Positions 1 to 64,000 of a DNA stretch of 64,000 bases are shown piece by piece. Position 1 is the first letter of the stretch. Each line of letters begins with the position of its first letter. Source of the stretch: Candidatus Latescibacterota bacterium (GTDB lineage Bacteria > Latescibacterota > UBA2968 > GCA-2709665); NCBI GenBank assembly GCA_965208835.1, contig OZ242358.1, positions 2,528,001 to 2,592,000 on the forward strand. Direction: 5' to 3'. The translations under genes were made by a program, and so were the position numbers. The notes beneath the pieces were generated by a model. The model was not told where the DNA came from and did not search any database. It saw only the letters and a program-made list of their open reading frames with translations.

Positions 1-1182
1 GGAAAGGGAATCGCGCCGGGTGTCGTTCTGGAGCTTTTCCTGCTAAACACTGCGTGGATGATCGCTCTGGCAGTCCCGATGGCGGTACTGGTCGCCACCC
101 TGATGGCTTTTGGCCGACTGAGCGCGGACGGAGAGATTTCTGCCATGCAGGCGCTGGGAATCGGGGTCTTCCGTGTGATTCTGCCAGTGTTTTTTTCTGG
201 CGCTGCGCTGGCGCTCGGGCTGGTTGTGTTCAACGACCGGGTTCTGCCTGAATTCAACTATCGGGCCCGAATGCTGATGGGAGATATCCAGCGCAAACGG
301 CCCACCGTTGCCCTTGAGGACAGGAGCGGTGTGTTCATTCAGGATTTCGCCAACTACAGGATTCTGATAGGAGATATCGACAGGCGGACTTCGACTCTCA
401 AGGATGTCCTGATTTACAGGTACGAAGCGGGAGGGTACCCGGTATCCATTGCAGCCGAAACCGGTCGGGTTCGAATTGACAGTGAGAGTGACGAAGCACT
501 CGTGACGCTGGAAAACGGAGAATGGCATCGGGTGGACAAGGCAGACCCTGACGTTTACATCAGAGCGCGTTTCCAAAAAAAAACCCTGCGCCTCGGGGAA
601 GCCGGCCGACACCTCATACGCACCATGTCGCATTACCGGTCGGACAGGGAGATGGGACTGGGTGCGATGATGGAGAGAGTGGACTCGCACCAGCGGGAAG
701 CATCTGCATTACAGGCCGAAGCGGCTGACAGCGCAGGCGCCGCACTGAAGCGTCTGCTCTTCGAGCCCGGTACCGAACGGCGGCCCGTTGAAATCGTCGC
801 GGACCTGGCCAGGAAATCTCGAACCGACGCAGCAATTCGACATCACAAACTCCGGCAGGCGGACCGGTACCGGGTTGAAATCCACAAGAAACTCTCGATA
901 CCTGTAGCATGTATTGTCTTCGTTGTCATTGGCGCCCCGCTCGGGATCCGGGTGCGCGGGAGCAGCCCGGCCGTCGGGGCAGGAATCAGCATCGGGTTCT
1001 TTCTCTTGTGGTGGCTCTGTCTGATCAGCGGGGAAACCCTGGCCGATCGCGGATTTGTTTCGCCGTGGGTTGCCATGTGGAGCCCTAACTTCCTGGTTCT
1101 CTCCTGCGGTGCATGGCTCGTATTCGGCACGGTGCTCGAGTGGCGTATCGATCGATGGAGGAGGCAACCTTGCGCATCCTGA
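1..1182 (+). CDS. lptF: LPS export ABC transporter permease LptF (5' truncated by window edge)
   Basis: Frame is open from base 1. YjgP/YjgQ motifs ALAVPMAVLVATLMAFGRLSADGEISAMQALG and EIHKKLSIPVACIVF...GAPLG...WVAMWSPN; followed by an lptG paralogue. Confidence 0.9.
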   Translation, partial: GKGIAPGVVLELFLLNTAWMIALAVPMAVLVATLMAFGRLSADGEISAMQALGIGVFRVILPVFFSGAALALGLVVFNDRVLPEFNYRARMLMGDIQRKRPTVALEDRSGVFIQDFANYRILIGDIDRRTSTLKDVLIYRYEAGGYPVSIAAETGRVRIDSESDEALVTLENGEWHRVDKADPDVYIRARFQKKTLRLGEAGRHLIRTMSHYRSDREMGLGAMMERVDSHQREASALQAEAADSAGAALKRLLFEPGTERRPVEIVADLARKSRTDAAIRHHKLRQADRYRVEIHKKLSIPVACIVFVVIGAPLGIRVRGSSPAVGAGISIGFFLLWWLCLISGETLADRGFVSPWVAMWSPNFLVLSCGAWLVFGTVLEWRIDRWRRQPCAS

Positions 1183-2240
1183 GTCGATACGTACAGAAGC
1201 AGTTTTTCGTATACCTGGCGTTGTGTTTTGCAGGATTTCTGGCCGTTTTCGTTGTCGTCGACCTGGCCGGCAGGCTGAGTGGCTTTATAGACAGCGGGGT
1301 GAGCGGTGGCACGATCTTCCTGTATTATGCGCTCTCCGTACCCTATATGGGAATCCTGATCCTGCCGATGGCGATGCTGCTGGCCAGTCTCTTCTGCTTT
1401 GGCAATCTCGCGCGCTTCGGCGAGCTTGCCGCAATGAAATCCGCGGGTATATCGCTTTACAGCATCGCCGCACCCGTTTTGGGGGCCTCTCTTCTCGTGT
1501 GTACTGCGTCGTTCTTTCTGACCGACCGGGTCATGCCGGGAGCAAACCGGAAACGCGAGGCAATCGTCCAGGGCAAACGCCGTGCTTTCTTAACACCAGT
1601 TGTTTCGCAGGTTGTCCTTCAGGACGTCAACGGACAGATTCTCTCCGTTGGAACCTATTTCCGCAATGAAGAGCGCGGGGCGCAGGTGACACTGGACACG
1701 TATGACGGGATGCGTCTGGTGGAGAAATTGCGCGCGGAAGAAATGCAGTGGCAGAGCGGGGGATGGACGTTTCTAAAGGGAGAGGTGAGGAGGTTTTCAG
1801 AATCAGGCGGAGAAAAGATGTCCAAGTTCACGGCAATGCCGGCACGCAAAGTCACACTCACGCCGGAAGACCTCAGCCGGGACCCTCGTTCCGCGGAGGA
1901 GCTGGGTTTTTCCGAACTCACCGCGCTCATCCAGCGGAAGCGGCGAATGGGCGATGACGTGGTTCGGGTACAGGTCGCGCGTTACATGCGCGTTTCGTTT
2001 CCATTCACCGGGTTTGTGATGGCGTTATTCGGTATTTCACTCTCGTCCCGTACCCAGCGCGCGGGCAAGCCTCTTCTTGTGGGAATCTGTTTGTTGATCT
2101 CGTTCGTCTATTATGGATGCATCCAGGCAGGACGTGTGATGGGCTGGAACGGAATCCTGCCACCATTCTCGAGTGCGTGGGCCGCCAATTTCCTGTTTTT
2201 GAGTCTTGGTGCGGTTTTGCTGATCCGGACCCGGAGGTAG
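1170..2240 (+). CDS. lptG: LPS export ABC transporter permease LptG
   Basis: TTG start after GGAGGAGG SD gives (M)RILSRYV; motif LPMAMLLASL...GELAAMKSAGISLY; C-terminal LPPFSSAWAAN; overlaps the lptF stop. Confidence 0.9.
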   Translation: MRILSRYVQKQFFVYLALCFAGFLAVFVVVDLAGRLSGFIDSGVSGGTIFLYYALSVPYMGILILPMAMLLASLFCFGNLARFGELAAMKSAGISLYSIAAPVLGASLLVCTASFFLTDRVMPGANRKREAIVQGKRRAFLTPVVSQVVLQDVNGQILSVGTYFRNEERGAQVTLDTYDGMRLVEKLRAEEMQWQSGGWTFLKGEVRRFSESGGEKMSKFTAMPARKVTLTPEDLSRDPRSAEELGFSELTALIQRKRRMGDDVVRVQVARYMRVSFPFTGFVMALFGISLSSRTQRAGKPLLVGICLLISFVYYGCIQAGRVMGWNGILPPFSSAWAANFLFLSLGAVLLIRTRR

Positions 2241-2350
2241 GTGACCCGGGTACCAGGCACGCAGAAAAAAAGACGCATGGTCGATGCGTCCTTTAGCGGG
2301 ATTCACACTCGCAGGAATCGTCGGAATCGGGAGAGACGGTTTCTCCGCTC

Positions 2351-3295
2351 CTACTTATTGTGGATAAACTTTCTCGGATTCACCGGGTGTTCTTTATCCC
2401 CGTTCCTTTTCGTCACGGCATAGTGCAGATGCGGCGCCGTCGCACGCCCGGATCTTCCCATCTTGCCAACCACCTGCCCGCGTTTCACGGTCTGACCCAC
2501 CCCAAGCGACGGCTTCTTCAGCAGATGGGCGTACAGCGTCCTGTAATCCAGTCCGTGGTCGATGGATATGTACCAGCCGAGATACCTGTCTTTGCCCACG
2601 GACTCCACGCGGCCGTTGGCGGTGGCCAGGATTTTCGTGCCGGACCGACCCGCAATGTCGATGCCCTTGTGGAACTGCCTGGCACCGGTGAATGGATTGG
2701 TCCGATAACCGAAACCCGAGGAAATCCAGCAGCCGGACTGTGGGGGTACCGGAAGAATGGAAGGGGTACGCAGGCGGGCGATCTCGTTCTGGCTGAGGAT
2801 TGAGCCGATATGATCGAAACTGGCTTCGAGAAAACGGGCCTCTCGCAGGAGCTGGTCCACGTCGGTATTTGCTCTCGTCAACCGCTCGCCAATGTCGTGG
2901 GCCACCTGGCCTTCCCATTCCGGTGCACCCTTGGTGTATCCACCCACGCCCATTTTTCGCACCTCGTCTCCCGGTTCGGCCAGATTCACCCAGGTGCGGA
3001 ACAGGCGGTCCATTTCAGTAAGGTCGTTGACGTTTTCCCTCAGTCCTTCCACCTTTTGCTGCAATTGGCTGACCTGTTTCCTTAGTACGGTGTTCTCGGA
3101 CGTCAGCGCCAGCAGCTTCGTCTCCTGCTGACGGTTTACGAAATAGCCCAATGCGTAAAAGACGACGGCGAGGGCAAGACACCCAAACAACAATGCGGCC
3201 CCAAGTCCCCAAACCGTGGGGCGAGAGGCCCTGACCTGCCGCATCTGATCTCTATTGTGGGGTACGACCATCACCGTCAGGTTTCTCTTCCACAT
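2351..3295 (-). CDS. M23 family metallopeptidase (murein hydrolase) with N-terminal TM helix and coiled coil
   Basis: ISSGFGYR.NPF, HKGIDIA (HxxxD), YAHL and ATAPHLHY (HxH) motifs. Confidence 0.92.
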   Translation of the reverse strand: MWKRNLTVMVVPHNRDQMRQVRASRPTVWGLGAALLFGCLALAVVFYALGYFVNRQQETKLLALTSENTVLRKQVSQLQQKVEGLRENVNDLTEMDRLFRTWVNLAEPGDEVRKMGVGGYTKGAPEWEGQVAHDIGERLTRANTDVDQLLREARFLEASFDHIGSILSQNEIARLRTPSILPVPPQSGCWISSGFGYRTNPFTGARQFHKGIDIAGRSGTKILATANGRVESVGKDRYLGWYISIDHGLDYRTLYAHLLKKPSLGVGQTVKRGQVVGKMGRSGRATAPHLHYAVTKRNGDKEHPVNPRKFIHNK

Positions 3296-3630
3296 GTACG
3301 AAACCTTTCATCGTCGGTTATTTACGCCAAAGACAGATTGTATGCCTGAACTATAATTCGACCGTCAAGAATAACGGACTTTTCAACGAAATTGTCAAGG
3401 CAAAACTCGACTGATTGGAGCCCTGTCGGGTACCCGCATCGCGGCATGCAAGCACCAACCGGGTATGATGGCGAGCGCACCGGCGCGATAGGTTCGACGT
3501 CCGGCGTGCTGAGCAGTCACACACTGTTTTTCCGGGACGATGCGGACGGCCACGACCGTGATTCAGGGGATCGCCGCGGATAAAGGGTAGCCGACCGGCA
3601 GGCGGAGATCAACCCGTACAGATCGGGCTG

Positions 3631-4980
3631 CTAGGCGGTCGTCATGTGGTCGATGACTTCAGCCTTCAGCGTTTCTCTAAGTATCGGGTTATCGACGCAG
3701 AAGATACGTACGACCTTGGCCTGCGTTTCAAAGTTACCGATCAGATACTCCTTGAGCATCGAGACTTCCGGGTCGTCGAACCGGAGAGGGTCGGCTTTGT
3801 CAAGGGGAATGTATGACCCGAAAAAGACGTTCAGGTTGACTTCGGGACTCTTCCCGAGCCGGGGAATATCGATCAGAATTTCGTCGCCTTCGAGCTCGAG
3901 CCCGGTCTTGGCTCCGAATGTCCTGCACAGTTCGATCTCGAGTTTCCGCCGATCGGCCGGCTGATAATACAACCCCTCCAGTTTGGCGGTCAGACCTGTT
4001 TCTCGTTCCCGTGGGAAGAAGACCCGGGCTACCTTGTGCAGTCTACGACGTTTCAGGCGCCCTATCATGCTGTTTCGTCGATCGATGTCCAGCCGATCCA
4101 TCTCCAGTTCCAGGCGGTGAATCAGGTCGGCTTCGGTCGCCCGGTTGAAGTCTTCTTCGCCGAGGCTTGAAGCAGGGTGGAGCAACAGATCCTGGACGCC
4201 CCGTTTGAACATTGCATTTGCAGACCGCACGGCGTGATGCCAGTATACGTTCCGATACATCAGATAACTCGTGAATATGAGCGCTTCCACCGCCGAGACG
4301 CCCTTGTAGGTGATCGCGGGGCGCTGTCCCGCCGGATCGAACGTGATCGAACCCAACAAGCGGTCCCGGTTGACAGATTCGCCGAAGGGCACCCCGCAAT
4401 AGCGCGCATCTCTCAGAAGATAGTCGATTTTGTCGGGATCCAGGGTACCACTGAGAATATGTGCCAGGCGCATGTCGGAATCGGGGATGTTCACGTTGTT
4501 GTTTCGGTAGTCGATCACGTTAGCCACCCGAAGGGGGTCCGTCTCTGCCCTCACCAGTGCAGCGTTGACTTCCGTGGAAGGATCCAGTATGATCTGACGG
4601 CCACGTTCCTCGTGGTCGGCGAAAAACATCTGCATTTCTTCGAAGACGTGGCAGAACGGGTAGTGGCCAATGTCGTGCAACAGGCTGGCCGCCAGCAGAA
4701 CGCGTGCGTCTTCGATATTGATGTCCGGAGGTGGATCCGCCTGAACAAGCCGACGAAGAAACTGTCCGGCAATGTGGAAGACGCCCAGCGAGTGTTCAAA
4801 CCGGGAATGGCGCGCACCGGGATATACCAGAAGCACGTGGCCCAGTTGGGAGATATCACGCAGGCGCTGGAATTCCTCGGCGTCGACCAGCGGGACCAGA
4901 TATTGGGGAATATGGATATGTCCCCAGATCGGATCCCGGATGGCCTTGCCCGAATCCAGAAACCGGAGGTCAACAGGCAT
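3631..4980 (-). CDS. HD-domain phosphohydrolase (dNTP triphosphohydrolase/SAMHD1-like family)
   Basis: IRDPIWGHI, FQRLRDISQLG, YPGARHSRFEHSLG, LLHDIGHYPFCH, DPDKIDYLLRD and MYRNVYWHH motifs. Confidence 0.9.
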   Translation of the reverse strand: MPVDLRFLDSGKAIRDPIWGHIHIPQYLVPLVDAEEFQRLRDISQLGHVLLVYPGARHSRFEHSLGVFHIAGQFLRRLVQADPPPDINIEDARVLLAASLLHDIGHYPFCHVFEEMQMFFADHEERGRQIILDPSTEVNAALVRAETDPLRVANVIDYRNNNVNIPDSDMRLAHILSGTLDPDKIDYLLRDARYCGVPFGESVNRDRLLGSITFDPAGQRPAITYKGVSAVEALIFTSYLMYRNVYWHHAVRSANAMFKRGVQDLLLHPASSLGEEDFNRATEADLIHRLELEMDRLDIDRRNSMIGRLKRRRLHKVARVFFPRERETGLTAKLEGLYYQPADRRKLEIELCRTFGAKTGLELEGDEILIDIPRLGKSPEVNLNVFFGSYIPLDKADPLRFDDPEVSMLKEYLIGNFETQAKVVRIFCVDNPILRETLKAEVIDHMTTA

Positions 4981-5279
4981 CGAAAAACACTCGGCTGGTG
5001 GGAGTCAGGGGTACGCCATCGGGCATATGGTCCCTGGCGTGGTGCTCGTCATTCGCGTTTTGTTCTTAATGGAATCGTTCGCAATATCGGTATCGACGCC
5101 GGGCAAGTCAAGTCTGGCGCAGGGAACGGAGATTTGGTTTGGCGGAGGTCGTACTCTGGAATTTACGATACGATACGGGTCGCGGACGGCGCAAGGCCGG
5201 GAAACTGTACTGGCAGTAACGTAACCCGGGCAAGTCGCCGGGCCGAAATTTCGGCGGGGAAGCAGGCATTTCGTAGAAG

Positions 5280-6002
5280 GTGCCGATGGGTTTTTCCAAA
5301 CACTGGTGGGATAGCCCGTTGCCTCGGGCGCGAGTTGCCGTAATCGCTGAAATGTCCACCGTGCTCGACGAAACATTCGGTGGCACGGCCCGGGACCTTG
5401 AGCGCGCGCGGCCGGACGGTCTCGATGCGCTGATGCGTACTGTCCTGTCCCAGAATACCACTGACGAAAACCGGGACAGGGCATACGACAGGATGCGTGC
5501 GCGGTTTCCGGACTGGGGCGACGTGATGGCGGCGGACGTGGCGCAACTGAAGGACGTCATACGCGTGGCGGGGCTGTCGAATACAAAAGCCCCGAATATG
5601 CAGGCGTTCCTGCGCTGGCTGAAGCGCAAACGGGGGAATCTGAACCTGGATTTCCTGCGGGATCTTCCGAATCAGGCCGCGGTATCCCTGTTGACCGAAC
5701 ACCGAGGCATCGGTGTCAAGACGGCCTATATCGTACTCGCCTTTGCGTTTGATCGGGATATGTGCGCCGTGGATACGCACGTGTATCGCATTCTGCGTCG
5801 TGTAGGGCTTGTCTCATCGCGATGCAGCCGTGAGAAAGCACACACGGAACTCGCGCCTCTGATCCCGGAGGGCCAGGCCAGGTCTTACCATACAAATATG
5901 GTTGAATTCGGCAAGACCGTATGCACGGCCAGGAATCCGTCCTGCGACGCATGTCCCGTCTCCAGGCTGTGCAGATACTACCACGAAATGCAGGGCGGAT
6001 GA
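5280..6002 (+). CDS. nth: Endonuclease III (HhH-GPD glycosylase with 4Fe-4S cluster)
   Basis: VLSQNTTD, HhH RGIGVKTA, VDTHVYR and C-terminal CTARNPSCDACPVSRLC cluster motif. Start codon uncertain. Confidence 0.85.
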   Translation: MPMGFSKHWWDSPLPRARVAVIAEMSTVLDETFGGTARDLERARPDGLDALMRTVLSQNTTDENRDRAYDRMRARFPDWGDVMAADVAQLKDVIRVAGLSNTKAPNMQAFLRWLKRKRGNLNLDFLRDLPNQAAVSLLTEHRGIGVKTAYIVLAFAFDRDMCAVDTHVYRILRRVGLVSSRCSREKAHTELAPLIPEGQARSYHTNMVEFGKTVCTARNPSCDACPVSRLCRYYHEMQGG

Positions 6003-6076
6003 GAATGGCAGCCCATTGAAAAAGCCCATACGGGCGGCGGCCGGCTTTCGCCGCAATGCGGACCGACGGACGCGGA

Positions 6077-7153
6077 TTAGTCGACTCTGATTCGCTGCAG
6101 ATCGTATGAATCGACATTGTAGGGTTCGAAGGTATCGTCATCGCCCGGGGTGAATACCGCCACGTACAGATACTGATCGTTGTTGTCAATGGCGATGCCT
6201 CGTTCCCGGAGGTTTCCGGCCGCAAGAAAGTAGTTCGTCTCCAGTTTGGTCTGCGTATCGAATTCAACAATAAACACGCCCGCTTCATCGGCGTCGGTAG
6301 GCGCAACGAATAGCCGGCGGCCGTCGCGGCTCAGCGCGAGCCCCAGTGCGGGGGACTTGATTTCAAATTTCCCCGTCAGCGTCAGGTCGTCGGCGCTGAA
6401 CGCCCAGAGATCCTTCACGAGGCCGCGGTCTTCCGGATCCGCAAGACCCAGATAAAGATGCTCGTTGAAGGGTCCGATGACGAAATCGTTGATCCTGGCT
6501 GAGAAACTGAAACGGGTGGAGGTGGTCTCCGTGGTGGGGAAATGACCGGAAGCATCGTATTTCAGAACGTTGTTTCTGGCTGCAACAAAGAGCTTTCGGT
6601 CTCCGTGATTCATCTGAAGTGCGCCGGAGCGCACATTTCCGCTGGTTTCCCGATTGTCGACAATCGACACTGCAATCAGCAGCGGTTCATCCAAAGAGGA
6701 AACATAGACAATCGAGTCGGTTCCGCAGACAATATGGGAAATGTCATTGAGGGAATAAGGGACCGTCTTCACGAGGGCGAACGAATTCAGGTCGATGACT
6801 TTGAGGTTCGATTCTCCGTTCAATCCCACCACCAGATGGCGTTGGTTCGGCGTGATGTCGAGGTCGATCGGGTGGGAACCTACCTGAAGGCTCCCGTCGA
6901 CCGTCATCTGGCTGCCAAGGTGGATGCGAAGTATCCGGTTGTTACCATAGTCGGCAAGATACAGATATGGCTGGTTCGGATCCATGACCATATCGGAGAT
7001 ATTCACGCCGAGTTCCAGGATTTCGAAATCTTCAATCTTGTAGAATTGTTCCGGCTCTTCGTCGTCAAGATAGAGCGAACAGCCCGGCACAAAGAGGATT
7101 GCAAACAACACGAAAAAGACGAACCGGCGGCTTGTTGTTCCAATTCGGTCCAT
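6077..7153 (-). CDS. YncE-like beta-propeller lipoprotein
   Basis: Hydrophobic N-terminus with lipobox VPGC; repeats such as YLYLADYGNNRI, VGSHPIDLDITP and LALSRDGRRLFVA. Start reassigned to ATG 7153 because the ORF-track extension runs through a repeat element. Confidence 0.75.
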   Translation of the reverse strand: MDRIGTTSRRFVFFVLFAILFVPGCSLYLDDEEPEQFYKIEDFEILELGVNISDMVMDPNQPYLYLADYGNNRILRIHLGSQMTVDGSLQVGSHPIDLDITPNQRHLVVGLNGESNLKVIDLNSFALVKTVPYSLNDISHIVCGTDSIVYVSSLDEPLLIAVSIVDNRETSGNVRSGALQMNHGDRKLFVAARNNVLKYDASGHFPTTETTSTRFSFSARINDFVIGPFNEHLYLGLADPEDRGLVKDLWAFSADDLTLTGKFEIKSPALGLALSRDGRRLFVAPTDADEAGVFIVEFDTQTKLETNYFLAAGNLRERGIAIDNNDQYLYVAVFTPGDDDTFEPYNVDSYDLQRIRVD

Positions 7154-7167
7154 GCCGGATCGCCTGA

Positions 7168-7328
7168 CAGTCCGTTGAATAGAGTCGCTCTGGAGGCGAG
7201 GCCGAGCCATTGTGGTCGAAGACAAGGCTCGCGACCGAGTCCCATCCTTCGATTCGGCGAGGGAGCGCAACGAAGGTTTTCGACCGCAAGGGCCGGGCGC
7301 AGCCCGGATGGTCTGTTTCAACGGGCTG
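7168..7328. mobile_element. MITE-like palindromic element (family B)
   Basis: Terminal inverted repeats CAGTCCGTTGAATA / TTTCAACGGGCTG; internal arms TTGTGGTCGAAGAC / GTTTTCGACCGCAA; abuts the TAG stop of the upstream gene. Confidence 0.7.
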
Positions 7329-8294
7329 CTAGAGCGAGAAAGCATATGATGTGCTCAGCTCTATAAGATAGTCCGATGTCAGCTGGCTCTCGTTCACGTT
7401 TTGAAATACGACAATGGGCAGGTGAAATTCAACGCTCAAATTATCCAGTACATTGACCCCCAATTCAGGCGAAAGATACATCCACTTGCCTCCGCGTTCT
7501 CTGGTAATCTGGCCGAACTGGTAACGGTCCCTCGAGGTGATCAGATTTTTCAGACTCACTCCGCCATACAACCAGCCTTCACCTTCGTACTCCAGCGAAA
7601 GGCTTGCGTGCAGTTCATTGCCATATTTGTAGCCGTAGATGTTCTGTCTCGAGGTGATACGGGAAAACACGCCCGCCGATACCGAAATGGTCTCAAATTG
7701 ATGATGCACATTGAGCGCGAAAACCGGGTCCACACTTCCTGAGCCGATCTGCAGATTGTCGGCGAAACGCACGCCGTACCGGTCCTTGGCATCTACGGAA
7801 CCGTTTGCCAGCTTCAGTCCAACGCCGAGATTCACCCCGGGGAGACCCGCCGCGAGGGGTGCGGCGTAATTCAGCATGGCCACGATATCGCCAAGACCGG
7901 AAGCATGCCGGACATACTTTCCGCCTTCATACTGGTTGGGGTTCTGTCCGCGCAACAGCACCTTTTCGTTCGTAACTGAACGGAAGGGTACGGCCAACGC
8001 AAGACCGATGTGCTCCGTCACGCCCAGGGAAGCGAACAGGGTGGTTGTGGCATTGTCCGTTCGCTCGCGATTGACGTTCGGTATGGCGCGGGACCCGTAG
8101 TGGGGGTCGGACAGGAATTCGTAGTCGTAATGTACACTGAGCTTCAGCTGATCCTGTACGGCCAGACCGTTTTTCATCAGGCTCCCGCCCGGGAGCACGG
8201 GCCGTCGTCAGCTGACACCACCCTGAGCGTGGGCGGCGGGCGCCGCAATGGTTCGCGCCACGAAACACAGTAAGAGTACCGCGAACGTCCGCAT
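7329..8294 (-). CDS. Outer-membrane beta-barrel ('transporter'/MetA-pathway-like) protein with in-frame TGA at codon 29; candidate selenoprotein
   Basis: GAGGA SD and ATG 8294 give signal peptide MRTFAVLLLCFVARTIAAPAAHA, then QGGVS-TGA(8210-8208)-RRPVLPGG, in frame with the 289-aa ORF. That ORF has SGLGDI, LKLANG, LQIGSGSVD, alternating beta strands and a C-terminal TSYAFSL. Confidence 0.75.
8181..8196 (-). promoter_or_regulatory. Putative bacterial SECIS hairpin
   Basis: GCUCCC-GGGC-GGGAGC perfect 6-bp stem beginning 12 nt after the in-frame UGA, with a G-first apical loop. Confidence 0.6.
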
Positions 8295-8462
8295 TCGGGT
8301 TTTCCTCGATCCGAAAGTTGTGAACTCGCTCCAAGCGTCCGGTTTTTCGGGTTGAAATATACCTTACATGCGCCCGGATAGCAAGGCGGATTTTCTTTCG
8401 TGAGTTTACATAGAGCTCAAATTTACAAATCTTTACACAACCATTTGTCGCGCCGTTTTTGC

Positions 8463-8491
8463 TTGACACTACCGGGAGATTGGGCTATCTT
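8463..8491 (+). promoter_or_regulatory. Sigma70 promoter of tRNA pair
   Basis: TTGACA-N17-TATCTT about 45 bp upstream of tRNA-Arg. Confidence 0.7.
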
Positions 8492-8535
8492 TAACGTCCG
8501 ATTTCCAGCAGACGGCTTCGTGCGCGGGGCTTGTA

Positions 8536-8609
<74 letters not shown>

Positions 8610-8625
8610 TATTACATCAGCTTGT

Positions 8626-8703
8626 GGTGGGTGTAGCTCAGATGGTTAGAGCGCCTGGTTGTGGCCCAGGAGGTCGGGGGTTCAAGTCCCCTCACTCACC
8701 CCA
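8626..8703 (+). tRNA. tRNA-His(GTG)
   Basis: G-1 plus GTGGGTG/CACTCAC acceptor; CCTGG-TTGTGGC-CCAGG anticodon arm; C discriminator; encoded CCA. Confidence 0.95.
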
Positions 8704-8781
8704 CTCTTTGCCTGGCTGTTTCTCGCCTTTGGTTCCCCGGGGATATTGGAGCCAAAGGTTTTTTAACGTCTGAAATTGCCA

Positions 8782-10143
8782 ATGATTACGAAAAACCACC
8801 TTCGAAACGGCTCGTCACGGGCTGTGATCATCGGCCTGGATGGTACACCCTGCAGTCTGATAAACCGGTTAGTCGCCGATGGCCGAATGCCGAAATTCGC
8901 CGGGCTCCTGCAAGCCGGAAGCCTGGCGGGAATGGAATCGGTCCTGCCGACGGTATCGTCGGTCGCCTGGGCGTCGGTAGTAACCGGGTGTAATCCAGGC
9001 AAGCACAATATCTTTGGCTTTATTGATCGAGTGCCTGACACCCACGAAATGTACATTCCTACGTCCAGAACAATGCGCGCCAGGACCTGGACGGAGATTT
9101 TCAGCGGGATGGGCAGGCGTGTCTTTTCCATGGGCGTTCCGACAACCTACCCCCCACGGGCGGTGAACGGAATACTGATTTCCGGGTTTCTGGCGCCGGA
9201 TCTGAACCGGAGTACCTATCCCGCTGCGGTGGCGCGTGAGCTGGCTGCGATGGGGTACCGGATCGACATCGACTCCTGGCTCGCCCGAAGGGACAGGGAG
9301 CGATTCCTCGACGATGTCTTTCAGGCCATGGAACGGCGGTTTGACGCGATGTTCCATTTCCTGGACCAGGAACCCTGGGACCTGTTTGTCGCCCACGTCC
9401 TGGAAACGGACAGGCTGCACCATTTTCTATGGGGTCTGGTGGACGACGGCAGTCAGTCCTATCTGCCCTGGTTTCACAGGTTTTACGACCGTGTTGACCG
9501 CGCCATCGGTGAGGTTGCGGACCGGCTTGACGATGACACACTGCTGATGATTGTCTCCGACCACGGGTTCTGCAAGTTGAAGTATGAAGTCCATTTGAAT
9601 TACTGGCTGCACCAGGCCGGTTTTCTGCGTTTTCGCAGTCGCACGGCCAGGGGGCTCCGCGATCTCGCGCCCGACACACGATGTTATTCGCTATTGCCCG
9701 GGCGCATGTATCTTTCCCTGCGGGGTCGTGAGCGCGGGGGGCGCGTGGAGCCAGGCGCGGAATACGAAGCGCTGAGAGGGGATATCGCCGACGGCCTGAT
9801 GCAGATCCGGGATCCGGAAACGGGTCAGCCGGTGATCCGGAGAATCTTCAGACGCGAGGAACTCTACGCCGGTGATGCCTTCGAACTGGCGCCGGATCTG
9901 ATCGCCATGCCAGCGGCCGGTTACGATTTGAAAGGCGGTTTTGACAGTGAAGTACTGATGGATCGCGGCCCGGTAAATGGCACGCATACGTTTTCGGACG
10001 CGATGTTTTTCATCAATCGCGAGGCCGATTTGTCAAAGAAGGTCCGACTGATTGACGTGTTTCCGACGCTCTTCGATGCCGTCGGACTCGAGGTTCCCGT
10101 TGGCGTGGACGGGCGGTCCCTGGTTGCCGGCCGTGTGAACTGA
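8782..10143 (+). CDS. Alkaline phosphatase superfamily / type I phosphodiesterase-nucleotide pyrophosphatase
   Basis: IIGLDG, SVLPTVSSVAW, TGCNPGKHNIFGF, ETDRLHH, IVSDHGF and GTH motifs. Confidence 0.9.
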   Translation: MITKNHLRNGSSRAVIIGLDGTPCSLINRLVADGRMPKFAGLLQAGSLAGMESVLPTVSSVAWASVVTGCNPGKHNIFGFIDRVPDTHEMYIPTSRTMRARTWTEIFSGMGRRVFSMGVPTTYPPRAVNGILISGFLAPDLNRSTYPAAVARELAAMGYRIDIDSWLARRDRERFLDDVFQAMERRFDAMFHFLDQEPWDLFVAHVLETDRLHHFLWGLVDDGSQSYLPWFHRFYDRVDRAIGEVADRLDDDTLLMIVSDHGFCKLKYEVHLNYWLHQAGFLRFRSRTARGLRDLAPDTRCYSLLPGRMYLSLRGRERGGRVEPGAEYEALRGDIADGLMQIRDPETGQPVIRRIFRREELYAGDAFELAPDLIAMPAAGYDLKGGFDSEVLMDRGPVNGTHTFSDAMFFINREADLSKKVRLIDVFPTLFDAVGLEVPVGVDGRSLVAGRVN

Positions 10144-10228
10144 GTCATGGCCGGTCGTGCCGGTCGGACGCATTGGCGCGTCGCGGGACGCTCCAGCCCT
10201 TTTCACGATAGTCTTTAGTGGGGGCGTT

Positions 10229-10828
10229 ATGGCGAGACTGTTTCTGGTTCTGCTCGGAATGGGTGTCGCGGCGACCGGCGCGCACGACGACCGGGGCCAC
10301 GTTATGGACACGAGTGAAGAGAACATGGAGCGAATTGCCGCGTCACTCGGGGTACGGTGTTCCCATTGTCACACGGTACGCGGGCCGGATGGAAAACCTG
10401 ATTTCATGGCGCCTTCGCTGTTCAAGCATACAGCCGTCCATATGAAAGTCCACTTTGTGGACGGACTGAAAACCGCCGATGGAAAGGCGCTGGACTGCAT
10501 GTCTTGCCACCAGGGAAACGCCCGGTTTGTTCCACGGGACGTTGAGAACGCCAGTCCTTCCAACCTGTCGGAGCGGATGCCGCGGCGGGAGATTTACCGG
10601 AAGATGAAGGCTATCGAGAGGGCGCTTGGGGTAGACTGTGAATTCTGCCACGTCAGACGTGAGGACGGGCGCCTCGCGCCTGAGCGGCCAACCAGACATA
10701 AGCTGATGGCCAAATACATGATGGACCACTACGAGGGATCGCTGGTCACGTCGGACGGAACGCCGGTCACGTGCGGAACCTGCCACGCCGGCGCGGCTGA
10801 ATTTTTGCCGCGTACCACCGGTGAATAG
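10229..10828 (+). CDS. Periplasmic tetraheme c-type cytochrome (photosynthetic reaction centre cytochrome c-like repeats)
   Basis: Signal peptide; four CxxCH motifs (CSHCH, CMSCH, CEFCH, CGTCH) arranged as two copies of M..I..aLGV.CxxCH...M...CxxCH.G. Confidence 0.85.
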   Translation: MARLFLVLLGMGVAATGAHDDRGHVMDTSEENMERIAASLGVRCSHCHTVRGPDGKPDFMAPSLFKHTAVHMKVHFVDGLKTADGKALDCMSCHQGNARFVPRDVENASPSNLSERMPRREIYRKMKAIERALGVDCEFCHVRREDGRLAPERPTRHKLMAKYMMDHYEGSLVTSDGTPVTCGTCHAGAAEFLPRTTGE

Positions 10829-10852
10829 ACGATTCATGCCGGTACAGCAAAC

Positions 10853-10886
10853 AGAAGGGCCGGACGGTTTGCCGTCCGGCCCTTCT
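10853..10886. terminator. Intrinsic terminator hairpin between convergent genes
   Basis: AGAAGGGCCGGACGG-TTTG-CCGTCCGGCCCTTCT perfect 15-bp stem. Confidence 0.8.
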
Positions 10887-10907
10887 TCGTATTATCACAC
10901 GGCTCTG

Positions 10908-13900
10908 CTATGAACAACCAACCGAATTCCCGCAATTCAGACAGCGATAGCACGAACCGTTACGAACGGTGATATGACCACAGGTGTCGCAAAATGGAGC
11001 GTCTCCCATCATCTGCGAGAGCTGACCGTCCAGAACCATCGCTTGAGGATGCGCGTGCGCTTCCGTCTGGGATGACGATCCGTTGGACACCGTTTGCTGT
11101 GAACCGACACCGCCCGCGCCGTTGGACGCCGGACTGGCTTTGGGCGCGGAGTCTGCCAACGGTGAAGCGCTCGGCGAATCGGCACGAGTACCGGGGGCTT
11201 CGGGACTTTGTGTTGAGAGTGAGATCACTTCGGATTCCAGGTCGTGACGATCGTTGATATCGGATGCGATGTCTTCGGGCTTAACCTGCAGAAAGTCGGT
11301 CCGACCGAGATATTCATAGCCGAGAACCCGGAAAACATAGTCGATGACGGACGTAGCGAATTTGATATTGGGATGATCGACGGTTCCCCAGGGTTCGAAA
11401 CGCGTGAAAGTGAAGCCGTCCACGTATTCCTCGAGGGGTACCCCGTATTGCAGGCCCTTGGACACGGCAATGGCAAAGCAGTTCAGCATACTGCGGAATG
11501 GTGCGCCTTCCTTGCTCATGTCGATGAAGATTTCACCCAGAGCGCCATCCTCATATTCGCCAGTGCGCAAGTAGACTTTCTGATTGGCGACACGCGCTTC
11601 CTGAGTAAACCCGCTTCGCCTTTGCGGCAGCCGCCGCCTGGTCGGTCGGCTCACCAGCGTGACAGGCGCCGGTGCTGACTTGCCGCTGCCGTCTTCCGCC
11701 GACTGCCCGGGCGATTCTTCGGCTTCGGCGGCTTCCGCTTCGGCGTCGGTCTTTGTGGCCGTACTCAGGGGCTGAGAGAGTTTAGAGCCGTCCCTATAGA
11801 TGGCTACAGCCTTTAATCCCAGGTCCCATCCCTTGAGATATAGATCTTCGATTTCCTCAGCTGTGGTCTCGTTGGGGACGTTTACAGTCTTGGAAATGGC
11901 GCCGCAGATAAACTTCTGGGCGGCGGACATCATGCCCAGGTGGGCCATAGGCGCAATAAAGCGCTTGCCGTGTTTGCCGCACTTGTTCGCGCAGTCGAAT
12001 ATGGGCAGATGTTCATCTTTGAGGTGGGGTGCTCCCTCGACGGTCATGCGGCCACAGATGAATTCGTTGGCTTCGTCGATTTGTGATTCGGTATAGCCGA
12101 GTTCGGAAAGCAGGTTGAAACCGGGTGCGCCGTACTGTTCGGGCGAGAAGCCCAGGCGTCCCATCAGGCTGTCTCCCAGAATCCAGGGTGTGAAGGCGAA
12201 TTCCAGCTCGAGAACGCCGGGAAGAACGCCTTCCGCCTTTGCCAGATCTCCTGGGCCGAAGCCTTTTGCCTTCAACGACTCGTCGTTGATGTGCGGTGCG
12301 TCTTTCAGAGAGAGCCGCCCGCAGAGGTAGGTGAGGATATCCGTGATTTCGCGGGAGGAATAGCCGAGTCGTTCAAGGGCTTCCGGTACGGCGTGGTTGA
12401 CGATTTTGAAATAGCCGCCGCCCGCGAGCTTTTTGAATTTGACCAGGGCGAAGTCGGGTTCGATGCCGGTTGTGTCGCAGTCCATCAGCAGGCCGATGGT
12501 GCCTGTAGGCGCAATCACCGTAGCCTGCGCATTACGATAGCCGTACTCTTCGCCCAGTTCGACCGCCTGGTCCCAGTCTTCCTGTGCCGCACGAAGCAGG
12601 TCGCGCGGGCATGCACGGGCATCGATATTGTACGCGGCGTCGCGGTGCATGTTCATGACGTTGAGCATGGGGCTGCGGTTCTTTTCAAAGCCGGGAAACG
12701 GATTCTTGTCTGCTGCCATGCGGGCCGACGTCGCGTAGGCCTGTCCACACATAATTGCAGTGATGGCGGCGCAAATGGCCCTTGCGCCCTCACTGTCGTA
12801 GGGCAGTCCCTGCACCATCAGGAGTGTGCCCAGATTGGCGTATCCGAGGCCGAGCGGGCGGTAGTCGTGGCTGTTCCGCGCGATCATCCGCGTGGGATAG
12901 GATGCGAAATCGACCAGGATTTCCTGGGCCATGAAAAAGATCTTGCAGGCATAACGGAAACCGTCTATGTCGAAGGTACCGTCGTCATTGAGGAACTTCA
13001 TGAGGTTGATGGAGGCGAGGTTGCACGCCGTGTCGTCGAGGAACATGAACTCGGAACACGGGTTGGAACCGTAGATGCGGTCGGTGCCGGCGCACGTGTG
13101 CCAGTGGTTGATCGTGGTGTCGTACTGCATTCCGGGATCGGCACAGGCCCATGCAGCTTCCGCGATTTGTCGCATGAGATTGCGTGCCTTGTGCGTTTCG
13201 TAGACTTCGCCGGTTGTACGCAGTCGGGTATGCCACTCGCCGTCGTTTTTACAGGCCTGCATAAATGCGTCGGTGACGCGCACGGAGTTGTTGGAGTTTT
13301 GGCCGGAAACGGTCTGGTACGCCTCGCCGTTGAAGTCCGAGCTGTAGCCGGCGGCCATAAGCGCGGCCACTTTCTTCTCTTCCTTAACCTTCCAGCTGAT
13401 AAAGTCGAGAATTTCAGGGTGATCCATGTCCAGACAGACCATTTTGGCGGCGCGTCTTGTCGTCCCTCCCGATTTGATGGCGCCGGCGCCCTTGTCAAGG
13501 ACTTCCAGAAAGGACATCAGGCCGGAAGAAACGCCGCCTCCCGAAAGCTTCTCCATCTTTCCGCGAATTCTGGAAAAATTGGTACCGGTGCCGGATCCGT
13601 ATTTGAAGAGTCGGACCTCGCTCTTCAGTAATTCGAAAATGTCCATGGTGTCGTCCTGGACGGACTGGATGTAACAGGCGGAGCATTGGGGATGTGAATA
13701 GGAGTCTTCGGTTTCGGATACGCATTCCCGGTCCCAATCCCAGTGCCAGTTGCCACCGCTGCCTTGAATGCCGTATTCGTGGTGCAGCCCGCAGTTGAAC
13801 CAGACCGGCGAATTGAACGCGCCCATTTGATGCACGAGGTGGTAGGCAAGTTCCGCTTCGAAGGTGTCCGCGTCTTCGGGGGAGTCGAAATATCTTCCCT

Positions 13901-14174
13901 GGTCCTCCCCGGCCTTGCGGATGGTGCGGGCGACCCGGTGCATCACCTGCCGCACGGACGTCTCGTGTCCGGTCTCTGGCACGCCCCTTTTTCTGAAGTA
14001 TTTGGATACGACGATATCCGTTGCCAGTTGTGACCATTCGGTCGGTACTTCGGCGTCGTCCATGCGAAAGACTTCTGACCCGTCGGGGTTGGTGATAACG
14101 GAAGTTTTCTTTACGTATTCAACCTGATCCAACGGATTCCGGCCGGGTGTGGTCCGCCTGCGTTCAAGCTTCAT
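10908..14174 (-). CDS. nrdJ: Vitamin B12-dependent class II ribonucleotide reductase
   Basis: FNSPVWFN, PQCSAC, GSGTG, GGTTRRAAKM, SNPCSE (thiyl-radical Cys), ACNLAS, IAPTGTI, AISKTVN, YRDGSK; C-terminal TSCPD-like domain and CxxCG..RNGSCYRCLNCG. Confidence 0.96.
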   Translation of the reverse strand: MKLERRRTTPGRNPLDQVEYVKKTSVITNPDGSEVFRMDDAEVPTEWSQLATDIVVSKYFRKRGVPETGHETSVRQVMHRVARTIRKAGEDQGRYFDSPEDADTFEAELAYHLVHQMGAFNSPVWFNCGLHHEYGIQGSGGNWHWDWDRECVSETEDSYSHPQCSACYIQSVQDDTMDIFELLKSEVRLFKYGSGTGTNFSRIRGKMEKLSGGGVSSGLMSFLEVLDKGAGAIKSGGTTRRAAKMVCLDMDHPEILDFISWKVKEEKKVAALMAAGYSSDFNGEAYQTVSGQNSNNSVRVTDAFMQACKNDGEWHTRLRTTGEVYETHKARNLMRQIAEAAWACADPGMQYDTTINHWHTCAGTDRIYGSNPCSEFMFLDDTACNLASINLMKFLNDDGTFDIDGFRYACKIFFMAQEILVDFASYPTRMIARNSHDYRPLGLGYANLGTLLMVQGLPYDSEGARAICAAITAIMCGQAYATSARMAADKNPFPGFEKNRSPMLNVMNMHRDAAYNIDARACPRDLLRAAQEDWDQAVELGEEYGYRNAQATVIAPTGTIGLLMDCDTTGIEPDFALVKFKKLAGGGYFKIVNHAVPEALERLGYSSREITDILTYLCGRLSLKDAPHINDESLKAKGFGPGDLAKAEGVLPGVLELEFAFTPWILGDSLMGRLGFSPEQYGAPGFNLLSELGYTESQIDEANEFICGRMTVEGAPHLKDEHLPIFDCANKCGKHGKRFIAPMAHLGMMSAAQKFICGAISKTVNVPNETTAEEIEDLYLKGWDLGLKAVAIYRDGSKLSQPLSTATKTDAEAEAAEAEESPGQSAEDGSGKSAPAPVTLVSRPTRRRLPQRRSGFTQEARVANQKVYLRTGEYEDGALGEIFIDMSKEGAPFRSMLNCFAIAVSKGLQYGVPLEEYVDGFTFTRFEPWGTVDHPNIKFATSVIDYVFRVLGYEYLGRTDFLQVKPEDIASDINDRHDLESEVISLSTQSPEAPGTRADSPSASPLADSAPKASPASNGAGGVGSQQTVSNGSSSQTEAHAHPQAMVLDGQLSQMMGDAPFCDTCGHITVRNGSCYRCLNCGNSVGCS

Positions 14175-14317
14175 ATGGAGACATCCTCCGGGTATCTTGA
14201 ATTGGTATGAAACGGCAAAACAAAGAGGACCTGCCTGGTAAACTTCACGTATCGTTTCGAGCCGTAAAAGTCCTGCGCCGCCTCGACAAGGTTACGGCGG
14301 TCAGTTATTTCGATCGT

Positions 14318-14535
14318 TTAGAAGCTGTTTTGGAATTCCTGAGTGAACTAACGAGCGCGAGCGAACACGTGGCGGTTAAGAGGCACGAGGGGCACGTAGT
14401 GCCGAGGCGCGAGGGGCGCGCAGCGCCGACGGGAAAACCCACTCGCATCTATAGATACCTGTGGATTCTACCAGCGCCGACCGGCGCTTTGGCAGCCGCG
14501 CGAAGGCCGCTGGGGATTTTAAAACAGCTTCCTAA
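14318..14535. mobile_element. MITE-like palindromic element (family A, copy 1)
   Basis: TIRs TTAGAAGCTGTTTTGGAATTCC / GGGATTTTAAAACAGCTTCCTAA; shares CGAGCGCGAGCGAA and GCAGCCGCGCGAAG with 51397-51588. Confidence 0.75.
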
Positions 14536-14595
14536 GACGCATCTGAAGGGGAAAGGCGCGTCCGGTGACGATGGTGAGAGGGGAGTGAATTGGTT

Positions 14596-15060
14596 TCAGC
14601 CGCCCGCTTGAGGGGAAGCGAGTTGCCGCAGTTCCTTTTCGAAGTCGCTCAGATCCTTGAACTGTCTGTAGACCGATGCGAAACGGACATAGGCGACCTG
14701 GTCAAGGTCTTTGAGTTCGTTGATGACCAGTTCGCCGATATCGTTGGCCTCAATCTCCCGTTCGCCGGTGCCGCTCAGCCTGGCTTCGATACGGTCTGCA
14801 ATCTCTTCCAGTCGGTCCATGGATATGGGCCGTTTGTTGCATGCGAGATGCAACTTGGAAAAGAGCTTGTTCTTGTCGAACGGTTCACGTCGACCGTCGG
14901 ACTTGACGACCATCAGCGGCGTGTCTTCGATGGATTCGTAGGTTGTAAACCTCCGACCGCAACTCAGGCATTCCCGGCGTCTGCGAATGGCCGTTGACTC
15001 CTTGCTGGACCTGGAGTCAACGACCTTGTCCTCCACTGTTCCACAGTAGGGACATCTCAT
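14596..15060 (-). CDS. nrdR: Transcriptional repressor NrdR
   Basis: MRCPYCG, VVDSR, IRRRRECLSCGRRFTTYE, ATP cone (VVKSDGRREPF) and DQVAYVRFASVY. Confidence 0.97.
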   Translation of the reverse strand: MRCPYCGTVEDKVVDSRSSKESTAIRRRRECLSCGRRFTTYESIEDTPLMVVKSDGRREPFDKNKLFSKLHLACNKRPISMDRLEEIADRIEARLSGTGEREIEANDIGELVINELKDLDQVAYVRFASVYRQFKDLSDFEKELRQLASPQAGG

Positions 15061-15098
15061 GCGAGTGTTCTCCCGTAATCTCACGGAGAGCGGGGATA

Positions 15099-15173
15099 AG
15101 GACAGATATAGGGTCCTCGGGTTAAAGGACCCTATATTGTGGGGTAATGCTATTATAATACCAAATATAGAGT
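15099..15173. promoter_or_regulatory. Three NrdR boxes
   Basis: AGGACAGATATAGGGT (15099), ACCCTATATTGTGGGG (15129) and ATACCAAATATAGAGT (15158) resemble acaCwAtATaTwGtgt and are spaced 29-30 bp apart upstream of nrdR-nrdJ. Confidence 0.75.
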
Positions 15174-15181
15174 TTTGTCAA
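15152..15181 (-). promoter_or_regulatory. Sigma70 promoter of nrdR-nrdJ
   Basis: TTGACA-N18-TATAAT on the minus strand; the third NrdR box lies in the spacer. Confidence 0.7.
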
Positions 15182-15474
15182 GTGAAAATTTTAAAAATCT
15201 AATTTGCCGAATCCAGGGTGAATCTGGCACAAGAATAGAGTTGCGGCCATAGGATAACCAACTGAAGCCTACGAACGCCAGCGCGCAGACCTGAACGTGG
15301 CCAGGTGAGCGGAAGAGACGTTTACAGCCCGATACGCGCAACGTCACCATTGCGTGCGATTTGTCTTAACACCCTTAAAAACAAACCAGTACCAATCGTC
15401 TTTGACCGGGATCGATTTATATCAGGATCGTAAAGCCAGGTTCCCATGCAGATTGCATACGGGCCGGGTCCGCC

Positions 15475-17877
15475 TCAAGGCGAACTCACGTCCAGGTTCC
15501 GGCCCCCGAAAATCAGCCTTGTTCCGGAAACCGTCGAGTGTGACAGGTAGGCGCCGTCGGAACCGGTCCTGATAACAGCGCACATTGCGTCGGTGGCGAG
15601 TCTGGTCTCGCCGAACGCCCTGTAGGTTCCGTCTGATATTACGATGTGATCCACCCCGCCGCCGTGTTCCACGATCAGGTACGCGGTCCCGCCAGGCCCT
15701 CCGTTTTCTCCACGGCGAATCTGCACGCCCGGAAGCGGCAGGCTACTGAAAGGATAGAGTAACACCGCCAGATCGTCCGTCAGTCCGCCGCCTGTCGTCA
15801 GCGCGTCCAGAGAAGCCCAGCGGATGAGCTGCCGGGCGGGCCGCCGTCCGGGAATGCCCCCCAGATGCGCCATTCCCGTACCCACACGTATGGACGGGGC
15901 ATCGGGCGTGGCGACGAGCAGGCCGGGTGCTTCGGTGGAATACACCGCGGTCCCGCCCCGCTGCAGCGGCGTGGGGGAATGAAGGAAGAACGAGGCTTTT
16001 CTGCCGGCATCGGCGGCGGAGAAGGCATCGAAAACCAGGAAATAGGGATTCGCCTCCTTTACGGGTCCCAATGGTTCGACGAACAGAAAGTGCCGCCGAT
16101 GCCGGACCCCCAGAGAGCGATAGCCCCGGTGCTCGGCGGAAAAATAGTCCATGCCTTCCTGGCTGCTCCAGACGGGTTGTTCGCCCACGGCGATGCGACG
16201 ATCCAGGTTCCGGTCGTCTATCACGAGCATGTTGTGCGCCTTGGAGGTTATATACCAGGGCCGGTGTAGTGGATCGTCGTAACTGACGCCGAGCCCGGCG
16301 TCGACGGCCAGCGCCGCGCCGAAGGCGAAAAGTTCGAAGCTGAGAATGTCGTAGTGATAATGCCCGCCGGCCCAGGAGCCGTAGTTGATAACCAGATATG
16401 GGCTTTCCCGGGTCCAGTCCATGCGCATGACCGCGAATCCCGATGGCCGGAAATCTATTGACGTGCCGGATGGCGCAACTGCGTGGTCGTCAATGTCGGC
16501 CCCGAGGAGGTTCCTGGCCACCCATAGCATGTCCGGCCGATTGAATATGCGGCCGCCATCGACAAAGACGTTCCGGTCGAACCGTGCCCGGCCGCCGTCA
16601 TTGACTGCGGGCTGGGTGCCCAGAGGGCTGATCAGGTACATCCAGTGGTTCAGTGTGCGTTCGAGGGGAGGTCGCAGGGCGGCCGCCCGGTCGTCATGAC
16701 CTCCGAACATCTCCAGAAGGTGGGCGAGATTCCTCGGATCGCGATAAGCGACGTTGGAATAGCTGGATGGACAACGTTCGGAATGGCAGCCGTCTTCGTA
16801 GAAGTCCTTCGACAGATGCTCCTCCATACGATGGACGCCAAGGGAGACCCAACGCTCAGCTTCTTCGAACTCGGGGAAGTTCAGGCCCAGCTCGGCCAGG
16901 GCGTAGGTGCCCATCACCTGCCAGTTGCCCGACCGGTAACCCTGCTTCTGCAGCTCGTACAACCAGCGGGCCGATCCCAGGAAGTTCTTCAAGATCCGTT
17001 CGTGGGTCGTTGCCGTGAGCCTTCCGCGGTTCAGCCGGTAAAACTCCAGGAATACGCGGTTCCGGCGGGCGCCCAGTCCGAGCTCGTACCAGATCGGGTG
17101 TTTGTCCGGTTCGGCGCCCACGACGTCGTCCCGTTGTTCGTACCATTGATTGAAGAGTTCATCGAAAGCGTCCAGATACTTCGTGTTCCGCGTACCCAGG
17201 TAGGCCCATAGCAGGGGCTGGGACCATTCCCAGTAGTGAAATCCGTATTTCCCGCCTCTGCCGTAATCCGCATTGAAGTCCACGACCGGACCGTGCTGGA
17301 TGTTGACGCCGCCCCATCCCGTAATATCGTGTGCCGCCACGCGGTCGGCCGCCGCAGTGTAGGACTTCGTACTGAAGAACCGGAAGGCCTCTTCCACGGT
17401 GTAAAAGGGGACGCCGGCATTGATATAGGCGTATCCCGGTCGATTGTCCCAGTGTGTGCCCCACGCATTGTAGGCTGCGTCGTAGTCCCCCTGGTCGACG
17501 GCGCGCTTCACGGCCTCGAGCCCGGTACGGCTCAGGTCCATCGCGGCGAAGAGATCGGGGTCGCTGATGTGTTTGATCTGCTCGTCCAGGTAGACAGGAT
17601 CTTCCCTGAGATCTGCGTTCGCCTCACCAAAGACCTTTGCAAATCGAACGAAGTCGCCAAAGCCGACGCGACCGTCGAGGTCCAGGTCGAAACGGTCGTC
17701 GAAGGCGCCGTCCGAACGGTCGGTTCCGAAGTTCCGGGCAAGGGCGACGAAGTCGTCGAACGTCACCAGGCCGTCGCCGTTGAAGTCCCCCGGCAAACTC
17801 GAACCGGCATCGGCATGAATCAGCAGGGTCGCCGCGAGGACGCTCAGCCACATCCAGCGTACGATCTCTCCGGTCAT
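15475..17877 (-). CDS. Secreted heparinase II/III-like polysaccharide lyase with N-terminal dockerin/EF-hand domain (copy 2)
   Basis: Signal peptide; GDFNGDGLVTFDDF...FDLDLDGRVGFGDF; GNWQV, DGCHSE..SSY, PAVNDG, SGFAVMR, GGHYHYDILSF, VDAG, SKAHNML.ID. Confidence 0.85.
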   Translation of the reverse strand: MTGEIVRWMWLSVLAATLLIHADAGSSLPGDFNGDGLVTFDDFVALARNFGTDRSDGAFDDRFDLDLDGRVGFGDFVRFAKVFGEANADLREDPVYLDEQIKHISDPDLFAAMDLSRTGLEAVKRAVDQGDYDAAYNAWGTHWDNRPGYAYINAGVPFYTVEEAFRFFSTKSYTAAADRVAAHDITGWGGVNIQHGPVVDFNADYGRGGKYGFHYWEWSQPLLWAYLGTRNTKYLDAFDELFNQWYEQRDDVVGAEPDKHPIWYELGLGARRNRVFLEFYRLNRGRLTATTHERILKNFLGSARWLYELQKQGYRSGNWQVMGTYALAELGLNFPEFEEAERWVSLGVHRMEEHLSKDFYEDGCHSERCPSSYSNVAYRDPRNLAHLLEMFGGHDDRAAALRPPLERTLNHWMYLISPLGTQPAVNDGGRARFDRNVFVDGGRIFNRPDMLWVARNLLGADIDDHAVAPSGTSIDFRPSGFAVMRMDWTRESPYLVINYGSWAGGHYHYDILSFELFAFGAALAVDAGLGVSYDDPLHRPWYITSKAHNMLVIDDRNLDRRIAVGEQPVWSSQEGMDYFSAEHRGYRSLGVRHRRHFLFVEPLGPVKEANPYFLVFDAFSAADAGRKASFFLHSPTPLQRGGTAVYSTEAPGLLVATPDAPSIRVGTGMAHLGGIPGRRPARQLIRWASLDALTTGGGLTDDLAVLLYPFSSLPLPGVQIRRGENGGPGGTAYLIVEHGGGVDHIVISDGTYRAFGETRLATDAMCAVIRTGSDGAYLSHSTVSGTRLIFGGRNLDVSSP

Positions 17878-18023
17878 TGGAAATTCCGTTTATCGGGTCC
17901 GTTGGAGAAACCGGACCATCAAGCGGATCGTTGGAATATTTGGCTCTGCGACAAAGAAAAACGCCGGACGGGTTTTCCGTCTTCGACTCGTTTTCACGGA
18001 ACCGGAATCGGGCCGCGTCCGCC

Positions 18024-20426
18024 TCAAGGCGAACTCACGTCCAGGTTCCGGTCCCCGAAAATCAGCCTTGTGCCGGAAACGGTCGCGTGTGAGAGGTAGG
18101 CACCGTCGGAATCGGTCCTGATTACAGCGCACATTGCGTCGGTGGCAAGTCCGGTCTCGCCGAACGTCCTGTATGTTCCGTCTGATATCACGATGTGGTC
18201 TACGATGCCGCCGTGTTCCACGATCAGGTACGCGGTCCCGCCAGATGCACCTCTTTCGCCGCGACGGATTCGCACTGTTGGCAGCGGCAGGCTCCTGAAG
18301 GGATAGAGTAGCACGGCCAGATCGTCCATCAGTCCGCCGCCGGAAGTCATAAGGTCGAGGGAAGCCCACCGGATGAGCTGCCTGGCGGGCCGCCGGCCGG
18401 GGATGCCCCCGAGATGCGCCATTCCCGTGCCCAGGCGAACGGACGGAGCATCGGGCGTGGCCACGAGCAGGCCGGGCGCTTCGGTGGAAAACACCGCGGT
18501 TCCGCCCCGCTGCAGCGGCGTGGGGGAGTGAAGGAAGAACGAGGCTCTTCTGCCGCCGTCGTCGACGGAGAAGGCATCGAATACCAGGAAGTAGGGATTC
18601 GCCACATTCGCCGATCCCGAAGATTTGATGAATATAAAATGGCGGCGATGCCGGACGCCCAGAGAGCGATAGCCTTCGTGTTCTGCGGAAAAGTAGTCCA
18701 GGCCCGCCTTGCTGCTCCATATCTGATTTTGGCCTACGGCAATCTTGCGATCGAGGTTCGCGTCGTCGATCACCAGCATGTTGTGCGCTATGGATGTCTT
18801 GTACCAAGGTCTGTGGAGCGGATCGTCGTAACTGACCCCGATTCCGGCGTCGACGGCCAGCGGCTGCCCGTACGCGAAGAGCTCGAAACTGAGGATATCG
18901 GGGTGTGAATGCCCTCCGCCATATTCACCGTAGTTGATGACCAGATATGGACTCTCGCGGGTCCAGTCCTGGCGCATGACCGCGAAACCCGACGGTCTGA
19001 AATCGATTGACGTTTTGGATGGAGGCTCAACCTGGTCATCGATATCGGCGCCGAGGAGGTTTTGGGCCACCCAAAGCAAGTCCGGGCGATTGAAGGCACG
19101 ACCTCCATCGATAAGAATGTCGCGGTTGAAACGGCCGCGGCCGCCGTCGTTCACGGCAGGCTGGGTGCCAAGAGGACTGATCAGGTACATCCAGTGGTTC
19201 AGCGTGCGTTCGAGCGGCGGGCGCAGGGCGGCCGCCCGGTCTTCGTTGCCTCCGAAGCGCTCGAGAAGAAAGGCCAGATTCCTTGGGTCGCGATAGACGA
19301 TGTTGGAATAGCTGGACGGGCAGTGCTCCGAGTGACAGCCGTCTTCATAGAAATCCTTTTGAAGATGCTCTTCAATCCGGTAGACGCCCTGCGAGATCCA
19401 CCGTTCCGCCTCCTTGAATTCCGGCAGGTTGATGCCCAGTTCGGCCAGTGCGTAGGACCCCATCACCTGCCAGTTGCCCGACCGGTACCCCTGTTTTTCC
19501 AGCTCGTACAGCCAGCGCGCGGAACCCAGGAAGTTCTTGAGGATCCGCTCGTGAGTCCGTACGGAAAGCCGGCCGCGGTTCAGCTTGTAGAACTCCAGGA
19601 AGACGCGGTTCCTGCGCGACCCGAGCCCAAGTTCATACCAGATCGGACTCAGGTGCGCGTAGGCGCCCACGACGTCGTCCCGCTGCTCGTACCACTGATT
19701 GAAGAGTTTGTCGAAGGCATCCAGGTACTTCGTGTCCCGTGTGCCCATAAATGCCCATAGAAGAGGCCCTGACCAACCCCAGTAATGAAATCCGTATTTG
19801 CCGCTTCGCCCATAATCTGCGTTGAAATCCACAACCGGTCCGTGCTGTATGGTGACGCCGCCCCAACCGGTGATGTTGTGGGCGACCACGCGTTCCGCCG
19901 CCGCCGTGTAGTTTCTGGTGCTGAAGTACTGAATTGCCTCATCTATGGAATAGTAGGGGATGCCGGTGTTGATATAATCATACCCCGGGCGGGCGTCCCA
20001 GTACGCACCCCACGCTTCGTAGGCCGTAGCGTAGTCCTCCTGTTCCACGGCACGCTTCACATCCTCGAGCCCGTCACGGTCCAGATCCATGGCTGCGAAG
20101 AGATCGGGATCGCTGATGTGCTTGATCTGCCGGTCAAGGTAATCGGGATCTTCACGGTGGTCGGTATTTGCCTCTCCGAAGGCCGTTGCAAACAGAACGA
20201 AGTCACTGAAACCGACCCGCCCGTCGAGGTCCAGGTCGAAACGGTCGTCAAAGCCGTCATCGGACCGGGACGTACCGAAGTTGCGGACGAAAGCGACGAA
20301 ATCATCGAACGCGACCAGACCGTCGCCGTTGAAGTCCCCGGGCACGCCAGGCCAGGCGGCGGAGTACGCCATTAGTACGGCCAGAAACGGCACAATGCGC
20401 ATTCTGATTAGCGCTCGCGGAGACAT
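18024..20426 (-). CDS. Secreted heparinase II/III-like polysaccharide lyase with N-terminal dockerin/EF-hand domain (copy 1)
   Basis: Same architecture and length (800 aa) as the neighbouring gene; GGHSHPDILSF and SIAHNML motifs. Confidence 0.85.
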   Translation of the reverse strand: MSPRALIRMRIVPFLAVLMAYSAAWPGVPGDFNGDGLVAFDDFVAFVRNFGTSRSDDGFDDRFDLDLDGRVGFSDFVLFATAFGEANTDHREDPDYLDRQIKHISDPDLFAAMDLDRDGLEDVKRAVEQEDYATAYEAWGAYWDARPGYDYINTGIPYYSIDEAIQYFSTRNYTAAAERVVAHNITGWGGVTIQHGPVVDFNADYGRSGKYGFHYWGWSGPLLWAFMGTRDTKYLDAFDKLFNQWYEQRDDVVGAYAHLSPIWYELGLGSRRNRVFLEFYKLNRGRLSVRTHERILKNFLGSARWLYELEKQGYRSGNWQVMGSYALAELGINLPEFKEAERWISQGVYRIEEHLQKDFYEDGCHSEHCPSSYSNIVYRDPRNLAFLLERFGGNEDRAAALRPPLERTLNHWMYLISPLGTQPAVNDGGRGRFNRDILIDGGRAFNRPDLLWVAQNLLGADIDDQVEPPSKTSIDFRPSGFAVMRQDWTRESPYLVINYGEYGGGHSHPDILSFELFAYGQPLAVDAGIGVSYDDPLHRPWYKTSIAHNMLVIDDANLDRKIAVGQNQIWSSKAGLDYFSAEHEGYRSLGVRHRRHFIFIKSSGSANVANPYFLVFDAFSVDDGGRRASFFLHSPTPLQRGGTAVFSTEAPGLLVATPDAPSVRLGTGMAHLGGIPGRRPARQLIRWASLDLMTSGGGLMDDLAVLLYPFRSLPLPTVRIRRGERGASGGTAYLIVEHGGIVDHIVISDGTYRTFGETGLATDAMCAVIRTDSDGAYLSHATVSGTRLIFGDRNLDVSSP

Positions 20427-20489
20427 CGTTTGCTCCGGAGGACAGACGACTGGGACTTTGTAGTAATTCCGGAGTCCGGGCGGGGCGGG

Positions 20490-21731
20490 TCAGTCCCCGT
20501 CAGGGTGAGGGCGTGGTTTTTTCTCGAAAACCGTATTCCAGTTGGTTCGCCCTGTGTACTGCATTGCCGCAAAGAGGGTGGCGATGCACAGCAGGGTTAT
20601 GGCCAGTCCGGTATAGCCGGAAAAGAAAAAGGTATAGGAGAACAGAACCAGGTAGATGAACTGTCCGGCGCCGATTTCGACGAAGGCCAGGCGCGCGCCA
20701 ACGACCAGGCGCATGTACGATATAACGAGGAATATCGAGACCGCGGAGGCGAGTACAAAAGCGTAGTGGATGAGCGTGTGGTCGACCAGGTAGGCCAGCA
20801 GCAGGTGGAAGCTGAAGAAGGCGGCACCGATGAAAAAATAGTGCATCGGGTGCAGGTCGATACGCCGCACGGTGGTGAAAACAAAGAGCAGGAAGAAGAA
20901 CAGGAAGAGGGAGACTGGGGCCGCGAGGACGACGTGCCTTACCCAGGGACCGGGATTGAGGCGGGCAGGCATGACCATCCCCAGATCGACTCCTGTCAGG
21001 AGATGATCGTATCGCCAGGTCAGCGTCCAGGCGTCACGCGTGCGGATCTTGGAAGTGGGGGATACGCTTTCGGCGGGAAAGTCGATATCGGCGAAGTCTG
21101 TCTGCATCACCAGTTCGAAGTCCGTCACCTGACTGACATTTTCCCCGAAACTGTAGCGCCACTGGTCCAGACCCCGGGAGCGATAGGACACGAGGACTGG
21201 GAGTAACTGGCCGGGCGCGAGATCGACGGGCTGGACCAGGTGCCCGGCGCGGACGGGGACGTCGGCGATGCGCAGGCTGTCCACGCCCAGGGTGAAGTCG
21301 TCGTACACGGCGCGACTGGCGGGCAGCTCCAGATCGAAATAGAGTCTGAGACTCCGGTCGGTTGGGTTGGACAGGGTGTACGATGCGGCGAATTGGACGT
21401 TGTAAGTCGAATACCACAACAAGCCCTTTCGCCGGTACTCCAGGGACAGGTCGACGCCGATGCGGCTGGCGTCCAGGCTATGATAATGCTTTTCGTCGAC
21501 CGTGCGCGAGACGGTCTGGCCGTCCGCGCCGGTTTCAACGCGTGTGACGCGTTCCAGCCGGTAAACCTGCGGGGCCTGCTGGGTCTGGGCGGTGCCCCAG
21601 AGTTGGCCTACGGCATCTTTGAGCTTGCCGTCCTGTTCCAGGGTGCGCAGGTGGACGGTCTGCCCCAGAATGAGCCAGGCGACCGAAATACAAACAAAAA
21701 TCAAGCCGATTGCGATGATGCGATGGATCAT
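20490..21731 (-). CDS. CreD-like inner membrane protein
   Basis: N-terminal TM, V..LWG..Q.Q..P, YRRKGLLWYSTY.V.F, C-terminal TM bundle with LHPMHYFFIG and LLLAYLVDH. Start reassigned to MIHRII. Confidence 0.75.
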   Translation of the reverse strand: MIHRIIAIGLIFVCISVAWLILGQTVHLRTLEQDGKLKDAVGQLWGTAQTQQAPQVYRLERVTRVETGADGQTVSRTVDEKHYHSLDASRIGVDLSLEYRRKGLLWYSTYNVQFAASYTLSNPTDRSLRLYFDLELPASRAVYDDFTLGVDSLRIADVPVRAGHLVQPVDLAPGQLLPVLVSYRSRGLDQWRYSFGENVSQVTDFELVMQTDFADIDFPAESVSPTSKIRTRDAWTLTWRYDHLLTGVDLGMVMPARLNPGPWVRHVVLAAPVSLFLFFFLLFVFTTVRRIDLHPMHYFFIGAAFFSFHLLLAYLVDHTLIHYAFVLASAVSIFLVISYMRLVVGARLAFVEIGAGQFIYLVLFSYTFFFSGYTGLAITLLCIATLFAAMQYTGRTNWNTVFEKKPRPHPDGD

Positions 21732-22049
21732 TGGACATCCAGAATTGAGTTGATAAGAAGGGCACTGTCTTGCTTGTTCATATTGAATTTCCGCCGTATC
21801 CAGAACCTTCTGTTGGAATATCACAAAACGGATAGTGTCCGTCAATACCGTATGTAAGACGGCGGCTTTCGTAAGCCTGGAGAACGGGAGTTGCGAGGGC
21901 GCCGCACCGGCGAGTGCGTGGGAGACACGAACTCGACCCAATGAAGGTTTGGTCGTGATTCCCGGTGCGTACAGACCGCGGACGATGGAGGGGCTCAGGT
22001 TGTTGATGTCGGCCTATTGCATTTGCCCGACCCTGACGATGACCAAGCT

Positions 22050-24905
22050 CTACAGAAAGTGCGAAAGCCGCGCATACAGATATCTGCCCATGAAATCGTA
22101 GGTGCTGGAATCCGACGTGCCGAGAAAGCCGTTGAATATCACCGCCGGCCGCTGATTGAAAACATTGTTGACTCCGACGGTCAATACGGACGCCCCGGCG
22201 CGGGTACCCAGTCTATACGTTCCGTATACACCCAGTGTGGTGTTTGAGTTGACCTGGCGGCTCACGGGCGTTTCCGACACGTCCTCGCGGTACAGGCCCT
22301 TGCAGTCGTCGTCTTCGCATTCCAGGAATCCGCCGACGTACTTCAGGTTCAGACCGAATGCGACGCGCGGCTGACTCAGCCCCGCCGATAGCGCATGCCG
22401 CCATCTGGGGAAGACACCCAGATCGTAGTAACCCCTCCCCTTCACCAGTTCGAGGCCGCCCGGGGCCGGCACAAGTTGCTCGTATTGGAACAGCAGATTG
22501 CTTTCCGTGCGGGTCGTCAGGAAACCCAGCGGCGTGTCCACCCTGTAATCCAGTTCGATGTCCAGTCCGCTGGTCTCGGTTTCGCCCACGTTGGCGCCCT
22601 GCGAAAAGATGGTCGTAATCAGCTTCGTGTTCGGGTCTCGCTCGATCTGATCGCAGTAGGATGGGGTTACCTGCGAATAGCAGTTGCTCAGGATGAGACC
22701 CGCGGGCAGCGCACCGATCACATCCTCTATTTTATTGGTATAGTAGGTGAGGGCGAAATCCAGGTTGTCGACAAAATCCGGCTGGTAAACAAGCCCGGCC
22801 GTAATCATGGCGGCTGTTTCCGGATCGAGCTCGGTGGAACCGCCGACCTTGGCGCGCAGTTGCGCGCGCGAGTCCTCAAAGTCGGACGGGACGCCGGCTG
22901 CCGCACAGTTCCTCTGTTGCTCGGCCGTCAGTGTCCGGGCGCTGCCCGCTTCGTCCACGACGCTGCAGGGATCGCTTACCAGAGGGAAGGCATCGCTCTG
23001 ACCGAGGAACATCTCGGCGATGCCGGGCGCGCGAAACGCATTGGAAATCGTCGCACGCAGGGTCAGCCCGCGGGGAAACCAGCAGCGGGCTCCCGCCTCG
23101 TACGTGAAGCCGCTCCCGAAGGTATCGTAATCGAACGCCCTTCCCGCAGCCGTCAGATCCAGGCCTGCGGCTTCCGCACGATAGACCGGCACCGAGGTCT
23201 CGCCGTAGAGCGCCCTCACCGAATACGCACCTTCGGTCGCTTCCTGCTTGCTGCCTGTCGTATTTCCCGATCTCGTTACCGGATCAGGAAGAAATGCGCC
23301 TGCCTCCCAGCGGGAAGACACGCCCGCGGCCACACCCAGAGGACCGGCCGGCAGATCGGCGAGCTGTCCCGTCACGTTCAACTGAAGGATCTTCTGCTTG
23401 GAATAGCCCGTGGCGATACCCGTATACTGGATATAGTCCAGCATTTCCTGTGTGATGGTGCCGGCGCCGTGAAGCAGGTCCAGGGGCACGCAGTCGCCGA
23501 TGGCGGCGCATTCTTCGGCCGGTCCCAGAGCATAGGCGAGGTTGCTGCGGACGAATCGGCCTTCATTGATGCTGGTTCCCTCGCTGCGGCCATATGAATA
23601 GGATGCATCGGCGTCGAAACCCGAGATCGGGAATTCCATGCCGAGGACGATGCGGTAGGTGTTTATATCCTGGAGGAAATTGCGGTTGCCCGCTTCGACA
23701 AACCGGCGGCGGACGTCGTGAAAGGTGCGGCCGAATTCATTGTGGACATTCGTGGAAGAAACGGAGAGACCTTCGCTTATGATAAACAGAGGTGTCGGGG
23801 CGAGCTTCTGATCGGACTGTCGGTTGGTATATGAGACCTCGAAGAAGCCATCTGCCTCTGGGGCGAATTCGTACGTGCCGCTTAGAAAGGAGGTATATCG
23901 GGTCTGGGGCGTGTAGAGGTAATTTTCCGGCTGGTAATTGTACAGGTCGCCGCTTCCGTCTGAAGAATTGCCCGCCCAGTTGAACGGGCGCCAACCCGCG
24001 TTGGGGTCGAGGTGGTAGTCGCCGGCGTCTTCCCCGGCAGCCGTTACCACGGCCTGCCACGCCGCGTTGCCGGGTTCTTCGGATCGGTCGATGATGTGGC
24101 CTTCCGGCGTCGCCGAGCTGCCGCTTGTGGCGTAGGTGCCGTCGTTCTTCTCCCAGTCGTACGTCTTGTCTTCCGTACTGAAGGACCGGTCGCCCGTCCA
24201 TACGGGTGCCTGGTTGTGGTAGCCGGCCGAAAACAGGACGCTGCCTCTTTCGCTCTTCAGACCGGCAGTCACGCTGATGTCCAGCGTCTCGCCGTCGCCC
24301 GCGCCCGCGACGCCCCGGTAGACTTCGAATTCAAGCCCCTCTGTCTCAGCCCTTGTAATGACATTGACAACGCCTCCCACCGCGTCCGAACCATACACCG
24401 CCGACGCGCCGTCCTTGAGCACCTCGACGCGCTCAACGGCGGAAGCGGGAATGGCGTTGAGATCGACGGATGAATTGGCCCCGGTGCCGCCCGGCACGAA
24501 GCGGCGTCCGTTGAGCAGGACCAGCGTTCGATGAGCGCCCAGCCCCCGGAGGCTGATACGAGTGGAGCCGTCTCCACCGTTGTTGGCCTGGGTATTGATG
24601 GCATTGGACTGAACGGTCAGGGTCTGCAGGACGTCTCCTATGGATGCCAGGCCCCGCACCTTGATTTCATCCCGAGACATGACAACCACGGGCGCAGGGG
24701 TGAGGAGATCCTCGCTCTTGATCCGGGAACCGGTGACGGTAACGGCGTCAAGTTCGTAGACGATCAGCTCTTCTTCGGCAGTTTCTTCCGCTTCGGTGCC
24801 TTCCTCGACGTCGTCGGATTCATCGGCGGACGCCTGCAATGTGAACGCACCGCCCATTAGAGAGAGAACCAGGATGTACCGAAGGACCTTGAGATAGGTC
24901 TGCAT
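22050..24905 (-). CDS. TonB-dependent outer membrane receptor
   Basis: Signal peptide; TonB box DAVTVTGSRI; plug ISLRGLG..RTLVLLNGRR and ERVEVLKDGASAVYGSDAVGGVVNVIT; C-terminal GVNNVFN...YDFMGRYLY. Confidence 0.95.
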   Translation of the reverse strand: MQTYLKVLRYILVLSLMGGAFTLQASADESDDVEEGTEAEETAEEELIVYELDAVTVTGSRIKSEDLLTPAPVVVMSRDEIKVRGLASIGDVLQTLTVQSNAINTQANNGGDGSTRISLRGLGAHRTLVLLNGRRFVPGGTGANSSVDLNAIPASAVERVEVLKDGASAVYGSDAVGGVVNVITRAETEGLEFEVYRGVAGAGDGETLDISVTAGLKSERGSVLFSAGYHNQAPVWTGDRSFSTEDKTYDWEKNDGTYATSGSSATPEGHIIDRSEEPGNAAWQAVVTAAGEDAGDYHLDPNAGWRPFNWAGNSSDGSGDLYNYQPENYLYTPQTRYTSFLSGTYEFAPEADGFFEVSYTNRQSDQKLAPTPLFIISEGLSVSSTNVHNEFGRTFHDVRRRFVEAGNRNFLQDINTYRIVLGMEFPISGFDADASYSYGRSEGTSINEGRFVRSNLAYALGPAEECAAIGDCVPLDLLHGAGTITQEMLDYIQYTGIATGYSKQKILQLNVTGQLADLPAGPLGVAAGVSSRWEAGAFLPDPVTRSGNTTGSKQEATEGAYSVRALYGETSVPVYRAEAAGLDLTAAGRAFDYDTFGSGFTYEAGARCWFPRGLTLRATISNAFRAPGIAEMFLGQSDAFPLVSDPCSVVDEAGSARTLTAEQQRNCAAAGVPSDFEDSRAQLRAKVGGSTELDPETAAMITAGLVYQPDFVDNLDFALTYYTNKIEDVIGALPAGLILSNCYSQVTPSYCDQIERDPNTKLITTIFSQGANVGETETSGLDIELDYRVDTPLGFLTTRTESNLLFQYEQLVPAPGGLELVKGRGYYDLGVFPRWRHALSAGLSQPRVAFGLNLKYVGGFLECEDDDCKGLYREDVSETPVSRQVNSNTTLGVYGTYRLGTRAGASVLTVGVNNVFNQRPAVIFNGFLGTSDSSTYDFMGRYLYARLSHFL

Positions 24906-25122
24906 AGCGTGAATCTCCTGTCGTGGGATACCGGAATCAAAACACAGGCGGTGGTACTTTCGTTATTGGTTTGCAGGGGAGAATTCCAGTCGGCGGTGTG
25001 TTATCCGCCGGAAGGCATAAAGGGATTCAATCAGGGGATGCGCAGCGTTTCGGGCGGGGGAGGTGAGGTAGGTTTGTGCTTCATCGACGCCACGCGCGGG
25101 GATATCAGGTGCCGGCCACCGT

Positions 25123-25279
25123 AGTATCCTGTCCCAAAAATATCTAACCATTCAGCCGCCGGTTCATCCCGTCTCGCGGCGTTGCCTTCCCTCGCCGACC
25201 TTACACAGGTCGGAGGCGCCTTGCGAGCCGGGCAACTCGACGGCTGAATTTCGGCAACCTTTTTCCGGGACAGAACACT
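25123..25279. mobile_element. MITE-like palindromic element (family B-related)
   Basis: Ends AGTATCCTGTCCCAAAAA / TTTTCCGGGACAGAACACT; nested arms TTCAGCCGCCG / CGACGGCTGAA and CCGACCT / AGGTCGG; minus-strand core CAAGGC..CCGA..TCGGCGAGGGA..GCAACG shared with 7168-7328. Confidence 0.65.
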
Positions 25280-25560
25280 CGCGGCTTATATAAAATATAA
25301 CGTTGAAAAAGGATGCGGCAAGGTGTCAAATGGTTCATATTGCGATCGTGACGAACGCGAACGGACAATTTCCCGGAGTTAGGAATGGGTGCCGCCCGCC
25401 GGAATTGCGGATACGACAGTTTGAGGACGCTCCGGAGGTCTCTTTACTTGGGATTGCGATATCTGTTGTGTTCTTTCACGGTCGTGAGTAATTTTGCCGC
25501 CTCAATTGCTGTTGCATAGATTCCGGTAATCAGCAAACCACCTGAAGAAGGGAATCATCC

Positions 25561-26157
25561 GTGATGACACGCTTCCCGTGCCGGACGTCGGCGGCGGCAG
25601 GCCACGGGCGGCTCTGGCCACTGATTTTGCTCCTGGCGACGGGGCTGTCCTCCGCCTGTGGCGATGATCCGGTATCAGACGAATCCTCCCAGGGACTGAG
25701 GGACCTCACCAGGATCGAGGAACTCAGGGAGATATTCCATCGGGACGCGGGCGCCCCGCGGCTCATCCTGCTGCTGTCTCCCACGTGACCGGTCTGTCAG
25801 GCAGGCGCCAGTTGGGTGCAGGAGGAGATTCTGGACAGGGACCGCGAGGCCAACGTGAAGGTCTACGCGGTCTGGCTTCCGATGATCGCGGGCGATGCCC
25901 GGTCGGAGTGGAAGCAGAGCCTGCTTCCGGATGCCAGGGTGGTTCATCTTTGGGACGAGCAGCGTGTCACCGGGAGGTGGTTCGCACGGCAGACATGGTA
26001 TGACAGGAACGTGGAAGTCGCGTGGGACATCTATATTCTGTTCGGCCCGGCAGCCCGCTGGAACGGGTCGCCCGGACCGCTCATCAGCTGGGGAGAGACC
26101 GTGATAGATGCGCGTGAGCGGCTCAGGCGGGATTTTCTGGCGATAGTGGATGGGTAG
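25561..26157 (+). CDS. Thioredoxin-fold lipoprotein with UxxC motif; candidate selenoprotein
   Basis: ORFs 25561-25788 and 25816-26157 are the same frame, joined across TGA 25786-25788: RLILLLSPT-U-PVCQAGASWV...VKVYAVWLP...VAWDIYILF. Lipobox LSSAC. Confidence 0.85.
25789..25815 (+). promoter_or_regulatory. Putative bacterial SECIS hairpin
   Basis: CCGG.CU....GGC-AGGC-GCC-AG-UUGG directly after UGA; the upper stem starts at +12. Confidence 0.5.
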
Positions 26158-26254
26158 TCCCTGGAAGAGAGAGATCCGAGAGTAACCCAGCCTGGCATTG
26201 GGGGTCGGAAGGAAAGACCGCGGAAGGCCGAACCGGGGCGTGGCTTTGATAAGG

Positions 26255-26290
26255 AAAAACAGGGCGTCGATTTCTCGACGCCCTGTTTTT
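26255..26290. terminator. Bidirectional intrinsic terminator
   Basis: AAAAACAGGGCGTCGA-TTTC-TCGACGCCCTGTTTTT between the convergent thioredoxin-like gene and tRNA-fMet. Confidence 0.88.
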
Positions 26291-26367
<77 letters not shown>

Positions 26368-26390
26368 ACCAATGATTTCCTATATAGGAG

Positions 26391-26418
26391 AATCTATCAA
26401 ACCGGGACGTTTTGTCAA
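26391..26418 (-). promoter_or_regulatory. Sigma70 promoter of tRNA-fMet
   Basis: TTGACA-N16-TAGATT, overlapping the stop codon of the upstream gene. Confidence 0.55.
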
Positions 26419-27704
26419 GCGATTTCTTGTGTTTTGTCCTGTTTGTTTCGATCCGGTTCCTGTTTGACGATCCGAACCGTGGTAATGCGCTGGCCGACCA
26501 CTTCTTCGACCCACAGCGTCAGGTTTTCGAACACGAACGTTTCCTCGGGACCCGGAACGCGGCCCAGGTGGTTGTAGATGAAACCCCCCAGGGTTTCGTA
26601 ACCGTCGCGCGGAAGTTCTATATTCAGAATCAGATTGAGATCGTCTATATCGAGTCGCGCGTCGGCAACCAGGACGTGCCCGTCTTCGTCCCAGTGGAAC
26701 AGCTGCTCTTCCTCGTCGTATTCGTCGTGAATCTCGCCGACGATCTCTTCGATCAGGTCTTCGAGCGTGACCAGTCCGGACGTGCCGCCGAATTCATTGA
26801 TGACAACCGCCATGTGGACCTTGTTGGTCTTGAACTCTCTCATCAGCTCCGCGATCTTCTTGTTTTCCGTCGCGAAATACGGTTTTCGCATGGCATTTTC
26901 GGGCGTCCAGTCCTGACCCGTACTCAGAAGCTCGAGCAGGTCCTTGGCGTAAACCACACCTTCGATATGGTCCACGCGTTCGCGGTAAATGGGAATGCGG
27001 GAGTGCCGCTTTTCCTGGATCAGGGCCAGGATTTCCTCCGGTTTGGAGGAGATCTCGGCGCACACCATGTCAATACGCGGCACCATTACTTCCTTTACGG
27101 TCGTGTCGCCGAACTCGAATATGCCGGCGATCATGTCCCGTTCTTCCTCTTCTATCGTACCTTCCTCGGTCTCGGTTTCCACGATCTGCCGCAGCTCTTC
27201 CTCCTTGATCGCCCTCGTATCGGTTTCGCTTACAAAAATACTCTGTGTTTTCAACAAGAGCAACGCGGGGGGCAGAAGCAACACATAGAATGGATAGTAG
27301 ATGGCAATCAGGTGAGGCAGCGGCCGGTCGGACCCCTCTTCGCGCCTGTAGAAGGAGATTGCATTGGCGACCACCAGAGAGACGAGTACGAACGCGGCGA
27401 TGCTCAGCAGGTCCCGCAGAAGCGGCCATGTGAATTCCTGCAATCCGAATCTGGCAAGGAATGCGAACGCAAGCGCGCCAGCCGCTATGGACAGGGATTG
27501 GCCGAACGAGACCGTCAGTCCCAGCGCGTACCGTGTCCGGTACATCGACAGCAGGAGGTTCGCGCGGGGAACAGCTTCGTCGCGGAGGCGTTCAAGCGTC
27601 GCCCGTGAAATCGTGCTGCCGATCGCGCCCATCCGGGCAACGAGCGCGGTAACGAACAGAGACGCGCCCGCCACGAGTACGGCCAACCACTCGGAGTCAT
27701 CCAA
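26415..27704 (-). CDS. HlyC/CorC (CNNM) family CBS-domain Mg/Co transporter
   Basis: N-terminal TM domain, VKEVMVPRIDM, HSRIPIY, CBS pair, VINEFGGTSGLVTLEDLIEEIVGEIHDEYD and CorC domain YETLGG. Confidence 0.9.
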   Translation of the reverse strand: MDDSEWLAVLVAGASLFVTALVARMGAIGSTISRATLERLRDEAVPRANLLLSMYRTRYALGLTVSFGQSLSIAAGALAFAFLARFGLQEFTWPLLRDLLSIAAFVLVSLVVANAISFYRREEGSDRPLPHLIAIYYPFYVLLLPPALLLLKTQSIFVSETDTRAIKEEELRQIVETETEEGTIEEEERDMIAGIFEFGDTTVKEVMVPRIDMVCAEISSKPEEILALIQEKRHSRIPIYRERVDHIEGVVYAKDLLELLSTGQDWTPENAMRKPYFATENKKIAELMREFKTNKVHMAVVINEFGGTSGLVTLEDLIEEIVGEIHDEYDEEEQLFHWDEDGHVLVADARLDIDDLNLILNIELPRDGYETLGGFIYNHLGRVPGPEETFVFENLTLWVEEVVGQRITTVRIVKQEPDRNKQDKTQEIA

Positions 27705-27711
27705 AATGGAC

Positions 27712-28164
27712 TCACACTCCCTTCATGTGAATGCCTGTGTCAAACCGCGCCAGATACTCCCGCTCCTTGCGCCGCATCGAGGCTCTGGAACCGGGAGAGT
27801 CGTGTTTATACCCCAGCAGATGCAGGATTCCGTGTATGGCAAGCCAGACCAATTCTTCTGAAGGGCACCTTGAACCTTCACGGGCCTGAGATAAAGCACG
27901 ATCCACGGAAATGTAGATTTCACCAAGATCATCGCAATCGGGATGGACCGGGTCAGCCAGATCGAAAGAAAGAACATCCGTCGGCACGAATGCACCCTTG
28001 AATTGACCGTTCAGACGTTGAAGCGTTGCGTCGTCCGCCAGAACCAGCGTGACGCTGCCGTCGGCGCCGTGATCCTTTAGCACGCTGTCGAGCAGGAATT
28101 CGAGGTCCATCGGGTCGCAGGCATCGGGAAGCGGCGCCACCTGTTCGATACGCAACCGGGTCAC
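27712..28164 (-). CDS. ybeY: rRNA maturation endoribonuclease YbeY
   Basis: LN.QF, PTDVLSF, LGEIYIS and HGILHLLGYKH; GTG start overlaps the upstream TGA. Confidence 0.9.
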   Translation of the reverse strand: MTRLRIEQVAPLPDACDPMDLEFLLDSVLKDHGADGSVTLVLADDATLQRLNGQFKGAFVPTDVLSFDLADPVHPDCDDLGEIYISVDRALSQAREGSRCPSEELVWLAIHGILHLLGYKHDSPGSRASMRRKEREYLARFDTGIHMKGV

Positions 28165-30473
28165 AGAACTTCCTTCCTGCGTCTGGATTGGACACGCTTC
28201 TGTTCGTGCTGCCACGGATAGGCGACGCGGCTGTGCCAGGTGGCCTCGAGAATCGGCAGAAACGCTTCCTGAATTCGGGTCAGGTCTCTGAGCGTCAGGT
28301 CGCATTCATCCAGCTCACCTTCGGTAAACCTGGCCTTTACGAGCGTTTGTACCATGTTGCGGGTTTCTTCGGGGGTACTCGCGCTGAGGCTTCGTATTGC
28401 GGATTCCACCGCATCGGCCAGGCTGACGATACCCGCCTCTCGGGTCTGAGGCCTCGGACCCGGGTATCGAAAATCGGCGTCGAGCACTTCGTGCGGGGCG
28501 TTGCTCTCCATGGCGCTCTTCTTGAAACCTGCAATTTCACTCGTACCGTGATGCTGGGATATCATATCGATGATGACCCGTGGCAGACCTTCCTCTTCGG
28601 CCATTCTGACGCCGTCCTTCACATGGGAAATCAGAATCAGAGCGCTCAGACGAGGCTGGAGTTCATCGTGCGGATTCACGCCTTTCTGGTTTTCGATAAA
28701 ATAATGCGGTCGGATCATCTTGCCGATGTCGTGGTAGTAACATCCGACCCGGGCCAAGAGGCCGTTGGCTCCGATGACTTCTGCGGCCGCTTCCGAAAGC
28801 CTGGCCATGATGATGCTGTGGCTGTACGTGCCGGGCGCCCGAATGGCGAGGTTGCGCAATAGCGGCCGGTTCAGGTCCGAAAGTTCCAGCAGGGTGTAAG
28901 TTGTAACCACGCTGAAAGCACTTTCGAAGATCGGCAGGAGGCCGATGGTCAGCACGGAGGATGCACAGGCAGTAAACGTGCCCAGAACCAGATCCCACCT
29001 GACCTTCTGCAAGAATTCGCCGAAGCCGGAATAGCTGAACAACAGGATGGCCGTGGCGAGCGTCGAGAGCAGATAGGCGCAGACCAGGAAGGCGATGGAC
29101 CGGTAGAAAAAATCGCTGCGACGGTTGACCGGCCTCACGGAGTAAGCACCGGCTGCGCCCGTAATCAGGTAAATCAGTCCGAATGAAAGACTTCCCACGA
29201 TGCTCGCGCACAGCGTGGCGCACACGAACGAAACAACCAGGCCGACCTCGGTATCGAAGAGGATGGTCGCCAGCATCACCGATAGCGCAACGGGTACCAG
29301 CAAGGGCGTGACCGTCGACACCGTTGCCGCGTATGACGCGACCAGGCATGGCATGATGATCAGGATGCCAAAGAGGACGAGGTTCGACGTTGAAGCAATG
29401 GCCGAGGGGCGGGACACGTAAAGAAACATGAACAGAATGGCAACCAGCAGGGCGCTGACGGCCGCCTGGGCGGCGACCTGGAGATGATACAGATAGGGGA
29501 CCCGATCGACCGCTCTGTTCATGTGCACGGCCAGCGATCGCAGCTGGTCCATGTGTTCCGAGGTCACGCGGTCGTGCTTGTCGACGATGCGCTCACCGCC
29601 AAGGACGGCACCCTTATAGGGAGAGACCCTCGCTGCAGCCACGCCCCTGCGTCGTTCGGTTTCTTCCGCGTTGTAGGTGAGGTTGGGGGCAAGAAACACG
29701 ACGACGAGTTCGTACACGGTCTTTATTTCAGCAGGCGTACCCTGAGGAAACTGGCTGTCGATTTCATCCTGCAGGCTGCGTTCATACCATTCCAGGCCTC
29801 GGACGGGATTCGCAGTAGCCCGTTGTTCCCGGTCGCCCTGGACGAGGGTTATCTCCTTGATGCCGGTTCCAAGGACTTCGGTGTCCTGGTTTAAAACGCC
29901 CGCCGTGTAACTGGACACCAGCAATTCCCGGACGGCCGTACGGAGCTTTTCAAAACCTGCGGGGTAATTGGCCGCCTGGTTGATCAGAAAGCGTAAGCTC
30001 GTCTGAGACACCGAACCGATTTCCGAATGTGCCTGTTGCAGTTGATGGACGGCCGAATCCGGAATGGCTGAGATGCTCAAACGCTTGAGGTCTTCCAGGA
30101 ATCCTTCAAGCCCACGCTGCCTGTCGGCCGACACCCCCGCGTCCAGGATTACGACGGGAAGGACGTCGCCGCGGGCAGCCTCGACTTCGCGGGCGTATTC
30201 GGCTTCGTTTTTCAGCACCTTGAAGTTCTCCGGGGCGATCACTTCATAGGGCGCGATGGTTCCCTCACTGAATGCACTGTGTTCGTGGTCCGTTCTTGCA
30301 ATCGGGAAGAAATAAGTCAGCAGGGCAACCAGCGTGAACATGAACCCAACCCGCAACAGTACCCGCGGCCGCAGCCGAAGTTTGTGAGGGGACGGCGTAC
30401 TCCGGTCGCCGTTGCCGGCGTCCGATTCCACGAGTCCTGTGAACAGGAGCAGTTGTCGGAGACTACGCATCAT
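28161..30473 (-). CDS. pgpH: 7TM-HDIG phosphohydrolase (PgpH-like cyclic-di-AMP phosphodiesterase)
   Basis: Extracytoplasmic domain, TM bundle, LLELSDLNRPLL...APGTYSHS, YYHDIGK, HHGT, FRYPGPRP and LADAVE. Confidence 0.85.
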   Translation of the reverse strand: MMRSLRQLLLFTGLVESDAGNGDRSTPSPHKLRLRPRVLLRVGFMFTLVALLTYFFPIARTDHEHSAFSEGTIAPYEVIAPENFKVLKNEAEYAREVEAARGDVLPVVILDAGVSADRQRGLEGFLEDLKRLSISAIPDSAVHQLQQAHSEIGSVSQTSLRFLINQAANYPAGFEKLRTAVRELLVSSYTAGVLNQDTEVLGTGIKEITLVQGDREQRATANPVRGLEWYERSLQDEIDSQFPQGTPAEIKTVYELVVVFLAPNLTYNAEETERRRGVAAARVSPYKGAVLGGERIVDKHDRVTSEHMDQLRSLAVHMNRAVDRVPYLYHLQVAAQAAVSALLVAILFMFLYVSRPSAIASTSNLVLFGILIIMPCLVASYAATVSTVTPLLVPVALSVMLATILFDTEVGLVVSFVCATLCASIVGSLSFGLIYLITGAAGAYSVRPVNRRSDFFYRSIAFLVCAYLLSTLATAILLFSYSGFGEFLQKVRWDLVLGTFTACASSVLTIGLLPIFESAFSVVTTYTLLELSDLNRPLLRNLAIRAPGTYSHSIIMARLSEAAAEVIGANGLLARVGCYYHDIGKMIRPHYFIENQKGVNPHDELQPRLSALILISHVKDGVRMAEEEGLPRVIIDMISQHHGTSEIAGFKKSAMESNAPHEVLDADFRYPGPRPQTREAGIVSLADAVESAIRSLSASTPEETRNMVQTLVKARFTEGELDECDLTLRDLTRIQEAFLPILEATWHSRVAYPWQHEQKRVQSRRRKEVL

Positions 30474-30493
30474 TGAGCGGGATACCCTGCACT

Positions 30494-31513
30494 TTAGAAT
30501 TCCTGCGCTTCAACTCCGTCGTCCAGATCGGATTCATCGGCTGCCTGCAGCCTCTTTTCACTTTCATACCGGTCGTATGCGGAAATTATCTTCCTGACCA
30601 GAGCGTGACGCACGACATCCTCTTCGGTGAATTGTACGAACCTCACGGCCTCTATATGTGATAGAATCTGCTGAACATGTACGAGTCCGGACAATTCATC
30701 GGGCGGCAGGTCGATCTGTGTAACGTCGCCATTGACAACCGCCTTGGAGTTGGCGCCCAGTCGGGTGAGAAACATCTTCATCTGGCTGATGGTCGTATTC
30801 TGTGCTTCATCGAGAATGACAAACGCGTTGTTGAGCGTACGACCCCGCATGAATGCCAGAGGGGCAATTTCCAGTGTCCGATTCTCGAGCAGGTGTTGTA
30901 TATGTTCGCCGGGGATCATGTCCCGCAGCGCGTCGTATAGCGGGCGCAGATAGGGATCGACCTTATCCTGAATATCGCCGGGAAGGAACCCGAGGTGCTC
31001 TCCGGCCTCCACGGCCGGACGGGTCAGGATAATCCTCGATACCTCCTTGCGCTTGAGAGCCGCTGCGGCGCAGGCGACGGCGAGGTAGGTCTTGCCGGTC
31101 CCGGCGGGGCCGATGCCGAAAACGATGTCGAATTTTTCAATTCCGGTTACATAATGCTGCTGGGCGGTCGAGCGGGGCCGGATCACGCATTTCTGGGTGA
31201 CCAGTACCGTCTTGTTTGCTTCGGAAGGCCCGTTGTCGTGATTTGTTGCCCTTGAATCGTCTGCCCCTTCGGGCGCGTCGCCGTGCCGCAGGCACGAGAC
31301 CATCTCTTCCAGAAGTCCGGAAACATGCCGGACTTTGTACGCGGGGCCGGTGATTGTGACGGTCTCGCCACGGGCCGTGACGTGGACGCCGTATCGGGCT
31401 TCGAGCGCCAGAAGGTTGACGTCGTTGTGGCCGTACAATGTGAGGGGATCGACGCCCTGAATAGACAGCTGATGAGATAAGGTGGGATTTCTCAACAGGT
31501 TAGGTCTTTTCAC
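30494..31513 (-). CDS. phoH: PhoH family ATPase
   Basis: GPAGTGKTYLA, LTRPAVEAGE.LGFLPGD, APLAFMRGRTL, DEAQN and GDVTQIDL. Confidence 0.95.
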   Translation of the reverse strand: MKRPNLLRNPTLSHQLSIQGVDPLTLYGHNDVNLLALEARYGVHVTARGETVTITGPAYKVRHVSGLLEEMVSCLRHGDAPEGADDSRATNHDNGPSEANKTVLVTQKCVIRPRSTAQQHYVTGIEKFDIVFGIGPAGTGKTYLAVACAAAALKRKEVSRIILTRPAVEAGEHLGFLPGDIQDKVDPYLRPLYDALRDMIPGEHIQHLLENRTLEIAPLAFMRGRTLNNAFVILDEAQNTTISQMKMFLTRLGANSKAVVNGDVTQIDLPPDELSGLVHVQQILSHIEAVRFVQFTEEDVVRHALVRKIISAYDRYESEKRLQAADESDLDDGVEAQEF

Positions 31514-31649
31514 ATATAAAAAAAGCTCCCGTTCCGGCCAGACTCCGGTAACGAGAGCTTTTCAATTGTCTTATTCGTCGTGTGAGTCGCTTTCCATTTT
31601 TTAAGGACGCAAATCTCCGCAGCTCGGAGCCGTGGGGTCCTGGAATCTG

Positions 31650-32501
31650 TCAGTCTTCGGGTACATCGATGACCTGGGCCGGGAAGATCAGGTTCGGATC
31701 CCTGATCTGCGACTTGTTCGCCCGGTAAAGGCGGTGCCACTTCGTCGGGTTGTTGTAGATCATCCCGGCAATACTCGTGAGTGTATGGCCCTGAAGGACC
31801 AGGTGTTGGCCTCTGTCAACGCCAAAGGGGATCTGCAGCACCCAATCGGGGTAGATCAGATCCGGATGCCTGATCTTGTCGCGGTTCTCGAGATAGATTC
31901 GGGGCCAGAGATAGGCATTGTCGTAAATGTCCTCGCTCTTGGCGATATTCCAGAGATTGTCGTTCCGAAGCACCGTGTAGTCCTTGATCTTCTTCGCAGG
32001 CATCCGGGCGGCGATTCTCTCGACCAGTTGCACGATGTTCTTGAGCTTCATGCTCGCTTTGGGAAGATGTCGGATCTTGTTCTGCTTGAGGCCCTCGACC
32101 TCTTCGGAAATCGCATCGAAGTGATCCCGCTGGTCGAACAGATCGGCATCGGGAAGATTCATCAGGGCCCTCAGTTGACCTTCGACACGATCCAGTGCGG
32201 CCATGTAGGCGTCGATGCAGGCCTGATCGGGACAGCCAACCAGATCCAGAATTTCCTGATGTGTGCTTGCAATCTGGGCATCCACACCGGCGATCTGCTG
32301 TGCGATCTTGTCTCCGGCGTCCTTGCACTCCTGTACTTTCTGCTTGGTATCCTGGATCTCCTGCTGCACGCTTGCAAGCTGCATTTCATACTCTTCGTAT
32401 GTCATTCCGTTATCCGACTGGGCAAGGGCGACCAGCGGAACAAGAGCAATCGCCAGCGCGGTGCAGACGAGCGAAAACCCGATGTGTGTACGATTCTTCA
32501 C
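31650..32501 (-). CDS. Secreted coiled-coil protein with two LysM domains
   Basis: Signal peptide; helical coiled coil; YTVLRNDNLWNIA...WPRIYLENRDKI.HPDLIYP and HLVLQGHTLTSIA...LYRANKSQIRDPNLIFP. Confidence 0.85.
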   Translation of the reverse strand: MKNRTHIGFSLVCTALAIALVPLVALAQSDNGMTYEEYEMQLASVQQEIQDTKQKVQECKDAGDKIAQQIAGVDAQIASTHQEILDLVGCPDQACIDAYMAALDRVEGQLRALMNLPDADLFDQRDHFDAISEEVEGLKQNKIRHLPKASMKLKNIVQLVERIAARMPAKKIKDYTVLRNDNLWNIAKSEDIYDNAYLWPRIYLENRDKIRHPDLIYPDWVLQIPFGVDRGQHLVLQGHTLTSIAGMIYNNPTKWHRLYRANKSQIRDPNLIFPAQVIDVPED

Positions 32502-32517
32502 TGGAAACTCCTTTCCA

Positions 32518-32793
32518 TTACGGATTCATGGCGTTCTGCACGGCGTCCCTATCGGCGGTCAATCTTTGAAGTTCCTGTTTCTTCTCAGCCAGCGTGCGTT
32601 CCAGTTCAGCCCGCTTCTGCCGACAGGCATTCAGGTCCGCTTCGGCCGCTCGCGCGTTGTTCCGAGCCTCCTCCAGCATCTGAAGGTCTTCTTCGGATGC
32701 CATGACATGACAGCCCGACAGAAGGGGCAGCAAGAACAGCACCAGCACGACGCCAAATCCCGTAAAACGATCCATCAAGTTGCGCTTTGCCAT
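32518..32793 (-). CDS. Small coiled-coil lipoprotein
   Basis: AAGGAG SD; lipobox LSGC; heptad-rich remainder; immediately upstream of the LysM gene. Confidence 0.75.
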   Translation of the reverse strand: MAKRNLMDRFTGFGVVLVLFLLPLLSGCHVMASEEDLQMLEEARNNARAAEADLNACRQKRAELERTLAEKKQELQRLTADRDAVQNAMNP

Positions 32794-32999
32794 CGATGTC
32801 TCCTTAGGGACACGTGTTCATGCGTTGAATGGACGATGAATTGGCAGACAAACTGAAACCGGCGTTCTAAGGCAAACATAACGGAAAAACGCGCGAAATC
32901 ACCGTCTGACGACGCTACATTTATGCCACCAAATTACTACAAGAATAGGTTGAAGTCAAGTAAAAAATCCACATGAACGCTCGTACGAAAACGCGGTCA

Positions 33000-34802
33000 T
33001 CAGGTTCGGGGATGACTCGATTCGCCGCCCAGTAACCGGATTCCCAGTTCACTCAACTGGTCCGCGTCGACCACGGACGGAGCGCCGTCCATCAGGGAGG
33101 CGGCATTGTTGGTTTTCGGAAAGGCGATCACGTCGCGGATGTAATCCCGGCCCGCCATGAGGGCGATCAGTCGATCGTACCCGAAGGCGATCCCTCCGTG
33201 GGGAGGCGCGCCATACCGGAAAGCGTCCAGCAGAAATCCGAATTTCTCTTCGGCTTCACCCGGAGAAATGTCCAGAAGTTCGAACATTTTTTCCTGAATT
33301 TCACGGCGGTGGATACGAATGCTGCCGCCTGCGATTTCGTTCCCGTTCAGGACGAGGTCGTACGCCCGCGCACGTACGCCCGACGGGTCCGTAGCCATTT
33401 TGTCTATGTCCTCGTCCAGTGGCGAGGTGAACGGGTGGTGGCACGCCGCATAACGTTTTTCGTGCGGGTCCCATTCCACGAGCGGAAAATGCGTAACCCA
33501 GCCGAAGCTGAAGTGATCGCGATTCCGCAGATTCAGCTGACTCGCCAGCCTCAGGCGCAGATTGCCGAGTACTTCGGCTACAACGGCCGGCTGGTCGGCC
33601 GCGAACAGCAGCAGATCGCCGGATTCGGCGTTGAGAGCCCGCTTAAGAAGGACCTGCGCCTGTTCCGGGAAGAATTTGACGATGGCCGATTCCATACCGT
33701 CGTCGGTCACCCTGATCCATGCGAGACCCTTGGCGCCGTATCCGCTGGCAAAAACGCCCAGGTCGTCTATCTGTTTACGGGAGAACCCGGCACATCCCTT
33801 CGCGTTAATGCCGCGAACCTGGCCCCCGTCGGAAAGCACACGTTTGAACACCTGGAAGTCTGAGGCTTCGGCGGCCGCGGCCAGGTCGACGATTTCAAAA
33901 CCGAAACGGGTGTCAGGTTTGTCGGAACCGTAGGTGTCGATCGCCTCCTTGTGGGTGAGGCGGGGAAAGGGACGCGGCAGGTCGATATCCAGGATTGCCT
34001 CGAAAAGGCTGGCAGTCAGCCGTTCGGCGGCCTCCATGACGTCTTCTTCATTGACGAATGACATTTCGATGTCGATTTGCGTGAATTCCGGCTGCCGGTC
34101 ACCGCGCAGGTCTTCATCTCTGAAGCAGCGCACGATTTGAAAGTACCGGTCGAATCCGGCCACCATGATAAGCTGCTTGTAGGTCTGAGGGGATTGGGGC
34201 AGAGCATAGAAGTGCCCCGTGTTGATCCGGCTGGGCACCAGATAGTCTCGTGCCCCTTCCGGCGTACTCTTCATCAGAAACGGGGTCTCGACCTCGATAA
34301 AGCCGTCATCGGAAAGGAGTCTCCGCGTGGCTTGCGATATGCGGTGCCGCAGCAGGATGTCGGCTTGCAGGTCCGGTCGGCGAAGATCGAGGTATCGATG
34401 ACGGAGCCTGATCTCTTCGTTGGCATCCGACTCGGCTTCGATGAGAAACGGCGGCGTCTCCGATTCATTCAGAATTCGAAGTTCGGATGCCTCGACGTCG
34501 ATTGCGCCCGTGGGCAGGTTGGGGTTGGCCATGCCTTCAGGCCGGGACTCCACCCTTCCCCTGATCGCCAGAACGAACTCATTCCGTATGGCTTCCGCCT
34601 TCATGTGTATTTCGGGATTCAGATCGGGCCGAAATACGACCTGCGTGAGCCCGTTTCTATCGCGCAGGTCGGCAAAAATCACGCCGCCGTGATCCCTGCG
34701 TTTGGAGACCCACCCCATGAGCGTGACCTGCCCGCCGATGTCGCGGGCGCGCAGGTCGCCGCAGGAGTGCGTGCGTTTCCAGTCGCCAAGGGATTCCGCC
34801 AT
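33000..34802 (-). CDS. aspS: Aspartate--tRNA ligase
   Basis: RTHSCG, RRDHGGVIF.DLRD, STPEGARDY, ALPQSPQ, CFRDEDLR.DRQPEFTQID and GAPPHGG. Confidence 0.97.
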   Translation of the reverse strand: MAESLGDWKRTHSCGDLRARDIGGQVTLMGWVSKRRDHGGVIFADLRDRNGLTQVVFRPDLNPEIHMKAEAIRNEFVLAIRGRVESRPEGMANPNLPTGAIDVEASELRILNESETPPFLIEAESDANEEIRLRHRYLDLRRPDLQADILLRHRISQATRRLLSDDGFIEVETPFLMKSTPEGARDYLVPSRINTGHFYALPQSPQTYKQLIMVAGFDRYFQIVRCFRDEDLRGDRQPEFTQIDIEMSFVNEEDVMEAAERLTASLFEAILDIDLPRPFPRLTHKEAIDTYGSDKPDTRFGFEIVDLAAAAEASDFQVFKRVLSDGGQVRGINAKGCAGFSRKQIDDLGVFASGYGAKGLAWIRVTDDGMESAIVKFFPEQAQVLLKRALNAESGDLLLFAADQPAVVAEVLGNLRLRLASQLNLRNRDHFSFGWVTHFPLVEWDPHEKRYAACHHPFTSPLDEDIDKMATDPSGVRARAYDLVLNGNEIAGGSIRIHRREIQEKMFELLDISPGEAEEKFGFLLDAFRYGAPPHGGIAFGYDRLIALMAGRDYIRDVIAFPKTNNAASLMDGAPSVVDADQLSELGIRLLGGESSHPRT

Positions 34803-34873
34803 GTTCAAGACTCCGTTAATTGGACACGATGTAACGCGGGAATGCCGGTGAGGCGCACCCGAAGATCATATCT

Positions 34874-36163
34874 TCAACGTTGACGATAATGCCTTATGAG
34901 TTCTGCGAGTTGTCCGACGTTGCAGGATGGGAGGACGGTCTGATCGCCGGTTGCCAGATTCTTCAGCAGGACGGTTTTGGAACTGACTTCGTCGGGGCCG
35001 ATGATCGTGACAAACGGGATTCCCTTGCGGTGAGCGTATTTCAGTTGGCGGTCCAGCCGCTGGCCGGGATTCAGACCGAGTTCCACGGCGAGCCCCCGGG
35101 ATCTGGCCAGACGCGCATATGACGCGGCCTGTTCGGCCGTGTCCTCCGAGAAGACCGAAACCAGCAGGTCCGCGACCGGCGAGGTCACGTGGTCAAGCAG
35201 ATCGGATTCTTTCAGCAGTTCGGTTATTGCCATGTCACCAACCGCAAAACCCACGCCCGGCACGGGCTTTCTGCCACCGACCTGCAGGGTCAGGTTGTCG
35301 TATCGGCCGCCGCCGAAGAGGGCGCGCCTGAGTGAATGCGTCGCCCAGGCTTCGAAGACGATGCCGGTGTAATAGTCGAATCCGCGCACGATTTTCAGGT
35401 CGGGTTCCACGTATTCCGAAACGCCGTTCCTCTCAAGCAGCCGGATGACCTGTTCAAGCCGCGGCGAGAACCCCGGGTCCTTGCTTTTCAACATCTCTAC
35501 GAGCCCGTCAATCTGTTCGGAATCCAGGCCGAGCTCGGCCAGACCGCCGCTGAACTTCTCGAAAGGCACTTTGTCGATCCGGTCGACGATCGCGAACAGC
35601 GGCCGGATCTGACCGGAGCGAAGGCCGAAGGAGCGGATGAGATGGCATTCGAGGCCCTGTCGATCATTGACCTTTACCGTCACCTGATCCGGAGACAGTC
35701 CGAGCGTCTTGAAGAGTTCACAGGCGATCGTGATGATTTCGGCGTCGGCATGGACGGTGTCGCTTCCCAGCAGGTCGATGTTCCACTGAAAGAAGGACCT
35801 TCCTCTGCCGCGCTGCGGGCGTTCGTATCGATAGAATCGTCCGTAAGATTGCCAGCGCAATGGAAAGACAAGGCGATCTTCCTCCTGGGCTACCATGCGA
35901 GCCAGGGTCGGCGTAAGCTCCGGACGAAGGACCAGGGATTTTTCGTCGCGGCCGGACAACGTGAACGTCTGCCGGCTAACGATTTCCTCGCTGGTCTTGC
36001 CCAGGTAGAGGTCCATGTACTCCATAACAGGACCCTCGTATTCCTGGTAACCGAAGCCGGCGCCGAGTGCGATGAACGTATCACCCAGCCATTTTTGCAG
36101 GGCCCAGTCTTCAGGATAGAAATCCCTGACACCCTTGACGCGGGGGATGAGGTCGGTCGCCAT
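34874..36163 (-). CDS. hisS: Histidine--tRNA ligase
   Basis: KGVRDFYP, LRPELTP, RYERPQRGR.R.F.Q, VRGFDYYTG, GGGRYD and PGVGFA. Confidence 0.96.
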   Translation of the reverse strand: MATDLIPRVKGVRDFYPEDWALQKWLGDTFIALGAGFGYQEYEGPVMEYMDLYLGKTSEEIVSRQTFTLSGRDEKSLVLRPELTPTLARMVAQEEDRLVFPLRWQSYGRFYRYERPQRGRGRSFFQWNIDLLGSDTVHADAEIITIACELFKTLGLSPDQVTVKVNDRQGLECHLIRSFGLRSGQIRPLFAIVDRIDKVPFEKFSGGLAELGLDSEQIDGLVEMLKSKDPGFSPRLEQVIRLLERNGVSEYVEPDLKIVRGFDYYTGIVFEAWATHSLRRALFGGGRYDNLTLQVGGRKPVPGVGFAVGDMAITELLKESDLLDHVTSPVADLLVSVFSEDTAEQAASYARLARSRGLAVELGLNPGQRLDRQLKYAHRKGIPFVTIIGPDEVSSKTVLLKNLATGDQTVLPSCNVGQLAELIRHYRQR

Positions 36164-36248
36164 CGTGTTCCGATTCCAGTTGGATAAGCCCTTGATTTTC
36201 AGCCAAATCGACAAAGATACACACAAGCCTGCTCAATGTCAAGATTTA

Positions 36249-37472
36249 TCAGATTTCCGGCCGAAATGCGGATTCGAGATGCTGGATTCGAGGCGAGCCG
36301 TCCCCGAAGTGTACAGCGATCACGTCGAAACGCGGCGCCAGATCCGGGGCAGGGTGGCGTTGAAGATACGCGCTGGCTGTACGCGCGATCTGGCGCTGTT
36401 TTTCCCTGGTAACGCGGACTTCAGGAGGGCCGAAACCCTTTGCGGCGGTGGTCTTGACTTCGACAAACGCAAGAACAGGACCCCTCGACACGATCAGGTC
36501 GATTTCTCCGCCTCCCGCCCGGTAATTTCGCCGGAGAATCCGGTAACCCGTTCTTGCGAGCATGGCCGCGGCCGCGTTTTCCCCCCTCTTGCCGGTCCGG
36601 AAGAGTTGGGTCTGCACATTCCTGACGCGAGTAGGACGTTCATCCTTGTCCGCTGTGCCTCCGGTCATTCCGGAGAATTCCGGCGCGCTTCCGGAATGGT
36701 TCGCCGACCGCACCCCTCTAAAGGACAGCCGGTGGATCCGGCACGGGCCATGTACGCGCAGTGCCCGCCGGTGCTCTGCGCTGCCATACCCCTTGTGGTC
36801 CGCGAAGCCGTATTCAGGGTATTCTTTATGGAAAGCGGCCATTTGGCGGTCTCTGGTCACTTTGGCGAGTATGGATGCAGCCGCAATGGAGAGCGAAACG
36901 GCGTCGCCGTCGATCACAGCGGACTCGCGGTATGGACTCCCGGGTACGCCGGCGCCGTCCACAAGAACGTGGTCGGGTGGGACGTCAAGCCGCTTGATAG
37001 CACGGCGCATGGCGAGATAGGTGGCCTGCAGGATATTGATGCGGTCGATTTCCTCCGCCGAAGCCTCGCCAATGCCATGGGCAACAGCGGTTTCGGTGAT
37101 CCGCGCGTAAAGGCTCGACCGCCTGTCAGGCGTGAGTACCTTGGAGTCGTTCAGGCCGGGAATCACGACCTCCCGGGGAAGAATTACCGCGGCGGCGACG
37201 ACCGGACCGGCCAGGGGCCCGCGTCCGGCTTCGTCGACACCCGCAATGCGGCAAAGGCCCCGCTCGTGCAGTTGCTTTTCCAGGGCCCGCATTTTCTCCA
37301 GGCGCGCACGTTCGGTCGTGACGGATTTTCTGCGGCGGCGCTCTTTGAGGACCAGACGGCGAACGCCGGCCCGAGAATCGGCGTCCAGTATATCCAGCAG
37401 CGCTGCATCGATATCGTCTGGACAACGAAGCAGATCTCGAACTTGAGAAATGGTGAGACCGGATACGTCCAT
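36249..37472 (-). CDS. rnhB: Ribonuclease HII fused to YraN (UPF0102) nuclease
   Basis: [48 protein letters not shown]; after a linker [25 protein letters not shown] and PRFDVI. Confidence 0.9.
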
Positions 37473-38021
37473 GGGAACGAATTTCTGGCAAACGGCAGCG
37501 GTTATTGAGGCTGTTGACAGCGGTAATCCAACGATGTGGACGCGGAAACCCGGATCCTCGTGGTACGACCGCTGAATTATGGACGAACTCTCCTGAACAT
37601 GCAAGAAAAAGCGGCCGCGGCCGACGCAGACCGGATGACGGTCCCGAAGGGGTCAGGACCAGGCCGGCTGGATCCGAAGAGCGTCCCGGCACGCACCTGG
37701 CCGGTTGATGCCGCAAGTAACGCCGCAGAGGGCACGGCCGGCCTTCATCCGCCGGAGTTTGAATTCAGCGATGTATATTTATATATTAGTCAATCTGCCT
37801 TCTGAACGCCGTTCGAACCGCGATTACAGGTTTGGTGGCAGCGGGAAACGCCGGGCGCCAGGCATGAACAGGTCGACCCTTCACTTATTAACTGGAATTT
37901 TTAGTTGATTCTGTGAGCGCCTGTTATATGGATCTTCTCATTCCTCCGTCAAGCCATGTTCAAGTTGATAGGGCGTATTGCACGCCAAGGCCGATGCCTT
38001 TCTTGAGGATAGTCTCCGGAG

Positions 38022-39794
38022 ATGAAGGTGGAACCCCCATCGAGAACTGAAAATTTCCGAAAGTTGCTCGAATTCGTCCGGCCGTACGCCGCGAGGCTGT
38101 CCGGCGCATTGGGCTTGACCGTGATGCTGGCGGTTCTGGGAATGTTGCCGCCACTGATCGTGATGTACATCGTCGACGAGGTTATCGTGAGCGGCCGATG
38201 GGAGATGCTGGAGATTATGGTTGCGTTGCTGGTCGCGGTTCCTGTGCTGACGGCTGGTTTGCGTGTTGCAAACGCGTTAACACTCGCGTACGCCGCTCAC
38301 CGATTGATCATGAATGTGCGCCTCTCGATGTACAGTCATGTGTTCCGGCTCGCCATGAGCTTTCATGACGAAATGGGCACTGGCAAAATCATGTCGCGGA
38401 TGATGGGGGACGTGGCAACCGTGCGACAGATGGTTACGATGCAGGTGCTGCGCACGGTGACGGACCTGATATCGATTGTAGCGGCGCTGGTAATCTGCTA
38501 CGGGCTGAACTGGAAACTCGCTCTGCTGATGACCATTCTGATGCCGCTGTACATTCTCAACTACAGGATCTTCGTAGGTCCGATCCGTACTTCCAGGCGC
38601 CGTTGGCGGCAGAAGATGGACGATGTGTCGGTCGGACTGCAGGAGCGGCTGAGCGGGGTACGGCTGGTAAAGGCCTACGGCCGCGAAAAACGCGAGGACA
38701 GGGCATTCGCGGAAGAAACCCGAGCCGGCATGGACTTCGCGATGCAGGCGGAAACGCATCGTGCCTCGGCGCGTTCCGGTTTCTGGGTGGTGTCAGGAAT
38801 CCGTAATACCCTGATTTTCTGTCTGGGATGCTATTTCGTCATTCAGGGGGAAATGACGTACGGCGGCGTTATGGCCTTTCTGGCGTACGCCATGCGGGTT
38901 TTCGAGCCTATTTTGAACCTGATGAACGTCGGTATACAATTCGAAGACATGATGGTTTCCGTAGATCGGATTTATGAGATCCTGGACCATCCGGTGGAGA
39001 TCCGCGACGCCCCCGATGCGCCGGACCTTCCCGCAGTCACGGGCCATGTCGTTTTTGAGAACGTGGGATTCGAGTACAAGGCCGGTGAGCCCGTTTTGGA
39101 GGATATCTGTCTTGACGTGCAACCGGGGCAGATGGTCGCTCTGGTCGGTCATACCGGATGCGGGAAAACGACGCTGACCAGCCTGTTGATGCGGTATTAC
39201 GATGTAACGGAAGGCGTAATACGCGTTGATGGACACGACATCCGGGAGGTGAAAGTCCGGTCCCTCCGAAGACAGGTCGGTCAGGTGCTGCAGGACTCCG
39301 TGCTCTTCGACGCGACGCTCAGGGAGAACCTTTGCTACGGCAGATCTGACGCGCCTGAACGGGACGTAATCGACGCGGCGCGCGTGGGTGAGATCCACGA
39401 GTTCGCGATGCGAACGCGGGATGGATACGATACCAGGGTGGGGGATGACGGCATCAAGCTCTCGGTCGGCGAAAAACAGAGGCTTTCCATCGCGCGGGCG
39501 GTGCTCACCCATCCCGGGATCCTTATACTGGACGAGGCGACTTCCTCGCTGGATTCTCTCTCGGAAGCCCTGATCCAGAAGGCAATGGCCAGTGTATTGA
39601 AGGGACGTACGTCGTTTGTCATCGCTCACAGGCTGTCCACCGTATTGGCTGCCGATTTAATCGTCGTTATGGATCAGGGAAAAATCGTTGAGCGGGGCAC
39701 ACACGACGTGTTGATGCGGATACCGCACGGAATTTACCGGCGTCTTGTCGACCAGCAGTTTGGAGACGTTGAATCCGGGATCGAGGAAGTCTGA
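38022..39794 (+). CDS. ABC exporter, fused permease/ATPase subunit
   Basis: TM domain; Walker A GHTGCGKTT; degenerate signature LSVGEKQR; ILDEATS; IAHRLST. Confidence 0.93.
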   Translation: MKVEPPSRTENFRKLLEFVRPYAARLSGALGLTVMLAVLGMLPPLIVMYIVDEVIVSGRWEMLEIMVALLVAVPVLTAGLRVANALTLAYAAHRLIMNVRLSMYSHVFRLAMSFHDEMGTGKIMSRMMGDVATVRQMVTMQVLRTVTDLISIVAALVICYGLNWKLALLMTILMPLYILNYRIFVGPIRTSRRRWRQKMDDVSVGLQERLSGVRLVKAYGREKREDRAFAEETRAGMDFAMQAETHRASARSGFWVVSGIRNTLIFCLGCYFVIQGEMTYGGVMAFLAYAMRVFEPILNLMNVGIQFEDMMVSVDRIYEILDHPVEIRDAPDAPDLPAVTGHVVFENVGFEYKAGEPVLEDICLDVQPGQMVALVGHTGCGKTTLTSLLMRYYDVTEGVIRVDGHDIREVKVRSLRRQVGQVLQDSVLFDATLRENLCYGRSDAPERDVIDAARVGEIHEFAMRTRDGYDTRVGDDGIKLSVGEKQRLSIARAVLTHPGILILDEATSSLDSLSEALIQKAMASVLKGRTSFVIAHRLSTVLAADLIVVMDQGKIVERGTHDVLMRIPHGIYRRLVDQQFGDVESGIEEV

Positions 39795-39840
39795 GTCGTG
39801 ATTGTATTACGTTCATTCGTCGTGCAGAAATGAACCTGGC

Positions 39841-41796
39841 ATGAATCCGTATCTCAAACGATTTGTGGCAAACTATATCCGTCCGTTCTGGATCCGGGTC
39901 GCACTGGTGATGGTGCTGGCGGGTATAACGGGATCCTATTTCTATATTCTGGGTTTCATCACCAAGACAACGGTGGACGACGTACTACAGATCCGGCCCG
40001 GGAGCATCGAAGACGCGGGTGCGGGCCCCGCCGACCCGGCACAGATACGGCCCCCGCACGGGACACAGGGTCAGAAAATCGGGCGTGACCCTCAGCGGGT
40101 CCTGCCGCATAGCTGGGACACGGATCGTCCGCAACCGACCAGAACCCGGTCGGAAAAGATCAAATGGCTCTGGGTCGTGTTTGGCGTCTATATGGTCGTG
40201 CGCCTACTGTTTGCCGGGTTGAACTGGTTCTTCAATTACAACATTGCGTTTGTGGGCAATCGGATCGTCTTTCGGGTACGGCTGGATCTGCACCAGAAGG
40301 TACAGAAACTGCAGATGGCTTTTTTCGACAGGAAACAGATCGGAAAGATCATGTCGCGCATTCTGGACGATGTACAATTGCTGCAAAGCGAGGTGACCAC
40401 GACCTTTGTCGAAACGATCGGCCATGCAGCCAAGATCCTGATCGGTATCGTGGTGTTGCTGCTGATCAACGTCGAGCTCGCCGTCTTCGCGCTGCTGGCG
40501 CTTCCACTCTACGTACTCACTTACCGGTTATTCCAGCGCCCATTATCAGAGACGTTCGCCAGGATGAGAGAAGCCTACGCCGACACGTACGGCACCCTGG
40601 AAGAACGGGTTCGAGGCGTTCGGGTTGTGTACTCATTTGCGAATGAACGCGCGGAACGAAGGTTGTTTTTCAGACGTCTCGCATCCATTTTCAGGCTGTC
40701 CGTGAGGAATTCGGTGCTGAACGCCAGTCTGCGCGCGGTCTGCGCGGCCATCAGCGCCGCGGCGGGCGCACTGATCCTGTATTGGGGGGCGTTGATGGTC
40801 CGCGACGGAAACATGACGGTGGGGGAGTTGATCTATTTCAATATGTCGCTTTCCAATCTGTTCATGCCCCTGGTTGCGCTTACCAATGTAAACGTGGTCA
40901 TCAGGCAGATGATCGTGGTCGTTTCCCGAGTGTTCGAAGTACTGGACGAGGAGATCTTGATTCGGGATCGTCCGGGAGCGATCAACCTGAAACATGTTCG
41001 TGGCCGCGTGGTATTCCGAAACGTATGGTTCCAATACAATGCCCTCGCGGACGCCGTAGTAAAGGATTTGACTTTCTCGGCCAGGCCGGGTACGTCCGTG
41101 GCGGTTGTGGGGCCTTCCGGGGCTGGAAAAAGCACGCTGTTGAGCCTGCTGCTGAGGCTCTATGAACCAACGCACGGGAGTATTCTGCTGGACGACTACA
41201 ACCTCCGGGACCTCCGTCTGTCGTGCATCCGGAGGCACGTCAGCATGGTGCCGCAGGAACCCGTACTGTTCTCGGGCACGATCTCGCAGAATATCGTGTA
41301 CGGAAGGGATGGCGCGACGCCGGATCAGATCATGGAGGCCGCCAGGCGCGCTGAGTTGCATGACTTCATTATGAGCCAGCCGGAGAAATACGAAGCCCGT
41401 GTCGAGGAAGGCGGCAGCAATCTGTCCGGGGGTCAAAAACAGCGCCTGGCGTTGGCAATGGCGATCCTGACCGACCCGGCGATCCTGATCCTGGACGATA
41501 CCACATCGGCGCTGGATGCCGGTACCGAGGCGCGAATCCAGAAGACTCTGGATCAGGTTATGGACGGAAGGACGACATTCGTAATCACACACCGGATTTC
41601 AACGGCCGCCCGCGCCGACAGGATCCTGGTACTCGAGAATGGACGAATGGCCGGATGGGGGACCCACGAGGAACTGCTGTCTCAGGGCGGGGTATACAGT
41701 CGGCTGAACGACGAGCAGCAGAGTCCGGCCGCGGTGCATGCAGGATTGACCGAAGGCGGCGCCGGCGGGCAGACCGGTGAGAACACCATTAACTGA
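39841..41796 (+). CDS. ABC exporter, fused permease/ATPase subunit (heterodimer partner)
   Basis: Walker A GPSGAGKST; LSGGQKQR; degenerate Walker B ILDDTTS; ITHRIST. Confidence 0.93.
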   Translation: MNPYLKRFVANYIRPFWIRVALVMVLAGITGSYFYILGFITKTTVDDVLQIRPGSIEDAGAGPADPAQIRPPHGTQGQKIGRDPQRVLPHSWDTDRPQPTRTRSEKIKWLWVVFGVYMVVRLLFAGLNWFFNYNIAFVGNRIVFRVRLDLHQKVQKLQMAFFDRKQIGKIMSRILDDVQLLQSEVTTTFVETIGHAAKILIGIVVLLLINVELAVFALLALPLYVLTYRLFQRPLSETFARMREAYADTYGTLEERVRGVRVVYSFANERAERRLFFRRLASIFRLSVRNSVLNASLRAVCAAISAAAGALILYWGALMVRDGNMTVGELIYFNMSLSNLFMPLVALTNVNVVIRQMIVVVSRVFEVLDEEILIRDRPGAINLKHVRGRVVFRNVWFQYNALADAVVKDLTFSARPGTSVAVVGPSGAGKSTLLSLLLRLYEPTHGSILLDDYNLRDLRLSCIRRHVSMVPQEPVLFSGTISQNIVYGRDGATPDQIMEAARRAELHDFIMSQPEKYEARVEEGGSNLSGGQKQRLALAMAILTDPAILILDDTTSALDAGTEARIQKTLDQVMDGRTTFVITHRISTAARADRILVLENGRMAGWGTHEELLSQGGVYSRLNDEQQSPAAVHAGLTEGGAGGQTGENTIN

Positions 41797-41873
41797 AGAT
41801 GAAGGGTTGTAAAGGATGGGAGAGTCAGGCGGGAACGCAGGCAACGCGCAGTGACGATATGTCCGGGCCGTGC

Positions 41874-42647
41874 TTAATCGTTAACCGTTTGGAGGCGCTG
41901 GAGAAGCGTCTCGTCTTCTCCACTGTATTTCTTGATGCACAGATCGCAATCCGGACAGGGCCGGTTGTAGCAGTTCTTATGCACCCTGATCGGATATTGA
42001 CCCTGAAAAGCCTCCGAACAGTGTTTCGAGCAGAACACGTACCGGTCCTGAAAGCTGCCGAATGCGGCGTAGGAAACAATCACGTCCTCTTCGGCCAGCG
42101 TCAGGCTCTTTTCACACCAGCTGCAGATACCGGCCTGCTCGCGTGCGCGGGCCGTTCGCTTTTTTTCGATTTCCTCGTCGGACCAGACGTATTCTATGTG
42201 CTGGACGTTGTCTTTGGTGACTTTTGCGCGCACCACGCCGTCCGTAATCCCCAGGATATAGTCGCCCTGGGTGTCGAACGTGGTGCCGCACTCTATGTTG
42301 CGACCTGTTTTGAGGTGTATAATGGACTTGCCCTCTTCCGGCGAGATGAACGAAAACCAGCCGCAGCTTGCGCAGACACTGGTAAAGAGAAACTGCCGCG
42401 TTTTTTGGCCGCATGCCGGACAACGGCCTTCCTCCATCATCCTGATGTCCTGGAGCGTGGTTTTTGCGGCCTTCCTGACGGCAGCGTCGATCTCCTCCAT
42501 CGTTTCGTCGAGATCGTCCGTGTCCTTCTCGGAAAGCAGATGCATCGCCTCTTCTACTTCTTCCGTCTGACCCTCGATAACGATCTGTTTCTCGCGGCTC
42601 GAAGCGGGGTTTTCTTCCTCGTCACGCTTGAAGATGCCCTTAAGCAT
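41874..42647 (-). CDS. Cys-rich hypothetical protein (multiple zinc-ribbon/Fe-S-like motifs)
   Basis: CPACG, CASCG, CSWC, FCSKHC and CYNRPCPDCDLC; acidic N-terminus. Confidence 0.7.
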   Translation of the reverse strand: MLKGIFKRDEEENPASSREKQIVIEGQTEEVEEAMHLLSEKDTDDLDETMEEIDAAVRKAAKTTLQDIRMMEEGRCPACGQKTRQFLFTSVCASCGWFSFISPEEGKSIIHLKTGRNIECGTTFDTQGDYILGITDGVVRAKVTKDNVQHIEYVWSDEEIEKKRTARAREQAGICSWCEKSLTLAEEDVIVSYAAFGSFQDRYVFCSKHCSEAFQGQYPIRVHKNCYNRPCPDCDLCIKKYSGEDETLLQRLQTVND

Positions 42648-42864
42648 ATGGCTTCACCCGAATATAAAGGTCGTCCTGGACGTTGTGTTTGCAGGCGGAC
42701 AGGAGCTCACTGACTATTTCCGATACAGGCCCTGAATCTTGCCTTTATTGCCTCCCGAGCGTGCTTGAAACAGGACGGATCCAGGACTTCGACACACTGG
42801 TACAAATATAACGACGGACTGCCGATAAGTCAATCTCCCGGTTGCGAATGTCATTTCGCAGGAA

Positions 42865-43635
42865 TCAAAGGCGCCGAATGTGAAAGCCTCCGTCTACCGG
42901 GATCGCGGCGCCGGTTGTAAAGTCGAAATAACCCAGTGCAACCGCGGCGACGGCCTTCCCGACGTCTTCGGGCAGACCCCAGCGCCGGATCGGCGTAAGG
43001 CCTTCGGCGATTCGCCGGTCGTATATCTCTCTGACCGGCTCCGTCATATCCGTTTTGATGATGCCGGGCTGGATTTCGTTAACGGTGATTCCGTGTTCCG
43101 CCAATCTGACCGCGAAGAGTGTTGTCATCATGCTGAGGCCCGCCTTGGAGACGCAATACTCGCCCCTGGATGTGGAGCTTGCAAAGGCCGAGATCGACGT
43201 GACGTTTACGATTCTGGCTTTCGGCACGATCTCGCTCCTGGTGAGCTGAATCATATGACCGGCCGCAATCTGGGTCAGGAAGTAGGGCCCCTTGAGGTTG
43301 GTGTCAAGAACCTCATTGAAACTCTCGGGCGTCGTTTCAAGAATATCCGTGCGGGTCCGCGGGGCGATGCCGGCGTTGTTTACGAGCAGGTCTAAACGGC
43401 CGAACGCATCCAGGGTGAATTCGACAAGGCGTCGGCTGTCCTCGGGAACCGCGACAGACGCCCCGCAGATGCGCGGCCGGCGATTCCTTCTCCGGACCTC
43501 GTCGGCGGTCTGCTTTGCGGCCGCCCGGTTTCTTTCGTAGTTGACGACGATGTCATAACCGGCGTCGGCCAGACAACAGGCGATGGCCCGGCCGATTCCC
43601 CTGCTCGAGCCCGTTACGAGTGCGACTGGCGCCAT
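42865..43635 (-). CDS. SDR family oxidoreductase
   Basis: VTGSSRGIG, LVNNAG, YCVSK and PGIIKTDMT. Confidence 0.92.
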   Translation of the reverse strand: MAPVALVTGSSRGIGRAIACCLADAGYDIVVNYERNRAAAKQTADEVRRRNRRPRICGASVAVPEDSRRLVEFTLDAFGRLDLLVNNAGIAPRTRTDILETTPESFNEVLDTNLKGPYFLTQIAAGHMIQLTRSEIVPKARIVNVTSISAFASSTSRGEYCVSKAGLSMMTTLFAVRLAEHGITVNEIQPGIIKTDMTEPVREIYDRRIAEGLTPIRRWGLPEDVGKAVAAVALGYFDFTTGAAIPVDGGFHIRRL

Positions 43636-44046
43636 GATGGATTCCTGTCTATCTTCTTCGGAAGACACTGCGGGCTCCGTGCGATACGAAATAACCCGGT
43701 GTTTCCGGCATTGGCATTATTTCTGTGCCGCAGCTGCGTCGAAATCCGACTCAGGAATCGGATTCCGGGTAAAACACTTTGGGTCCGGAATTCCCGCGTA
43801 CCCATTATAAAGATAGGAATTTCCCGGCTCCGGTGCGGATTTTTTGCAAAATTGCAAAAGACTGGCACGCCCGGTGCCACCGAGGCGGCGCGAGGGGAGG
43901 GGCGTCCTGACAGGGCATGTTTCAGGTTTCGCATCAAGGGTCTGCGCTCGGAAGGGGTCCTCAATCCGAGCCTCTCAGGGCATGGATGTATCCATGAATA
44001 ACGCAGGAAGCAAGTCTCGGGAACATCATCACAAGGGAGGCGGATT

Positions 44047-44817
44047 GTGGGAAATCACAAATCGGGACGCGTCGCGGGTCAGGTGGCCATTGTAACGGGG
44101 GCGGCTTCGGGTATCGGTGAGAGTACGGCGAATCTGCTGGCCTCTGAAGGCGCCCGGGTAACCGTGGCGGACGTGGACGTGACGGGCGGTTTACAAACTG
44201 TGGACCGAATTGCCGCCAACGGTGGAGAGGCGGTCTTTGTCGAAGCCGACGTGAGCGATGCAGCGCAGGTGCGCCGGATGGTCGTGGAGACCGACAAGGC
44301 GTTCGGCAGGCTGGATATACTCCACAACAACGCGATCTGGTATCGAAATGCGCCTGCCACGGAACTGGAGGAATCCGTCTGGGACAGGACGTTGAATACG
44401 GGATTGAAAGCGATCTATCTGGCCGCCAAGTACGCGATACCGTCCATGTTGAGGACGGGCGGCGGGTCGATCGTCAACACGGGTTCGGTACACTCACTGG
44501 TGGGGTTCGAGACCAACACGGCCTATGATGCCGCCAAGGCCGGCGTGCTGGGCATTACCCGGGTCCTGGCGCTGGATTACGGGCCCGCAATCCGCGTAAA
44601 TGCCGTGCTTCCCGGAGCGATTCAGACGCCGCTCTGGGATCGGGTTGGCGTCCCCGCCGATGAACGGCAAAGGTTGGCCGAAATGGTGCCGGCGAAACGG
44701 GTCGGCACACCTGCCGACATCGCGTCCGCCGTACTCTTCCTGGCGTCCGACGCGTCGTCGTTCATTACGGGCACCTCGCTCGTGGTGGATGGTGGATTGC
44801 TGGCACGTACGATGTAA
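44047..44817 (+). CDS. SDR family oxidoreductase
   Basis: GGGAGG SD; VTGAASGIG, ILHNNA, AYDAAK, IRVNAVLPG and VDGG. Confidence 0.92.
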   Translation: MGNHKSGRVAGQVAIVTGAASGIGESTANLLASEGARVTVADVDVTGGLQTVDRIAANGGEAVFVEADVSDAAQVRRMVVETDKAFGRLDILHNNAIWYRNAPATELEESVWDRTLNTGLKAIYLAAKYAIPSMLRTGGGSIVNTGSVHSLVGFETNTAYDAAKAGVLGITRVLALDYGPAIRVNAVLPGAIQTPLWDRVGVPADERQRLAEMVPAKRVGTPADIASAVLFLASDASSFITGTSLVVDGGLLARTM

Positions 44818-44864
44818 ACGGTAGACCTGGCGTATGAACGACACACTACGCCGGGCGCTACCGG

Positions 44865-46598
44865 TCATGGGTCGGTACGCGTTCGTGAGTTCCGCAGCCT
44901 TGTTGTCGCCGCTCTGTCGATTTCAAGCACATCCGGTCTGATCACAATACCGTAGTCCGCTTCTGCAGCCTCCCTGCGGTAATACCCTCGCCTCACGTCT
45001 TCCAGGATGGCTTCATCCGATCGCGAGTCGGGCGCGCCGTGTCCGCCGCCGCCCGGGGTTTCGAGGCGGAGTCGGTCCCCTTCGACCATATGGACGCCCT
45101 CGTCCTTGGTGATGTGCGGTGGCCGGTACGCCTTGCCCCGCAGTGTAAAGGTGTGCTCGGCGGGTCTGCCCGGTTTGCCGCCAAGTACACCGAATGGCCG
45201 GAACCGACCCCGGTCTCCAAGGAGCGAGGCGCTGGCCTCGCCGCGTCTGAGCATAAATTCGAGTACCACGCCGAACCCGCCCCTGCGACACCCGGGACCG
45301 CCGGAGTCCTCGCGCAGGGCGTAGGTTTCGAAGAGTACCGGATACCTGGACTCGAAGATTTCCAGCGCCTGGGTGCGGGCGACCGCGATGGTGGGATTGC
45401 CGTTGGTGAGCCCGTCTGTCAGATAATTGCCGCCATAACCCCCGCCTATAAACGAATAGAAGACGAAATATCCCCTTTCCGGATCGTCACCGCCAACGGA
45501 GAGATTGGTGACAGTACCCATGGGGCCGGCGTAGCAGCGGTCCGGCAGGGCCTGGCTCATTGCGCCCAGGACAGCGTCGATCATTCGCTGACAGACTTCG
45601 GCTGCGCAGCCGGAGACGGGGCGCGGCGGCAGGGCGTGCAGGAACGTGGTGGAAGGAATATTGAAGGAAAAGGGTTTGAAACAACCTCTGTTGATGGGCA
45701 CGTTGGGGAAAAAATGCTTGAAGGCAATAAAGACACCCGCCATTGTCGTACTCAATACACTGTTAAGCGGCCCTCGGCAGGCCGGGCTGCTTTCCGAGAG
45801 GTCGATGTGAACGCTGTCGCCGTCAACAGTCATTTCGAGATGGATGTGTAACGGCCTCCAGTCCACGCCGTCACTGTCCATGTATTCGTCAAAGGCGTAA
45901 CAACCGTCGGGAATGGTGCTTATGTGTTTCCGCATCATCTTCTCGGAACGAAGCTCCAGTTCGCTGACGACCTCGAATACGGTCGCTTCGCCGTAGCGAT
46001 CCAACAATGCCGTCAGCCGATCTGCGCCGAGATTCAGCGATGCCACCTGGGCGATGATGTCGCCCTGACGTTCGCCGGGTACGCGAACGTTGTGCAGGAT
46101 GACGTCGACCACAGCCTGATTAAGCCTGCCTTCGTCCATGAGCTTGAGAGGAGGCAGCCGCAAGCCTTCCTGAAATACCTCCGTGGCCTTCGTCGAGAAC
46201 CCGCCGGGAACCCGCCCGCCAATGTCAGGCCAGTGCCCGCTGTTTGCCAGGTAGAACGCGAGTTTGTCTCGATAGAAGAAAGGTTTGATCAACTTTACGT
46301 CCATCAGATGCGTGCCGCCGAGGTACGGGTCGTTGACAATGTAGACGTCCCCCTCGACGGGCTCATTGAAGTGGGCGATGGTTGAACGCACGGTGTGCTG
46401 CATCACGCATATGAAGTTCGGCAGGCCGCGTGGCCCCTGTACGATGACGGCCCCGTCGTTTGACGCATAGATGCCGCTGGCCCGGTCGAAGCCGTCTGAA
46501 ATCACCGGCGAGAAGGCCATGCGTTCCAGCGTGGCATCCATTTCATCGGCGATCTGTTCCAGGCTGCCGCGGATTACAGCCAGAGTGATCGGATCCAT
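44865..46598 (-). CDS. Hydantoinase B/oxoprolinase family subunit
   Basis: MDPITLAVI...IADEM...AFSPVI, NDPYLGGTHL.D, HWPDIGG, QEGLRLPP, DSGGPG.RRGG and TPGGGG.G. Confidence 0.93.
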   Translation of the reverse strand: MDPITLAVIRGSLEQIADEMDATLERMAFSPVISDGFDRASGIYASNDGAVIVQGPRGLPNFICVMQHTVRSTIAHFNEPVEGDVYIVNDPYLGGTHLMDVKLIKPFFYRDKLAFYLANSGHWPDIGGRVPGGFSTKATEVFQEGLRLPPLKLMDEGRLNQAVVDVILHNVRVPGERQGDIIAQVASLNLGADRLTALLDRYGEATVFEVVSELELRSEKMMRKHISTIPDGCYAFDEYMDSDGVDWRPLHIHLEMTVDGDSVHIDLSESSPACRGPLNSVLSTTMAGVFIAFKHFFPNVPINRGCFKPFSFNIPSTTFLHALPPRPVSGCAAEVCQRMIDAVLGAMSQALPDRCYAGPMGTVTNLSVGGDDPERGYFVFYSFIGGGYGGNYLTDGLTNGNPTIAVARTQALEIFESRYPVLFETYALREDSGGPGCRRGGFGVVLEFMLRRGEASASLLGDRGRFRPFGVLGGKPGRPAEHTFTLRGKAYRPPHITKDEGVHMVEGDRLRLETPGGGGHGAPDSRSDEAILEDVRRGYYRREAAEADYGIVIRPDVLEIDRAATTRLRNSRTRTDP

Positions 46599-46644
46599 TT
46601 CGAAGTTGCTCCAGATTGCGATTGAAACGTGCCGCGGCCGAACG

Positions 46645-48735
46645 TCAGCGCTGCCTGCTGTGTGTCCGCCGGTTTGATTCGACGAGGAAGGTACCGCCGT
46701 CCAACACGCTGGCGCGGAGGAAAGGATCCAGCCAGACGGTCGTGTCGGACTGCTCGATCACCGCCGGTCCGGAGAGTTCGGTGCCCCAGGGAATTCTGGA
46801 ACGCTCGTAGGTCGGGCATGCAACGAACGCGTCTTCAACCCAGACGTCGCGGCTGCCTTTGTACGCCTGTTCCAGCGTGGTCGCCGGCGGTGTCAGCATT
46901 GAGCCCAGAGATCGGTGTTTCCTTACACCGATAATGGTGGTCCGCAGGTTCAGCAGTCGAACGGGAATGCCGTCCAGCAGCGCTTCCAGACGGCCGAAGC
47001 CGCTGTGTGCGCTTCCGTATCGGCGGAGGTACGAGGCTCTGAACCTCGTCGCGATGCGCTCCGGACTCGTATCGTTGTCCGGCAACGGAGTGCGGATGAC
47101 GTGGGTCTGACCCTCGTACGCGATGTCCGCTTCACGGAGAAGGTGAATATGGCTGAGCGGCAGGGCAACCTGCTTCAGGAACGCGTTCCCGCGCGACTGG
47201 TCGTCGTCGAAGATCCGCCTGATTTCTGTCTCGTCGAGGTCATCGAGGCGGCGGTTGACCATCGTTACGTAGTCGCGCTTCACGTCCGCGATTGCGCAGC
47301 CCCATGCAGATGCGATACCCGGAAGATAGGGGACAAGACCCCTGGGAATACCGAGTTCATCCATTAGAAACCCGGCCAGGAGAGGGCCGCTTCCTCCAAA
47401 TGCGAACAGGGTGAAGTCTCCGGGGTCCCGGCCACGATCGATGGAGATCCGGCGGAGGCTGCCGGCAATGCGGTTGTTGGATACGGCGACGATCGCCCGC
47501 GCGGCTTCTTCGGCCGAGAGCCCAAGCGGCCCGGCGACGTGTTCCTCCAGCGCAACCCTGGCTTTCGGCAGGTCAAAGGAGAAACCCTCGCGTCCCCCGA
47601 TCGGGTACTCCGGGTTGATTCGACCCAGCACGAGATTCGCATCGGTAAGCGTTGGCAGGCGGCCGCCGCGACCGTAACTCGCCGGACCCGGATCCGCGCC
47701 GGCGCTGTCCGGGCCAACCTGAAGGATGCCTCCGTCGTCGATGCGCGCGATGCTGCCGCCGCCGGCGCCAACGGTCTGGATGTCGACCATGGAGAGAAGG
47801 ATCGGAATGCCGAAATCAAGCTCCGTGCCATCGGCCTGAACCGGGATGCCATCGGTGACCAGAGATACGTCCAGGCTGGTTCCCCCCATATCGTAGGCGA
47901 TGAGATTTCGGACTTCGTTCTCGGCAGCGATGGCCGTCGCCGCGATGACGCCCGCCGCGGGCCCCGACAACACCGTCTGAACGGCGTATCTTCCCGCTTC
48001 GCCGGCAGGGATCATGCCGCCGTTGGATTGCATGACGAGCAGATGGGTCCTGTATCCCCGGCGCTCCAGGCTGCGTTCCAGGTTGGCCAGATATCGGCTG
48101 ACGACGGGTTGGACGTACGCGTTGACGACGGCCGTGCTGGTGCGTTCGAATTCACGAATCAGAGGAAGGACCTCCGCGGACGCAACCACGTAAATTTCCG
48201 GATAGCGGTTCTCTATAAGCGATTTCGCCCTTCGTTCGTGGATCGGGTTGGCGTACGCGTTCATAAACGAAATGACGATCGCGTCGACGCGTTCAGCCGT
48301 GAGCCTCTCCGCGCACGACAGGACTTCGTCCTCGTCGAGCGGAACAAGCACTTCGCCCTCCGCCGAGATTCGCTCGGTTACTTCCAGCCGGCGGTCGCGC
48401 GGAACCAGAGGTTCGTAGGTTCCGGTAAGCCCGTAGAGATAAGGCCGGTCGCGCCTCCGGAGTTCCAGGATATCCCGAAACCCCCTGGTGGCGATCAGAC
48501 CGCATCGTCCGCCCTTACGCTCGAGGACGGCGTTCGTCGCCACGGTGGTTCCGTGAATGACGAGTTCGATTCCGCGGTCCGCCTGCCCGAGGGCGCCTAT
48601 CCCCTCGATCAGCCCTCTCGATGGATCATCCGGGGTCGTCGGTACTTTCCTGACGATCAGGTGCGGCCCCGAATCATCCAGAATCAGGATGTCCGTAAAG
48701 GTGCCACCGATATCGACGCCGGCAATTCTGGACAT
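46645..48735 (-). CDS. Hydantoinase A/oxoprolinase family subunit
   Basis: GVDIGGTFTD, HGTTVATNA, REFERTST, SGPAAG, DMGGTS and GAGGGS...VGPDSAGADPGP. Confidence 0.93.
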   Translation of the reverse strand: MSRIAGVDIGGTFTDILILDDSGPHLIVRKVPTTPDDPSRGLIEGIGALGQADRGIELVIHGTTVATNAVLERKGGRCGLIATRGFRDILELRRRDRPYLYGLTGTYEPLVPRDRRLEVTERISAEGEVLVPLDEDEVLSCAERLTAERVDAIVISFMNAYANPIHERRAKSLIENRYPEIYVVASAEVLPLIREFERTSTAVVNAYVQPVVSRYLANLERSLERRGYRTHLLVMQSNGGMIPAGEAGRYAVQTVLSGPAAGVIAATAIAAENEVRNLIAYDMGGTSLDVSLVTDGIPVQADGTELDFGIPILLSMVDIQTVGAGGGSIARIDDGGILQVGPDSAGADPGPASYGRGGRLPTLTDANLVLGRINPEYPIGGREGFSFDLPKARVALEEHVAGPLGLSAEEAARAIVAVSNNRIAGSLRRISIDRGRDPGDFTLFAFGGSGPLLAGFLMDELGIPRGLVPYLPGIASAWGCAIADVKRDYVTMVNRRLDDLDETEIRRIFDDDQSRGNAFLKQVALPLSHIHLLREADIAYEGQTHVIRTPLPDNDTSPERIATRFRASYLRRYGSAHSGFGRLEALLDGIPVRLLNLRTTIIGVRKHRSLGSMLTPPATTLEQAYKGSRDVWVEDAFVACPTYERSRIPWGTELSGPAVIEQSDTTVWLDPFLRASVLDGGTFLVESNRRTHSRQR

Positions 48736-48739
48736 TGAA

Positions 48740-48757
48740 TAGCAGTCCGTTGAAAAA
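48740..48757. repeat. Solo terminal repeat of family B element
   Basis: TAGCAGTCCGTTGAAAAA matches both TIRs of the 7168-7328 element; no clear partner end. Confidence 0.45.
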
Positions 48758-48987
48758 GCTGCTCTGCAGGGTGACGGAAATTGAAAACTGAACGGCAGTC
48801 AGAACTTAGACGTTCCGCCGGTGCGCGTCAACTCAAAAAAGGGACAAACGCGCCCAAACCGGACGGGGCGACATCCGAAAGCCGCCCGCGCGCCTATTCA
48901 ATCTTGACCGGACCGTAAACATCCCTTAGATTTGAGGCGATTTGTCCGGGGATCGATTTCACATCCGGCACACCGAAAGGAAACCCG

Positions 48988-49743
48988 ATGCCAAGAGGCC
49001 GCTGCCATTTTGCATTGCTGGCAGCCCTGCACGAGCGATTTCACCGGGAGTGCCCCGAGGCGGCGGCGCTCGCGGATGCACATACGCCCGACCTGCTCGC
49101 CGGTACGTGTGCGCCGGACGGACTGCGTTTTGTCGGCAAGAGGGGTAAGTTTGCCACCCATTTCTATTCGGACGATCGCCGTGACACGTGGGGGCGGTCG
49201 GTTGCGGGGCTGTTCGGGGCCCACCCGGACCTGGCCGATCCAAGGCGGCTTTCCGGTGCGGATGTCGCCATGATGCTCGGGTACATTTCTCACCTCACCG
49301 TGGACGAGGCATTCCGGGATGAGGTAACCGTCCACGTATACGGTATCGAAGACTGGCGACCGATAATAATGGGTCTGTGGTCCATGGTGGACGGGTTCGG
49401 CATCGGCAACGCCAGCTACATGGCAGCGATTCACCGATTCGGACGCAAAGACAGCGTCGGCTTTATCGATTGCGGGGTTGTGGGCGAATACCTCGACCTG
49501 GTCAAGCCGTGGGCGCTGGAGGACGACCCCTGGGAACTGGAGCGCATATTTCTCAGGTTGCGACGATGCGACACGCCGGAACACGAAGCGCGGCGCACCT
49601 GGGAGCGGAATGTCGCGATGGCGGCGCCGTTTCTCGATGACGCCCGGCGAATGCGGTTTCACAGGGCGGCCGTGGACGAAGGAATGGAAGAGACCCTTCG
49701 ATACCTGAAGGGGAATTATGCTCTACAGAAAAGGGGTGACTGA
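48988..49743 (+). CDS. Zinc-dependent phospholipase C/P1 nuclease-like protein
   Basis: AAAGGA SD; N-terminal His, AGTCAPD, THFY and LGYISHLTVD. Confidence 0.65.
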   Translation: MPRGRCHFALLAALHERFHRECPEAAALADAHTPDLLAGTCAPDGLRFVGKRGKFATHFYSDDRRDTWGRSVAGLFGAHPDLADPRRLSGADVAMMLGYISHLTVDEAFRDEVTVHVYGIEDWRPIIMGLWSMVDGFGIGNASYMAAIHRFGRKDSVGFIDCGVVGEYLDLVKPWALEDDPWELERIFLRLRRCDTPEHEARRTWERNVAMAAPFLDDARRMRFHRAAVDEGMEETLRYLKGNYALQKRGD

Positions 49744-50750
49744 TGACATCTTACCGCGTGGGTGTGATTGGATGCGGGGGCATTGGCGTCGAACATGCGT
49801 CGGGACTCCTGAACCTGGAGAATGCGACCCTGTCCGCCGCGTGCGACCTGGAGGAATCCACACTTGTCGATTTCAGAGACCGCTGGCAATCCGAGTGGCC
49901 CGGTCTCAATACATATTCGAATCACCGTGACATGCTGGCGAAAGAGGACCTGGATATTGTTACGGTAGCGACGTCCGACCACAGGCATGCGGACCTGGTC
50001 GTGGATGCGGCCAACGCGGGGGTAAAGGGAATCTTTTGTGAAAAACCCCTTGCGACCAATCTGGCGGACGCGGACCGGATGGTTTACGCCGCTGAACGCA
50101 ACGGCGCGATTCTCTCCGTCGATCACACAAGGCGCTTCCAGCCGCTATGGCGCTACGTCAAGGAAGAGATCGTGGATGGTGGAGAGATCGGATCCGTTCA
50201 GCAGATCGTGGCGGCGCTGAACGGTCCACGTTCCATGTTGTTCAGAAACGGTACGCATCTGGTGGATTCGATCTGTTATTATGCGGACTCGGAGCCGGAC
50301 TGGGTGTTTGCGGAGCTGGAAGCCGGTTACGAGGATTACGCGGAGTACAGGGGCGATGGCGGTCACGACCCGGCTACCGAACCGTCGGCGAGCGGATACA
50401 TCCATTTCGCCAACGGCGTGAGGGGCTTTTTCGCGGGCGGTTCAAAAGCCTCCGCCGGTCCCAAGTTCAAGTGTGAAATCGTGGGCACGACCGGTTCCGT
50501 CGAAATCGGCCGTGTAAGCGCCTTGCTCGTTCGCGACCGTGAACGGGAAGAGATCCAGGCGCCCGAGTGGCCCGTCAGCGGTATTCGCGCCGGAGTCCAG
50601 GAACTGGTGCGCCTGGTCGATAGCGGCGGCCAGCCGGTTTCGCCGGCAAAGGACGCACACCGGGTCGTTGAGATCATGATCGGGTTTCTGGAATCACAGC
50701 GGCTGGGAAACGTCAGGGTGGATCTCCCTATTCCTCTCGAGCGCAGGTGA
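49743..50750 (+). CDS. Gfo/Idh/MocA family oxidoreductase
   Basis: VIGCGGIG, DLDIVTVAT, CEKPLA and GTHLVD. Confidence 0.93.
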   Translation: MTSYRVGVIGCGGIGVEHASGLLNLENATLSAACDLEESTLVDFRDRWQSEWPGLNTYSNHRDMLAKEDLDIVTVATSDHRHADLVVDAANAGVKGIFCEKPLATNLADADRMVYAAERNGAILSVDHTRRFQPLWRYVKEEIVDGGEIGSVQQIVAALNGPRSMLFRNGTHLVDSICYYADSEPDWVFAELEAGYEDYAEYRGDGGHDPATEPSASGYIHFANGVRGFFAGGSKASAGPKFKCEIVGTTGSVEIGRVSALLVRDREREEIQAPEWPVSGIRAGVQELVRLVDSGGQPVSPAKDAHRVVEIMIGFLESQRLGNVRVDLPIPLERR

Positions 50751-50991
50751 TTATAGCGGACGGAGGCGTCAAAAAACCTCGATAGTGCTTGCCCGGTTGC
50801 CGAAGAGACGCTATTTTATTCATTTCCTTTCGAATTTCAACCTGCGGGACGCCCAGGCCGTTGAGCCTGACGCGAAACCCCGTTGTTTCCGCGAAGTCGT
50901 CCCGTTTACCGGAAACGCTCGAGGCCAATCCGGGATCGTCTTCACCCCGCAGTCGAGACATGGTGCGTCAACATGATAGGAGAGTCCGGTA

Positions 50992-51381
50992 ATGTTAAAC
51001 TTTGAGCATACGGCGTTTCTCGTTGAGGATACAAAGTCCGTGGCGGATTGGTGGTGCGAGCATCTGGGCATGGAAGTGGTCCGGTACGGTGGCCCTCCTT
51101 CTCACATGACCTTTCTTAGAGACGCCTCCGGGAAAACCATGTTCGAAATTTACGAGAAAGATACGCTGAAAACCCCAGACTATGCTTCGATGCATGTTTC
51201 AGTACTCCACTTCGCGTTCTACACGGACGACATCGAGCGGGAACGCGACCGGTTGCTTGACGCCGGGGCGCAGGTCGTAGACGACGTGTACACGACGGAT
51301 GCCGGCGATCAGTTGGCAATGCTGCGTGATCCGTGGGGAGTGGCTATCCAGGTCCTGAAGCGGAAGGATCCCATGGTATGA
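50992..51381 (+). CDS. VOC/glyoxalase family protein
   Basis: FEHTAFLV, WCEHLGM, LHFAF and LRDPWG. Confidence 0.9.
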   Translation: MLNFEHTAFLVEDTKSVADWWCEHLGMEVVRYGGPPSHMTFLRDASGKTMFEIYEKDTLKTPDYASMHVSVLHFAFYTDDIERERDRLLDAGAQVVDDVYTTDAGDQLAMLRDPWGVAIQVLKRKDPMV

Positions 51382-51396
51382 TGGCGATCCGGATGC

Positions 51397-51588
51397 TAAG
51401 AAGCTGTTTTAAAATTCCTGGTGAGTCCCGAGCGCGAGCGAAAATGTGTCGGTCAAGGCGGGCAAATTCGACTATGAGAGGCGAGCAAGCGCAGCCTCGA
51501 TCTCGTAAGACGGGTGGATTTGACCAACGCAGGCCGACGCTTTTGCAGCCGCGCGAAGACCGCCGGGGGTTTTTAAGACAGCTTCTAA
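51397..51588. mobile_element. MITE-like palindromic element (family A, copy 2)
   Basis: TAA-GAAGCTGTTTTAAAATTCC ... GGGGTTTTTAAGACAGCTTC-TAA, i.e. TIRs with a TAA target-site duplication. Confidence 0.78.
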
Positions 51589-51627
51589 GGATGAACGCGG
51601 TCCCGCACGTGTTGCCCGGGAGAGGCG

Positions 51628-52716
51628 ATGCCGATCATTGAGGTTGAATCGCTGGAGCAGGTCTGCGCAGGGGTTCTGGAAGGCGCGGGGTTATCGGGAA
51701 CGGAGGCGCAAAGAATCTCTCATTCGCTTGTTCTCGCGAATCTGATGGGCCACGATTCCCACGGCGTTATCCGGCTTCCGCAGTATGTGCAGGCCCTGGA
51801 GGAAGGTATTGTAAAGGGCGGGCGCGACATTCGCGTCGTCCGCGAGGCGGACGCATCGGCGGTGGTCGACGGGCAGTGGGGTTTCGGCCAGACGGTCTGC
51901 GCGCAGGCCATGGAACTGGCGACAAGAAAAGCCCGGGAGCGGTCCGTCGCCGCGGTGGAGTTGTTCAACAGCAGCCATATCGGCCGCCTCGGAGAATACG
52001 TGGAACAGGCCGCGGAAAGAGGCATGGTCGGTGTGGTCATGTGTAACAACCACGGCGGCGGCCGTCTGCTTTCGCCGTTCGGCGGGATCGACGCGAGGAT
52101 GTCTCCCAATCCCGTGGCCGTTGGCGTTCCTACGGGCGGCGACTTTACAATCGTCGTGGATATGACAACCAGCGTGGTTGCCGAAGGCAAGATTCGGGTG
52201 AAGCGTAACCGCGGAGAGCCCCTGCCGCAGGATTGGGCGATAGACGCGGAGGGCAGACCCGTGGAACGGCCTGAGGATTTCTACGGCCCGCCGCGAGGGG
52301 CGATTCTGCCCTTCGGCGGAAACGCCGCGCACAAGGGTTACGCACTGGCGGTCGTCATCGACATTCTTTCGGGCGCCCTCGGCGGCGGCGGGTGCAGCCG
52401 GGCCGGAGCCCCGTCCGGCGGAAACGGCGTATTCCTGATGGCGATCGATATTCAGGCGTTTACCCCGCCGGAACGATTCAGGGACGAGGTGGACGGCTTT
52501 GTCGGCTATTTGAAGACTTCGAGGCTGATGCCGGGATTCGACCGCATCCACCTGCCAGGTGAAATCGAATACCGTCTTCGACAAAAGGGTGAAGCGGAGG
52601 GCGTATTCGTGGATGACGAGACTTGGCGTCAGATCTGCGAGACGGGCGAAGGAGCGGGAACGGCCGACGGTGGAGCGTCAACCAATGATTCGAAACCGCA
52701 AACGGGAGGTCACTGA
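51628..52716 (+). CDS. Ldh_2 family (malate/L-sulfolactate/ureidoglycolate dehydrogenase-like) oxidoreductase
   Basis: ANLMGHDSHGV.RL, DGQWGFG, SHIGRLG, NPVA, DMTTS, GGNAAHKGYAL and LPGE. Confidence 0.92.
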   Translation: MPIIEVESLEQVCAGVLEGAGLSGTEAQRISHSLVLANLMGHDSHGVIRLPQYVQALEEGIVKGGRDIRVVREADASAVVDGQWGFGQTVCAQAMELATRKARERSVAAVELFNSSHIGRLGEYVEQAAERGMVGVVMCNNHGGGRLLSPFGGIDARMSPNPVAVGVPTGGDFTIVVDMTTSVVAEGKIRVKRNRGEPLPQDWAIDAEGRPVERPEDFYGPPRGAILPFGGNAAHKGYALAVVIDILSGALGGGGCSRAGAPSGGNGVFLMAIDIQAFTPPERFRDEVDGFVGYLKTSRLMPGFDRIHLPGEIEYRLRQKGEAEGVFVDDETWRQICETGEGAGTADGGASTNDSKPQTGGH

Positions 52717-53486
52717 TGGCGACCATCAAGATCACACTGCTGGGGCACGCGTCTTTCCGACTGGAACCGGATACCGGTGAGGTGGTCTATTTCGATCCGT
52801 GGCTGAATAACAACCCCACAACCGAATTGAGTGTGTCAGACATTGCGCACGCCGACGTGGTAATCGCGACGCATGGTCACGACGATCATATCGGCGACTC
52901 CTTTGAAATCTGCAAAAGCACCGGCGCCGTATTTGCCGGCAACTACGAACTTTGCCTGACCGCGGAGAAAAACGGCCTCGCCCTGGGAGAACGGGCGCAG
53001 CCGATGAATCCGGGCGGCACCATCGAGGTTAACGGCGTGCGCATTACCGCTACCCAGGCTTTCCATTCGCTCTCGATGTCGCCGAATCAGGCGCTGGGCG
53101 ATGCGCCGGAGGATGATTACTTCCGTCCGGACGGCGGCGTCTGCGGGATCGTGATGCAGTTTTCGAACGGCATTTCCGTTTACGATACGGCGGATACGGC
53201 GTTGTTCAGCGATATGCAGCTGATCAGCCAGATGTATGGACCCCAGGTGGCCATTCTTCCGGTCGGCGGTCTTTACACGATGGGAATCCGGGAAGCGGCC
53301 CGCGCGGCGAGCCTGATTCGTCCGGATATCGTCATTCCGTGCCACTACGGTGAGGCGGTGGGTCAGCCGGCGGATATCGGTGGCTTTGAGGAAATGGTCG
53401 GGTTTCTGTCTCCGAATACAAACGTCGTGAAACTCGAACCCGGGCAGTCCGTGACGTATGCGTCCGCCAGCTTTGAGGTTTCGTAG
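52716..53486 (+). CDS. Metallo-beta-lactamase-fold hydrolase (UPF0173-like)
   Basis: LGHASF, DPWL..NP, THGHDDHIGD, AFHS, DTALFSDM, LPVGG.YTMG and IPCHY. Confidence 0.9.
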   Translation: MATIKITLLGHASFRLEPDTGEVVYFDPWLNNNPTTELSVSDIAHADVVIATHGHDDHIGDSFEICKSTGAVFAGNYELCLTAEKNGLALGERAQPMNPGGTIEVNGVRITATQAFHSLSMSPNQALGDAPEDDYFRPDGGVCGIVMQFSNGISVYDTADTALFSDMQLISQMYGPQVAILPVGGLYTMGIREAARAASLIRPDIVIPCHYGEAVGQPADIGGFEEMVGFLSPNTNVVKLEPGQSVTYASASFEVS

Positions 53487-53648
53487 AATTCACAGGCACG
53501 TCAGATTGGTGATCCCAGCAGATGGAAAGGACGGGTACCCCACGCCGAAGCAGTGTCGGATTTCGCGAGGCTGGCGCCGAAAGTTTACATGCTGCTAACG
53601 GGATGATACCGGAGACGGCACGAAGGAGGCGAAGAAAGGAAGGCACGT

Positions 53649-54464
53649 GTGGCGCAGGATCAGACCAACGCCGTTGTATCACAAAAGATCGAACTTGCCC
53701 CCGAGTTGATCATTCTGCAGGTGAGGGCCGACGGATGGGAACTACCGGAGTTCGAGCCGGGTCAGTTTGCCGTCCTGGGCCTTCCCGGCATGGCCCCCCG
53801 AAGCGAACGGTCCGAGACCGAGACAGATGCACCCGATCCGAAACGGCTGATCCGCCGGGCGTACTCGATCGCGTCGTCGTCCATGGCGCGGGAACATATG
53901 GAGTTCTACATTAATGTCGTCCATTCAGGCGCACTTACGCCGAGGTTGTTCGCGCTGGAACAGGGTGACCGTGTCTGGCTGGGTCCCAAGGTGTCAGGCG
54001 CCTTCACGCTGGATCAGGCGCCCGGGACCGCGGATGTCGTGCTTGTGGCGACCGGGACCGGGCTCGCTCCGTACATGAGCATGCTGCGCACCCGCCTGCC
54101 GAGAGACAACGGACGCCGCTTTGCCGTTCTGCACGGCGTCCGTCAATCGTGGGATCTGGGCTATCGGTCGGAACTGACCATTATGCAGCAATTGTGCAGC
54201 AACCTGACGTATCTGTCGTTGATCAGCCGTCCGGCCAACGAGCACATACCCTGGAACGGTCTGACTGGCTACGTTCAGGATCTCTGGGCGGGCGGCATTC
54301 TGGAAGAGGCCTGGGGAAAACACCCGAAACCGCAAGATACACAGGTCTTCCTGTGCGGCAACCCGAAGATGTGCGAGGACATGCTCGCCCTTCTCGAGTC
54401 TGAAGGATTCAGCGAGCATACGCGAAAGACAGTGGGCCAGGTGCATATCGAGCGCTACTGGTAG
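53649..54464 (+). CDS. fpr: Ferredoxin--NADP+ reductase
   Basis: FEPGQF, RRAYSIAS, GALTPRL, ATGTGLAPY, CGNPKM and C-terminal ERYW. Confidence 0.9.
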   Translation: MAQDQTNAVVSQKIELAPELIILQVRADGWELPEFEPGQFAVLGLPGMAPRSERSETETDAPDPKRLIRRAYSIASSSMAREHMEFYINVVHSGALTPRLFALEQGDRVWLGPKVSGAFTLDQAPGTADVVLVATGTGLAPYMSMLRTRLPRDNGRRFAVLHGVRQSWDLGYRSELTIMQQLCSNLTYLSLISRPANEHIPWNGLTGYVQDLWAGGILEEAWGKHPKPQDTQVFLCGNPKMCEDMLALLESEGFSEHTRKTVGQVHIERYW

Positions 54465-54553
54465 AGGAGCAAGGCGACTGACCGGGCGAGTCGCCTGCAT
54501 TGCGGCTTCCCGGAGAAACAGCGATTGGTTCCCGGGTCGTCGTCGAGGACGCG

Positions 54554-56173
54554 ATGAATAGCGGGACATCACTGAGTTACGATGGCATTATCGTCGGAGC
54601 CGGGCACAACAGTCTCATCCTGCAGGCATATCTCGGGCGCGCGGGGCTCAAGGTGCTGTGTATCGAACGGAGAAGCGTACCCGGCGGCGGGCTGGAGACG
54701 ATCGAAGACGCACGGAATCCGGGATTTCTGCACAATACGCATTCGTTCTACCATCGTGCCCTGAACACGATGCCGTGGTACCGCGATCTGGACCTCGAAC
54801 GACGCGGAGCGGTATACCTGGAGCCGGCGTTGAACGTTGTCCTCCTGTCAGAGGCCGGCGAAGCGCTGGAATGGTGGACGGACTTCGAAAGAACGGCCGA
54901 CTCGTTCGCGCGTTTCAGCAGCCAGGACGCTGCGACGCTGAGGAGGTGGCGCGAAGAATTCCTGCCGATTGTTGAACGGATAATCGTACCTGAAGCGCAG
55001 GCGCCCCCGCTGGAACCCGCCCGGCGGCGCGCCCTGCTTGAAAAAAGCAGGGAGGGCCGACTGCTGCTCGAGGTCAGCAGATTGTCCCCGCTCGAATTTG
55101 TCCGCAGGGAATTCAGGCATCCGGTGATTCAGGCCGGATTGCTTTTTTTTAACGGCTTGCGTGAAGTCGATCTACGGTGCCCGGGGTTCGGACACCACAT
55201 TGCCGCGCTCCTGGCCAGTTCGGGCAAGGCGCAGATGTGTCGCGGGGGATCGGTCGTCCTCGCCCGGGCGCTGGTGTCGGCCGTTCGGGAGAGCGGCGGC
55301 GAACTGCGCCTCGATACGGAACCCGGACGCTTCATCCGGGAAGGAAATCGGGTTGTCGGAGTGGAGACGACGTCGGGCGAGCGTTTCATGGCCCGGCGTT
55401 TTGTCGTATCCGGTCTGAACCCGCATCAGACGTTTCTGGATCTCCTGGATGAAGATGCGCTGCCGGGTGCATGGCGGGAACGTGCGAAGGCGTTCAGATA
55501 CAATCTCATTGCCCCTCTGTTCGCCCTGAATCTCAACCTGAACGAACCGCCTCGCTATCCCGCCGCCGAGATCCGTCCGCACTTGGAAAAGGCGTTTATG
55601 GTCATTCTGGGACTGGATCACGTGGAACGGTACCTGGAGATGGTGGCATGTCACCACGCGGGACGAAAACCGCCGAACATCATGTGGGGGAGTTGTCCAA
55701 CCCTGTTCGATCCATCGCAGGCACCGGCGGGGAAGCATACCGCGTTTATGTGGGAGAAGACACCGTACCGGCTGCATGGTGATCCGACGCGTTGGGATTC
55801 GGAGCGGGACCGTCTGGGACAGGAAATGCTGGAGGCGTGGTGCCGATATGCGCCGAACGTGAAGGATAACCTCATATCCTGGTTCGCGCGCAGCCCGCTG
55901 GACGTGGAGCGCACGTTTCCGAATATGAGAGAGGGGGACCTTCTCGTTGGCGCGTTCACAAACGGCCAGATCGGTTTCAATCGTCCGTTTCCGGGAGCCG
56001 GCGGCTACAGGACGCACCTTCGGGGGCTGTATCTGTGCGGCTCCTGCTGTCACCCGGGCGGCAACATTACGGGTCTGCCCGGATACAACTGCGCGCAGGT
56101 GATTCTGCGGGACCTCGGGATCCACGCAGACTGGATGCCGGGGCCGGTCGAAAGGCGGTTGGATCGTCTATGA
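54554..56173 (+). CDS. Phytoene desaturase-like FAD-dependent oxidoreductase (COG1233)
   Basis: IVGAGHNSL...IERR..PGG, DPSQAPAGKH and YRT.LRGLYLCGSCCHPGGNITGLPGYNCA. Confidence 0.88.
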   Translation: MNSGTSLSYDGIIVGAGHNSLILQAYLGRAGLKVLCIERRSVPGGGLETIEDARNPGFLHNTHSFYHRALNTMPWYRDLDLERRGAVYLEPALNVVLLSEAGEALEWWTDFERTADSFARFSSQDAATLRRWREEFLPIVERIIVPEAQAPPLEPARRRALLEKSREGRLLLEVSRLSPLEFVRREFRHPVIQAGLLFFNGLREVDLRCPGFGHHIAALLASSGKAQMCRGGSVVLARALVSAVRESGGELRLDTEPGRFIREGNRVVGVETTSGERFMARRFVVSGLNPHQTFLDLLDEDALPGAWRERAKAFRYNLIAPLFALNLNLNEPPRYPAAEIRPHLEKAFMVILGLDHVERYLEMVACHHAGRKPPNIMWGSCPTLFDPSQAPAGKHTAFMWEKTPYRLHGDPTRWDSERDRLGQEMLEAWCRYAPNVKDNLISWFARSPLDVERTFPNMREGDLLVGAFTNGQIGFNRPFPGAGGYRTHLRGLYLCGSCCHPGGNITGLPGYNCAQVILRDLGIHADWMPGPVERRLDRL

Positions 56174-57288
56174 TTCAACCCACGATTTCCTATCTGACCG
56201 ATGTGTATTTCGGATTCGGCGTCTCGGATGTCGTGCCGGACCTGCTCGCGGCGTACGGCATACGCCGGCCGCTCCTGGTGACCGATCCGGGCCTGAGCGA
56301 TCTGGGTATCGCGAAGCGCGTCTGCCTGCATGACGCGCCCGTATACTCCGGCGTCAAGACCAACCCTTCGGAGCCGCAGGTACTGGATGCGCTCGAAGTC
56401 TACAGGACGGGACGGTGCGACGGACTGGTCGCGGTGGGAGGCGGTTCGTCCATAGATCTCGCGAAATGCGCCGGCATTCTGGTTGGTCACGAAGGGCCGC
56501 TCGAGTCCTATGCGTTGCGTCGGGGCGGGACGGAACGGATCACGCGCCGCATCCCGCCGATTGTCGCCGTGCCAACCACCGCCGGTAGCGGGAGCGAGGT
56601 GGGCAGGGCCGCGCTGGTGACGTTGGGATCCGGCGACAAGGTGGCAATCCTGAGCCGCTATCTGACGCCCGCGGCCGCGGTGTGCGATCCGGAACTGACG
56701 CTGACAATGCCGCCTGCCCTGAGCGCCGGCACGGGTATGGACGCGATTTCACATTGCGTGGAGACGTTCTGCAGCACACGATACAACCCCGTTGCCGACG
56801 CGATCGCGCTCGACGGACTGCAACGCGGCTGTCGTCACATTGCAACCGTGTTTGGTGACGGTAGAAACAGAGAGGCGAGGAAGGGGATGATGATGTGCGC
56901 GTTGCAGGGCGGTCTGGCGTTTCAGAAGAGCCTCGGCGCAGTGCACAGCCTGAGCCATCCGTTGGGGTCGCTGGACAGATCATTGCATCACGGTACGCTC
57001 AATGGCCTGTTTCTTCCCGCCGTCCTGAGGTTCAATGCCGATTACTGCGCTGACAGACTCGACGCGATGGCGCGGCGGCTGCGCCTGAAGAAGGGGTCCG
57101 ATATACCGGAATATTTCGAGGCGCTGAACAGGCAGTTGGGCATACCGGAGTCGTTGTCGGACCTGGGTGTGACCCGGGAAGTTCTGGAACCGCTCGCGGC
57201 GAAGGCGGCGGCGGACCATTGCAGCCCCACAAACCCGAGGCCGCTGGATGAAGCCGCGTGCCGGATGCTCTATCTGTCCGTTTTGTAG
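56170..57288 (+). CDS. Iron-containing alcohol dehydrogenase
   Basis: LVTDPG, GGGSSID.AK, PTTAGSGSE, GMDAISH.E, HSLSH and HHG; ATGA overlap with the upstream gene. Confidence 0.93.
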   Translation: MIQPTISYLTDVYFGFGVSDVVPDLLAAYGIRRPLLVTDPGLSDLGIAKRVCLHDAPVYSGVKTNPSEPQVLDALEVYRTGRCDGLVAVGGGSSIDLAKCAGILVGHEGPLESYALRRGGTERITRRIPPIVAVPTTAGSGSEVGRAALVTLGSGDKVAILSRYLTPAAAVCDPELTLTMPPALSAGTGMDAISHCVETFCSTRYNPVADAIALDGLQRGCRHIATVFGDGRNREARKGMMMCALQGGLAFQKSLGAVHSLSHPLGSLDRSLHHGTLNGLFLPAVLRFNADYCADRLDAMARRLRLKKGSDIPEYFEALNRQLGIPESLSDLGVTREVLEPLAAKAAADHCSPTNPRPLDEAACRMLYLSVL

Positions 57289-57296
57289 GAGGTTCT

Positions 57297-58148
57297 ATGT
57301 CAAGCTTGACACAGGTGGGCGAAACCGGTTTGAAAGAGGCGTTCGATCGGGACGGATACGTGATATTGAAGTCGTTCCTGTCATCGAACGTTATCGAAGG
57401 GGTAAAAGAGGAGTTGACCGTTCTGGTCGACCGCCAGGCGGAGCGGTTGACAGCGGCGGGCAGAATTACGGATACCTTCCATCGTGCGCCGTTCGAAACC
57501 CGCATCGCGCGGTTGTTCGAACACTGCATGGACCTGGCGCCTACGTCATTCCGGCCCGAACTGCACGGACCCAGGCTGTTCGATCTGTTTTTTCACCCCT
57601 GCCTTCTGGATGTTGCAGAATTGCTCCTCGGCCCGGAGATCAGGTTGTATCCGAATTATACGGCCCGCCCTAAATTTCCTGAGTGGAAGGGAACGCTCGT
57701 GCTGTGGCATCAGGACGGGGGATACACGGCGCAGGCTGCCGAGGGCGTCGAGACGCTGAGGATGTTGAACGTCTGGGCGCCCCTCGTGCCCGCCACGGAG
57801 GAAAACGGCTGTATGCAGTTTGTGCCCGGTACGCACAAACTGGGTGTCGTGCCTCACGAAAAGCGGGAATATTACCTGGAGATCGCACGGGAGGAGCTGG
57901 ACTTGCGTCTGGGGCAGGCGGTCTCCATCGAAGTAGACCCCGGCGACGTGGTCCTGTTCCACAACCTCATGTTCCATTGCGGACTCCCCAACAGGACCCG
58001 CACGGTGCGCTGGAGCATGGACTGGCGGTACCAGGACGCGACTCAGTCTACAATGCGATCGCACAAAGGGCATCTGGCCAGGAGCGGTAGGGATCCGCGA
58101 GGCGTCGTCGGAAACCGGAGGGATTGGGCGGGACGGGAATTCCAATAG
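57297..58148 (+). CDS. Phytanoyl-CoA dioxygenase (PhyH) family Fe(II)/2OG oxygenase
   Basis: AGGAGG SD; FDRDGY, WHQDG, WAPL..AT.ENGC..VPGTH and GDVVLFH..MFH...N...R. Confidence 0.92.
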   Translation: MSSLTQVGETGLKEAFDRDGYVILKSFLSSNVIEGVKEELTVLVDRQAERLTAAGRITDTFHRAPFETRIARLFEHCMDLAPTSFRPELHGPRLFDLFFHPCLLDVAELLLGPEIRLYPNYTARPKFPEWKGTLVLWHQDGGYTAQAAEGVETLRMLNVWAPLVPATEENGCMQFVPGTHKLGVVPHEKREYYLEIAREELDLRLGQAVSIEVDPGDVVLFHNLMFHCGLPNRTRTVRWSMDWRYQDATQSTMRSHKGHLARSGRDPRGVVGNRRDWAGREFQ

Positions 58149-58287
58149 GCGGTGCGGCGAACCCGCGGCCGCCTTTAGCGTTGATCGGGCCGGACTGTAC
58201 GATGTCGCGAAAATTCGCTGGCCGGCGCAAGAAATCCGGTTTACGGTGCGGACGGGGTTTCTTAAAGACGTCGCCGCCTGTCAGCAC

Positions 58288-59103
58288 CTACATCCGCCAG
58301 ATTGCGTCATATATAGAAAGCACGAAACCGGCGCCGGTGGTGAGGAGAAGGAGCAGGGCGACCACCACGGTGAGACGGCCCTCGCGCCAGCGTGCGGACG
58401 AGACGAGGAGCCGTGAAGCGATCCAACCCCCGGCGAATCCGCCGAAGTGAGCCCAGTTGTTGACACCGTGCATGAGAAAGCCGAAAACGAACAGCATGAT
58501 AGCCCACTGCCATATCTGACGCGTCATCAGCGCGGCGAAACCGGTCTTCTGGCTGCGGCCATAGACGATGAGGGCGGCCAGGAGTCCGAAAATTGACCCT
58601 GAGGCGCCGAGCGTCGGGTAGCCGGATGCGACGTTGGAAAGGAGAAAACCAACGACGCCGCCCGCCGTGAAGATGATGAAATACCGCGCCGGACCGTAGA
58701 GATTGCCGACTTCCGGGCCCAGTTGCCGGATCCACAGCACGTTGAAGAGGATATGCAGCAAGCCGCCGTGCAGGTAGATGGCCGTGAACAGCGTCCACCA
58801 CGGCGCATTTCCGTACGTCAGGCCCAGGACGATCGTAGGACCCTGACCTGGCGAGAGCATGCTGAAGAAGCCGCCGCGCATGGACAGCGCGGAATCCAGG
58901 TCAAGGAGTAGACTCAGCACATAGAGTGCAATGCACGCGGTGGGAATCAGCGTGAGAACGTCGATTTTCGATCCAAAAAGCCGACTGAGTGCGGGGCCGA
59001 ACCCCCAGAGGCCCGGTCGGTAGGTGCCGCAGTACGGGCACTTTTTCTCTTCTGTGCTGATCAGGTTCCTGCATCCCGGGCAGACCATCGATGTCTGAGG
59101 CAT
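58288..59103 (-). CDS. Rhomboid intramembrane serine protease with N-terminal zinc ribbon
   Basis: CPGC..CPYCG; WTLFTAIYLHGGLLHILFN, GASG and NWAHFGG. Confidence 0.9.
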   Translation of the reverse strand: MPQTSMVCPGCRNLISTEEKKCPYCGTYRPGLWGFGPALSRLFGSKIDVLTLIPTACIALYVLSLLLDLDSALSMRGGFFSMLSPGQGPTIVLGLTYGNAPWWTLFTAIYLHGGLLHILFNVLWIRQLGPEVGNLYGPARYFIIFTAGGVVGFLLSNVASGYPTLGASGSIFGLLAALIVYGRSQKTGFAALMTRQIWQWAIMLFVFGFLMHGVNNWAHFGGFAGGWIASRLLVSSARWREGRLTVVVALLLLLTTGAGFVLSIYDAIWRM

Positions 59104-59116
59104 AACGACCCTCTGT

Positions 59117-60295
59117 TCAAGTTGGGACCTGCCGTCTTGCCGCCGGTTCGAGGGCGGGGCGATTGGCCGCCCAGTTCCCGATAATCTGCGAAAGTCCCGC
59201 CAGAAACCGCTCCATTTCCGATTCCGATGTGCTTCCCATTGCGGCAATCCGAATTGCGGTATCCCGCATCGGACCATATCCCGGCGCGATCTGTACATTC
59301 AGCAGGTTCTTCGCCACATGGACGAATTCCGCAGCCGGGATTGAATCGGGCATCAGGATAGTGGTGACCGTGGGGCTGTAGAATGCCGGTTGCGCAAGCA
59401 GATCCAGGCCGTGTTTCCCTGCCCAGTCCCTATGCATTCGCGCAAGATTCCTGTGTCGCTCAAAGCGGCCTTCGCCTTCATCCAGCATCTCCTCGAGGCG
59501 GGCGATCAGACAACGCAACACAAGGTCGGATACGGTTACGGGCGTTTGCCCGTCAGCGGCTCGGGCGTGCCATTCGATCAGGTCCAGCACGTATCCTCGC
59601 CGAGGGGTGTTTTTCGCGGCCTCGATTGCCCGTTCGGAGACGATCATCACCGAACCGATGGCGGGAATCGCGAAGTCCTTCTGAAGGCTCCAGAGATAGT
59701 AGTCCGGCCGCATCGAACCCATATCGATTTCAACCGCGCCGGCGATACTCACGCCGTCGACGGCGACAAGCATTTCCGGCGCCAGCCGACGCGCATCCTC
59801 GCAGAGAGCGTCGACAGGAAGCATCACCCCGGTCGCGGTTTCGTTGTGTGTCAGCAGCGCGACGTCGTAGCCTCTTCGCAACGCGTTCTGCCACGTCTCC
59901 GATTCGAGACCGTGGCCCCAAGTGACGTTCAGGACGTCGATTGAGCGGTCCAGCCGCCCAAAGACATCTGCCCAGCGGGCGGAGAATGCGCCAATATCCA
60001 GGCCAAGGGCGCCGTAGCCGGTTGGCGTGTTGACGGCGATCATCTCCCAATTGTAGCTGGCAGTGTGTCCGAAAACGAGTGGCGTGAATCCTTCCGGGAT
60101 GTGGAATGCGTCGCGAAGGAGCGATACCGCCCTGGCGTAGACGCTCTTAAAATCGGCCGAACGGTGGGAATACGTGGCCCGGTAGGTTCTGAGGACACGT
60201 TCGACCGCGGGTGTGAGTGCGTGAGGTCCTGGCGTCCAGAGGGCGATGTCCGGCAGGCGATGGTGTCTGAACCCGTCGTGCCCTTCAGAATTCAT
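59117..60295 (-). CDS. Class V PLP aminotransferase (serine-pyruvate/alanine-glyoxylate family)
   Basis: TPGP, SHRS..F, HNETATG, VDGVS, SLQK (PLP lysine) and RIAAMG. Confidence 0.88.
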   Translation of the reverse strand: MNSEGHDGFRHHRLPDIALWTPGPHALTPAVERVLRTYRATYSHRSADFKSVYARAVSLLRDAFHIPEGFTPLVFGHTASYNWEMIAVNTPTGYGALGLDIGAFSARWADVFGRLDRSIDVLNVTWGHGLESETWQNALRRGYDVALLTHNETATGVMLPVDALCEDARRLAPEMLVAVDGVSIAGAVEIDMGSMRPDYYLWSLQKDFAIPAIGSVMIVSERAIEAAKNTPRRGYVLDLIEWHARAADGQTPVTVSDLVLRCLIARLEEMLDEGEGRFERHRNLARMHRDWAGKHGLDLLAQPAFYSPTVTTILMPDSIPAAEFVHVAKNLLNVQIAPGYGPMRDTAIRIAAMGSTSESEMERFLAGLSQIIGNWAANRPALEPAARRQVPT

Positions 60296-60373
60296 CTGAT
60301 CGCCTCGGGGAAAGGAAACCACCCGGGGGGTACCCTGCGCGCGGGCACCGGGACGATACGCGCCAATAAGAGC

Positions 60374-60401
60374 GCCCGTTAAACGGCCAGGTTTAACGGG
60401 C
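60374..60401. terminator. Hairpin downstream of tRNA-Gly
   Basis: GCCCGTTAAAC-GGCCAG-GTTTAACGGGC perfect 11-bp stem; weak U-tract on the minus strand. Confidence 0.6.
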
Positions 60402-60420
60402 TTTCGCGTACTGTATTGAA

Positions 60421-60496
60421 TGGAGCGGGAAACGGGACTCGAACCCGCGACCCCAACCTTGGCAAGGTTGTGCTCTACCAGCTGAGCTATTCCCGC
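60421..60496 (-). tRNA. tRNA-Gly(GCC)
   Basis: GCGGGAATAGCTCAGCTGGTAGAGCACAACCTTGCCAAGGTTGGGGTCGCGGGTTCGAGTCCCGTTTCCCGCTCCA. Confidence 0.96.
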
Positions 60497-60528
60497 TCCC
60501 AATGGCCTGCGATTGCAGGCGGAAGTGA

Positions 60529-60557
60529 AAATTAAGTAATGGACTCGAGGATGTCAA
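60529..60557 (-). promoter_or_regulatory. Sigma70 promoter of tRNA-Gly
   Basis: TTGACA-N17-TAATTT on the minus strand. Confidence 0.6.
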
Positions 60558-60788
60558 GGCATAATACGCAGAACGGGCTGGTACCGGAACCATCAACCGA
60601 CTCATCCGTCCGTTCCGGACTGGCGAGAAGCCGGAATTCTCCTATCGGCGGGATCAACCCGGCTTCAGGCCGGCGAATCCGCGTTTGAGTTGACATTCAA
60701 GGGTGCGAGGCGCATATTTACGTCTTCGATGTGTGTGGAAATTGTGGCATTATAGATACCCTTGAACGTTCAATCGGAGCCTGGCGGG

Positions 60789-62876
60789 ATGGCCGAAGAA
60801 CAGTACGTCCTGGCAATTGACATCGGCGGCACGTTCACCGATCTCGTCCTTCTGGATTGCCATACTGGCCGACAGGCAATTTCCAAGGTGCCGACGACGT
60901 ATCCGGATCCGTCAGAAGCCGTCTTGTCCGGAATCGACTCGTTACCGGGTGCTGTCGACGCAGGCGCCGTTCAACGCGTCATCCACGGAACGACGCTGGT
61001 GACCAACACGCTGATCGAGCGCAAGGGTGCGCGCACGGGGCTGATCACGACGGCGGGATTTCGGGATGCGCTGGAGATCGGCCGCGAAGGCAGGTACGAT
61101 ATCTACGATCTTGGCCTGGTGTTGCCCGAACCACTGGTGGAACGCAGGTTGAGATTCGGTGCGCTGGAGCGGATGAATGTCAGGGGGGAAGTACTCGAGA
61201 CCCTGGATGAAGGATCGATCCGGGAGGCTTGCGGTACGTTTCTCGACGAAGGGGTGGAAGCTGTTGCCATCTGTTTTCTGCACGCGTACGCCAACCCGGA
61301 ACACGAGCGACAGGCGGCGGGGATCGTTCGGGAGGCGATGCCGGGCGCATCTGTGTCGGTATCGCATCAGGTATCGCCCGAGTTGCGTGAATACGACAGG
61401 ACGTCCACGACCGTCGCCAATGCATACGTGCAACCTCTCGCGCGCCGGTATCTGGCCGGTTTGACCAGAGGGCTGGGAACAAAAGGGATAGCAGCGCCTC
61501 TGCACATAATGCTTTCCAACGGCGGCGTCTGCTCTGCAGAGACGGCCGCGGCCTTTCCAGTCCGGCTCGTAGAATCCGGTCCCAGCGGTGGCGCGTTGTC
61601 GGCAGCCTATTGGGGCGGCCGATCGAACCTGAAGGATGTGCTCGCGTTCGATATGGGGGGCACGACGGCGAAAGCCGTGCTTGGCAGCAACGGCGCGTTT
61701 CCCGTCACAACCGAATCCGAGGTGGCGCGTGTCTATCGCTTCAAACGCGGTAGCGGGCTTCCGTTGCTGGTACCGGTGCTGGATATGATCGAAATCGGCG
61801 CCGGCGGCGGCAGCATCGCGCACCTGAACGAAATGGGGCTGCCCGCTGTCGGTCCCGAAAGCGCGGGATCGGTTCCCGGGCCCGCATGCTACGGGACCGG
61901 TGGAACAGCGCCCACCGTGACCGACGCCGACCTGATTCTGGGCATGCTGAATCCCGGCTATTTCCTGGGTGGCAAGATGGCATTGGATCCGGACCGTGCA
62001 AGGATCGCGGTCCACGGGCTGTCGAAGCGACTGGGCATGGACGTGAATCGTATGGCGTGGGGCATTCACAGAATGGTCAACGAGAACATGGCAAATGCCG
62101 CACGCGTTCACGCGGCCGAGCGCGGTATCGACATCCGGAGCTACACCATGGTCGCGACCGGAGGGGCCGGGCCCGTACATGCCTGCGGCGTGGCCGAGCG
62201 CCTCGGCATACAAACCGTGATCGTGCCGCCCATGGCAGGCGTGAGTTCGGCATTCGGGCTGATGCTCGCGCCGATTTCGTTCGACTTTGCGAGAAGCTAC
62301 GTCGCCCGGCTGGAGTCTTTGGATTTCGCAAGGCTGAACACCCTGTTCGAAAAGATGGAATCCGAGGGTACCGACGTTTTGCGGGAAGCGGGCGTGGTTC
62401 CCGCCGAGATGAGAATTGTACGCACCGCAGACATGCGGTACGTGGGACAGGGCCACGAGATCACGATACCGGTCCCGGGCGGCAGACTCGGCCCCGGCAG
62501 TCTGGACGAAATCCGCGATGGTTTTGACCGGGAATATACCCGAAAATTCACACGCACGTGCGAGGGTGTGGAGATCGAATCCGTTCACTGGCGGGTCCGG
62601 ATGTCCGGACCGAAACCGGACCTCGGCGACCCAAACACGCCGCCTTCGTCGGGCGGGGACGCGGTCAAGGGCGTTCGCCCGGTGTTGTTCGATGCGGAAT
62701 CCGGCCCGGAACCGGCGCCGGTGTTCGACCGGTACAGGATGAAGCCGGGATTTCGGGCGACAGGGCCGGCAATCGTGGAAGAAGCCGAGTCCACCGCCGT
62801 TGTGCCGCGCGGCTGGAAGATTGCCGCGCAGTCCTGCGGCAACCTTCTCCTGACGCGTATGGAGGGTTTGGGATAA
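60789..62876 (+). CDS. Hydantoinase A/oxoprolinase family subunit
   Basis: AIDIGGTFTD, HGTTLVTN, REYDRTST, ESGPSGG, DMGGTTAK and EIGAGGGS...VGPESAG. Confidence 0.93.
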   Translation: MAEEQYVLAIDIGGTFTDLVLLDCHTGRQAISKVPTTYPDPSEAVLSGIDSLPGAVDAGAVQRVIHGTTLVTNTLIERKGARTGLITTAGFRDALEIGREGRYDIYDLGLVLPEPLVERRLRFGALERMNVRGEVLETLDEGSIREACGTFLDEGVEAVAICFLHAYANPEHERQAAGIVREAMPGASVSVSHQVSPELREYDRTSTTVANAYVQPLARRYLAGLTRGLGTKGIAAPLHIMLSNGGVCSAETAAAFPVRLVESGPSGGALSAAYWGGRSNLKDVLAFDMGGTTAKAVLGSNGAFPVTTESEVARVYRFKRGSGLPLLVPVLDMIEIGAGGGSIAHLNEMGLPAVGPESAGSVPGPACYGTGGTAPTVTDADLILGMLNPGYFLGGKMALDPDRARIAVHGLSKRLGMDVNRMAWGIHRMVNENMANAARVHAAERGIDIRSYTMVATGGAGPVHACGVAERLGIQTVIVPPMAGVSSAFGLMLAPISFDFARSYVARLESLDFARLNTLFEKMESEGTDVLREAGVVPAEMRIVRTADMRYVGQGHEITIPVPGGRLGPGSLDEIRDGFDREYTRKFTRTCEGVEIESVHWRVRMSGPKPDLGDPNTPPSSGGDAVKGVRPVLFDAESGPEPAPVFDRYRMKPGFRATGPAIVEEAESTAVVPRGWKIAAQSCGNLLLTRMEGLG

Positions 62877-64000
62877 TGTCGGCGGAAAAGCTGGATGCCG
62901 TTCTGCTCGAGGTATTGTGGAACCGGCTGATTTCCATCGTAAACGAGCAGGCCGCCGCGCTGATGCACGCCTCGTTTACAACCGTGGTCCGGGAAGCGGG
63001 CGACCTTTCAGCAGGTATATTCAACCGCGCCGGCGATATGGTCGCGCAGGCCGTGACCGGCACTCCGGGCCACATCAATACCATGGCGACCTGTGTCGGA
63101 CACTTTGCGAAAGCGCATCCGATAGACAGTTTGAAGCCTGGCGACAGCCTGCTGACCAACGATCCATGGCTCGGTTCGGGGCACCTGCACGACATTACCC
63201 TCGTCACACCCGTCTTCCATCGCGGGAAGGCCGTCGGATGGTTCGCCAATACGTGCCACGCCATGGATATCGGTGGGCGGACCCTGGGCGCGGACGCGCG
63301 CGAGGTATTCGAAGAGGGACTCCATATTCCGATTATGTTCCTGTTTCGTGAGGGGAAGGTCAATCGCGACTTGATTGAAATCGTCCGAGCCAATGTCCGC
63401 ACCCCCGATGCCGTCGTGGGAGACCTCCATGCCCAGCAGGCCGGCAACGACGTGGGCGCCGAGAAGCTTACGGAAATGATGTCGGAATACGAAATGGAGG
63501 ACATCGAGTCCCTCGCGTCATTGATTCTGGACCGGTCGGAGGCCGCCACGCGGGATGCGATCGCGGAGATACCCAACGGCACGTACCGGGATGAAGTGGT
63601 CATCGACGGTTTCGACCATGCGCTGAAGATCGCGGTATCCATTCAGGTAAATGACCGTGACCTTGCCGTCGACTACGACGGCACGTCACCGCAGGTGGAC
63701 CGTGGAATCAACGTGGTCTACAACTATACGCACGCCTATACGACCTATCCGCTGGCGTGTTCAATCAGCCCCGCCGTCCCGAACAACGCCGGCAGTTTCC
63801 GGCCTGTTGCGGTGACTGCGCCGCCGGGTACGGTTCTCAATGCCACGTTTCCTTGCGCCGTGGGCGCCCGGCATCTGATCGGGCACTTTCTCTCTCAGGC
63901 GGTATTCGGCGCCCTGTCCCGGGCGATTCCGGACCGGGTCCTGGCCGACGGCTCGGCAGGATTGTGGAACACCCAGCTGGAGGGACACGACAGGGAAGGA
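62876..64000 (+). CDS. Hydantoinase B/oxoprolinase family subunit (3' truncated by window edge; absent from ORF track)
   Basis: TAATG overlap; MSAEKLDAVLLEVLWNRLISIVNEQ...FTTVVREAGDLSAG, NDPWLGSGHLHD, HAMDIGG and FEEGLHIP. Confidence 0.9.
   Translation, partial: MSAEKLDAVLLEVLWNRLISIVNEQAAALMHASFTTVVREAGDLSAGIFNRAGDMVAQAVTGTPGHINTMATCVGHFAKAHPIDSLKPGDSLLTNDPWLGSGHLHDITLVTPVFHRGKAVGWFANTCHAMDIGGRTLGADAREVFEEGLHIPIMFLFREGKVNRDLIEIVRANVRTPDAVVGDLHAQQAGNDVGAEKLTEMMSEYEMEDIESLASLILDRSEAATRDAIAEIPNGTYRDEVVIDGFDHALKIAVSIQVNDRDLAVDYDGTSPQVDRGINVVYNYTHAYTTYPLACSISPAVPNNAGSFRPVAVTAPPGTVLNATFPCAVGARHLIGHFLSQAVFGALSRAIPDRVLADGSAGLWNTQLEGHDREG

Follow-up and report, generated by a model that had tools for sequence, protein, structure and literature searches.

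In the 64,000-nucleotide stretch of DNA analysed here (the window), positions 8294..7329 on the reverse strand form, with a probability of about 0.88, a single gene for a secreted outer-membrane β-barrel of the COG4313/FapF type, in which codon 29, a UGA, is read as selenocysteine (Sec). An earlier note on this DNA had proposed Sec at mature residue 6 of such a secreted barrel. The proposal is supported, at the level of sequence, by the column of conserved TGA codons, the sel genes, independent assemblies and the fit of the adjoining hairpin to the bacterial SECIS (bSECIS) model. Sec insertion itself is what we infer.

The sequence features listed in the note are all present, and the parts given below are all on the reverse strand. 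A Shine-Dalgarno-like GAGGA (8303..8307) lies 8 nt upstream of the start codon ATG (8294-8292), which opens a signal peptide of 23 residues, MRTFAVLLLCFVARTIAAPAAHA, ending AHA (8226..8294). This is followed by QGGVS, a single in-frame TGA (8208..8210; codon 29, and mature residue 6 if read as Sec, as conservation of the column suggests) and RRPVLPGGS. The perfect hairpin G-CUCCC GGGC GGGAG-C (8181..8196), whose first base is the twelfth nucleotide past the UGA, also codes for (V)LPGGS and is SECIS-like in its energy, pairing and covariation. The mature barrel of 298 residues (7332..8225) contains no Cys. AlphaFold2 and Foldseek place a segment of about residues 1-25 ahead of the first strand, and this would carry Sec6. 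The gene ends with a TAG stop (7329..7331). An intergenic spacer (7154..7328) contains a single copy of a roughly 160-nt interspersed repeat, which gave 156 BLAST matches within the genome. Beyond it is the gene for a partner lipoprotein (6077..7153), with the lipobox LFVPG-C and, on the basis of Pfam and Atlas clusters, a predicted 7-bladed β-propeller.

Translation with table 11 yields instead an ORF of 289 residues with a GTG start at 8198 (7329..8198). On this annotation the TGA would be a true stop, the upstream frame a leader peptide or uORF, and the barrel would start downstream. Gene callers also begin the relatives at assorted downstream codons, but these starts are not conserved, and database entries begin variously, some of them more than 100 residues in. 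The barrel would then have no signal peptide, as had been pointed out for the 289-residue ORF, whereas in each of the 96 motif-bearing loci a signal peptide lies in the same frame and directly ahead of the TGA. Among all orthologues the TGA is preceded by a variable signal-peptide-like leader ending AxA-Q. We give a true stop almost no credence.

The TGA is kept across phyla. The in-frame stop and its motif were found in 96 out of 105 related loci from genomes, which reduce to 64 distinct sequences, each with TGA, and the loci with the conserved TGA belong to Latescibacterota, KSB1, Calditrichaceae, Fidelibacterota/Marinimicrobia and the FCB group. In metagenomes, all 64 loci that extend over the N-terminus have TGA at the column. 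Within genera g1 and g5, a genome search found one TGA inside each of 33 full or partial matches, comprising orthologues and a 50%-identical paralogue. The surroundings of the Sec, VS-U-RRP, are fixed across phyla. In a single sequence, an in-frame stop resembles a nonsense mutation, and the earlier note had raised both a pseudogene and a sequencing error. Against these stand the conservation of the TGA between phyla and a frame that is otherwise intact and under purifying selection. In addition, contigs from four other, independent runs, belonging to four studies, cover positions 8188-8224, with no change at 8208-8210 among the differences listed. The conservation and the independent runs together refute this explanation. 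Among the runs listed as containing the stretch there is no RNA-seq run.

Eleven full-length versions of the protein are found in databases, nine with Trp, two with Ser and none with Cys at the Sec column. Trp homologues had been named as evidence against Sec, and the nine proteins seemingly provide it, but they are miscalls of TGA. Judged from the proteins, they are code-4 gene-calling errors in which TGA is read as W, and Trp was rejected as the true residue. All nine sit on contigs of 1.3–2.8 kb. The 30 listed residues preceding the W in P0085 are identical to those preceding the TGA in locus L139, and P0039, also a W version, in addition runs on past an upstream stop found in locus L095. 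Both Ser proteins are singleton clusters, compared with 101 distinct TGA sequences, and Pro occurs in two distant homologues. The suggestion that related barrels often carry Cys in the N-terminal segment does not hold for the Sec column, where no homologue has Cys. According to a review (PMC13188914), nearly all selenoproteins have a Cys homologue.

The presence of selA, selB, selC and selD, proposed in the note as a check, is confirmed for all four. The genes selA and selB are adjacent, with that for tRNA-SeC adjoining both, and selD is also present. tRNA-SeC is the only tRNA of the genome with a tca anticodon, and with prfB (RF2) also in the genome, UGA elsewhere acts as a stop. SelA was detected in 16 of the 17 relatives with the barrel and in four of five holders from other phyla; it was not found in G064, G070 and G018, all of them metagenome-assembled and the last 80% complete. 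SelA is present in 57 of 61 relatives, barrel-holding or not, and its occurrence thus shows just that the machinery needed for Sec is available.

The hairpin (8196-8181) has a predicted energy of −11.2 kcal/mol. As a single sequence its fold is unexceptional in a GC-rich context, with z-scores of −0.72 (76 nt), −0.38 (41 nt) and −2.78 (18-mer), and the case that hairpin and TGA go beyond chance is therefore a comparative one. Pairing is kept in 295 of 295 cells of the hairpin alignment, and RNAalifold predicts the same helix. The conserved peptide dictates four of the five pairs in the stem, which leaves one pair and the choice of codons as the basis for covariation. The pair in question, 24-33, is the sole freely synonymous one, and is CG in 37 sequences, UA in 18, UG in two, AU in one and GC in one, and is never unpaired. 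This pattern was matched by none of 500 shuffles, a test that is inflated by kinship among the sequences. The codons point the same way: for the Leu of the stem, all 101 distinct sequences use CUN (66% elsewhere in these genes), for its Ser all 82 use AGY (38% elsewhere) and for its Arg all 15 use AGA (36% AGR elsewhere). These sequence comparisons indicate that the hairpin is conserved at the RNA level across the family.

The bSECIS model (PMC13188914) has a loop of 3–9 nt with a G in its first two positions, a stem of 4–16 bp, a distance from UGA to loop of 16–37 nt and a minimum free energy of −7.5 kcal/mol or lower. The hairpin, which had been put forward as a bacterial SECIS element, lies within all these limits, with a loop GGGC, a stem of 6 bp and a spacing of 17 nt in addition to the energy given above. 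The stem is 6 bp in the window gene and 5 bp across the family. A search of Rfam with positions 7900-8400 gave no match at E ≤ 10. The genome offers a comparison of its own, as its selD carries an in-frame TGA and a SECIS. Both elements have a 4-nt loop, GG[U/G]C, and a G+C-rich stem starting 10–11 nt past the UGA, and in both the loop occupies nucleotides 21–24 counted from the U of the UGA. They differ in that the selD stem is 7 bp with the loop GGUC, whereas the barrel stem is 5–6 bp and locked to the peptide LPGGS. Ten members of the barrel family have a loop that is exactly GGUC.

A hairpin of this small size might also stimulate programmed read-through that is independent of SelB, in which a near-cognate tRNA inserts Trp, Cys or Arg and no Sec is made. 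TGA is one base from TGG, from TGC/TGT and from CGA, and there is no Cys homologue to mark a classical Sec/Cys pair. However, the ordinary codon of the inserted residue would then be expected somewhere, and the distinct genome loci and the metagenome loci, 64 of each, all have TGA. The agreement of the hairpin with the bSECIS model and with the geometry of the selD SECIS, the fact that the sole tca tRNA is tRNA-SeC, and the presence of RF2 also argue against read-through of this kind, which we consider highly improbable. Decoding as Sec remains our preferred reading.

The fold of the barrel was modelled with AlphaFold2, with a mean pLDDT of 85.5 and a pTM of 0.83; residues 1–20 of the model have pLDDT values of only 47–57. 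Foldseek gave as its best PDB match the amyloid secretion channel FapF (5o65, E 2.3e-13, TM 0.67), and also matched the COG4313 channel 4rl8 (TM 0.69/0.76). The predicted barrel fold thus resembles the COG4313 and FapF channels. A profile search of the PDB gave chance matches only, at E of about 1, and the read-through protein has no Pfam match at E ≤ 1. Two of ten relatives match PF13557 above the cut-off and two match it weakly; the homologue from Planctomycetota is also above the cut-off, and L124 scores 31.3 bits. The precomputed Pfam column of the database gives PF13557 for eight of the ten closest orthologues, and for P0018 and P0068.

FapF has a barrel of 12 strands, with an N-terminal element that gates it. 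The window protein is 13–15% identical to it; FapF has no Sec, and no fap genes were seen next to the barrel gene. With the COG4313/PF13557 (Phenol_MetA_deg) proteins, represented by Pput2725 (PDB 4RL8), the family has in common the barrel fold and a segment ahead of the first strand, at an identity of 10–11% between the window protein and 4rl8. Unlike COG4313, it has an N-terminal Sec, with a SECIS that lies within the reading frame, and is partnered by a conserved β-propeller lipoprotein. In Pput2725 the N-terminal 14 or so residues are in the lumen, and members of COG4313 have been linked to hydrophobic compounds (PMC4493636).

The earlier note had supposed that outer-membrane selenoproteins lack precedent among the classical families. 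This needs correction, as predicted examples are listed in the review (PMC13188914), namely a TonB-dependent receptor with an FCYXU motif (NF049945) and the GSU2204 family (NF041027, MtrB-PioB). These are likewise outer-membrane barrels with a predicted Sec, but they belong to other folds and families and have the Sec in a CxxU or haem-motif context, whereas the Sec of the present family stands alone behind the signal peptide. A scan of the read-through protein against NCBIfam release 20.0, which includes both, found no family at E ≤ 1.

Some hints of redox or metal chemistry come from distant homologues, these being single loci at 24–27% identity. At the same N-terminal site, homologues in Myxococcota have CPG-TGA and CAG-TGA, and one Planctomycetota genome has TGA-PG-TGA. 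One distant homologue is fused to a thioredoxin domain with WCGAC, and another, the Planctomycetota one, adjoins a MerR regulator of the heavy-metal type. Known Sec families that handle metals include a putative mercuric transport protein (C/SxxU) and a UxxU metal-binding protein (PMC13188914). Their CxxU/UxxU motifs resemble the N-terminal site of the distant barrel homologues, but there is no sequence relationship, and the window protein differs from them in having a single Sec, no Cys and no mer genes nearby. No mer genes were found within 18 kb of the Planctomycetota homologue either, where the neighbours are LptD-like, EamA, phosphorylase, cyanophycin synthetase and similar genes.

The partner lipoprotein matches Pfam Lactonase (E 1.6e-6) and falls in Atlas clusters that are lactonase/YncE-like. 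In 44 of 64 distinct loci, from different phyla, the gene immediately downstream of the barrel gene encodes a β-propeller lipoprotein. The gap between the two is −8 to +68 nt in 22 of the 26 loci checked, and in some congeners the lipoprotein match begins about 10 nt past the barrel gene rather than after a spacer with a repeat. The lipoprotein was considered as the source of a Cys partner for the Sec and was rejected, as its only invariant Cys is that of the lipobox, which is lipidated. A lone periplasmic selenol would have no evident redox partner.

On the basis of these observations we propose the following mechanism. SelB with Sec-tRNA(Sec) would recognise a minimal SECIS, with a stem of 5–6 bp and a 4-nt loop NG[G/U]N, 17 nt past the UGA. 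As the hairpin is also translated, the peptide Leu-Pro-Gly-Gly-Ser/Arg is frozen across phyla. Cleavage by signal peptidase would produce a mature N-terminus QGGVS-U-RRP, with one selenol and no cysteine. If selenium were lacking, translation would stop after a harmless leader of 28 residues. By analogy with Pput2725, the segment ahead of the first strand may fold into the barrel's lumen from the periplasmic side, and the selenolate would then lie within the translocation path or at its mouth. This position is close to the metal-binding or redox-gated plug suggested in the note, an idea that has the analogy with COG4313 channels in its favour, while the low confidence of the model at the N-terminus leaves it at that. 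With low confidence, we further suggest that the selenolate serves to bind a thiophilic cargo or to react with it, a cargo which could be a soft metal or metalloid or an electrophile, and which would pass through the channel together with the co-encoded β-propeller lipoprotein. In its strongest form, which we think unlikely, the selenolate in the lumen would be the working part of the channel, capturing cargo through an Se-X bond, reversible and either covalent or coordinative, and passing it to the lipoprotein. Candidate cargoes could include Hg, Cu and As, halogenated or other electrophilic organics, and selenium itself.

It is also conceivable, though in our view very unlikely, that Sec is inserted and its role is mainly regulatory: the early UGA would make production of the channel, and with it of the coupled lipoprotein, subject to the supply of selenium, and the chemistry of the selenol would be non-essential. 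The UGA lies right behind the signal peptide, so that failure leaves only a short peptide, and many loci have the lipoprotein start at −8 to +2 nt relative to the stop of the barrel gene, which would permit coupling. The Ser at this position in two database relatives and the absence of a Cys partner in barrel or lipoprotein also fit. On the other hand, the position of the residue and its VS-U-RRP neighbours are fixed across phyla, the Ser variants are two singletons set against the many distinct TGA sequences, and in distant homologues the site is occupied by CxxU or UxxU, motifs typical of chemistry, with a fused thioredoxin domain in one case.

The barrel family is widespread among bacteria, is marine, and is recorded in databases as truncated proteins. 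Several phyla of the FCB group have it, among them Marinimicrobia, which are named in many record titles of the related genome loci, and most of the related metagenome contigs are from collections with marine record names. Almost all of the database entries examined are N-terminally truncated 'transporter' or hypothetical proteins that have no signal peptide, while a few contain a Trp put in by mistranslation. Selenoproteins are annotated too seldom, since their UGA is taken for a stop codon. Here, the absence of Cys homologues and a tiny SECIS that doubles as peptide are features to which standard searches for selenoproteins are poorly adapted, and this may explain the oversight. The family is absent from the available part of a 2026 catalogue of 119 prokaryotic selenoprotein families (PMC13188914), and the surveys behind the table of that catalogue might list it. 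In the portions seen of the literature on outer-membrane and SECIS selenoproteins, Marinimicrobia, Latescibacter/KSB1/Calditrich/SAR406, PF13557 and COG4313, it is nowhere described as a selenoprotein.

The barrel would thus add a new family of outer-membrane selenoproteins, and the hairpin with its LPGGS peptide would be a clean example of dual coding, as RNA and as protein. The N-terminal peptide offers a specific target for metaproteomics. If the selenol is functional, there would be an unknown surface chemistry in uncultured marine bacteria, and if uptake through an Se-X bond is the true reading, selenium chemistry would be at work on the surface of abundant marine bacteria (Marinimicrobia/SAR406 and Latescibacterota).

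The barrel gene lies on the (-) strand of the window (8294-7329). A Shine-Dalgarno-like GAGGA (8307-8303, (-)) stands 8 nt 5' of the ATG start codon (8294-8292, (-)), which opens a signal peptide of 23 residues ending AHA. The mature chain begins QGGVS and is then interrupted by a single in-frame TGA (8210-8208, (-)), followed by RRPVLPGGSLMK and a 289-residue open frame that ends at a TAG (7331-7329, (-)). Both the sequence and folding show a hairpin 3' of the TGA, GCUCCC GGGC GGGAGC (8196-8181, (-)), with a folding energy of -11.2 kcal/mol. The mature chain contains no Cys. The earlier note had proposed selenocysteine (Sec) at mature residue 6 on the basis of these features, all of which are present on re-reading. 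Taken as a single sequence, the hairpin folds unremarkably for its G+C-rich surroundings (z -0.72 and -0.38), and the case must therefore rest on comparison. Just upstream of the promoter region of the gene, on the opposite strand, are tRNA-Arg(tct) and tRNA-His(gtg) (8536-8703, (+)).

When 61 related genomes were searched in six frames, the gene turned up in a second genus as well as in all 14 of the remaining genomes of its own genus, with two copies per genome: an orthologue of 77-95% identity and a paralogue of about 50%. Exactly one TGA, in the same column after AQ[GP]GVS, is present in each of the 33 matches, whether full or partial. The genome holding the window (G000, contig C1) has its own paralogue (locus L196, G000:C1:1989306-1993075; about 50% identity), with the same TGA and hairpin. 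A scan using one genome per species gave 72 loci. Once the earlier loci are included there are 105, of which 96 have an in-frame stop, then R-R-P-x-L-P-G-G, then a long open frame; these 96 reduce to 64 distinct sequences, and the stop is TGA in all 64. Going by their deposited titles, they belong to Latescibacterota (in part deposited as Gemmatimonadota), KSB1, Calditrichaceae, Fidelibacterota/Marinimicrobia and the FCB group. The motif is missing from nine loci. L111 matches only in part; L114 and L115 are full-length, with Pro at the TGA column and no stop; and the N-termini of L116-L120 and L123 could not be aligned. A metagenome scan added 71 loci, with TGA in all 64 that include the N-terminus, the other seven being without that region.

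The earlier note had also raised the possibility of a sequencing error or a pseudogene. Contigs of four other sequencing runs, from four studies, cover 8188-8224, and among the differences listed there is none at 8208-8210, the nearest being a synonymous one at 8220. Conservation of the TGA and these independent contigs exclude both explanations, and as judged from the alignments the TGA is conserved and not accidental.

The hairpin can be assessed in the same way. When 61 sequences (59 distinct) are aligned, every one of the 295 cells for its five stem pairs is a standard pair, and RNAalifold predicts the same helix. The encoded peptide fixes four of the pairs. In the fifth, the third positions of a Leu codon and of the second Gly codon pair with each other, both being free at the protein level, and among the 59 distinct sequences this pair is CG in 37, UA in 18, UG in two, AU in one and GC in one, and never unpaired. 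Over 101 distinct sequences (157 loci) the counts are CG 57, UA 32, UG 6, AU 4 and GC 2. The pairing is matched by none of 500 shuffles, and in the 101 sequences codon choice in the stem is skewed (Leu is CUN in 101/101 vs 66% for other Leu codons of the same genes, Ser is AGY in 82/82 vs 38% elsewhere, and Arg is AGA in 15/15 vs 36% AGR elsewhere); because the sequences are related, these shuffle and codon counts are not independent trials, though all four Watson-Crick types are nonetheless seen at the free pair. In the metagenome loci L170 and L173, Thr replaces the stem Ser and one pair is lost. On this comparative evidence, the hairpin is selected as RNA.

It also resembles a SECIS. In the bSECIS model, as quoted in a 2026 review (PMC13188914), the loop is 3-9 nt with G within its first two positions, usually followed by G or U, the stem is 4-16 bp, the UGA-to-loop distance is 16-37 nt, and the MFE is at most -7.5 kcal/mol. 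The barrel hairpin (loop GGGC, stem 5-6 bp, spacing 17 nt, -11.2 kcal/mol) fits every one of these constraints, in agreement with the earlier SECIS reading. Across the family the loop is AGGU in 43, GGGC in 38, GGUC in 10 and others in 10 of the 101 distinct sequences. The genome's own selD (G000:C1:4401300-4402223) is itself a selenoprotein gene with an in-frame TGA, and its hairpin has a GGUC loop at nt 21-24 from the U of the UGA, exactly the place of the barrel loop, whereas its stem is 7 bp rather than 5-6 bp.

The earlier note had pointed to selA, selB, selC and selD, and all are found. selA and selB are adjacent (C1:3536666-3539724) and adjoined by tRNA-SeC, the sole tRNA with a tca anticodon. 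RF2 is present, and UGA is therefore a normal stop elsewhere in the genome. Of the 17 relatives with the barrel, SelA was found in 16, all but G018, whose genome is 80% complete; it was also found in four of five barrel holders from other phyla. It is near-universal in the class (57 of 61 relatives), so that its co-occurrence with the barrel shows only that the required machinery is there. Insertion of Sec at the barrel UGA is predicted to be very likely, with a probability of about 0.9.

Nearly all of 67 homologous database proteins begin just after the TGA position or further in, the pattern left when a gene finder calls the TGA as a stop. Non-Cys residues in homologues, which the earlier note had taken to speak against Sec, do occur. 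Nine full-length entries (P0038, P0039, P0056 and P0083-P0088) have Trp at the Sec column. All are on AT-rich contigs of 1.3-2.8 kb; P0039 also reads through a stop found upstream in locus L095, and in P0085 the 30 residues preceding W are identical to those preceding the TGA in locus L139. For these reasons we reject Trp as a real residue; the entries appear to come from gene calling under a code in which TGA means Trp. The metagenome mode of Prodigal includes code-4 models. Two singleton proteins (P0015 and P0019) have Ser. Cys, which the earlier note describes as frequent on the N-terminal segment of related barrels, stands at this column in none of the full-length database versions of the family. 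According to PMC13188914, nearly all selenoproteins have Cys homologues, and most search methods depend on them. Going by the sequences compared, the missing Cys homologues make the family unusual.

From an alignment of 46 sequences, AlphaFold2 models a barrel with confidence (pLDDT 85.5, pTM 0.83), except for residues 1-20, which are poorly defined. The PDB structures that match best are FapF (E 2.3e-13, TM 0.67) and the COG4313 channel Pput2725 (4rl8; TM 0.69/0.76), and the structural class is well supported. The window protein has no Pfam match, but two of ten relatives and one distant homologue pass the PF13557 cut-off, which would place the barrel at the margin of that family, as a divergent branch. 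For Pput2725, PMC4493636 describes an N-terminal segment of about 14 residues that enters the lumen from the periplasm and nearly closes the channel. The pre-strand segment here is about 25 residues, with Sec at position 6. By analogy, we infer that Sec may sit in the transport path.

Directly downstream is a lipoprotein gene (6077-7153, (-)) encoding a seven-bladed β-propeller (Pfam Lactonase, E 1.6e-6; lactonase/YncE-like clusters in Atlas). Of the 64 distinct loci, 44, spread over different phyla, have this gene directly after the barrel gene, and the gap is -8 to +68 nt in 22 of 26 loci checked. It is lacking in 20 loci, namely the paralogue clade (where most flanks are too short for a judgement), L021 (at a contig end), L022 and the three distant loci. 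The gene pairing is well supported. Only the lipidated Cys of the lipoprotein is invariant, and it therefore offers no obvious selenenyl-sulfide partner. The spacer (7154-7328, (-)) contains one copy of an interspersed repeat, about 160 nt long, for which BLAST gives 156 matches genome-wide; some congeners have the start of the lipoprotein match only about 10 nt beyond the barrel. In four other runs, contigs are 20 to 260 times deeper at 7300-7336 than at neighbouring positions. The paralogue in G000 (C1:1991349-1992281) has an NHL-repeat propeller lipoprotein before it and a methyltransferase after it, of SAM type with a weak TehB-like match.

The same 2026 review, PMC13188914, tabulates 119 prokaryotic selenoprotein families. 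The earlier note placed outer-membrane selenoproteins outside the classical families, but two outer-membrane cases with predicted Sec are listed there, a TonB-dependent receptor (FCYXU type) and the GSU2204 / MtrB-PioB family. A COG4313-type channel is absent from the parts of the table covered. The terms PF13557 and phenol are absent from the text, and an NCBIfam scan, including the selenoprotein models cited there, gave no match for the read-through barrel. In the article texts covered, no description of the family as a selenoprotein was found. We regard it as a new family of predicted selenoproteins.

In three distant homologues (24-27% identity), TGA likewise occurs where the mature chain starts, within classical motifs: C-P-G-U and C-A-G-U in Myxococcota, and U-P-G-U, with both stops TGA, in a Planctomycetota genome. 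The Myxococcaceae homologue (L122:1153-2595) has C-A-G-TGA at its N-terminus, and the open frame of its barrel runs on without a stop into a C-terminal thioredoxin-like domain (WCGAC). The Planctomycetota homologue (L124 / L197:8794-10746) is preceded by a MerR-family regulator, which in NCBIfam comes closest to the heavy-metal sensors MerR, ZntR and CadR, each time scoring below the cut-off. The regulator has three Cys with spacings of 35 and 9 residues, as in Hg-MerR, and there are no mer genes within 18 kb. These redox and metal hints are single cases in homologues and do not establish the chemistry of the lone-Sec form; they suggest a reduced chalcogenolate site that may bind a soft metal or take part in redox chemistry.
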